Shown: positions 1 through 5,986 of the stretch, piece by piece | Numbering within the stretch: position 1 is the stretch's first letter | Layout of the letters: each line of letters opens with the position of its first letter | Source of the DNA: a virus | Taxonomy: Duplodnaviria > Heunggongvirae > Uroviricota > Caudoviricetes | Length of the DNA: 5,986 nucleotides | IMG/VR virus record: IMGVR_UViG_2778261446_000004 | Direction: 5' to 3' (one strand) | Notes under the pieces: generated by a model | The model's database searches: none | What the model was told of the DNA's origin: nothing | Seen by the model: the letters and a program-made list of their open reading frames with translations, nothing else | Translations under genes and position numbers: made by a program

Positions 1-132
1 GTCCATTTCCGCGCAGACGATGACGTCACTGCCCGGCTGTATGCGCGAGGTTACCGACTGCGGCCTGAGTTTTTTAAGTGACGTAAAATCGTGTTGAGGC
101 CAACGCCCATAATGCGGGCAGTTGCCCGGCAT
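1..132 (-). CDS. insB: IS1 InsB' (catalytic part of the InsAB' transposase), first 44 codons only; partial at window edge
   Basis: Minus-strand ATG at 130..132 followed by [44 protein letters not shown], which I recognise as the IS1 InsB N-terminus. It is in the -1 frame relative to insA and runs off the window start. Confidence 0.85.
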
Positions 133-326
133 CCAACGCCATTCATGGCCATATCAATGATTTTCTGGTGCGTACCGGGTTGAGAAGCGGTGTAAGTGAA
201 CTGCAGTTGCCATGTTTTACGGCAGTGAGAGCAGAGATAGCGCTGATGTCCGGCAGTGCTTTTGCCGTTACGCACCACCCCGTCAGTAGCTGAACAGGAG
301 GGACAGCTGATAGAAACAGAAGCCAC
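51..326 (-). CDS. insA: IS1 InsA (DNA-binding regulator and N-terminal part of the InsAB' frameshift transposase)
   Basis: The 91-aa translation matches the IS1 InsA protein as I remember it, including the Cys-rich zinc-finger-like N-terminus (CPSCS...CSHC). It starts with GTG (minus strand 324..326) as in IS1, and the stop TAA is at 51..53. Confidence 0.95.
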
Positions 327-358
327 TGGAGCACCTCAAAAACACCATCATACACTAA

Positions 359-381
359 ATCAGTAAGTTGGCAGCATTACC
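359..381 (-). repeat. IS1 terminal inverted repeat (left end, IRL)
   Basis: The reverse complement of 359..381 is GGTAATGCTGCCAACTTACTGAT, the characteristic IS1 end. Sequence from 382 onward (catatacag...) is non-IS1. Confidence 0.85.
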
Positions 382-401
382 CATATACAGATGTACATGG
401 C

Positions 402-432
402 ATAAAAATAACGCGCCCAGCAAAGGCGCGCT
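402..432 (-). terminator. Rho-independent terminator for the small minus-strand ORF
   Basis: GC-rich hairpin (CGCGCC 412..417 pairs with GGCGCG 425..430, 7-nt loop). On the minus strand it is followed by a U-tract, the reverse complement of 402..410 (TATTTTTAT). It begins 5 nt after the ORF stop at 438..440. Confidence 0.6.
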
Positions 433-437
433 CTGCA

Positions 438-614
438 TCAGGTAAGTTGGCTGGAGTCAGTGGTATCCATCCAATCTGGAGCTATTCCCAGACGTTCCGC
501 TATCTCTTCGTTGGTCATGTCTTCAGTTGATAAATCCACCAGACAATCGTTAACTTCAGGATAGTCAGGGGGAAGTAACAGGTATCCCCGCAACGCTTTC
601 AGGTCTTTTTCCAT
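438..614 (-). CDS. Hypothetical small acidic protein (58 aa), function unknown; possible regulator
   Basis: ATG at 612..614 (minus) is preceded by a consensus Shine-Dalgarno AAGGAG (reverse complement of 623..628) with 8-nt spacing. Translation is MEKDLKALRGYLLLPPDYPEVNDCLVDLSTEDMTNEEIAERLGIAPDWMDTTDSSQLT. The ORF-track start (TTG at 671) has no RBS and would run through a palindrome, so the shorter ORF is preferred. The NEEIAERLGI segment resembles the first helix of LuxR/sigma region-4 HTH motifs, but the motif is incomplete. Confidence 0.5.
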   Translation of the reverse strand: MEKDLKALRGYLLLPPDYPEVNDCLVDLSTEDMTNEEIAERLGIAPDWMDTTDSSQLT

Positions 615-645
615 CTTAACACTCCTTGTTAATAGACCGCCGAAC

Positions 646-667
646 GATGGTGCAGATTTGCACCATC
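646..667. promoter_or_regulatory. Perfect palindrome (9-bp arms, 4-bp centre) in the leader/promoter region of the small ORF; candidate operator or 5' UTR hairpin
   Basis: GATGGTGCA (646..654), then GATT, then TGCACCATC (659..667). It lies 32-55 nt upstream of the ATG at 614 on the minus strand and has no adjacent U-tract, so it is not a typical terminator. Confidence 0.35.
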
Positions 668-702
668 CCAAGTGCAGGCAAGCAAACCCACCAGCACAAC
701 AA

Positions 703-731
703 ATTATCTCATACGGTAAAAACGGTGTCGG
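703..731 (-). promoter_or_regulatory. Candidate sigma70 promoter for the small minus-strand ORF
   Basis: On the minus strand: -10 GATAAT (reverse complement of 703..708) and a -35-like CCGACA (reverse complement of 726..731) with a 17-bp spacer. Weak -35, so low confidence. Confidence 0.3.
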
Positions 732-785
732 GCTGTTTCTTTCGCCTAGCTCAACATATCGCCTTAACTACCAGCCATTATCCTT

Positions 786-797
786 GTCTCAATTGGG
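786..797 (+). repeat. 12-bp motif copy A (GTCTCAATTGGG), direct copy of the motif in the inverted repeat below
   Basis: Matches copy B (GTCTCAATAGGG, 825..836) at 11 of 12 positions. It is embedded in a 7-bp inverted repeat CCTTGTC (782..788) / GACAAGG (809..815). Confidence 0.5.
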
Positions 798-824
798 TAT
801 ACCGTAATGACAAGGTGATACAAA

Positions 825-840
825 GTCTCAATAGGGTTGT
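825..840 (+). repeat. Left arm of a perfect 16-bp inverted repeat (motif copy B); candidate recombinase binding half-site
   Basis: GTCTCAATAGGGTTGT at 825..840 is the exact reverse complement of 895..910. The arms enclose 54 bp that contain the recombinase promoter. Confidence 0.6.
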
Positions 841-851
841 ATAGGAACATT

Positions 852-880
852 TTGACTACACAAAATGCATTATGTATCAT
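852..880 (+). promoter_or_regulatory. Candidate sigma70 promoter for the serine recombinase gene
   Basis: -35 TTGACT (852..857), 17-bp spacer, -10 TATCAT (875..880). The predicted start site is about 30 nt upstream of the ATG at 917. The promoter sits entirely between the two inverted-repeat arms. Confidence 0.5.
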
Positions 881-894
881 TTGCACTTATATTC

Positions 895-910
895 ACAACC
901 CTATTGAGAC
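895..910 (-). repeat. Right arm of the perfect 16-bp inverted repeat (motif copy C, inverted)
   Basis: ACAACCCTATTGAGAC at 895..910 is the reverse complement of 825..840. It ends 6 bp before the recombinase start codon. Confidence 0.6.
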
Positions 911-916
911 AATGCA

Positions 917-1543
917 ATGAACGTTAGAATTTACTGCCGAGCATCAACTGAGGGGCAACACGCTGATCGAGCACTTACCAGCCTACGTGAATTTTCAAAA
1001 TCAAAAGGCTGGCAGATTGCAGGAGAGTATATAGAAAATGCTAGCGGGGCGAAGCTTGAGCGCGTAGAGCTTATGCGGCTATTGTCTGAAGCCCAGTCCG
1101 GCGATCTGTTGCTAGTGGAAGCTATAGATCGTCTGAGTCGCCTAGAACATAGCGCATGGGTCGAACTGAAAGATACGCTCAACCGAAAAGGGTTAATCAT
1201 CGTATCAATGGATTTACCAACGAGCTGGCAGATGGTCGAGATGGCAGGCAATGACCTAACCAGCGGCATCCTGAGAGCCGTAAATGCCATGTTGATTGAT
1301 ATCCTTGCCACAATGGCACGGCAGGATTACGAAACACGTCGTAAACGCCAACAGCAAGGCATTGAGCGAGCTAAAAGCGAAGGAATATACATTGGCAGGG
1401 AGAAAAATCAGGAAGCCCGAGAGATCGTTAGAGAGATGTTGGAGCAAGGAGTAAAACCTGAACTCATCATGAAGGCAGCAGGAATCAGCCGAGCGACTTA
1501 CTACCGTATAAAAAGTGAGCTGTCAGTCGTAAAATCAGAATAA
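917..1543 (+). CDS. Small serine recombinase (resolvase/invertase family), 208 aa
   Basis: N-terminal catalytic motif Y6-x-R8-A-S10-T-E-G-Q14 (the canonical YxRVSTxxQ with V replaced by A, nucleophile Ser10 present). Conserved D71-R72-L-S-R75 (DRLSR motif). E/R/Q-rich helix around residues 126-141 (dimerisation helix E). C-terminal HTH-like segment (ELIMKAAGISRATYYRIKSE). Immediately preceded by repeats and its own promoter. Confidence 0.9.
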   Translation: MNVRIYCRASTEGQHADRALTSLREFSKSKGWQIAGEYIENASGAKLERVELMRLLSEAQSGDLLLVEAIDRLSRLEHSAWVELKDTLNRKGLIIVSMDLPTSWQMVEMAGNDLTSGILRAVNAMLIDILATMARQDYETRRKRQQQGIERAKSEGIYIGREKNQEAREIVREMLEQGVKPELIMKAAGISRATYYRIKSELSVVKSE

Positions 1544-1677
1544 CCTTTGAAAGGTCGTCAGGCTTGTTTCATCTGCTAAAAGCCAGCATTTCTGACCATA
1601 ATACCTGGGGGCACCTACTGGGGCACCCACCAAAATCGAAAGACAAATAAGTTATAATTCAATCTGTTAGTTTACTT

Positions 1678-1700
1678 TTCGATTCCTGCAGGGGACACCA
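1678..1700 (+). other. 3'-terminal 23-nt fragment of tRNA-Arg (argW type, ...TTCGATTCCTGCAGGGGACACCA); candidate att core / direct repeat marking an integrative-element junction
   Basis: TTCGATTCCTGCAGGGGACACCA reproduces the T-loop, 3' T-stem, acceptor 3' strand and CCA end of E. coli tRNA-Arg(CCU) as I recall it. The upstream sequence (tttactt...) cannot pair as a T-stem or acceptor stem, so this is not an intact tRNA gene. It lies 161 bp upstream of the integrase start codon. Confidence 0.75.
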
Positions 1701-1861
1701 TTTATCAGTTCGCTCCCATCCGTACCAGTCCGCAAAACCCCCTGAATATCAAGCCTCCCGTAGATTCACAGTTCGTCATGGTTCGCGTCAGATCGTTGAC
1801 AGCCGCACTCCATGACGGGTAAAAAGTGGATAAAATAATTTTACCCACCGGATTTTTACCC

Positions 1862-3019
1862 ATGCTCACCGTTAAGCAGATTGAAGCAGCAAAGCCGAAA
1901 GAAAAACCATACCGTCTTCTCGATGGTAATGGCCTGTACCTTTATGTCCCTGTGTCAGGGAAAAAGGTATGGCAGCTTCGCTACAAGATTGACGGTAAGG
2001 AGAAAATCCTGACCGTAGGAAAATATCCGCTAATGACTTTGCAGGAGGCAAGGGATAAGGCATGGACTGCGAGGAAAGACATCTCGGTTGGCATCGATCC
2101 GGTAAAGGCGAAAAAGTCTTCGTCTAACAACAATTCCTTTAGTGCGATTTACAAGGAATGGTACGAGCACAAGAAGCAAGTATGGTCAGTAGGGTATGCG
2201 ACTGAACTTGCAAAAATGTTTGATGACGACATTTTACCTATCATCGGCGGCCTTGAAATTCAGGATATTGAGCCGATGCAACTGCTGGAAGTAATCCGCA
2301 GATTTGAAGATCGCGGTGCAATGGAGCGAGCAAATAAAGCCCGCAGAAGATGCGGCGAGGTTTTCCGTTACGCTATTGTCACCGGCAGGGCTAAATATAA
2401 CCCGGCACCTGACCTTGCTGACGCCATGAAGGGATACCGCAAGAAGAACTTCCCGTTTCTTCCAGCAGACCATATCCCTGCATTTAACAAAGCACTGACA
2501 ACATTTTCAGGAAGTATCGTATCGCTCATTGCGACCAAAGTTTTACGCTACACAGCCCTAAGAACGAAAGAGCTTCGTTCCATGCTATGGAAGAACGTCG
2601 ATTTTGAAAACAGGATTATCACCATCGACGCCAGTGTAATGAAGGGACGCAAAATTCATGTGGTTCCTATGTCAGACCAGGTAGTTGAACTTCTCACTAC
2701 GCTAAGCTCAATCACCAAACCAGTATCAGAGTTTGTTTTTGCCGGGCGCAACGATAAGAAAAAGCCAATTTGCGAGAACGCTGTACTGCTTGTGATCAAA
2801 CAAATCGGCTATGAAGGTCTGGAAAGCGGTCACGGATTCAGGCATGAATTCAGCACGATTATGAACGAGCACGAATGGCCTGCTGATGCTATTGAAGTGC
2901 AACTGGCACATGCCAACGGCGGATCTGTGCGCGGGATTTACAACCATGCTCAGTATCTCGATAAGCGCAGAGAAATGATGCAGTGGTGGGCGGACTGGAT
3001 TGATGAAAAGGTCTCCTGA
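1862..3019 (+). CDS. intS: P4-family tyrosine integrase, IntS-like (argW-associated prophage integrase), 385 aa
   Basis: The translation from the ATG at 1862 (MLTVKQIEAAKPKEKPYRLLDGNGLYLYVPVSGKKVWQLRY...) matches my recollection of E. coli CPS-53/KpLE1 IntS, and that start gives 385 aa. N-terminal DUF4102-like arm-binding region. C-terminal tyrosine-recombinase catalytic residues are present (conserved Arg in LRYTALRTKELR, HGFRHEF H-x-x-R box, Tyr in GIYNHAQYL). The upstream in-frame ATG at 1826 (ORF-track start) would add 12 residues and is an alternative start. Confidence 0.9.
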   Translation: MLTVKQIEAAKPKEKPYRLLDGNGLYLYVPVSGKKVWQLRYKIDGKEKILTVGKYPLMTLQEARDKAWTARKDISVGIDPVKAKKSSSNNNSFSAIYKEWYEHKKQVWSVGYATELAKMFDDDILPIIGGLEIQDIEPMQLLEVIRRFEDRGAMERANKARRRCGEVFRYAIVTGRAKYNPAPDLADAMKGYRKKNFPFLPADHIPAFNKALTTFSGSIVSLIATKVLRYTALRTKELRSMLWKNVDFENRIITIDASVMKGRKIHVVPMSDQVVELLTTLSSITKPVSEFVFAGRNDKKKPICENAVLLVIKQIGYEGLESGHGFRHEFSTIMNEHEWPADAIEVQLAHANGGSVRGIYNHAQYLDKRREMMQWWADWIDEKVS

Positions 3020-3346
3020 TTATATCGCCGGGTTATCGTCATCGGTGGCCCGGTTAATCAGATGCGTCAGAACAACCTTCACATCCACCTCATCCAAAAC
3101 CTCACCATCCACCGTTATCAGTGCATCACCTCTACGCTTGGCAAAGTGACAACCGCCTGAGTACGAAATCAGGTAGGTGCTTTCCGGCGATGGCTTCATA
3201 CCCTTCTCTATCACAGCAAACCCATGCGATGTCTCAATCACCAGGCTGTTAGCATTTACGCCGCAGATAGTCTCTATGGTTAGCGTGCGTTCAATATAGT
3301 CTTTTGCTGGCGATGGAAAACCCACGGTTGCCTCCACTCTTGACAC
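3020..3346 (-). CDS. UmuD'-like (peptidase S24 / UmuD-MucA family) protein, N-terminally truncated and possibly degenerate
   Basis: Near the N-terminus is GFPSPAKDYIE, matching the UmuD/MucA signature (UmuD: CGFPSPAADYVEQ). Later, RGDALITVDGEV resembles UmuD HGDIVIAAVDGEF. The ORF begins only 7 residues before the GFPSPA motif (UmuD has a 24-residue cleavable arm). I could not align a G-D-S-M catalytic-serine block (the region reads SYSGGCH). GTG start with no Shine-Dalgarno. A LexA box lies 22 bp upstream. Could be a remnant or pseudogene. Confidence 0.4.
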   Translation of the reverse strand: MSRVEATVGFPSPAKDYIERTLTIETICGVNANSLVIETSHGFAVIEKGMKPSPESTYLISYSGGCHFAKRRGDALITVDGEVLDEVDVKVVLTHLINRATDDDNPAI

Positions 3347-3387
3347 TGGATAAAAACACAGTGCAAATACTGTATATCTAACCAGTA
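3340..3387 (+). promoter_or_regulatory. SOS-regulated promoter region: -35 TTGACA (3340..3345) and LexA box TACTGTATATCTAACCAGTA (3368..3387) upstream of the DinI-like gene
   Basis: The box has the CTGT-N8-CCAG arrangement (consensus CTGT-N8-ACAG). Its 3' half TAACCAGTA is identical to the E. coli dinI operator as I recall it (ACCTGTATAAATAACCAGTA). A perfect -35 hexamer TTGACA sits 22 bp upstream of the box; no clear -10 was identified. The box ends 15 bp before the ATG at 3403, and AGAGGGAAG (3390..3398) serves as RBS. Confidence 0.6.
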
Positions 3388-3402
3388 AAGAGGGAAGCTA
3401 AA

Positions 3403-3669
3403 ATGTTTGTGGAATTGGTTTATGACAAGCGCAATGTAGAGGGGCTCGAAGGGGCCAGAGAGATTATCCTGGCAGAGCTGACGAAGCGAGTGCACCAGAT
3501 TTTCCCTGATGCCGAAGTGAGGGTGAAGCCGATGCAGGCGAACGGCCTGAATAGCGATGCAAGTAAAAACGATCGGGAGAAGCTGAACCGCATGCTGGAG
3601 GATATGTTTGAAGAGGCCGATATGTGGCTGGTATCTGAGTTCCCGACCGTTCGCCAAGTTGGGCTGTAA
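3403..3669 (+). CDS. DinI-family protein (DNA-damage-inducible protein I-like), 88 aa
   Basis: Aligns by eye to E. coli DinI across its length: N-terminal M-x-V-E-L, central ELxxRV-x-x-x-FPD-x-E-V-x-V, and C-terminal acidic E-x-AD-x-W-L-VSE (DinI ends ...ESADDWFVSE). Good RBS, upstream LexA box, downstream terminator. Confidence 0.85.
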   Translation: MFVELVYDKRNVEGLEGAREIILAELTKRVHQIFPDAEVRVKPMQANGLNSDASKNDREKLNRMLEDMFEEADMWLVSEFPTVRQVGL

Positions 3670-3673
3670 TAGG

Positions 3674-3712
3674 TAGCGGACTTCTGTTTTTCATGGGAAG
3701 TCCGCTATTTTC
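3674..3712 (+). terminator. Rho-independent terminator after the DinI-like gene
   Basis: 11-bp perfect stem (TAGCGGACTTC 3674..3684 pairs with GAAGTCCGCTA 3697..3707) with a 12-nt loop, followed by TTTT (3708..3711). Starts 4 nt after the stop codon at 3667..3669. Confidence 0.7.
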
Positions 3713-3788
3713 AACGAAATATATGATCGATTCCCTGCTATAACGCATGCTATACTGCGCACACCTTTAACTATTTATTCACTTTATA

Positions 3789-5684
3789 ATGAAACTCGCA
3801 AGCAGTGGATTCAGATTTGACATCAACGGGCTGAGGGCTGTAGCCGTATTGGCCGTTATCATTTTTCACTATAAAGATTCCTGGCTTCCCGGCGGATACG
3901 CGGGTGTGGATGTATTCTTTGTGATATCTGGTTTTTTAATGACCTCTATTATTTTCTCAGGGGTTGAGAAAGGACAATTCAATCTATTTAAATTCTACGC
4001 TGCGAGAATTAAAAGAATCATCCCTGCACTTATCGCTATCTCTATGATAGTTGTTTTTCTTGGCTACTTTCTCATCGAACCATTGAGTTACCAAATGATT
4101 GGTAATCATGTGAAATCAAGCCTTCTTTTTATATCCAATATTGTATATAGAGATGAGGCTGGTTATTTTGATACGGAATCGTCAAGGAAATATTTATTAC
4201 ATACCTGGTCGTTATCTGTCGAATGGCAATTTTATTTAATTTATCCATTACTGGTAATTTTTGCTAAAAGAGCATTATCGTTTAGCAGCTTAAAGAAAAT
4301 TGTATTGGTTGCAGTATTTGTACTCTTTTTCTTGAATATTTACGTCACAAAAACCGACCCAACATCCTCATACTACATGCTTTATTCCAGGGCGTGGGAA
4401 ATGCTTCTTGGTGGTTTGGCTTTCTTATACCCTGCTAAATCGATTTCGAATAGAACAAGAAATTACGGTTCAGTTCTATGTTTGGCGGCTTTAATTGGCA
4501 CATTTTTTATTTTGGACAACCAAGACCCTTGGCCGGGATACTATGCACTTCTTCCTGTAGTTTTGGCTTTCGGCATTATTTTGTTGAATGGAAGCAATGC
4601 TTTACTTTCAAATAAGGTTATGCAGTACATAGGACTAATATCCTATTCTATTTATTTAGTTCACTGGCCCTTGTTGGTTTTTAACAGAACCTTAAACTTT
4701 GGCTTAAATTTTATTTCTTATGTCGTGATTACGTTTGCTATTGCGACATTGATTTACATGACTTTTGAGTCAAAGAGAAGAAGTGTTATCTTTACAGTTG
4801 TTTTGTACTCGATTGCTCTTGGTGTGGCATGGAAAGTTTCAGTTGCAGGCGTAACAAGTCGTGTTAACACGGAGTTTCAGTTAACCAAGCAACAATTCAG
4901 GAATAAATTTGAAGGGCACGCCGGGTTGGGTTCTTATGATAAAGTTGATTATTTTAATTCAACAGAAAATGATTTCGAATACATATTGATTGGTGATAGC
5001 CATGCTCGTCACTACTTCCAGTATATTAATAAAAATGAAAAAGTTGCCAGCCTTGCTTTAGACGGATGCAAATCTACAGAAAATTTCTATCCGACATCCC
5101 CATCACCTTTGATGATAAAACTATGTAAAGCTCGTTATAAAATGCAGGTAGATTTCATCAATGCGCACCCAGGAAAACCAGTAATATTATCACAAAGTGG
5201 TTTCGGGGTTTTACCGAGTTCATTTTCACGTGGCACTGATGAACCTATCGGTGATGGTCATGATTTCAATTCATTGGGTTTAGAAGAACTACATCTATTT
5301 ATTAATCGGATTAAAGACACTAAACATAAACTGTTTGTTATAGGTGACACGCAAGGGAGTGAAGGCGTTATGTTTGAATGCCTTGCTAAAGAAAATCTGC
5401 CAATCAATAGAATATTCAATGTAACATCCTGCCCTATAAAACAGGAATACAAACCTAAAAAATACAATCAAATTCTTGAGGCTAACGCTGAGAAGCTTGG
5501 GTATACATATATCAGCCCTGATCCTGCGCTATGTGATGGAAAAGAATGTATAATAGTTAAAGATGGTATGCCTATGTATACTGATAGTAGCCATCTTTCA
5601 AAGCTGGCCTCTGAAATTGTAGGGGACTATGTATTTAGAGAGATAAAGAAACAAGAAATTTCAACAAGCAATAAAGATAATTAA
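3789..5684 (+). CDS. Acyltransferase-3 / SGNH fusion protein (OafA/OatA-type), probable O-antigen or surface-carbohydrate O-acetyltransferase, 631 aa
   Basis: N-terminal AT3 signature (FRFDINGLRAVAVLAVIIFH, the R-x-D-x-L-R-x-x-A motif with a conserved His). About 350 aa of repeated hydrophobic segments, consistent with a multi-pass membrane domain. C-terminal soluble domain carries an SGNH block-I GDSH motif (YILIGDSHARHYF). The coding sequence looks AT-rich by eye compared with the integrase; GC content was not computed. No Shine-Dalgarno upstream of the ATG. Confidence 0.85.
   Translation: MKLASSGFRFDINGLRAVAVLAVIIFHYKDSWLPGGYAGVDVFFVISGFLMTSIIFSGVEKGQFNLFKFYAARIKRIIPALIAISMIVVFLGYFLIEPLSYQMIGNHVKSSLLFISNIVYRDEAGYFDTESSRKYLLHTWSLSVEWQFYLIYPLLVIFAKRALSFSSLKKIVLVAVFVLFFLNIYVTKTDPTSSYYMLYSRAWEMLLGGLAFLYPAKSISNRTRNYGSVLCLAALIGTFFILDNQDPWPGYYALLPVVLAFGIILLNGSNALLSNKVMQYIGLISYSIYLVHWPLLVFNRTLNFGLNFISYVVITFAIATLIYMTFESKRRSVIFTVVLYSIALGVAWKVSVAGVTSRVNTEFQLTKQQFRNKFEGHAGLGSYDKVDYFNSTENDFEYILIGDSHARHYFQYINKNEKVASLALDGCKSTENFYPTSPSPLMIKLCKARYKMQVDFINAHPGKPVILSQSGFGVLPSSFSRGTDEPIGDGHDFNSLGLEELHLFINRIKDTKHKLFVIGDTQGSEGVMFECLAKENLPINRIFNVTSCPIKQEYKPKKYNQILEANAEKLGYTYISPDPALCDGKECIIVKDGMPMYTDSSHLSKLASEIVGDYVFREIKKQEISTSNKDN

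Positions 5685-5986: not shown

Follow-up and report, generated by a model that had tools for sequence, protein, structure and literature searches.

Comparison of homologous loci shows that the small open reading frame (ORF) at 614..438 of the window (the whole 5,986-nt stretch of DNA analysed here) is a real, selected protein-coding gene, and that it belongs to the backbone of small integrative defence islands of Escherichia and Citrobacter. The same comparison shows it to be independent of the serine resolvase gene from which it diverges. Its product is strongly acidic (14 Asp+Glu versus 4 Lys+Arg, net charge -10, pI ~4.05). The best explanation that we can offer, tentative and given less than even confidence, is that this protein would act by binding another one, as an acidic decoy or specificity factor in the interplay of the island with phages or with its host, with a partner and a mechanism that we infer.

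The small gene, its expression signals and its leader

The small ORF and the elements that accompany it are listed below in the order of transcription.

Positions 731..703, minus strand: predicted sigma-70-type promoter of the small ORF (consensus scan)
Positions 697..672, minus strand: leader hairpin 1, GUGCUGGUGGG...CUUGCCUGCAC (RNA fold)
Positions 646..667, no strand assigned: perfect 9-bp palindrome with a 4-nt spacer, equivalent to mRNA leader hairpin 2, 32 nt upstream of the ATG
Positions 627..622, minus strand: Shine-Dalgarno sequence AAGGAG, 7 nt 5' of the ATG
Positions 614..438, minus strand: acidic coding sequence of 58 aa, ATG at 614..612 and stop TGA at 440..438; RefSeq WP_000409796.1, "hypothetical protein"
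Positions 432..400, minus strand: intrinsic terminator, stem-loop 432..410 followed by AUUUUUAU

The predicted promoter consists of a -35 hexamer CCGACA (731..726) and a -10 hexamer GATAAT (708..703) separated by 17 nt, the latter being part of an extended -10 element TGaGATAAT (711..703, TG at 711..710). No main-clade locus departs from either hexamer, and in the very divergent allele of locus L020 the promoter block, GGTGTCGGGCT and ATTATC, is still recognisable. The Shine-Dalgarno sequence is unchanged in every main-clade locus and reads AAGGAT in L020, while the ATG shows no variation across the main-clade loci. The terminator (9-bp stem with 6 G-C pairs, 5-nt loop) is likewise kept in every main-clade locus, and in the der-type sequences a hairpin and, after it, a T-rich stretch can be read at the equivalent position. 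The preliminary description of this DNA had announced textbook translation signals and a terminator of the gene's own. Both are present, except that the spacing to the ATG is 7 nt and not 8, and that the terminator lies just beyond the region then delimited. The promoter, Shine-Dalgarno sequence, ATG and terminator are (near-)invariant over about ten diverged alleles, which upholds the earlier view that the ORF is probably expressed. On these predicted signals, the small ORF is an independently transcribed unit with its own promoter and terminator, and one built for steady expression by its extended -10 element, its two-stem-loop leader of about 80 nt, its consensus Shine-Dalgarno sequence and its terminator.

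An ORF model starting at TTG 671, already suspected of being an over-extension, is excluded because in-frame stops separate this TTG from the ATG in the homologous loci L006 and L025. All homologues of the small protein start with MEKDLK. The literature search found no paper mentioning the locus tag of the small ORF, ECs_3239.

The reading frame is intact in 12 of 12 distinct alleles from the examined loci, and the protein keeps its length of 58 aa down to 47-49% identity, with the exception of one 64-aa allele. Eight residues are invariant between the lineages. In the allele-level analysis, which took in about ten alleles, dN/dS was ~0.33 overall (0.22 for the N-terminal helix, 0.59 for residues 23-33, 0.27 for the part resembling a helix-turn-helix (HTH) and 0.35 for the C-terminal tail). 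Several independent allele pairs were individually significant for dN/dS <1. Between lineages, where synonymous sites are near saturation, values ranged from 0.14 to 0.36 (Fisher p 3e-6 to 4e-3).

Two hairpins occupy the leader. If transcription begins about 6 nt past the -10 hexamer, hairpin 1 would form the extreme 5' end of the mRNA. The leader RNA (697..615) folds with an MFE of -32.2 kcal/mol (z = -2.9) and RNAalifold agrees on the structure. For hairpin 1, 97% of cells are paired and no double compensatory change was observed; the L020 leader retains a hairpin with the common GCUGGUGG core. Hairpin 2 coincides with the perfect palindrome that had been reported in the leader and that is present there as described (arms GATGGTGCA, 646-654, and TGCACCATC, 659-667). 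No other perfect inverted repeat in the window combines arms of 9 bp or more with a loop of 10 nt or less; in first-order Markov simulations, 0.25 such repeats arose per window, and 1.2% of 302-nt pieces had one. Both-sided changes occur at 3 of its 9 pairs, 93.7% of cells being paired, and compensatory variants are seen in L004/L018 (AATGGTACA..TGTACCATT) and in L025 (GATGA..TCATC). When covariation was scored over the whole two-hairpin structure, 17 of 500 shuffles reached the observed score. Wobbles and mismatches are about as numerous on one strand as on the other, so that an RNA stem and a DNA palindrome look the same by this measure. The palindrome is absent from L020 and from the der-type loci, the two lineages that have diverged most among those retaining the protein. 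Neither the palindrome nor the promoter block, considered as iterons or as an origin, has a second copy elsewhere in the island, and Rfam and tRNA scans over the window gave no relevant match. Most likely, the leader hairpins would stabilise or tune the mRNA rather than act as an operator.

Host islands and the neighbouring resolvase

The small ORF is carried by 496 to 521 of 5426 complete E. coli genomes, and its family is confined to Escherichia and Citrobacter chromosomes. No homologue was detected by tblastn against plasmid and phage collections; a scan of species-representative genomes returned only four spurious matches, and a search of IMG/VR only E. coli prophage-boundary calls and two false matches inside ribonucleotide reductase. 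The surroundings of the gene in the window are as follows.

Positions 399..382, minus strand: remnant of the backbone tail past the terminator, cut by IS1 (downstream-region alignment; about 130 nt in other loci)
Positions 786, 825 and, inverted, 898-910, no strand assigned: three GTCTCAAT(A/T)GGGT repeats around the resolvase promoter (852-880)
Positions 917..1543, plus strand: small serine recombinase of resolvase/invertase type, 208 aa (Pfam Resolvase, E 2e-23; PHROG 125 "DNA invertase")
Positions 1678..1700, plus strand: attR, a 23-nt copy of the argW tRNA 3' end (exact match, tRNA-Arg positions 53-75)

At argW, the order of the island is integrase, AlpA, rolling-circle Rep, variable defence cargo, small ORF, resolvase and attR. 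Islands measure about 7 to 9 kb and encode a P4-type integrase, an AlpA-type regulator, a 128-aa protein, a G2P-like rolling-circle Rep and cargo, and the small ORF lies between cargo and resolvase in 13 distinct argW contexts. The attR of the window doubles as the attachment site of the following IntS prophage, and in L003 the same argW repeat bounds the island at 478 and 9275. In a second island lineage, located at der/yfgJ, the small ORF adjoins an AlpA-domain gene and there is no resolvase. What the two lineages have in common is limited to the integrase type, the 128-aa protein (59% identity), Rep (32%), the AlpA domain and the small ORF (48%). The 128-aa protein, used as a marker for islands in other genera, proved restricted to E. 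coli. The cargo is of defence type and comprises ThsA-like SIR2, AriA/PtuA-like ATPase, PDC-M28, CBASS and, from annotation, Hailong. Through these islands, about 10% of complete E. coli genomes, those of O157:H7 Sakai and EPEC E2348/69 included, receive a wide range of anti-phage systems. In the window, the cargo is replaced by an IS1 insertion, whose end, placed at 381 by sequence reading, is supported by an InsA Pfam match (ORF 51-326).

This organisation recalls the minimalist PICMI satellites of Vibrionaceae, which carry int, iolg, alpA, up1, prim and up2 (PMC10803314), and the "integrase-only" defence islands of E. coli, for which movement and control are an open question (PMC10121019). 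Like them, the host islands are small, bounded by tRNA-end repeats and endowed with a P4-type integrase, an int-overlapping gene, AlpA, a replication initiator and variable defence cargo, and they have no capsid or packaging genes. As with up1 and up2 of PICMI, the small ORF is a conserved backbone gene without an assigned function. The islands differ from PICMI by a G2P-like rolling-circle Rep in place of a primase and by the additional serine resolvase, and their genes have no sequence relation to those of PICMI. The small ORF lies in att-bounded DNA with an integrase, AlpA and a replication initiator and is conserved in both island lineages, as expected of a backbone gene of a PICMI/PICI-like island. 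We call the islands satellite-like on the basis of this gene content, their mobility, helper dependence and Rep activity being putative. EcCIMP1 was considered as a counterpart and set aside as a different, primase-type PICI (PMC11773190). The literature search returned no experimental report of helper-phage induction, replication or transfer of these islands, and nothing specific on argW defence hotspots or E. coli PICMI-like elements.

The small ORF and the serine recombinase are divergent, as first described, with a 302-nt spacer. This arrangement had suggested that the small protein is an accessory or regulatory factor of the recombinase, such as a directionality factor, a host-factor mimic or a co-regulator using the shared intergenic region. 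The two genes are indeed divergent and adjacent in every argW-type locus seen and, in complete E. coli genomes, they almost always occur together (resolvase in 550, small ORF in 521). The co-occurrence analysis nevertheless indicates that this near-constant pairing is not obligate. The suggestion is left unsupported because the der/yfgJ islands retain the small ORF and have no resolvase, and because resolvases that are 82% identical and have the same upstream GTCTCAATAGGGT motif reside on Enterobacter plasmids without the small ORF, the plasmid collection having no homologue of it. The histories of the two genes are also discordant: the resolvase is 96.6 to 100% identical across loci versus 47 to 83% for the small ORF, and identical resolvases stand beside small-ORF alleles that differ by a synonymous divergence (pS) of 0.16 to 0.39. 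Small resolvases and invertases are not known to need directionality or host-type accessory factors. We give the reading as an accessory or regulatory factor of the recombinase little chance of being correct.

The three repeats are nearly invariant across loci, L020 included, and look like candidate res or autoregulatory sites that are separate from the small-ORF unit. A small serine recombinase with a gene in divergent orientation, and a 13-bp motif that is repeated three times beside the recombinase promoter, are reminiscent of the tnpA-res-tnpR arrangement of the Tn3 family. Here, however, the divergent gene encodes a 58-aa protein and no transposase, and the repeats are grouped near the resolvase, which they accompany on plasmids in the absence of the small ORF.

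Protein family and proposed role

The protein family, which the preliminary description did not recognise, is an orphan by all profile and sequence searches made. None of the scans of Pfam, NCBIfam, PHROGs and PADLOC linked it to a family of known function (PHROG 35119, which matches, is labelled "unknown function"), and in an exhaustive HMM search against 1.84 billion representatives the results were limited to the small-ORF family itself and generic "EEIAExLG" HTH matches. Since no longer homologue exists among these representatives, and with the start conserved, the gene is not the C-terminal remnant of a larger one. Neither this nor a lack of conservation in homologous loci, the two outcomes that would have gone against the initial description, was encountered. 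A type II toxin-antitoxin component was also considered and rejected: the small ORF is monocistronic with its own promoter and terminator, and its downstream neighbours differ by cargo type.

The fragment EEIAERLGI had been described as part of a LuxR/sigma region-4-like helix without a complete HTH, and the profile searches agree. Sub-threshold matches to six HTH families fall in one common register, the best being Sigma70_r4_2 (16.3 bits versus a Pfam cutoff of 25.7) and the further ones reaching 12 to 14 bits versus cutoffs of 22 to 25; no HTH profile (Sigma70_r4, GerE, HTH_24) reached its curated threshold. Residues ~29-46 (TEDMTNEEIAERLGIAP) align with helix 2 and the turn of sigma-70 region 4 and LuxR (GerE) domains, with the Ala-x3-Gly-(Ile/Val) spacing and later hydrophobic positions (Ala39, Gly43, Ile44, Met49 and Ile52, the last being the family consensus and Thr in the window allele). 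The alignments end at residues 44-46, ahead of the recognition helix, and a complete helix of this kind with polar or basic DNA-contact residues was not found. The corresponding positions are acidic (Ala-Pro-Asp, then Asp-Thr; segment PDWMD(T/S)xD). The AF2 model has a pLDDT of 68 to 70 and a pTM of 0.32, a low confidence that the shallow alignment may explain. A fold search gave no match, to HTH structures in the PDB or otherwise, and a PDB sequence search returned only a designed HTH-repeat protein and other motif-level matches. With all matches below threshold, the acidic PDWMD helix, the net charge of -10 and no PDB match, the small protein is probably not an HTH member and, at most, has an HTH-derived or HTH-mimicking scaffold.

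With a net charge of -10, the small protein is too acidic to bind DNA, or so we infer, and its recognition positions read Ala-Pro-Asp and Asp-Thr; a protein-binding role is therefore proposed. Small acidic DNA mimics and decoys are known from phages and mobile elements, among them Ocr, ArdA, Arn, phi29 p56 and T7 Gp2. The small protein is comparable to them in being tiny, strongly acidic, borne by a mobile element and equipped with strong stand-alone expression signals. It differs in resembling none of them in sequence or fold, and its mimicry is putative; its strong negative charge is a property that DNA mimics need but that is not specific to them. As an acidic decoy or HTH/DNA mimic, it might sequester or retarget a basic DNA-binding or phage protein, and candidate partners would be a helper-phage or host factor or the AlpA, Rep or Int of the island itself. 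Partner specificity may then be set by the variable part of the protein, residues 23-33 together with the C-terminal tail.

A version of the decoy aimed at host restriction or defence enzymes, in which the small protein would be an anti-restriction or anti-defence DNA mimic shielding island DNA in a new host, seems to us rather improbable. Its extreme acidity and small size, by analogy with Ocr, ArdA, Arn and phi29 p56, would suit such a function, as would its location on a mobile element, its strong expression signals and its high allelic diversity. Nevertheless, no known anti-restriction family was matched in Pfam, PHROGs, NCBIfam or PADLOC, no fold was matched, and no homologue was found on plasmids or phages, while genes of this kind are usually widespread. 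Even less probable in our view is a minimal HTH autoregulator with the 646-667 palindrome for an operator. The HTH-like spacing with its common register, the position of the palindrome in the gene's own leader and the co-varying half-sites of L004/L018 and L025 are what such a regulator would display. However, the charge and the recognition positions of the protein are ill suited to it, and no profile reaches threshold or extends into the recognition helix. The putative operator is further weakened because the two most divergent protein-keeping lineages (L020 and the der-type loci) have no palindrome, yet the HTH-like segment is conserved there. Moreover, variants of the palindrome and of the protein do not track each other (L031 has the palindrome of the window and a different protein), and ~+30 to +50 is an unusual position for an operator.

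The remaining alternatives dispense with the protein. We consider it improbable that the unit acts mainly in cis, with its promoter, leader and terminator insulating or driving the cargo and its peptide incidental, like a leader peptide or attenuator. The leader is structured, in 8 of 9 argW-type cargo variants the small ORF is followed on its own strand by the first cargo gene, and the conserved backbone extends only about 130 nt past the small ORF, all of which would fit. Against this, selection operates at the amino-acid level between lineages near synonymous saturation, a strong conserved terminator separates the small ORF from the cargo, and the cargo is on the opposite strand in 3 of 3 der-type loci and in L019/L020. 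That the ORF is non-functional and retained by chance or by DNA constraint is very improbable indeed: an orphan of narrow taxonomic range, with a low-confidence structure prediction and left unannotated by RefSeq in E2348/69, could be taken for such a relic, but its frame is intact in all 12 distinct alleles, its dN/dS is significantly <1, and eight of its residues as well as its Shine-Dalgarno sequence and ATG are invariant.

Divergence of the alleles

pS is 0.31 for the small ORF, 0.15 for the resolvase and 0.02 to 0.07 for alpA, p63, p64, p128 and rep, so that the small ORF exceeds the other backbone genes 2- to 13-fold. At the amino-acid level, the small protein is 69 to 86% identical where other backbone proteins are 94 to 100% identical, the exceptions being the product of the int-overlapping gene and, to a lesser degree, p63 (86 to 98%). 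The small ORF is one of the two most variable backbone genes and, at the same time, one of about five common to both island lineages. Its alleles are mosaic, and in L019/L020 the most divergent small-ORF allele accompanies the most divergent Rep (51% and 49%). We read this pattern as a mark of the proposed specificity factor, but high pS and mosaicism could also be a by-product of the site beside the cargo-exchange region rather than of protein-level selection. dN/dS is <1 throughout the small ORF, with no direct arms-race signal.

A more far-reaching version of the acidic decoy, which we regard as unlikely, would make the small acidic, HTH-shaped protein a dedicated trans-acting specificity factor of undescribed minimalist rolling-circle, satellite-like defence islands of Escherichia (argW and der/yfgJ, with Hailong, CBASS, SIR2 and other cargo). 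It would bind a DNA-binding protein of the helper phage or host, or AlpA/Rep, and thereby trigger or gate mobilisation, the old mosaic alleles recording a partner-switching arms race. Being common to two diverged lineages and highly variable, the small ORF would be a reasonable gene to knock out first in work on island regulation or mobilisation. If it does encode a decoy of phage or host proteins, a new small-protein family would join the interaction factors of mobile elements and phages; if its loss has no phenotype, it stays a routine hypothetical gene.

The small ORF and its conservation

The small acidic ORF and the expression signals around it are as follows.

614..438, minus strand: small ORF, from ATG (614..612) to TGA (440..438), 58 aa, MEKDLKALRGYLLLPPDYPEVNDCLVDLSTEDMTNEEIAERLGIAPDWMDTTDSSQLT
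627..622, minus strand: Shine-Dalgarno sequence AAGGAG, 7 nt before the ATG
731..726 and 711..703, minus strand: promoter-like site from a scan of the sequence, CCGACA, 17 nt and an extended -10 (TGaGATAAT)
432..410, minus strand: stem-loop of an intrinsic terminator, followed by AUUUUUAU, 3' of the stop
917-1543, divergent from the small ORF: serine recombinase of 208 aa (Pfam Resolvase, E 2e-23)

The terminator and the divergence from a recombinase had both been proposed in a preliminary description made from the sequence alone, and both were found; AAGGAG and ATG were also borne out as translation signals, with a spacing of 7 nt and not 8. The product, which is precisely RefSeq WP_000409796.1 ("hypothetical protein"), contains 14 acidic versus 4 basic residues (pI ~4.05, net charge -10). 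Its homologues form ~30 clusters, all from Escherichia or Citrobacter, nearly all of 58 aa and all starting with MEKDLK. Across the homologous loci compared (L001, L002 and so on), the Shine-Dalgarno sequence and the ATG never vary, and conservation extends to the promoter hexamers. Neither a lack of conservation nor an origin as the C-terminal remnant of a larger gene, both considered at the outset, describes this ORF. An in-frame stop separates the equivalent of TTG 671 from the ATG in both L006 and L025; hence the 77-aa model starting at TTG 671 cannot be general, and it was rightly suspected of over-extension.

Ten distinct alleles gave pN 0.119, pS 0.302 and dN/dS ~0.33 (Nei-Gojobori). 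The ratio was 0.22 in the N-terminal helix (residues 1-22), 0.59 in residues 23-33, 0.27 in the HTH-like part (residues 34-50) and 0.35 in the C-terminal tail (residues 51-58). Against homologues from a second island lineage (45 to 49% identity), dN/dS ranged from 0.14 to 0.36; the lowest Fisher p was 3e-6.

Host islands and the recombinase

Of 5426 complete E. coli genomes, 550 have the small-ORF locus, chromosomal in every case, and no homologues were found in plasmid, phage or one-genome-per-species collections. Annotated neighbourhoods share one gene order downstream of argW. A P4-type integrase comes first, followed by the int-overlapping gene, AlpA, the small genes p63, p64 and p128 (named for products of 63, 64 and 128 aa) and a Rep of the G2P-like, rolling-circle kind. 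The cargo, which varies, is next; beyond it lie the oppositely oriented small ORF, the resolvase and, at the island end, attR (1678-1700), a 23-nt repeat that matches the 3' end of the argW tRNA exactly. This order from argW to the repeat places the small ORF and the resolvase at the attR-proximal end of a ~9 kb island. The cargo varies between strains and comprises a ThsA-like SIR2 protein, an AriA/PtuA-like ATPase pair, a PDC-M28 candidate, a Sll1717-type ATPase, a HAD hydrolase with a dCTP-deaminase-like protein, and others. In gene content the island resembles PICMI, minimalist satellites of Vibrionaceae whose int-overlapping gene iolg has a counterpart here (PMC10803314), and the "integrase-only" defence islands noted in E. 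coli (PMC10121019). It differs in its G2P-like Rep and resolvase, and its mobilisation is putative; literature searches found no paper describing it. The small ORF is an uncharacterised backbone gene of this satellite-like defence island, and offers a good way into a family of islands that has been little studied.

Besides the argW islands there is a second lineage, located between der and yfgJ in 24 genomes (EPEC E2348/69 among them). Its genes encode an integrase, a Rep with 32% identity to the argW one and a 129-aa protein with 59% identity to its counterpart there; the cargo is CBASS, Hailong or unknown genes. The small-ORF homologue (58 aa, 45 to 49% identity) and a gene for a 199-aa protein with an AlpA domain are divergent, and the lineage has no resolvase. 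In the RefSeq record of E2348/69 (L032, NZ_CP059840.2) the intact homologue at 9021-9197 (minus strand) is unannotated, a missed gene call; L005 and L033 hold it at the equivalent place.

From the divergent arrangement it had been suggested that the small ORF encodes an accessory or directionality factor of the recombinase, with co-occurrence of the two genes as a check. This link does not hold. Besides the resolvase-free der lineage, there are Enterobacter plasmids that encode resolvases of 82% identity: these have the GTCTCAATAGGGT motif and the promoter upstream as well, but no small-ORF homologue accompanies them. Their histories are also discordant: resolvases are 96.6 to 100% identical across loci, against 47 to 83% for small-ORF alleles, and loci with identical resolvases hold small-ORF alleles differing at pS 0.16 to 0.39. 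The two genes co-occur in E. coli because they are neighbours on one island. The small ORF is thereby shown to be a small-protein gene under selection that belongs to the island backbone and does not depend on the resolvase; it is probably transcribed on its own.

Three copies of GTCTCAAT(A/T)GGGT (786-798, 825-840 and 895-910), two of them direct and the third inverted, make up a perfect inverted repeat of 16 bp around the resolvase promoter (852-880). The copies are nearly invariant in all loci, and L034 has the motif too (~2905-2965), upstream of a plasmid resolvase of 82% identity. They resemble res sites, or sites through which the resolvase regulates its own gene.

Leader, allelic diversity and possible role

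The leader (697..615, minus strand) folds into two hairpins, 697-672 and 667-646 (MFE -32.2 kcal/mol, z -2.9), and RNAalifold returned the same structure. If transcription starts ~6 nt after the -10, hairpin 1 would lie at the extreme 5' end of the mRNA, the usual site of a stabilising stem-loop. Hairpin 2 is the perfect 9-bp palindrome reported earlier (646-654/659-667, 4-nt spacer, no mismatch), and no other of its class occurs in the window; among simulated 302-nt pieces, only 1.2% have one. Across seven distinct sequences 93.7% of its cells are paired, and three of its nine pairs are changed on both sides (twice in L004/L018, once in L025). The covariation score of the whole structure was reached in 17 of 500 shuffles which, with few related sequences, is suggestive and not conclusive. 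Wobbles and mismatches are about as frequent on one strand as on the other, so these counts do not tell an RNA stem from a symmetric DNA site. The palindrome does not recur elsewhere in the island, and its absence from the leaders of the der type and of the divergent P0033 type (L019/L020) argues against an operator needed by the small-ORF protein, and thus against a palindrome-binding autoregulator. In L020 a different perfect 12-bp palindrome (AGGCATAACGCA / TGCGTTATGCCT, 9807-9834) with the same 4-nt spacer geometry lies upstream of the small-ORF promoter.

Synonymous diversity of backbone genes inside the main argW clade (pS)
rep: 0.02
alpA: 0.03
p64: 0.04
p63: 0.065
p128: 0.07
resolvase: 0.15
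small ORF: 0.31

Among the backbone proteins, only that of the int-overlapping gene varies to a similar degree (68 to 99% identity). Small-ORF alleles are mosaic: L006 and L011-L014 have the tail ...TVDPSKLT and cargo in common with a different protein middle, and L002 and L026 share the tail ...VPDWMDAIDTNQLA with different cargo. The P0033-type allele diverges most, with 51% identity to that of reference locus L002, and travels with a Rep of 49% identity. In L019/L020 the 128-aa protein (100% identical to L002) and the resolvase (97.6%) flank the divergent Rep and small ORF, indicating that the Rep-cargo-small-ORF segment was swapped as a single module. The diversity may come from old alleles that were imported because the gene borders the cargo-exchange zone, or from diversifying pressure on a product that acts as a specificity determinant. 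The dN/dS values, below 1 everywhere, are compatible with either.

The family had not been recognised in the preliminary description, and none of known function was found in Pfam, NCBIfam, PADLOC or PHROGs. NCBIfam and PADLOC scans gave no match, and PHROG 35119, which matches, is without known function. A profile search of 1.84 billion representatives gave 13 matches, namely the family itself, its two divergent members P0033 and P0039, and generic "EEIAExLG" HTH matches; a PDB sequence search gave motif-level matches only. Two AlphaFold2 runs produced helical models of modest confidence (pLDDT 68.3 and 70.2, pTM 0.32). In agreement with the earlier view that EEIAERLGI is only an HTH fragment, six Pfam HTH families matched residues ~25-46 below threshold, ending before the recognition helix; membership of an HTH family was rejected on both grounds. 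By eye, residues 35-54 fit canonical HTH spacing (Ala39, Gly43, Ile44, Met49, Ile52), residue 52 being Ile in the family consensus and Thr in the window allele. The usual DNA-contact positions are Ala-Pro-Asp, then Asp-Thr, and with a net charge of -10, DNA binding appears unlikely.

We tentatively propose, as a possibility rather than an expectation, that the protein may have another protein as its binding target and serve as an acidic decoy or HTH/DNA mimic. Partner choice would depend on its variable middle segment and tail, and the partner could be a helper-phage or host factor or one of the island's own basic DNA-binding proteins. An anti-restriction mimic is a rival reading of the same acidic product; assignment to a known anti-restriction, toxin-antitoxin or defence family was rejected. 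Two further rivals are a unit acting in cis as promoter or insulator and a non-functional ORF; selection at the amino-acid level speaks against both. Nothing yet shows an unusual mechanism.

Neighbouring elements

In the window an IS1 end lies at 381 (InsA 51-326, minus strand), ~55 nt past the small-ORF stop and within a conserved ~130-nt backbone tail; the cargo and left island part are gone in this strain. The attR copy (1678-1700) doubles as the attachment site of a following IntS prophage, so that the argW site is tandemly occupied. L001 has one more IntS copy and an O-antigen polymerase upstream. The end of the prophage (1862-5920) contains:

3020-3346, minus strand: truncated UmuD-like ORF
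3403-3669: DinI
3789-5684: AT3+SGNH acyltransferase of 631 aa, likely for O-antigen acetylation
5738-5920, minus strand: tail-fibre assembly fragment

The gene overlapping the integrase 3' end (L002 1246-2001, with int ending at 1253) encodes 240 to 251 aa and is likewise found in L003, L006, L011 and others. In L011 and L023-L028 a second, partial resolvase (~7499-7784, minus strand; residues 114-208, 85 to 86% identical) adjoins a 263-aa ORF ~1.3 kb beyond the intact one, and is probably the remnant of an older island.

Follow-up and report, generated by a model that had tools for sequence, protein, structure and literature searches.

The stretch of DNA analysed here, called the window throughout, is 5,986 nucleotides long and is 100% identical to the tRNA-Arg argW chromosomal region of E. 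coli strains S163-2, TUM9754 and DETEC-P61. The genes and features outside the repeats are given by position.

1-381: end of an IS1 element
410-432: terminator-like hairpin by the 58-aa open reading frame
438-614, minus strand: acidic, divergent open reading frame (ORF) of 58 aa, context only
917-1543, plus strand: small serine recombinase of 208 aa, WP_001102877.1, 'recombinase family protein' in RefSeq
1678-1700, plus strand: 23-nt copy of the argW 3' end, attR of the recombinase island and attL of the next prophage
1862-3019: intS gene of a second, tandem prophage
3403-3669: DinI-family gene
3789-5684: acyltransferase gene

No known RNA or tRNA gene was found in the window. Given the order of the features, with the argW copy following at 1678-1700 and the next prophage behind it, the recombinase sits at the far end, on the attR side, of a small argW-integrated island. 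The intact island of strain 127 is ~10 kb long, and carries in order a tyrosine integrase, an AlpA-like protein, a G2P-type rolling-circle Rep, two large cargo genes, the small ORF, the repeats and the recombinase, followed by dsdC. Only some of the argW islands with the recombinase module encode a rolling-circle Rep, and the neighbours of the module in E. coli are dsdC or csc genes. Annotated cargo of the argW islands includes a SIR2-family protein, GapS6a with HetE-N and PIN-TPR-GreABC proteins, and HsdR. The PADLOC models gave no match for the recombinase, the small ORF or the cargo of strain 127. An origin of the module in a phage or satellite was considered and rejected, with only two matches in viral contigs and weak ones in phage records.

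Of 5,426 complete E. coli genomes, 548, among them O157:H7 EDL933, have the repeat region that precedes the recombinase gene, always on the chromosome. The recombinase protein is found in ~10% of the complete E. coli genomes. In the assembly collection searched, more than 11,000 blocks are indexed with exactly this sequence. The 58-aa ORF stands beside the site only in the E. coli/Citrobacter/Kluyvera clade, where other types of left arm carry homologues of 43-83% identity, and it has no family match above the curated cut-off in Pfam, NCBIfam or PADLOC.

The recombinase matches the Pfam family Resolvase (PF00239) over residues 5-156, with an E-value of 2.2e-23 and 83.4 bits (cut-off 23.3). Among solved structures its best relative is Sin/Tn552 Bin3 (2r0q; E 1.5e-15, residues 6-201), followed by the gamma-delta resolvase (E 3e-10), which also aligns over residues 6-201; both alignments run through residue 201, over the C-terminal region. 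The HTH_7 match (E 0.0029, 18.1 bits) lies below its cut-off of 23.8. Both catalytic motifs are present, YCRAS with R8 and S10 and IDRLSR with D71, R72 and R75, the gamma-delta counterparts being R8, S10, D67, R68 and R71. These residues are invariant in 23 homologues, down to 47% identity. Citrobacter alleles and the more diverged alleles of E. coli differ by 14-50 nucleotides and by only 4-10 amino acids (50 nucleotide changes give 10, and 26 give 6). Because the allele differences are mostly synonymous, the recombinase can be argued to be still functional. No study was found in the literature on the E. coli gene or on relatives above ~40% identity.

The segment before the start codon had been singled out in a sequence-only reading, which proposed a res-like site of the recombinase built from three copies of a 12-bp motif, GTCTCAATWGGG, two of them direct and one inverted. 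The coordinates of all three copies are exact, as are those of the other elements described there.

786-797, plus strand: copy A, GTCTCAATTGGG, a direct sequence match
825-836, plus strand, and 899-910, minus strand: copies B and C, GTCTCAATAGGG, direct sequence matches
825-840, plus strand: left arm of a 16-nt inverted repeat, the left half of site II plus 2 bp
895-910, minus strand: right arm of the inverted repeat, the right half of site III plus 2 bp
852-880, plus strand: sigma-70-type promoter-like site, with -35 TTGACT at 852-857, a 17-nt spacer and -10 TATCAT at 875-880

The arms of the inverted repeat are 100% complementary over 16 nt and enclose 54 nt, which by direct count hold 15 G or C (28%), so that the perfect repeat around an AT-rich segment is found as described. 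The right arm ends at 910, six bp before the ATG at 917, again as described. The predicted promoter matches 10 of 12 positions and lies on the plus strand, which agrees with the earlier assignment of a good sigma-70 promoter aimed at the recombinase gene. The positions of its -35 and -10 elements are conserved in the Enterobacterales alignment. A weaker promoter-like site with 9 of 12 matches faces the opposite way in the same segment, at 898-869.

The three repeats and the 16-bp inverted repeat stand far above the level expected by chance. With gaps of at most 150 permitted, the longest perfect inverted repeat is 16 nt in the window as against 8-13 nt in 60 dinucleotide shuffles of it. At least three matches to the 12-mer were obtained in 7 of 200 shuffles when up to two mismatches were permitted. 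A second measure was provided by a 14-nt weight matrix trained only on half-sites of 13 other genera. Among 11,946 window positions, its top three matches are 786-799 (19.1 bits), 825-838 (18.2) and 897-910 (18.2), each of which contains one of the copies, whereas the third-best score over 100 shuffles has a mean of 8.8 and a maximum of 11.4.

These matches can be extended to six half-sites of 14 bp with the consensus GTCTCAWTWGGGTA, arranged as three inverted pairs with a spacing of 28-11-34-15-37. Copies A, B and C would each be the strong half of one predicted subsite, I, II and III respectively. The predicted site begins at 786 and ends at 910, followed by the ATG at 917, and it overlaps the promoter.

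786-813: site I, 28 bp, the presumed crossover site
786-799: left half of site I, GTCTCAATTGGGTA, containing copy A
800-813: right half of site I, TTGTCATTACGGTA on the minus strand
796-803: palindromic core GGTA/TACC of site I, with the central dinucleotide at 799-800
825-858: site II, 34 bp, a predicted accessory site
825-838: left half of site II, GTCTCAATAGGGTT, containing copy B
845-858: right half of site II, degenerate in E. coli, carrying the -35 element
874-910: site III, 37 bp, a predicted accessory site
874-887: left half of site III, GTATCATTTGCACT, degenerate in E. coli, carrying the -10 element
897-910: right half of site III, GTCTCAATAGGGTT on the minus strand, containing copy C

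The half-site at 800-813, the fourth best weight-matrix match in the window, had been missed in the sequence-only reading. It is clear in its own right, and pairs with copy A to form a 28-bp site of the crossover type around GGTATACC. The right half of site II (rank 431 of 11,946) is a poor match in E. coli, and the left half of site III ranks 54 of 11,946. By the weight matrix, E. coli has three strong half-sites, one moderate one and two weak ones (II-right and III-left). All six are recognisable in 13 other Enterobacterales sequences.

The layout was compared in 80 loci that were fetched for relatives of 45-97% identity from Enterobacterales, Halomonas, Pseudomonas, Marinobacter, Rhizobiales and others; with plasmid copies added, ~95 related loci were compared in all. 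The same layout is found in the ~135 bp before the start codon in all but a few of the ~80 loci, from Enterobacterales to Rhizobiales. It consists of a 28-30-bp inverted pair around a conserved core, GGGTATACC, then an inverted pair that encloses or contains a TTGAC -35 element, and a third pair that adjoins the start codon. GGTATACC with no more than one mismatch was located in 50 of 79 loci, where its median position relative to the start codon is -117; the count for control regions is 2 of 78. In 68% of the upstream regions some hexamer is present three times or more, as against 17% of shuffles and 28% of control regions. The layout thus accompanies the gene in homologous loci, and the repeat motifs themselves are specific to lineages.

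The core GGTATACC is retained across lineages, and the outer half-sites vary, with the motifs GTCTCA, GGTTCG, GTATCA, GTATCG, TGTAGCG and GCGACC at unchanged offsets. GTCTCA stands at -131, -92 and -12 in the window, and CGAACC/GGTTCG at -119, -95, -78, -47, -32 and -18 in Rhizobiales; the repeats read CGATAC in Halomonas, TGATAC in Pseudomonas and GAGACA in Marinobacter. The motif co-varies with the predicted C-terminal recognition helix of the recombinase, in the following pairs.

Recognition helix SRATYYRIK or SRATFYRIK: half-site GTCTC
Recognition helix CSRSTLSRLAKR: half-site GGTTCG
Recognition helix CSTTTVLRIRD: half-site GTATCA
Recognition helix CSTNTVQRVRA: half-site TGTAGCG

The two halves that are degenerate in E. 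coli, II-right and III-left, are clear in other genera. The halves of site II form an 11-bp perfect inverted repeat, TCAATAGGGTT...AACCCTATTGA, in Raoultella (L005) and in a metagenome-assembled genome (L012), and TTGAC of the right half is (near-)invariant in 15 Enterobacterales sequences. The left half of site III in other genera is GTATCAT(A/T)TGGGTA, near-identical to the left half of site I. Site III takes the form of a direct instead of an inverted repeat in Rhizobiales, Pseudomonas and Marinobacter. Since site III can be direct and the site has its own spacing, the geometry of the synapse cannot simply be transferred from a known system.

It is very unlikely that the repeats arose by chance or that another protein binds them, for example the 58-aa product or a host factor. 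The shuffles of the 12-mer leave some room for chance, and the small ORF holds a faint sigma-70 region 4-like stretch, at E 0.0075 below the cut-off. The inverted-repeat shuffles and the weight matrix argue against chance, however, and the layout is kept with the recombinase in plasmids and genera where the small ORF is missing. No other gene is conserved beside the recombinase in the 80 loci, as judged by all-against-all ORF clustering: the best cluster covers 12 loci, with a representative that has no Pfam match, and a cluster of five loci is the type I restriction subunit HsdR. The co-variation with the recombinase helix-turn-helix is also against a different protein. Taken with the layout, the co-variation and the breakpoints described below, the proposal of a res-like site with several subsites at the promoter stands, and 786-910 is probably the cognate res site (125 bp) of the adjacent small serine recombinase, with three subsites.

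The part of that proposal that does not stand is the 16-bp inverted repeat as a unit bracketing the promoter. Its arms are the outer half-sites of two different predicted subsites, II-left and III-right, each of which has a weaker inverted partner of its own, and for this reason the inverted repeat is not a functional unit. Its perfection is specific to a lineage, as it is broken in strain 127 by a T at 896 and in EDL933 by a change at 903, and in other genera only ~5-12 bases match between the arms equivalent to 825-840 and 895-910.

Perfect inverted repeats around a promoter could also suggest that the recombinase flips the 54-bp segment between its own gene and the divergent small gene, in the manner of Hin or Mpi. 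The weaker reverse promoter-like site would fit such a switch, and among NCBIfam models the protein matches the Mpi invertase family best, although its 37.9 bits fall short of the cut-off of 272. When the segment 841-894 was inverted and used as a query against the 5,426 E. coli genomes, all 547 full-length matches were at ~82% identity or less. No genome (0 of 547) therefore carries the segment in the inverted orientation, and a promoter switch was rejected as highly improbable. The perfection of the repeat varies even within E. coli, the arms in other genera are no more alike than any two half-sites, each arm has its own partner, and the best solved relatives of the protein are resolvases. 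A distance of 54 bp between sites is moreover very short for a serine-recombinase synapse.

The strain comparison that the earlier reading had suggested, for rearrangements in the repeats, gave switch points of the left arm at 784-799 and no inversion in 547 genomes. Ten contexts with exactly the same protein were compared, together with strains 127 and Z1323, and they fall into three haplotypes. Over the right arm (800-1700), which reaches from the middle of site I to where the att copy ends, every one of them matches the window with 0-2 mismatches, and homology between the E. coli haplotypes stops at 1701. The left arms are of three types.

Type A: identical to the window
Type A': 49 differences in 438-785 (348 positions), the last at 783
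Type B: largely unalignable as DNA to ~764, then 5 differences in 21 positions, the last at 786 and 794

Type B carries a 68-aa homologue of the small ORF that is 43% identical. The switch points are thus at 784-799 for type A' and at 795-799 for type B, and both intervals end at the centre of site I. Purifying selection cannot account for a flank diverged by 14-19% beside 627 coding bases that lack any synonymous difference, and the boundary is a recombination junction. The breakpoints suggest past crossovers at site I, and the position of the junction matches the prediction of a crossover at the central dinucleotide, 799-800. As only two independent haplotype contrasts are informative, this evidence is suggestive, not conclusive.

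The breakpoints bear on a further explanation, in which the repeats are only an operator: the recombinase would be kept for DNA binding, to regulate either its own gene or the divergent small one, with no present recombination. Such a role is consistent with the copy number, with the strong half-sites flanking the promoter and the weak ones overlapping it, and with stable inheritance of the module beside dsdC or csc genes. The search of genomes for further motif copies or a partner site, also suggested earlier, returned a single copy in each of the 548 E. coli genomes with the site, with no second copy or partner site in the same chromosome; the 548 genomes have 549 places, the extra one being a single site split by IS1203. 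An operator would need neither invariant R8, S10, D71, R72 and R75 nor the 28-bp crossover-type site with GGTATACC, which lies ~50 bp upstream of the promoter and is not needed for repression, nor would it produce haplotype breakpoints at the centre of site I. An operator alone is accordingly considered unlikely; it overlaps with the res site reading, given that autoregulation is part of both. The single copy per genome and the degeneracy of two of the six half-sites in E. coli are among the points against a res site.

The candidate site resembles the res sites of Tn3 and gamma-delta in its position directly upstream of the resolvase gene, in its three predicted subsites of inverted half-sites beginning (T)GTC, in the lengths of sites I and II (28 bp and 34 bp) and in accessory subsites that would cover the resolvase promoter. 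The geometry of Tn3 res is 28-22-34-5-25, with sites I and II of 28 and 34 bp. The spacers here are 11 and 15 bp as against 22 and 5, and site III is 37 bp as against 25. The total lengths are similar, 114 bp for Tn3 res (PMC2428073) as compared with 125 bp for the candidate site. The protein is only distantly related to the Tn3 and gamma-delta resolvases, and the element that hosts it is an island integrated at a tRNA gene and no transposon. Neither a Tn3-family transposase nor terminal repeats were found near the gene, and no transposase is conserved beside it in the 80 loci. As no transposase is linked and the spacers and site III differ, the module is not part of a Tn3-family transposon.

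The likeness to Sin lies in the protein, of ~200-210 aa with a longer linker before the helix-turn-helix, and in the relatives from Rhizobiales, Pseudomonas and Marinobacter, which have head-to-tail half-sites beside the gene (-32, -18) as in Sin site II. Sin serves in plasmid dimer resolution (PMC2428073), and its res site of 86 bp has only two Sin sites and a spacer bent by HU/IHF (PMC2428073, PMC2764113). The E. coli site differs in having three inverted pairs over 125 bp and an 11-bp spacer from site I to site II, and it shows no obvious need for a spacer-bending protein.

Among plasmid proteins, a gene annotated 'parA: plasmid stabilization protein, resolvase' (H70) is 35% identical over 98% of the query. 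ParA of RP4/RK2, from the work of Eberl et al. in 1994, is said to be a plasmid-backbone serine resolvase that is autoregulated and has its site in its own promoter region. The identity to the annotated parA gene is only 35%, and the gene in the window stands alone, whereas ParA is in a parCBA operon. Plasmid-borne relatives found in the comparison are those of Enterobacter IncFIB and other plasmids (82% identity), of a 5.8-kb Erwinia plasmid (61%) and of IncP-9 pWW0 (47.8%). The Enterobacter and Erwinia copies show the same three-subsite layout. The pWW0 gene is among the closest plasmid relatives found; it differs in having two direct copies of ACTGATAC, one at -88 and one at -60, and GGTATACC is missing from the 150 bp examined, so that the layout in pWW0 would be different or shifted. 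No study of the site of the pWW0 homologue was found. The plasmid relatives point to the multimer-resolution class, to which the G2P-type Rep and the integrase of the host island lend indirect support. A link between plasmids and islands as carriers was considered and rejected, given that the recombinase module is all that the E. coli island has in common with pTR_1_35 or the Erwinia plasmid. The candidate would be ordinary in kind, a res site whose resolvase is autoregulated. Sites of this type are well known, and no study was found of this member of the family.

In the mechanism proposed for the res site, a dimer of the recombinase would bind site I (786-813), and strand exchange would occur at 799-800 of GGTA/TACC. 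Sites II (825-858) and III (874-910) would be accessory and would build a synaptic complex with the dimers at site I, which would limit recombination to two direct res sites on one supercoiled molecule, such that the outcome is resolution or deletion. Since sites II and III overlap the -35 and -10 elements, of which the former lies inside II-right and the latter inside III-left, autorepression is proposed as well: the same binding would cover the promoter and repress the recombinase gene. The likely substrates would be multimers of an excised, circular island that encodes Rep, or two res-bearing elements in tandem. The model draws on what is established for Tn3/gamma-delta and on the studies of Sin (PMC2428073, PMC2764113). 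By analogy with Tn3/gamma-delta, Sin or RP4 ParA, the site most likely serves both resolution and autorepression.

It is possible, if rather doubtful, that the module collapses tandem islands at argW and swaps their cargo in doing so. In short, a new res-bearing island would integrate at argW beside the resident one, and the resolvase would delete all that lies between the two direct res sites. The result would be a hybrid of the incoming left arm and the resident right arm, in which the integrase and the cargo, often anti-phage, are joined at site I to I-right, the recombinase and attR. If true, tandem collapse would explain why one arm (800-1700) occurs with three left arms, why no genome has two copies of res, and how the module persists in ~10% of E. 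coli. A classical resolvase would then drive the turnover of cargo at a chromosomal hotspot for defence islands.

For a protein annotated only as 'recombinase family protein', the analysis provides a testable map that places six half-sites, the crossover core and the promoter. The family is large and supplies numerous natural combinations of a recognition helix with its half-site; these may be of use for the engineering of orthogonal small serine recombinases. Site III also switches within the family, being inverted in some members and direct in others. Should the breakpoints at site I be real crossovers, the module would help to account for the exchange of cargo, in many cases defence genes, at the argW hotspot.

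The stretch that starts at the centre of site I of the res region and finishes with the att copy's final base (window 800-1700) differs at 0-2 positions from its counterparts in the compared loci L002, L091 and L092-L101. The strains that share it differ in their left arms, in their cargo and in their downstream genes, which are dsdC, csc genes or a prophage. Judged from these alignments, 800-1700 behaves like a unit with a site-specific recombination site at each boundary.

Two elements with one intS gene each stand in tandem at argW (window 1678-1700 and 1862-3019; 7355-14640 of compared locus L001). The first is a 5.9-kb remnant that holds intS, an O-antigen polymerase gene, IS1 and the recombinase module, and the second is a prophage that starts inside the window. 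An IS1 end occupies the cargo position, where other strains have cargo of other kinds (SIR2-like, 821-826 aa proteins, or GapS6a/HetE-N with PIN-TPR-GreABC). The acyltransferase gene of the prophage is likely an O-antigen modification moron.

Features of the two elements (window positions)
1-381, IS1 end, whose terminal repeat stops near 381
51-326, minus strand, insA, within the IS1 end
3020-3346, minus strand, prophage ORF of 108 aa that has no Pfam match
3403-3669, plus strand, prophage DinI-family gene (E 3e-23)
3789-5684, plus strand, prophage gene of 631 aa, acyltransferase family by its RefSeq name
5738-5986, minus strand, start of a prophage tail-fibre assembly gene that continues beyond the window

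A small acidic ORF is divergent from the recombinase gene, and a search for a family match to its protein returned none.

Features of the small acidic ORF
window 410-432, terminator-like hairpin beside the ORF
window 438-614, minus strand, small acidic ORF of 58 aa
L091 1061-1267, minus strand, its counterpart in that compared locus

In the other left-arm types (haplotypes upstream of the site I centre), where the recombinase is identical or nearly so, the identity of the small-ORF protein is 83%, 74%, 49% and 43%. Between type A, the type of the window, and type A', 17 nucleotide changes give 10 amino acid changes. By these comparisons, the small ORF evolves very fast relative to the recombinase, and the res region might control it.

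Defence genes also neighbour the recombinase module elsewhere. The gene for a type I restriction R subunit (HsdR) adjoins the module in several alphaproteobacterial loci, a further case of such neighbours.

HsdR genes in compared loci
L021 4639-7833, minus strand
L050 4972-8172, minus strand

Interruption of the res region was found in 1 of 548 genomes. In that genome, E. coli O157:H7 F8492 (L087), the site is split at about window position 823/824 by IS1203, an IS3-family element that sits within the 11 bp separating site I from site II. A degraded copy in Kluyvera genomosp. 3 (L014 3808-4615) has no res region, and its recombinase gene is truncated to a 111-aa ORF, with a small-ORF tail fused close to it.

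Upstream of the homologue on the IncP-9 plasmid pWW0 (47.8% identical; L086 488-637), ACTGATAC occurs twice in direct orientation, at -88 and -60, and GGTATACC is absent from those 150 bp; a pWW0 site, if any, would have another arrangement or lie further upstream. Relatives from Rhizobiales, Pseudomonas and Marinobacter (L021, L047, L054, L061, L078 and others) have their two gene-proximal half-sites between -50 and -15 relative to the start codon. These two form a head-to-tail direct repeat with a distance of 14-15 bp, like the one in Sin site II. Site III of the Enterobacterales consists of an inverted pair spanning 37 bp. Judged from these sequences, the accessory-site architecture has changed inside one protein family.

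Follow-up and report, generated by a model that had tools for sequence, protein, structure and literature searches.

The attachment site shared by KplE1, HK620 and Sf6 has been dissected experimentally (PMC2951348). The TorI boxes in this site read GTTCG, GATCG or GTCCG, TAAA is found in all P' sites, and the spacing of these blocks has been described (Panis et al., PMC2951348). Integration regenerates the core sequence at both ends of an element, and the next element can enter either copy, so that tandem arrays build up (PMC7192596, PMC4383910). In the arrays described with Islander and TIGER (PMC4383910, PMC7192596), the intact tDNA comes first and co-oriented displaced 3' fragments follow at each boundary. 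In E. coli K-12, attL of the CPS-53 (KplE1) prophage is fused to the intact tRNA gene argW, and a tRNA fragment (pawZ, annotated as a 15-nt pseudo-tRNA) faces host DNA. Another related arrangement is the CIME/ICE pair of Streptococcus, where an integrative element is accreted with a decayed neighbour that can be mobilised in cis.

The DNA analysed here, called the window, is a stretch of 5,986 nt from a virus record (IMGVR_UViG_2778261446_000004). It is 100% identical to part of the E. coli S163-2 chromosome (NZ_CP058709.1) and of two other complete genomes. These three genomes come from unrelated sources, implying that the arrangement is inherited stably. The gene order in S163-2 begins with yfdC, argW, intS1, wzy (O-antigen polymerase-like), a 252-aa ORF (truncated tailspike) and IS1. 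IS1 is followed by a 58-aa ORF, a serine recombinase gene, a 23-nt piece of tRNA (the 23-mer) and intS2. To the right of intS2 are a 101-aa ORF, a DinI gene, an AT3-SGNH acyltransferase gene and then tail, head and terminase genes. The remaining part consists of lysis genes, the Q gene (split by a second IS1), replication and immunity genes, recombination genes, torI, the core CTGCAGGGGACACCAT and dsdC. The 3' end of argW exists in three co-oriented copies: the gene itself, the 23-mer 5.9 kb to its right, and a 16-mer another 42 kb rightward. The locus is an array of three elements: a P22-like prophage of which the left end remains, a ~10-kb island reduced to its last 1.3 kb, and a complete 42-kb IntS2/TorI lambdoid prophage. 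The intergenic stretch between the recombinase gene and intS2 (Table 1) is very likely a hybrid attachment site within this array.

The S163-2 locus and K-12 CPS-53 have the tRNA gene and the 16-nt core in common, and their P' arms hardly differ. Both loci also contain five TorI boxes, arm motifs for IntS, an intS promoter overlapping attL, and TorI with a displaced core beside dsdC. While attL of K-12 is joined to the intact tRNA, the attL arm in S163-2 is fused to the right end of another element, and the fragment there is 23 nt, not 15-16 nt, and is supplied by the island. HK620, Sf6 and CUS-3 (Lederbergvirus) and the argW Stx2a phages have an integrase and P' arm of 96-97% DNA identity, and the annotated 16-nt attP core of HK620 is identical. 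While these are P22-like podoviruses or Stx phages, the prophage of S163-2 has myovirus-type late genes and shares the recombination module alone.

As in the Islander and TIGER arrays, an intact tDNA is followed in S163-2 by two co-oriented displaced 3' fragments. Here, however, an IS1-associated deletion appears to have erased one internal core and the integrase of the middle element. The members of this array do not each have their own integrase and their own tDNA fragment: the island remnant has no integrase, and the P22-like remnant retains its integrase but has lost its fragment. Both losses are consistent with an IS1-associated deletion. Due to the lost core and integrase, a rule of 'one integrase and one fragment per element' would mis-resolve this array.

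The first-pass annotation, made from the window alone, proposed a tandem or composite island in which the core is at once the attR-like end of an upstream element and the left boundary of the IntS-type element, and suggested extending the sequence leftward. Extension locates the intact argW 5.9 kb upstream, and a further core copy, the third, closes the prophage beside torI 42 kb to the right, so the proposal stands. It counted two elements at the junction. This is indeed a junction of integrated elements, but the array holds three, and the left neighbour is a 1.3-kb remnant.

Table 1. Features of the argW array of E. coli S163-2 and of the loci compared with it. Positions are those of the window unless a locus is named; subtracting 20000 from an L001 (S163-2) coordinate gives the window coordinate.
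Feature	Position	Strand	Basis or remark
IS1A, right part	1..381	-	annotated transposase; terminal inverted repeat ends at 381
58-aa ORF, function unknown	438..614	-	annotated hypothetical; PHROG 35119; no Pfam match
Three GTCTCAAT(A/T)GGGT copies	784..912		786-798 (+), 825-840 (+), 895-910 (-)
Perfect 16-nt inverted repeat	825-840 / 895-910		just 5' of recombinase ATG
Sigma70-like promoter	852-880		bracketed by the inverted repeat
Serine recombinase, 208 aa, resolvase/invertase type	917..1543	+	Pfam Resolvase 2.2e-23; PHROG 125 'DNA invertase' 1.6e-40
Rfam MIR319 match	1510-1594	-	23.6 bits, gathering score 54
Junction (hybrid attachment site, very likely)	1544-1861		recombinase stop codon (1543) to intS ATG (1862)
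attR arm of argW island	1544..1677	+	identical arm beside the 23-mer in L003 and L004
GGGGCACC direct repeat	1608-1615, 1620-1627		12-bp spacing; extends to 11 nt
IHF-like ATTCAAnnnnTTA	1657-1669		inspection only; one mismatch to consensus
Orphan argW 3' fragment, att core/direct repeat of argW island	1678..1700	+	L001:21678-21700; 23/23 match; flanks intact islands
IntS/TorI (KplE1, HK620, Sf6) 16-nt core CTGCAGGGGACACCAT, nested within the 23-mer	1686..1701	+	identical to annotated HK620 attP core
attL (P') arm of IntS2 prophage	1702..1861	+	alignment with K-12 attL and HK620 attP; motif positions
Five TorI boxes	1706-1713, 1726-1733, 1769-1776, 1779-1786, 1789-1796		spacing as published
intS promoter, -35 TTGACA	1796-1801		in P' arm
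Four GGRTAAAA IntS arm-type motifs	1817-1824, 1828-1835, 1839-1846 (rc), 1854-1861 (rc)		
intS2, P4-type tyrosine integrase, 385 aa	1862..3019	+	Pfam Arm-DNA-bind_3, Phage_int_M, Phage_integrase
Prophage left-end cargo	3020..5986	mixed	annotation; Pfam
101-aa ORF	3020-3325	-	annotation; no Pfam/PADLOC match
DinI-like protein	3403-3669	+	Pfam DinI
AT3-SGNH acyltransferase, 631 aa	3789-5684	+	Pfam Acyl_transf_3, SGNH
Tail-fibre assembly gene, start	from 5738	-	annotation
Intact tRNA-Arg(CCT) gene argW	L001:15734-15808		3' end matched by the 23-mer, L001:15786-15808
Full IS1A copy, 768 bp	L001:19614-20381		window begins inside it
IS3-family element in dsdC	L002:17219-19490		
Second 16-nt core copy, prophage far end	L002:19586-19600	-	plus adjoining T
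torI	L002:19674-19874		
Second IS1, in Q	L002:33883-34650		9-bp target duplication aactatctg
Island copy, WCHEC005784	L003:6984-17268		23-mer at 6961-6983 and 17269-17291
Island copy, S1-INA-02-A	L004:8230-17295		
Island copy, NCTC9064	L007:12542-20197		23-mer at 12519 and 20198
Hybrid junction, E. albertii NBRC 107761	L008:9148-9480		internal deletions in P' arm; intS gone
Locus of Citrobacter sp. Awk 4	L009:1450-1870		23-mer, then second island-type attL arm
Reciprocal junction, example	NZ_CP025950.3 1516869-1517268		torI, 16-nt core, island attL arm, island integrase

The 23-mer TTCGATTCCTGCAGGGGACACCA matches the 3' end of argW on the same chromosome at all 23 positions. With up to three mismatches allowed, only two copies are found in 46 kb, and none is expected (100 shuffles). 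A tRNA gene as such is not present in the window. ARAGORN finds 0 genes, and Rfam gives no tRNA match even at E<=1. There is no complete cloverleaf with an anticodon; the last 23 nt of argW alone match, and the bases 5' of 1678 cannot be aligned with the 5' part of argW. These results agree with the first-pass annotation, which had recognized an argW-type 3' end, noted the absence of the 5' part, and concluded that the DNA to the left (serine recombinase, IS1) is not the native argW gene. A conserved island arm is found in that place.

A hidden or degenerate tRNA, or some other RNA, in the 1544-1861 stretch was considered and rejected, as nothing was detected by ARAGORN or Rfam. The fold of 1530-1705 has z = -0.06, that is, a structure signal is absent when compared with shuffled sequence. 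No rho-independent terminator 3' of the recombinase gene was found between 1544 and 1700. Rfam lists the plant miRNA family MIR319 on the minus strand, at a score far below the gathering score (Table 1). This chance match stems from an imperfect hairpin past the recombinase stop codon.

The region from ~383 to 1700 (1.3 kb) recurs in ~516 of the 5426 complete E. coli genomes, and the match nearly always ends precisely where the core does. Members of the argW island family occur in about 10% of complete E. coli genomes. Intact islands lie within argW and have the 23-bp repeat on both sides, as in WCHEC005784 (~10.3 kb) and NCTC9064 (~7.7 kb). The 23-nt length is that of the direct repeat of this island, while the identity of IntS-type phages with the tRNA is limited to the inner 16 nt. 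Because the island's 23-bp repeat supplied it, the orphan fragment exceeds by 8 nt the 15-16 nt that IntS-type phages leave, as seen at the far end of the 42-kb prophage and in pawZ of K-12. The first-pass annotation described the 23-mer as an att core of a P4-family integrase and as the left boundary of the IntS-type element. It is the core of the island, and IntS uses its inner 16 nt only. The 23-mer is a genuine recombination scar, where the decayed end of the island meets the left end of the 42-kb prophage. Orphan-fragment junctions are a well-known and ordinary class of structure.

A fragment of this kind might also be left by a duplicated argW gene whose 5' part was deleted, with no att repeat of a mobile element involved. 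Deletions did occur at this locus, judging from the IS1 with deletion signs 1.3 kb to the left. The IS1 boundary, however, is 1.3 kb off and away from the fragment. The same conserved island arm stands directly left of the 23-mer in hundreds of genomes, and the base at which tRNA identity ends does not differ between E. coli, E. albertii and Citrobacter. A duplicated argW is therefore scarcely credible as the source of the 23-mer, and the island's repeat is retained as its origin.

The island backbone encodes a 428-aa P4-type integrase, a 251-aa ORF, an excisionase-like HTH protein, an RCR-type Rep-like protein, the 58-aa ORF and the serine recombinase. Its integrase (for example WP_023149819.1) is only 30% identical to IntS. 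The P4-type domain composition (an Arm-DNA-bind_3/DUF4102 N-terminal domain, a central domain and a Phage_integrase catalytic domain) is found both in IntS2 and in the island integrase of WCHEC005784. A variable slot, transcribed mostly leftward, is located between the Rep gene and the 58-aa ORF. It holds two large unknown proteins in WCHEC005784, a type III-A retron (RT and PRTase) in S1-INA-02-A, and a ParA-like protein in NCTC9064. PADLOC and Pfam give no matches for the two large WCHEC005784 cargo proteins or for the 58-aa ORF. The slot looks like a hotspot for defence cargo. No published name for the island and no description of it at the argW locus were found in the literature on satellites, PICI, retrons and defence hotspots, and a survey of E. 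coli defence islands does not mention yfdC, dsdC or tRNA-Arg. Nevertheless, the island belongs to a familiar class, the small tRNA-integrating elements with a cargo slot.

S163-2 keeps only the last 1.3 kb of this island. IS1 abuts the remnant at window position 381/382, and the island's own integrase, attL arm and replication module are all missing. The attR end is preserved: the right arm and the 23-bp repeat directly follow the recombinase gene, and this end is identical in WCHEC005784 and S1-INA-02-A and ~95% identical in NCTC9064. As far as the IS1 boundary, the remnant is 99.9% identical to the retron-carrying island of S1-INA-02-A. The 58-aa ORF occupies the same position in the islands of WCHEC005784, S1-INA-02-A and NCTC9064, and the serine recombinase is the final gene before the 23-bp repeat in all three.

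Upstream of the recombinase gene are three copies of GTCTCAAT(A/T)GGGT. Two of them make up a perfect inverted repeat (16 nt) on either side of a sigma70-like promoter, just 5' of the recombinase ATG. An invertible promoter switch of the Hin/Gin/Pin type was considered and rejected. When the segment 825-910, which comprises the two 16-nt arms and a 54-bp spacer, is flipped, it matches none of the 546 genomes that carry it better than in the original orientation, the best match having 90.5% identity. Since no flipped copy is found in these 546 genomes, the GTCTCAAT(A/T)GGGT copies are more likely operator-like or res-like, and they probably serve as binding sites of that kind. A cross-species search with the recombinase protein returned only eight loci. 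In five of them the recombinase (80-84% identical) exists in other contexts, and no argW core is found within 330 nt.

What lies to the left of the island remnant points to the loss of DNA. In S163-2, intS1, wzy and the tailspike gene correspond to the left end of a P22-like prophage that is intact in B25FEP. The same DNA of B25FEP runs on into a full tailspike gene and ejection-protein genes, while the tailspike gene in S163-2 is cut by IS1. On the other side of IS1, the island sequence begins upstream of the position that the retron PRTase gene has in the island of S1-INA-02-A. IS1A thus links a truncated tailspike gene of the P22 type with the argW island's right end. Its flanks (..acaacattac and catatacag..) lack a 9-bp target duplication. 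The IS1A sequence is identical to a copy at the argW locus of S1-INA-02-A. The simplest reading of the missing duplication and the two truncated contexts is that they form the signature of an IS1-associated deletion. Such a deletion would have taken most of the P22-like prophage, the internal core that separated it from the island, and all of the island but its last 1.3 kb, including the island's distinct P4-type integrase.

The right half of the junction belongs to the prophage. Homology to the phage attP starts at 1686, and 1686-1861 aligns almost base for base with attL of K-12 CPS-53/KplE1 and with attP of HK620. The 16-bp core is followed by a P' arm that carries five predicted TorI boxes (two of them 12 nt apart, three 2 nt apart), TAAA sites and an overlapping putative intS promoter. 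The cognate integrase gene, intS2, is adjacent, and torI and the second core are found at the other end of the prophage. By its motifs and alignments, this would be a textbook attL arm of the KplE1/HK620 type. IntS2 is 98.7% identical in amino acid sequence to K-12 IntS and 97.7% identical to IntS1 of S163-2.

The right-hand element is a full-length lambdoid prophage of the myovirus type with a widely shared IntS-TorI recombination module. Its late genes are ~95.6% identical to those of the induced phage vB_EcoM-611R5 and ~83% identical to those of Salmonella phage SEN34. The AT3-SGNH acyltransferase gene occupies the slot where IntS-type phages usually have O-antigen modification genes. From this position, the acyltransferase region (3020-5684) is probably a lysogenic-conversion module. 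The Q antitermination gene is interrupted by the second IS1, which is flanked by a 9-bp target duplication (Table 1). With Q split, the otherwise complete 42-kb prophage probably fails to express its late genes; induction may thus abort, and excision might escape observation altogether.

Another feature of the junction is the GGGGCACC direct repeat in the left arm. The first-pass annotation placed the two boxes exactly and suggested an arm-type or accessory-protein site. Conservation makes an arm-type site plausible, but its user would be the integrase that the island has lost here, rather than IntS. The island copies of NCTC9064, E. albertii and Citrobacter, although ~5% diverged and altered at many neighbouring bases, retain both boxes, whereas the boxes are degenerate in a coreless, decayed copy from Kluyvera. 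The attL arm of the island carries ATGGGGCAT and AGGGGCAT, again at a 12-bp spacing, and an inverted GTGCCCCC just 5' of the start codon of the island integrase. GGGGCA occurs seven times per intact island; five of these sites lie in the two 200-bp arms, against a background of 0.2-0.3 per kb. About 0.1 occurrence of GGGGCA is expected in 400 bp, although the motif was picked post hoc and the nominal significance is thus overstated. The GGGGCACC repeat alone is weakly non-random, and its conservation adds support. This pattern resembles the arm-type sites of heterobivalent integrases, which makes such a reading reasonable. The probable role of the GGGGCACC repeats is that of an arm-type site recognized by the integrase of the island itself, a protein absent from the S163-2 locus.

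The same boxes could be imagined to serve IntS and TorI as accessory or arm-type sites, which would make the junction a specially adapted attL. Their distance of 50-90 bp to the left of the core is typical of arm sites, and on inspection CTGGGG-CACC bears a loose resemblance to CTGCAGGGGACACC of the core. A normal IntS attL, however, has the body of the tRNA in this place, and the P arm of HK620 is unrelated and contains GGGTAAAA motifs. According to the published site definitions, TAAA is part of the IntS arm motif, and TorI boxes resemble GTTCG (PMC2951348). GGGGCACC is absent from other IntS att sites and accompanies the island with or without a neighbouring IntS element. A role for the boxes in IntS/TorI recombination is thus very improbable, and the island integrase is kept as their likely partner.

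It can also be asked whether the argW match and the GGGGCACC repeat mean anything at all, or are chance similarities. An 8-mer repeated within 20 nt would turn up in a 318-nt stretch in roughly 1 of 10 cases by our estimate. By contrast, none is expected for the 23-mer in 100 shuffles even with three mismatches, and it sits precisely at element boundaries. A chance match with no tRNA-Arg gene or further core nearby had been named beforehand as the outcome that would overturn the reading, and both the gene and a further core were found. GGGGCACC is kept in diverged islands while its flanks change, and GGGGCA(T/C) occurs twice at the same 12-bp spacing and once inverted in the other arm of the island. 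The likelihood that chance accounts for these similarities is practically negligible.

The arrangement of the elements and the make-up of their sites can be read from the sequence, and from these we infer the possible order of events and the present-day recombination activity. The left half of the junction is the attR arm of the ~10-kb argW island. The middle is the 3' piece of argW that is carried in the island attP and left at both ends of the island. The right half is a KplE1/HK620-type attL arm, the prophage recombining within the inner 16 nt. Two routes would lead to this arrangement. In one, the phage entered the core at the right end of the island, where 23 nt of argW and the native downstream DNA had been kept. 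In the other, the island entered argW of a cell that already carried the prophage. Both routes predict an identical sequence, so the order of integration is undecidable from the sequence. For excision of the 42-kb prophage by IntS and TorI, the junction core and its intact P' arm should provide the attL that recombines with the core on the torI side. The argW-proximal core has an IntS1-type P' arm and could yield a composite excision product of ~48 kb. The 5.9 kb between argW and the junction would be immobile alone, since the integrase and left arm of the island and the right arm and RDF of the P22-like element are gone.

Junctions of the window type (recombinase, core, intS) are found in four of the 5426 complete genomes. 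Three of these are identical over everything compared, which leaves few independent cases. The fourth, NCTC9064, is ~5% diverged and has an intact island. In E. albertii NBRC 107761, the hybrid junction has internal deletions in the P' arm and intS is gone. It is an older, eroded version of the junction in the window. The reciprocal junction, in which torI and the 16-nt core are followed by the attL arm and integrase of the island, is found in 36 complete genomes. Note that many of these look clonal, so no site preference can be inferred from 36 versus four.

Homologous recombination could have brought the whole array into the S163-2 lineage from elsewhere, in place of assembly there. More generally, RecA-dependent recombination may have formed or imported the junction, for instance by exchange between attL-intS segments or by transfer of the yfdC-dsdC region, with no integration in this lineage. 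Over 1342 nt, the two attL-intS segments, which lie 5.9 kb from each other, have 96.3% identity, more than enough for homologous exchange. The unrelated sources of the three genomes with an identical window, and the 99.9% identity of the island remnant to that of the unrelated strain S1-INA-02-A, also fit with import. However, the junction breaks exactly at the 23-mer and 16-mer boundaries expected of a site-specific crossover, and even an imported junction needs an integrase for its origin. NCTC9064 and E. albertii have an independent version of the junction, 5% diverged. Homologous recombination in place of integration in this lineage is thus unlikely, though to be kept in mind, and site-specific integration remains the preferred reading.

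The array can be compared with the CIME/ICE concept. In both, a decayed element without integrase lies between copies of the att core, beside a competent element using the same core, and by analogy the decayed block of S163-2 might leave through composite excision. Unlike in the CIME/ICE pair, this block consists of two fused remnants, and a 48-kb circle may be too large for its phage partner to package. Within one tRNA end, the cores of two unrelated P4-type integrases are nested (23 and 16 bp), and each element thereby regenerates a site usable by the other. A more far-reaching idea is that the island represents a hitherto undescribed family of integrative elements that carry defence genes and may be phage satellites, with a 23-bp core that deliberately overlaps the 16-bp core of IntS-type phages. 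Island and prophage would then stack in either order at argW, and through hybrid junctions the island, or what is left of it, could be excised or regulated along with an adjacent IntS/TorI prophage. We regard this idea as speculative and rather doubtful.

The current understanding of site-specific integration is unchanged by this locus, and the value of the junction is mainly practical. The boundary given by the orphan fragment lets the confusing 48-kb stretch be resolved correctly into one full prophage and the remnants of an island and of a P22-like element. An IS1-associated deletion can hide one boundary and deprive an element of its integrase, and automated island and prophage callers will mis-resolve such a case. 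What is particular to the S163-2 locus is the nesting of cores of different length and the partial erasure of the array by IS1.

Two minor observations concern related loci and the flank of the array. In Citrobacter sp. Awk 4, another island-type attL arm comes after the 23-mer, and of the island-type integrase behind it only 25 aa of the N-terminus are left. Two elements of one family thus stand in tandem at this locus, the second of which is decayed. In S163-2, the host gene dsdC, at the right flank of the array, is split by an IS3-family element.

Follow-up and report, generated by a model that had tools for sequence, protein, structure and literature searches.

A divergent pair of DinI-like and short UmuD'-like genes around two LexA boxes in an argW prophage of Escherichia coli

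DinI restrains UmuD processing, and ImpC, a product of the SOS-controlled operon impCAB, is related to DinI. Phage P1 HumD, to our knowledge the only phage homologue of UmuD that has been tested, reportedly supports SOS mutagenesis with host UmuC. A passage of PMC7092418 describes HumD as an already shortened UmuD encoded by P1 itself. Among DinI homologues of prophages, that of Gifsy accumulates after mitomycin C, and its regulation needs the LexA-box region (PMC3121763). A divergent SOS pair of DinI-like and UmuD-like genes is also already known: genes gp22 and gp23 of phiKO2 are annotated with a lexA site between them, and a passage of PMC7556043 reports the phiKO2 din-like gene to be LexA-regulated. 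A short form of the UmuD'-like gene adjoins a DinI-like gene in the cultured phages mEp390, Eeyore, Flotzy and Phi06_2987. The locus described here adds nothing beyond phiKO2 and mEp390.

We analysed a stretch of 5,986 nucleotides (the window), in which positions 3020-3712 hold a DinI-like and a UmuD'-like gene that diverge around a 77-bp spacer with two LexA boxes. The features that lie outside the spacer are as follows:

1678..1700, plus strand: attachment-site core, a 23-nt copy of the 3' end of the tRNA-Arg gene argW (identical to the final 23 nt of argW in the source genome)
1862..3019, plus strand: intS, a tyrosine integrase of the KplE1/CPS-53 type (Pfam Phage_integrase, Phage_int_M and Arm-DNA-bind_3; RefSeq 'prophage integrase IntS')
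3020..3325, minus strand: short UmuD'-like gene, 101 aa, GTG start (MGFPSPAKDY...; RefSeq and all relatives start at 3325)
3403..3669, plus strand: DinI-family (MsgA-like) gene, 88 aa (Pfam PF06183; PHROG 189; RefSeq 'DinI family protein')
3671..3710, plus strand: stem-loop with a 15-bp stem (RNA fold -22.8 kcal/mol, z = -6.2, 0/200 shuffles as stable)
3789..5684, plus strand: accessory gene outside the SOS pair with AT3 and SGNH acyltransferase parts (Pfam Acyl_transf_3 and SGNH)

The element is a lambdoid prophage of the KplE1/CPS-53 type at argW in E. coli, and both genes are accessory ('moron') genes at its integrase end. ARAGORN finds no tRNA gene in the window, and the 23 nt of argW are an attachment core only. 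This core is the left end of the prophage, which stands in tandem with another IntS island; the order in the source genome is argW, a first intS, the island, IS1, a recombinase and then the second intS, which is the copy in the window. The stop codons of this intS and of the UmuD'-like gene abut, and the same junction is present in one related locus (L005). According to the source-genome annotation the Q antiterminator gene of the prophage is split by IS1, and its repressor is a 231-aa LexA-family protein of the CI type. The initial annotation had described an integrase-associated element with no umuC in view, and this holds across the annotation of the whole prophage (~41 kb), in which, as in that of the window, umuC or a Y-family polymerase is absent; any role in Pol V function would thus rely on the host gene. 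Orphans of the HumD type do not need a umuC partner in their operon. The acyltransferase gene has a G+C content of 34-37% (46-51% in its flanks), and its product is probably an O-antigen modification enzyme. An O-antigen acyltransferase gene adjoins in several related loci, and acyltransferase and gtr genes fill the same accessory slot. A functional link between the SOS pair and the O-antigen acyltransferase was considered and rejected as co-location in one slot for accessory genes.

The DinI-family gene of the initial annotation is confirmed by Pfam PF06183, which matches the 88-aa protein with an E value of 2.8e-23 and 82.4 bits (cut-off 24.2; residues 16-76 on model positions 2-63 of 63), and by PHROG 189, 'RecA filament binding protein DinI'. 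It scores 41 bits against a cut-off of 111 with the NCBIfam DinI equivalog model, and it is therefore a paralogue and not the chromosomal DinI. BLASTP gives 38% identity to E. coli DinI over residues 17-79. The published contacts of DinI with the RecA groove are L13, L21, W71, W77 and F78, and E24, E69 and D76 (PMC9926225). Six of these eight are kept (E24 and W77) or conservatively replaced (E69 by D, L21 by I, W71 by F and F78 by L) in the BLASTP alignment; D76 is lost to Met, and L13 lies beyond the ends of that alignment. A short T run ends the 3' arm of the stem-loop downstream of the gene and continues beyond it, and this stem-loop, which a simple terminator scan did not call, is the probable terminator of the DinI-like transcript.

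The divergent ORF is a UmuD' homologue. Its earlier placement in the UmuD family is upheld by the comparisons detailed below; the Pfam Peptidase_S24 match that might have accompanied it is missing, as is any other Pfam match at E<=1, so that homology to UmuD' needs more sensitive evidence. The ORF starts at the GTG at 3325 rather than at 3346, and the protein begins with MGFPSPAKDYIE. HMMER aligns its residue 2 with Gly25 of UmuD, which is the Cys24-Gly25 cleavage point; because it starts at the equivalent of Gly25, the protein is in this sense 'born cleaved'. The N-terminal motif MGFPSPAxDYxE is invariant or nearly so in 111 family members and reads (M/V)GFPSPAKDYIE in the window. PHROG 3469, 'UmuD-like protein', matches with an E value of 1.7e-35 (residues 1-100 on model positions 1-105 of 106), and the only PHROG matches at E<=0.01 are UmuD-like families. 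The NCBIfam models for HumD (23.4 bits, cut-off 120) and for the UmuD' subfamily (22.4 bits, cut-off 110) match the N-terminal 26-43 residues only. A profile of the family aligns over its full length with UmuD residues 25-136 when HMMER is run against the PDB, and hhalign of the family with a single UmuD sequence aligns only the first 22 columns, with 96% probability. The AF2 model has a pLDDT of 73 when built with 111 sequences; the model built with 20 sequences (pLDDT 58) is too weak for use. The S24 beta fold of UmuD' and of the LexA and CI C-terminal domains is present in the protein, and its best structural and sequence matches are UmuD'.

This short family is large. At 90% identity PHROG 3469 forms more than 2,095 clusters, which with few exceptions are 100-110 aa long and lack a Pfam domain; most source records name its members hypothetical protein. 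An exhaustive search of 1.84 billion representatives gave 317 relatives at E<=1e-3, of about 100-110 aa only, and among them no forms that bridge to full-length UmuD. The dN/dS values of the family are 0.09-0.20. We also considered a frameshift in a long umuD'-like gene as the origin of the ORF and rejected it in view of this large same-length family under purifying selection. We found no experiments on the short family in the literature searched.

The spacer contains the following features, of which the promoter hexamers are candidates and the boxes and -10 region are given unstranded:

3331..3335, minus strand: Shine-Dalgarno sequence GGAGG, 5 nt upstream of the UmuD'-like GTG (intact in 3/7 aligned loci)
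3340..3345, plus strand: TTGACA, candidate -35 of the DinI-like promoter (perfect consensus hexamer, in 5/7 aligned divergent loci)
3344-3363: LexA box 1, CACTGGATAAAAACACAGTG (19.6 bits; CTG-N10-CAG match)
3360..3367: candidate overlapping -10 hexamers of both divergent promoters (7-locus alignment; phiKO2 annotation)
3368-3387: LexA box 2, TACTGTATATCTAACCAGTA (24.0 bits; conserved in relatives; ends 15 bp before the DinI-like ATG)
3384..3389, minus strand: TTTACT, candidate -35 of the UmuD'-like promoter (AGTAAA conserved in 7/7 aligned loci)

Sites were scored with a LexA matrix trained on 26 literature sites of E. coli LexA, which have a median of 20.4 bits. The LexA operator that the initial annotation placed at 3368..3387 is well supported: its score lies above the training median, TACTGTATATCTAACCAGTA alone in the window fits the 20-nt LexA consensus with three mismatches or fewer (0/200 shuffles did so), and the best site outside the spacer in a scan of the window reaches only 6.1 bits. 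Its 3' half agrees at 9/10 positions with ACCTGTATAAATAACCAGTA, which we take to be the E. coli dinI operator. The single SOS operator proposed for the pair turns out to be two, since box 1 lies 4 bp away from box 2. Box 1 occupies the stretch from 19 to 38 bp ahead of the UmuD'-like start and is separated from the DinI-like ATG by 39 bp. All six relatives with the divergent layout have the two boxes, even the two with a UmuD'-like protein that is only 44% identical; box 1 is near-identical in five of the six and has an altered left half-site (CCGG) in the other (L060). Its position is that of the single box (-36 to -43) before the UmuD'-like gene in 52 loci without a DinI-like gene. More generally, 152 of the 160 related loci (~95%) have a LexA box of at least 14 bits in the 320 bp that precede the UmuD'-like gene, compared with 38 of 3,956 control segments (1%). 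The 15 bp between box 2 and the DinI-like ATG match the range of 14-19 bp in the Salmonella prophage dinI homologues and msgA, which nalidixic acid induces (PMC8072944).

No promoter or terminator was called by a consensus scan of 2950-3850. We infer two overlapping divergent sigma-70 promoters from the conserved TTGACA, from the TATAAA and TATACT of relatives and from the phiKO2 annotation. The relatives read AGTATAAA at 3360..3367, which gives a plus-strand TATAAA and a minus-strand TATACT, and overlapping -10 signals on both strands are annotated at the matching place in phiKO2. The UmuD'-like promoter would have an 18-nt spacer between -35 and -10. At the -35 position of the DinI-like promoter two of the aligned loci (L060 and L061) have TTGAAT.

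In the account that we favour, and that we rate slightly better than an even chance, LexA represses both accessory genes, and their products modulate RecA filaments and Pol V in the following way. Each box would lie over one promoter between its two hexamers and over the other at its start region, and with this placement LexA should silence both genes in undamaged lysogens. LexA cleavage triggered by RecA* would release both. The DinI-like protein would bind in the groove of the RecA filament, where it would stabilise filaments and dampen host UmuD processing, which depends on RecA*. The UmuD'-like protein would serve as a ready-made UmuD'-type subunit, most likely as a partner of host UmuC or UmuD, as with P1 HumD. 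Translesion synthesis would thereby be uncoupled from the RecA-dependent checkpoint of UmuD cleavage during prophage induction on damaged DNA. Counting against this account are the missing Pfam S24 match and the low NCBIfam scores, the residues that face UmuD D91 and E93 (below), the lack of a umuC in the prophage, the many UmuD'-like loci with no DinI-like neighbour, and the altered allele and split Q gene of this copy.

Two genes with LexA boxes lie side by side, but do they belong together? The initial annotation had argued for a paired module rather than chance neighbours and had put forward the hypothesis that it could tune host mutagenesis or prophage induction. Recurrence of the pair supports the pairing in part, in that a DinI-like gene adjoins a short UmuD'-like gene in 25 of the 160 related loci and in three distinct layouts. 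No DinI-like gene lies within 5 kb in 129/160 of the UmuD'-like loci, and among 5,426 E. coli genomes the DinI-like gene is matched in 2,409 and the full arrangement is found in only 3, so that the two are not obligatory travelling partners. They could instead be separately LexA-controlled genes that share, with no functional coupling, the accessory hot spot of lambdoid prophages between integrase/att and tail fibre, a reading that we consider possible and to which we give clearly less than half of our credence. Besides the 129 loci, this reading would explain why the UmuD'-like gene stands alone with a single box of its own in the 52 loci above, why the DinI-like gene comes with a box of its own in SaltyDalty, E. 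coli Rb-23 and E. coli A41, why a terminator and a separate box lie between the two genes in the tandem layout, and why the slot also takes in O-antigen acyltransferase and gtr genes. It accounts less well for an adjacency that, without correction for relatedness, is above what we expect for two of the ~60 genes of a phage, or for the ten loci in which one LexA box is common to both divergent units. Long UmuD'-like forms are paired with DinI-like genes as well, in phiKO2 and in E. coli YPE10. The spacer and dinI-like gene of the window are ~85% identical to those of strain YPE10, where the divergent partner is a long, Pfam-positive S24 UmuD'-like form, and the short and long forms thus fill the same slot. 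The impCAB operon likewise joins the DinI-related ImpC to UmuD and UmuC homologues.

The window's own copy of the module may be partly disabled. A 15-bp in-frame deletion has removed five residues (EGEVL), part of the conserved GEAIEG motif, from its UmuD'-like protein, Val replaces Gly at position 84, which is Gly in 110/111 family members, and the start codon is GTG instead of ATG. At 3360..3367 the window has AGTGCAAA, with GC at 3363-3364 where the relatives have TA; it is alone in this among the seven aligned loci, and the change in place of AGTATAAA would weaken both putative -10 hexamers. With the IS1 interruption of the Q gene, these features are what would be expected if the family is real and the module in the source genome is a decaying remnant, poorly expressed or inactive. 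We think this rather unlikely, in that both reading frames and both LexA boxes are intact and the -10 hexamers in question are themselves candidates. The allele is moreover kept at 99.9-100% identity in three unrelated isolates and belongs to a cluster of 11 sequences (P0001).

What might the short protein do, if not act as a UmuD' subunit? UmuD residues D91 and E93 contact RecA electrostatically (PMC9926225), and hand mapping on the HMMER alignment puts Ser and Gly opposite them in the window protein. The core of the short protein is ~10-12 residues shorter than that of UmuD', and its best-conserved parts are the C-terminal strand (VxVxGxxT) and the N-terminal arm. In the HMMER alignment a Ser/Cys/Thr column (position 27) faces Ser60, a point at which the alignments disagree, and a near-invariant Ala (position 62) faces Lys97, with Lys or Arg at position 63; the single-gap alignment that fits the hairpin of the model deletes the Ser60 loop instead. 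The GDSM motif is absent from the short protein, and on these alignments the Ser60-Lys97 catalytic dyad cannot be identified with confidence. Such a protein could be a decoy or poison that forms heterodimers with host UmuD or UmuD', or occupies their partners, and so damps Pol V mutagenesis. It would then act in the same direction as its DinI neighbour, which would likewise restrain UmuD processing, and the shortened core with no identifiable dyad and the conservation of the strand and arm would fit. We judge this improbable. The catalytic serine of UmuD' is reportedly dispensable for mutagenesis, so that any homologue made in the pre-cleaved form would be expected to have lost the dyad, which is then no argument for inhibition, and P1 HumD is said to activate rather than inhibit. 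Of about the same low probability, in our view, is the far-reaching proposal that the short born-cleaved UmuD' family and the prophage DinI-like proteins form a joint switch that captures host Pol V, in which DinI would block RecA-dependent maturation of UmuD and the phage protein would replace or poison UmuD' on UmuC, with the result that lysogeny would set the mutation rate of damaged Enterobacteriaceae.

It is very unlikely that the UmuD'-like protein, under LexA control, mimics the C-terminal domain of an S24 repressor, binds CI or LexA and aids induction in the manner of Tum, GfoA and GftA. In favour of such a role, small antirepressors under LexA control recur in linkage with the DinI homologues of prophages, and in Tum a DinI-like half is fused to the antirepressor (PMC3121763). 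Against it, the near-invariant GFPSPAxDY is typical of UmuD rather than of CI or LexA, UmuD' gives the best matches in structure and sequence, the PHROG matches at E<=0.01 are all to UmuD-like families and none to Tum, GfoA/GftA or AntC, and the 231-aa LexA-family repressor should be cleavable unaided.

If, as in the favoured account, short UmuD'-like proteins act on host Pol V, then prophages that are very common in E. coli, Klebsiella and Enterobacter would alter the SOS mutagenicity of their hosts, with consequences for how antibiotic resistance evolves under DNA-damaging drugs. The short family itself is large and almost always preceded by a LexA box, and it offers a cheap and well-defined target for complementation.

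How closely does the window locus resemble the described systems? The plasmid operon impCAB (TP110) also encodes a small accessory protein together with UmuD-like and UmuC-like proteins; it differs in being a plasmid-borne operon of three genes that includes the polymerase ImpB. E. coli UmuD' shares GFPSPAxDYxE, the overall beta fold, the C-terminal strand and, as predicted from the boxes, LexA control with the window protein, whose gene differs in having no adjacent umuC and whose sequence differs in the lack of a precursor tail, in the shorter core and in the lack of a Pfam S24 match. P1 HumD is, in the account of it given in a passage of PMC7092418, likewise a phage UmuD homologue without the N-terminal tail, already 'activated' and without a phage umuC. 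The NCBIfam HumD model matches the N-terminus of the window protein, but over only the first 26 of the 129 model positions (23 bits against 120), and the function of HumD has been tested experimentally whereas the role of the short family is here predicted. The DinI-like protein has the ~80-aa DinI domain, the acidic and aromatic C-terminal helix and the box 14-19 bp from the ATG that characterise DinI, MsgA and the Gifsy dinI homologues, and the chromosomal Salmonella dinI likewise has two boxes, at 19 and 42 bp from its ATG (PMC8072944). It differs from that group in a 9-residue C-terminal extension (FPTVRQVGL) and in the Met in place of DinI D76, and its gene is monocistronic, whereas the Gifsy dinI copies are the first genes of an operon that includes an antirepressor (PMC3121763).

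The closest systems are mEp390 and phiKO2. In mEp390 gp26/gp24 (and in Eeyore, Flotzy and Phi06_2987) a short UmuD'-like gene, whose 106-aa product is 46% identical to that of the window, is divergent from a DinI-like gene of the MsgA type, and the mEp390 pair sits between attP and the tail-fibre gene; mEp390 differs from the window in that a 79-aa ORF of PHROG 3893 (unknown function) precedes the UmuD'-like gene and in that a single LexA box serves the two divergent units. In phiKO2, a linear-plasmid prophage, gp23 is a long form of 127 aa that matches Pfam Peptidase_S24 and PHROG 811, and one strong box was found. The phiKO2 pair is like that of the window in that gp22 (DinI-like) and gp23 (UmuD-like) are divergent and lie beside tail genes, that gp23 starts with (M/V)GFPSPA, and that its annotation places a LexA site and overlapping -10 signals in a short spacer between the two genes.

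The DinI-like and UmuD'-like genes diverge from a spacer that contains two LexA boxes, not the single operator proposed in the initial annotation. The relevant features are as follows:

3020-3325, minus strand, short UmuD'-like gene, with GGAGG at 3331-3335 preceding its GTG start
3344-3363, LexA box 1, CACTGGATAAAAACACAGTG
3368-3387, LexA box 2, TACTGTATATCTAACCAGTA
3403-3669, plus strand, DinI-like gene
3671-3710, stable hairpin just after the DinI-like ORF (-22.8 kcal/mol, z -6.2)
3789-5684, AT3 + SGNH acyltransferase gene, 631 aa (G+C 34-37% vs 46-51% in the flanks)

Box 2, the operator originally proposed, is borne out: it is the only match to the LexA consensus in the window at three or fewer mismatches (0 of 200 shuffles contained a match), and it scores 24.0 bits with a matrix built from 26 E. 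coli LexA sites from the literature (training median 20.4 bits). Box 1, which had been missed, scores 19.6 bits, and no other site in the window exceeds 6.1. The spacer was aligned with those of six relatives of the same divergent layout, two of which have a UmuD'-like protein only 44% identical to the window's. Both boxes are kept in most of the six (a half-site of box 1 is altered in locus L060), as is the central AGTATAAAT, and most of the aligned loci retain the consensus hexamer TTGACA at 3340-3345 (two loci read TTGAAT) and AGTAAA, the reverse complement of TTTACT, at 3384-3389. The spacer is thus predicted to hold two overlapping divergent promoters, that of the DinI-like gene being TTGACA, a 16-nt spacer and TATAAA, and that of the UmuD'-like gene TTTACT, an 18-nt spacer and TATACT; a consensus promoter scanner called no promoter, and in Klebsiella phage phiKO2 the corresponding position is annotated with overlapping -10 signals for both strands. 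Box 1 would cover the spacer of the predicted DinI-like promoter and the start region of the UmuD'-like promoter, and box 2 the reverse. Only the window reads GC at 3363-3364, where all six relatives have TA, so both putative -10 hexamers would be weakened in it.

The assignment of the leftward ORF to the UmuD family stands as homology to UmuD', although Pfam gives no match for the protein. The annotated start is GTG 3325, here and in all relatives, and the product is 101 aa long (MGFPSPAKDY...). The NCBIfam HumD and UmuD' models give sub-threshold matches only, to the first 26-43 residues. The more sensitive evidence agrees in pointing to a UmuD' homologue: PHROG 3469 ('UmuD-like protein') gives a full-length match (E 1.7e-35), and a 111-member family profile aligns to residues 25-136 of UmuD (8gmt_B, E 1.5e-5), beginning exactly at Gly25, the first residue past the RecA-stimulated cleavage site. 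Because its dN/dS against nine relatives is 0.09-0.20, the ORF is, by this measure, a real gene.

The short family to which it belongs is large and uniform: clustering at 90% identity gives more than 2,095 groups, and there are 317 representatives at 50% identity. Almost all members measure 100-110 aa and are without a Pfam domain, and 'hypothetical protein' is their usual name; Klebsiella, Enterobacter, Escherichia, Cronobacter and Erwinia are the sources of the 52 phage records in which the family is found. Its core is about 10-12 residues shorter than UmuD'. In the HMMER alignment a Ser/Cys/Thr column faces Ser60 and a near-invariant Ala faces Lys97, and an alternative single-gap alignment, fitted to a predicted hairpin, deletes the Ser60 loop; from these alignments the catalytic dyad cannot be placed in the family. 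A protein made already 'cleaved' needs no catalytic dyad, and engineered UmuD' is reported to tolerate S60A. Phage SaltyDalty (3134-3466) encodes a 110-aa 'UmuD-like protein' that has the short family's C-terminal two-thirds and a different N-terminus without GFPSPA, and its gene is convergent to a DinI gene with its own LexA box.

The rightward gene was correctly assigned to the DinI family (PF06183, E 2.8e-23). Its product shares 38% identity with E. coli DinI over residues 17-79. Eight DinI residues contact the RecA groove (PMC9926225), and 6 of the 8 are kept or conservatively replaced in the alignment to E. coli DinI; D76 is replaced by Met, and L13 falls outside the alignment. The DinI-like protein likely binds the RecA filament. 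A match to the gene occurs in 2,409 of 5,426 E. coli genomes, in most cases with no UmuD'-like partner.

How regularly the boxes and the pairing recur was determined in 160 loci that carry a member of the short family, half of them (80) taken from species genomes and half (80) from viral contigs. A box of at least 14 bits lies within 320 bp upstream in 152 of them, compared with 38 of 3,956 control segments (1%); relative to the UmuD'-like gene it falls into one of two ranges, -36 to -43 and about -275 to -285. Where the box is at the more distant position, the UmuD'-like gene is preceded by a conserved 79-aa ORF (PHROG 3893, no Pfam match), found in roughly half of the loci, whose end coincides with the UmuD'-like start codon (for example -245 to 0 in L019, L027, L064 and L144; about 2176-2420 in coliphage mEp390). 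Since the box sits upstream of this ORF, the two are predicted to form a LexA-controlled two-gene unit. In L027 the UmuD'-like gene is followed directly by a convergent SRAP (YedK-like, SOS response-associated peptidase) gene (+327 to +998 from the UmuD'-like start, minus strand).

The initial annotation regarded the pair as joint cargo and not chance neighbours, a view that gains partial support. Of the 160 loci, 25 have a DinI-like gene as the immediate neighbour, and three arrangements occur among them. Five loci are built like the window, with divergent genes and two boxes; in 10 loci, and likewise in mEp390, the divergent genes have a single box in common and the 79-aa ORF is present; and in the remaining 10 the genes are in tandem with a terminator in between and a box for each gene. 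In 129 of the 160 loci no DinI-like gene lies within 5 kb. The two proteins may work together: recurrence in three layouts and a single LexA box common to both genes speak for joint action, whereas the many solo copies and the gathering of unrelated accessory genes (acyltransferases, gtr genes) in the same stretch speak against it. In E. coli YPE10 the slot is occupied by the long, Pfam-positive UmuD'-like form, and the spacer there has the same two boxes and about 85% identity to that of the window; the long form also fills the slot in phiKO2.

Three complete E. coli chromosomes (S163-2, TUM9754 and DETEC-P61) match segment 2900-3800 at 99.9-100% identity. The order in S163-2 is argW (tRNA-Arg), intS copy 1, O-antigen polymerase, IS1, serine recombinase, intS copy 2, hypothetical protein, DinI family protein, acyltransferase, tail-fibre assembly, baseplate, tail and head genes, TerL, a lambdoid early region (N, 231-aa LexA-family repressor, Cro-like, CII, replication and nin genes) and torI. 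The element is a KplE1/CPS-53-type lambdoid prophage of about 41 kb in tandem with another IntS island, and, as had been noted for the window, no umuC is annotated anywhere in it. Two IntS elements in all occupy argW, the first with the O-antigen polymerase gene; their junction is marked by a 23-nt duplicate of the 3' end of argW (1678-1700), between the IS1 insA gene (51-326) and serine recombinase gene (917-1543) and the second intS. Just upstream of the recombinase gene are three copies of a ~15-nt motif, TTGTCTCAAT(A/T)GGGT (784-798, 825-840 and 895-912; two direct, one inverted), which may be recombinase binding sites or mark an invertible segment. The acyltransferase is probably an O-antigen-modifying accessory gene, and in relatives its slot holds different acyltransferases or gtrABC genes. 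IS1 splits the prophage's late antiterminator (Q-type) gene (28673-30073 of source-genome locus L170, outside the window), so lytic growth is probably defective.

The window's UmuD'-like allele lacks five residues, EGEVL, within the conserved GEAIEG motif (a 15-bp in-frame deletion), carries Gly84Val, where 110 of 111 family members have Gly, and starts with GTG, not ATG. Both reading frames and both LexA boxes are intact, and the allele is common to three isolates; functional impairment of this copy seems rather unlikely.

The best-supported reading is that both are LexA-repressed prophage accessory genes that would be released together with prophage induction; its regulatory part is highly probable because of the strength, position and conservation of the boxes and experiments with homologues. 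For the UmuD'-like protein, our tentative first choice, by analogy with HumD, is that it would serve as a ready-made partner of host UmuC. That it is a decoy is a less probable second, and an antirepressor-like role ranks last and is very improbable. The observation in the initial annotation is thus confirmed, with a second operator added, and its interpretation partly supported.

The literature searched yielded no experiments on the short family, and the worthwhile question concerns that whole family rather than this locus. Among better known systems, P1 HumD is the precedent for a tail-less phage UmuD (PMC7092418), and DinI and UmuD bind the same RecA filament groove features (PMC9926225). 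In Salmonella, nalidixic acid induces both msgA and the prophage dinI homologues, all with boxes 14-19 bp from the ATG, and the chromosomal dinI gene has two boxes, 19 and 42 bp from its ATG (PMC8072944). Gifsy prophages carry a LexA-controlled operon with a dinI homologue in first place and a gene for an antirepressor; mitomycin C leads to accumulation of the DinI homologue, and deletion of the Gifsy-1 and Gifsy-3 homologues left reporters of induction unchanged (PMC3121763). The locus belongs to an already known kind of phage SOS accessory-gene pair: in phiKO2, gp22 is annotated as DinI and gp23 as UmuD-like, with a lexA site between them.

Follow-up and report, generated by a model that had tools for sequence, protein, structure and literature searches.

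A minimal HumD/UmuD'-like protein gene with a predicted LexA box at the integrase end of an IntS-type Escherichia coli prophage

Introduction

Orphan, phage-borne and pre-activated analogues of UmuD' were an already known kind of protein. The closest characterised one, HumD of phage P1, was described as an already activated, shorter UmuD (PMC7092418), and the P1 GenBank annotation recorded it as functionally complementing UmuD'; support of UmuC-dependent SOS mutagenesis in place of UmuD' is known for P1 HumD only. Another E. coli prophage encoded a HumD-type protein of 127 aa, the gene of which adjoined dinI. The family phrog_3469 was also already catalogued, and its members have been called "UmuD-like" since the mEp phage genomes; the mEp390 copy, which sat between dinI and attP/int, was annotated as "UmuD-like protein ... 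similar to HumD". We found no paper describing the missing active-site loop, the near-universal LexA boxes or the operon partner of phrog_3469. As for the genes around such proteins, LexA-controlled and dinI-linked small genes in enterobacterial prophages were reported to encode antirepressors, and the exact role of DinI was considered unsettled (PMC3121763).

The sequence analysed here (referred to as the window) was the whole 5,986-nt stretch of IMG/VR virus record IMGVR_UViG_2778261446_000004 (Caudoviricetes). A first-pass annotation, made from the letters of the window, had pointed to a UmuD-like ORF that seemed to lack the catalytic serine block, and had offered two readings of it, namely a UmuD' analogue that is pre-activated and non-cleavable, for which P1 HumD is a precedent, or a decayed remnant. 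The present analysis covered the gene, its control region, its protein family and the loci at which family members were found.

Results

Gene organization of the window

The window came from the chromosome of E. coli, where an IntS-type prophage is inserted beside tRNA-Arg/yfdC, and covered the integrase end of this prophage; a 901-nt region around the UmuD'-like gene showed 99.9-100% identity in three complete genomes. It displayed the gene order IS1, serine recombinase (917-1543), intS (1826-3019, plus strand; IntS-type prophage integrase), UmuD'-like ORF, DinI-family gene (3403-3669, plus strand), AT3+SGNH acyltransferase (3789-5684), and tail-fibre assembly plus tail genes. The intS gene was convergent with the UmuD'-like gene, with the two stop codons abutting each other; the DinI-family gene was divergent from it, and these two shared a 77-bp control region. 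The 88-aa product of the latter matched Pfam DinI (2.8e-23) and phrog_189 ('RecA filament binding protein DinI'). Rfam gave no matches over the whole window, and an RNA-gene explanation was thus dropped.

Reading frame and start codon

The longest ORF had 108 codons (3346-3020, minus strand) with GFPSPA from codon 9, and the first-pass annotation had taken it in full, placing a GTG start at 3344-3346. The CDS recognized here was shorter: it encoded a minimal HumD/UmuD'-like protein of 101 aa (3020-3325, minus strand), with a GTG start at 3323-3325 and a TAA stop at 3020-3022. The identical gene in RefSeq/PGAP was 306 nt long, corresponding to window positions 3020-3325, and bore the name "hypothetical protein". 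Codon 3325 was GTG in the window copy and ATG in relatives; an N-terminal M was found in 116/116 family proteins examined, and each residue of the next G-F-P-S-P-A in 102-109 of these 116. A Shine-Dalgarno sequence GGAGG (3331-3335, minus strand) was located 5 nt before GTG 3325, and GGAGG or GAGG was likewise placed in relatives. The in-frame upstream extension (3326-3346, minus strand) contained this Shine-Dalgarno sequence and had a protein sequence that was unconserved in relatives, whose sequences upstream of codon 3325 were unrelated among themselves; it is most likely a non-coding 5' UTR, and GTG 3344-3346 is almost certainly not the true start.

The conserved CDS begins with M-GFPSPA at precisely the UmuD' boundary, and the 5' end of the earlier placement was 21 nt too long. 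Three features that had been read from that end, namely seven residues before GFPSPA, no RBS (true of GTG 3344-3346 only) and a start codon overlapping the -35 hexamer (GTG 3344-3346 does overlap TTGACA at 3340-3345), were artefacts because the longest ORF was taken. The protein started with Met followed directly by Gly, the latter equivalent to UmuD residue 25, which is the first residue of UmuD' and the point at which RecA-stimulated cleavage of UmuD would give UmuD'; as in HumD, translation would begin at this boundary with no N-terminal pro-segment.

Family membership and distribution

The protein matched phrog_3469 ("UmuD-like protein", 106 positions) with E 1.7e-35 and 122 bits, residues 1-100 of 101 being aligned on profile positions 1-105. 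Pfam gave no match for the window protein, and only one of 117 members hit PF00717 (S24), at E 0.17. Matches to the NCBIfam HumD and UmuD models were confined to the first 26-43 residues and fell far under the cut-offs: the HumD model NF051876 (equivalog, cut-off 120 bits) scored 23.4 bits over the first 26 profile positions only, and the genuine 127-aa HumD-type neighbour of dinI scored 180 bits. No PADLOC defence model matched the UmuD'-like protein or the 79-aa operon partner found in relatives (see below). As judged from these profile matches, the ORF is assigned to phrog_3469, outside the curated HumD family and outside peptidase S24.

Sequence search gave 35 relatives and profile search gave 2095 at E<=1e-3; the best 120 of these 2095 were nearly all 105-109 aa in length and had no Pfam domain, and the 106-aa form represented the family norm. 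HMMER, run exhaustively over 1.84 billion representatives, yielded 315 clusters at 50% identity. The strength of the phrog_3469 match and the 2095 relatives put the ORF well outside what chance would give. The hosts were Enterobacterales, including Escherichia, Citrobacter, Pseudocitrobacter, Enterobacter, Klebsiella, Raoultella, Kluyvera, Leclercia, Pantoea, Erwinia and others. The family gene was also present in sequenced temperate phages (56 records), and in P22-like Enterobacter and Klebsiella phages it was located just upstream of the terminase genes.

Loss of the active-site loop and conservation of the arm and tail

The G-D-S-M block was absent from the whole ORF, which bore out the first-pass annotation on this point, and alignment with UmuD, P1 HumD and N15 gp26 attributed the absence to a 12-residue deletion across the family. 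In the MAFFT alignment the missing residues were UmuD 58-69 (GDSMIDGGISDG, holding Ser60), lost from the ORF and from every family member; the junction in the window protein was S33-H34 (3224-3229, minus strand), as placed by MAFFT and by hhalign against the HumD-type protein. As far as the alignments go, deletion of the Ser60 loop is a family trait and not a lesion of the window copy. A second deletion, of 6 residues, corresponded to UmuD 101-106 in the multiple alignment. Lys63 lay within one position of UmuD Lys97, and this position was occupied by K, R, I, L or V across the family. Compared to peptidase S24, the family thus presented neither a nucleophile Ser in a G-x-S-M type loop, which was deleted in all members, nor, in the window protein, an Ala/Cys-Gly cleavage site after an N-terminal segment, since the protein begins at Gly. 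Because the whole Ser60 loop was lost, the protein could neither cleave itself nor would it need to. A HMMER sub-alignment (domain 2) in which FAKRRGDALIT served as a displaced SGDSMI block was non-significant (E 96) and conflicted with the profile and structural alignments; it was rejected.

Strong conservation was limited to the two ends of the protein, with a trimmed globular body in between: (i) the N-terminal arm GFPSPAKDYIE (codons 2-12; 3290-3322, minus strand), which corresponded to UmuD 25-35, was nearly invariant in the family and was the sole part alignable to UmuD by pairwise sequence; and (ii) the C-terminal acidic tail DDDNPAI (3023-3043, minus strand), with the family motif D-D-[DE]-x-P-[VA]-[IMV]-COOH. 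The family shows to what extent a UmuD' scaffold may be trimmed, its active-site loop being gone and its arm and HumD tail nearly invariant; these two parts are accordingly pointed to as the functional contacts.

The same pattern would also fit an SOS modulator or decoy, a dead UmuD' mimic that titrates a partner of UmuD/UmuD' and does not activate pol V. Such a protein could itself pair with UmuD or UmuD' in inactive heterodimers, occupy the RecA-filament groove in which UmuD, LexA and CI dock, or compete through its acidic tip for SSB-tail sites, and together with DinI it would, during prophage induction, weaken SOS mutagenesis or cleavage reactions in the host or shift their timing. The tail (DDYPF in some members) does resemble the SSB tip DFDDDIPF, but this likeness concerns a short motif and could be coincidental; moreover, the annotation of P1 HumD, which is the characterised protein nearest to the family, speaks of complementing UmuD' and not of inhibition. 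We regard this reading as unlikely.

Descent and predicted fold

Whether the GFPSPA match was an isolated one, with no fold conservation behind it, depended on the method of comparison. It appeared so by BLASTP, in which the first 18 residues aligned with P1 HumD and no more, and hhalign against UmuD alone gave 20 columns; outside the arm, pairwise similarity to UmuD was undetectable. Profiles and structure gave the opposite answer. The family aligned with the 127-aa HumD-type protein by hhalign with a probability of 98.3% and E 2e-14 over 101 columns, and a body-only profile comparison with UmuD/HumD bodies, from which the arm, first helix and tail had been removed on both sides, gave E 1.8e-5 over 56 columns. 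Detection of the body homology required both the HumD-type target and the body-only comparison.

An AlphaFold2 model from 117 sequences reached moderate confidence (pLDDT 69.7, pTM 0.51) and superseded an earlier AlphaFold model from 19 sequences (pLDDT 65.8). It displayed six strands of at least 3 residues and one short helix (residues 17-21), which took the position of UmuD 39-44; six of the seven UmuD' core strands were present, the seventh being a two-residue remnant at 76-77 that was shortened by the deletion of this allele (see below), and a tight hairpin ETS-HG took the place of the Ser loop. The top four Foldseek matches were UmuD' or UmuD with TM ~0.5, with 1umu, 1ay9 and UmuD on RecA (8gmt) ranking first. 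The UmuD'/HumD fold, which is the LexA/UmuD' beta-barrel of S24 proteins, appears with moderate confidence to be retained. Of what the first-pass annotation had left to alignment and structure prediction, the fold thus found support in profiles, model and Foldseek alike, while the Ser of the dyad was gone with its deleted loop and the Lys97 position was variable.

The occurrence of 8gmt among the top fold matches is a reminder that UmuD itself binds the RecA filament, which fits a decoy acting there. The C-terminal domains of CI and LexA also oligomerise through the fold predicted here, and this brings in another reading, in which the gene encodes a LexA-controlled antirepressor: an S24-fold protein would bind the same-fold C-terminal domain of the prophage repressor and thereby bring about induction. 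Antirepressors have indeed been shown to be encoded by LexA-controlled, dinI-linked small genes of enterobacterial prophages (PMC3121763), and the mode of action would be like that of Tum of 186 or GfoA/GftA of Gifsy. However, the arm and tail hardly varied among lambdoid, P22-like and IntS-type prophages from many genera, whereas the sequence of an antirepressor should follow the variable immunity regions, and the arm is that of UmuD', common to bona fide polymerase subunits; an antirepressor is thus highly improbable. To our knowledge, GfoA/GftA and Tum are expected to be unrelated to the UmuD'-like protein.

LexA boxes and promoters in the control region

A LexA position weight matrix (PWM), derived from 18 literature boxes of E. 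coli, detected two boxes in the control region: (i) CACTGGATAAAAACACAGTG (3344-3363; 19.2 bits), proximal to the UmuD'-like gene and beginning 38 nt before its start codon; and (ii) TACTGTATATCTAACCAGTA (3368-3387; 24.5 bits), proximal to dinI and located 15 nt before the dinI ATG. Both had the form CTG-N10-CAG; the best non-box site in the window scored 7.2 bits, and the maximum in 300 shuffles was 17.1. The dinI-proximal box was conserved in the dinI/HumD-type modules of five loci (L003, L010, L011, L065 and L066), and the control region shared ~85% identity with that of the module made up of dinI and the 127-aa HumD gene. The position of the gene-proximal box (-38) was close to those of P1 humD (-39; a LexA binding site in the P1 GenBank annotation) and N15 gene 26 (-34). 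At about 26 other family loci, a box scoring 17-27 bits was located between -34 and -43, and about 28 family loci carried a LexA box 34-63 nt upstream of the gene. The window thus displayed what is expected of a LexA-regulon operator, a high-scoring CTG-N10-CAG site at a promoter, and this operator was conserved across relatives; LexA is inferred to bind both boxes.

A consensus promoter/terminator scan of 2950-3800 found no sites, and the promoter hexamers were therefore assigned by eye. An allele-specific GC (3363-3364; AT in relatives) fell where the putative -10 hexamers of the two divergent promoters overlap, changing TATAAA to TGCAAA for dinI and TATACT to TGCACT for the UmuD'-like gene; the AT forms were present in five relatives when six intergenic regions were aligned.

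Gene neighbourhood across the family

No UmuC homologue was found within 3 kb at any of ~88 family loci; the family gene, like P1 HumD, is always an orphan. With the predicted box at -38 and the absence of umuC, the window gene matched HumD as an orphan under predicted LexA control.

Two arrangements were distinguished. A divergent dinI was present at about a dozen family loci, while at 54 loci the family gene was the second cistron behind a gene for a conserved 79-aa protein (phrog_3893), with the stop and start codons abutting or overlapping. A LexA box of 19.6-28.7 bits was found 35-44 nt upstream in 49 of these 54 two-gene operons; together with the boxes of the single-gene loci, this means that nearly every member is SOS-boxed. 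The 79-aa partner had no match in Pfam, NCBIfam, PDB chains or PADLOC and no similarity to DinI or UmuC, and it was missing from both the window and a 16.9-kb homologous locus.

Both arrangements would suit the decoy set out above, the gene being paired either with DinI, a RecA-filament binder under the same predicted LexA control, or, in most relatives, with the co-operonic 79-aa protein and not with a polymerase gene. At the level of the family, one might go further and take phrog_3893 plus the minimal HumD as a LexA-controlled two-gene SOS module that is widespread in Enterobacterales temperate phages and is not a spare pol V subunit, with the invariant arm and SSB-tip-like tail of the dead UmuD'-fold protein acting as decoys that rewire host RecA/SSB/UmuDC interactions while the prophage is being induced; in the window variant, the divergent DinI would replace the 79-aa partner. 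This proposal is distinctly doubtful, but the recurrent operon with phrog_3893 is a concrete lead, and the combination of a two-gene SOS module with an SSB-like tail gives it higher potential interest at the family level.

Allele-specific changes of the window copy

Compared to the family norm, the window copy displayed several derived changes: ATG to GTG at the start codon, an in-frame 5-aa (15-nt) loss, a Gly to Val replacement, and AT to GC in the putative shared -10. The 15-nt loss removed one of two tandem units, since a single GEVLD copy (3092-3106, minus strand) replaced the tandem GEVLE/GEVLD of relatives in the codon-level comparison; the same loss was otherwise seen only in cluster P0001. 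The replacement produced V84 (GTT; 3074-3076, minus strand) at a position that was aligned with UmuD Gly129 and was glycine in at least 90% of the family. The allele was rare, occurring in 3 of 5426 complete E. coli genomes, and ~108 other E. coli genomes contained unannotated fragments of related sequence only.

These changes, together with its rarity, would be accounted for if the window copy were a HumD-like gene that had lost its function and was turning into a pseudogene. Several observations spoke against this: the reading frame was intact, and the deletion was in frame and between tandem repeats; a strong Shine-Dalgarno sequence stood at 5 nt; both LexA boxes were intact; and absence of the Ser block was common to the family. 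Seven close copies, found in E. coli, Pseudocitrobacter and Citrobacter, gave pairwise dN/dS values of 0.06-0.18, and those of the window copy against the others (0.11-0.18) were no higher than among relatives. The terminal branch of the window allele carried three nonsynonymous (start codon included) and four synonymous unique changes, which did not indicate relaxed selection. The decay suspected in the first-pass annotation thus lost its footing, its three arguments (GTG, no RBS and -35 overlap) having come from the misassigned start. Comparison with intact homologues did reveal an internal deletion in this copy, the 15-nt one, but loss of the Ser block could not be counted as such a lesion, being family-wide. 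A decaying remnant is very unlikely; the window copy is better described as an intact, possibly attenuated allele of a functional family, with no clear sign of pseudogenisation in its sequence.

Discussion

Proposed function

The reading that we prefer is that this accessory gene of the prophage encodes an SOS-induced, pre-activated and non-catalytic HumD-type protein that engages host UmuC, and as a whole we hold it to be somewhat probable. Its parts differ in strength: the identity and SOS control of the gene are very probable when taken alone, and the choice of UmuC as partner is tentative, falling a little short of probable. The first-pass idea of a pre-activated, non-cleavable UmuD' analogue on the HumD precedent was supported by the UmuD'-boundary start, the arm, the predicted fold, the tail and the lack of a nucleophile loop, and further by the P1/N15-like LexA-box distance, orphan status and membership of a conserved family under purifying selection.

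As long as the lysogen is undamaged, LexA would keep the UmuD'-like gene and dinI off, and DNA damage would derepress both. The UmuD'-like protein would then be "activated" immediately, probably as a dimer, and would engage host UmuC, so that pol V-type translesion synthesis would be supplied or tuned without waiting for UmuD processing. Co-induced DinI, as a RecA-filament binder, may restrain host UmuD processing, which is a speculative step. The loss of the nucleophile need not be at odds with such a role: Nohmi and colleagues are said to have found in 1988 that an engineered UmuD', made in the processed form, needs no Ser60 for mutagenesis.

Three considerations temper this reading: (i) UmuC binding may not be retained, because P1 HumD is longer by 28 residues; (ii) the real partner of the family may not be UmuC, because most relatives are co-operonic with the 79-aa protein; and (iii) the window allele could be less active than the family norm, because of the beta-hairpin deletion, the Gly to Val replacement and the weakened putative -10.

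The analysis in any case assigns a RefSeq "hypothetical protein" to a conserved phage family from the HumD/UmuD' lineage, as a member that is intact and SOS-boxed. If these proteins do load onto host UmuC, lysogens would have pol V-type mutagenesis without the delay of RecA-dependent UmuD processing, which would bear on mutation supply and antibiotic-induced mutagenesis in Enterobacterales.

Comparison with known systems

Within phrog_3469, mEp390 gp26 (YP_007112443) was 46% identical to the window protein by tblastn, and its gene was also located between dinI and att/int. In mEp390 and most members the gene followed the 79-aa phrog_3893 gene, whereas the window gene had its LexA box directly upstream. 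Relative to the phrog_3469 norm, the window allele was 5 residues shorter, started with GTG, contained V84 and had a changed putative -10.

In its mode of action, the window protein would most resemble P1 HumD. P1 HumD and N15 gp26 shared with the family the M-GFPSPA start at the UmuD' boundary, orphan status with umuC not nearby, a LexA box 34-39 nt upstream, carriage by temperate phages, and the acidic tail ..DDxPVI (EFDDCPVI in P1 HumD); moreover, in some prophages HumD-type genes lay next to a divergent dinI, and the control region there was 85% identical. Because the acidic C-terminal tail was common to HumD and the family and absent from UmuD, the family is best regarded as a branch of the HumD lineage that has been trimmed. 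The differences lay in size and active site: HumD proteins had 127-129 aa, whereas the family had 101-106 aa and was devoid of the Ser loop (12 residues) and of another 6 residues; P1 HumD (43% identity to UmuD over 119 residues) kept the Ser and Lys equivalents, N15 gp26 and the 127-aa E. coli protein had Thr at the Ser position, and the family lacked the Ser loop entirely. The evidence on P1 HumD includes genetic tests, and that on phrog_3469 comes from sequence and predicted structure.

UmuD' (a pol V subunit; PDB 1umu and 1ay9) shared the N-terminal arm GFPSPAxDYVE and LexA control (predicted here) with the window gene, but it is made by cleavage, harbors the Ser60 loop and Lys97, has no acidic tail, and is encoded in an operon with umuC. 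The C-terminal domains of LexA, lambda CI and 186 CI (S24) had the predicted fold in common with the window protein, but the latter contained no DNA-binding domain, cleavage site or Ser-Lys dyad and had no Pfam S24 match. The antirepressors Tum of 186 and GfoA/GftA of Gifsy were likewise products of small, LexA-controlled, dinI-linked prophage genes; the conserved UmuD' arm of the window protein argues for a host-side partner and not a phage-specific repressor.

Neighborhood and control region of the UmuD'-like gene

At the integrase side, the intS stop codon TGA (3017-3019) directly abutted the UmuD'-like gene stop codon TAA (3020-3022), so that the two convergent genes had zero spacer, and no terminator-like hairpin was found at this junction (3017-3022); the related locus L004 displayed the same abutting convergent stops. 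The related locus L001 (835-8120, including window 1-3019) harbored two tandem IntS-type integrases of 98% identity downstream of tRNA-Arg, with genes for an O-antigen polymerase, a hypothetical protein, and a serine recombinase, together with IS1, lying between them, an arrangement that looks like an island and a prophage stacked at one att site.

In the control region between the UmuD'-like gene and the divergent dinI, the window carried GC at 3363-3364, while five related control regions had AT. This GC fell in the apparent overlapping -10 hexamers of both putative divergent promoters, changing TATAAA to TGCAAA for dinI and TATACT to TGCACT for the UmuD'-like gene, and it also altered the first base of the proximal predicted LexA box.

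Directly after dinI, the window had a plus-strand gene (3789-5684) encoding a 631-aa AT3+SGNH acyltransferase with OafA/Oac-like architecture, and the equivalent place in related loci was occupied by GtrA/GtrB-type or other acyltransferase genes; the SOS module was therefore set among probable O-antigen-modifying lysogenic-conversion genes. In six related loci (L039, 3328-4068, minus strand, plus five others), the minimal HumD gene was closely followed by a convergent SRAP/YedK-family (SOS response-associated peptidase) gene.

The 79-aa operon partner phrog_3893

The minimal HumD gene was the second cistron after a conserved 79-aa phrog_3893 gene in 54 of approximately 88 loci (plus strand, 2762-2998 in both L005 and L056, plus 52 other related loci), and this gene was absent from the window. 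A strong predicted LexA box lay 35-44 nt upstream of the operon in 49 of these 54 loci. Nothing in Pfam, NCBIfam, PDB, or PADLOC matched the 79-aa protein, which resembled neither DinI nor UmuC. The RefSeq record of mEp390 instead annotates an opposite-strand ORF at the phrog_3893 position. A single 187-aa protein from the database, P0173, read as a fusion of phrog_3893 and minimal HumD, probably resulting from a frameshift.

Apparent chimera and true remnants

The representative search gave a 141-aa protein, P0134, in which a UmuD-type N-terminal pro-segment (..FIRPAELREIIALTLFSDSMQC/GF..) was joined to the Ser-loop-less minimal-HumD body; P0134 looks like either a product of umuD and phrog_3469 gene recombination at the common GFPSPA-coding motif or an assembly chimera. 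The first-pass annotation had considered decay for the window copy, which is not a remnant; true remnants are (i) unannotated pieces of approximately 144 nt that share 78% identity with the central part of the UmuD'-like gene, in approximately 108 complete E. coli genomes (among them H79-H115), many of which were O26 or other EHEC, and (ii) unannotated C-terminal fragments of the 127-aa HumD type at the end of several Stx-converting phage records (H70-H74).

C-terminal tail

The UmuD'-like protein ended (3023-3043, minus strand) with the family-wide motif D-D-[DE]-x-P-[VA]-[IMV]-COOH, and its variants included ..SDDYPF in some phrog_3469 members and ..EFDDCPVI in P1 HumD. Unlike minimal HumD and P1 HumD, UmuD had no such acidic C-terminal tail. 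The minimal HumD tail resembled the SSB C-terminal tip ..DFDDDIPF (1eqq_A) and may act as a mimic of this interaction tip of SSB.
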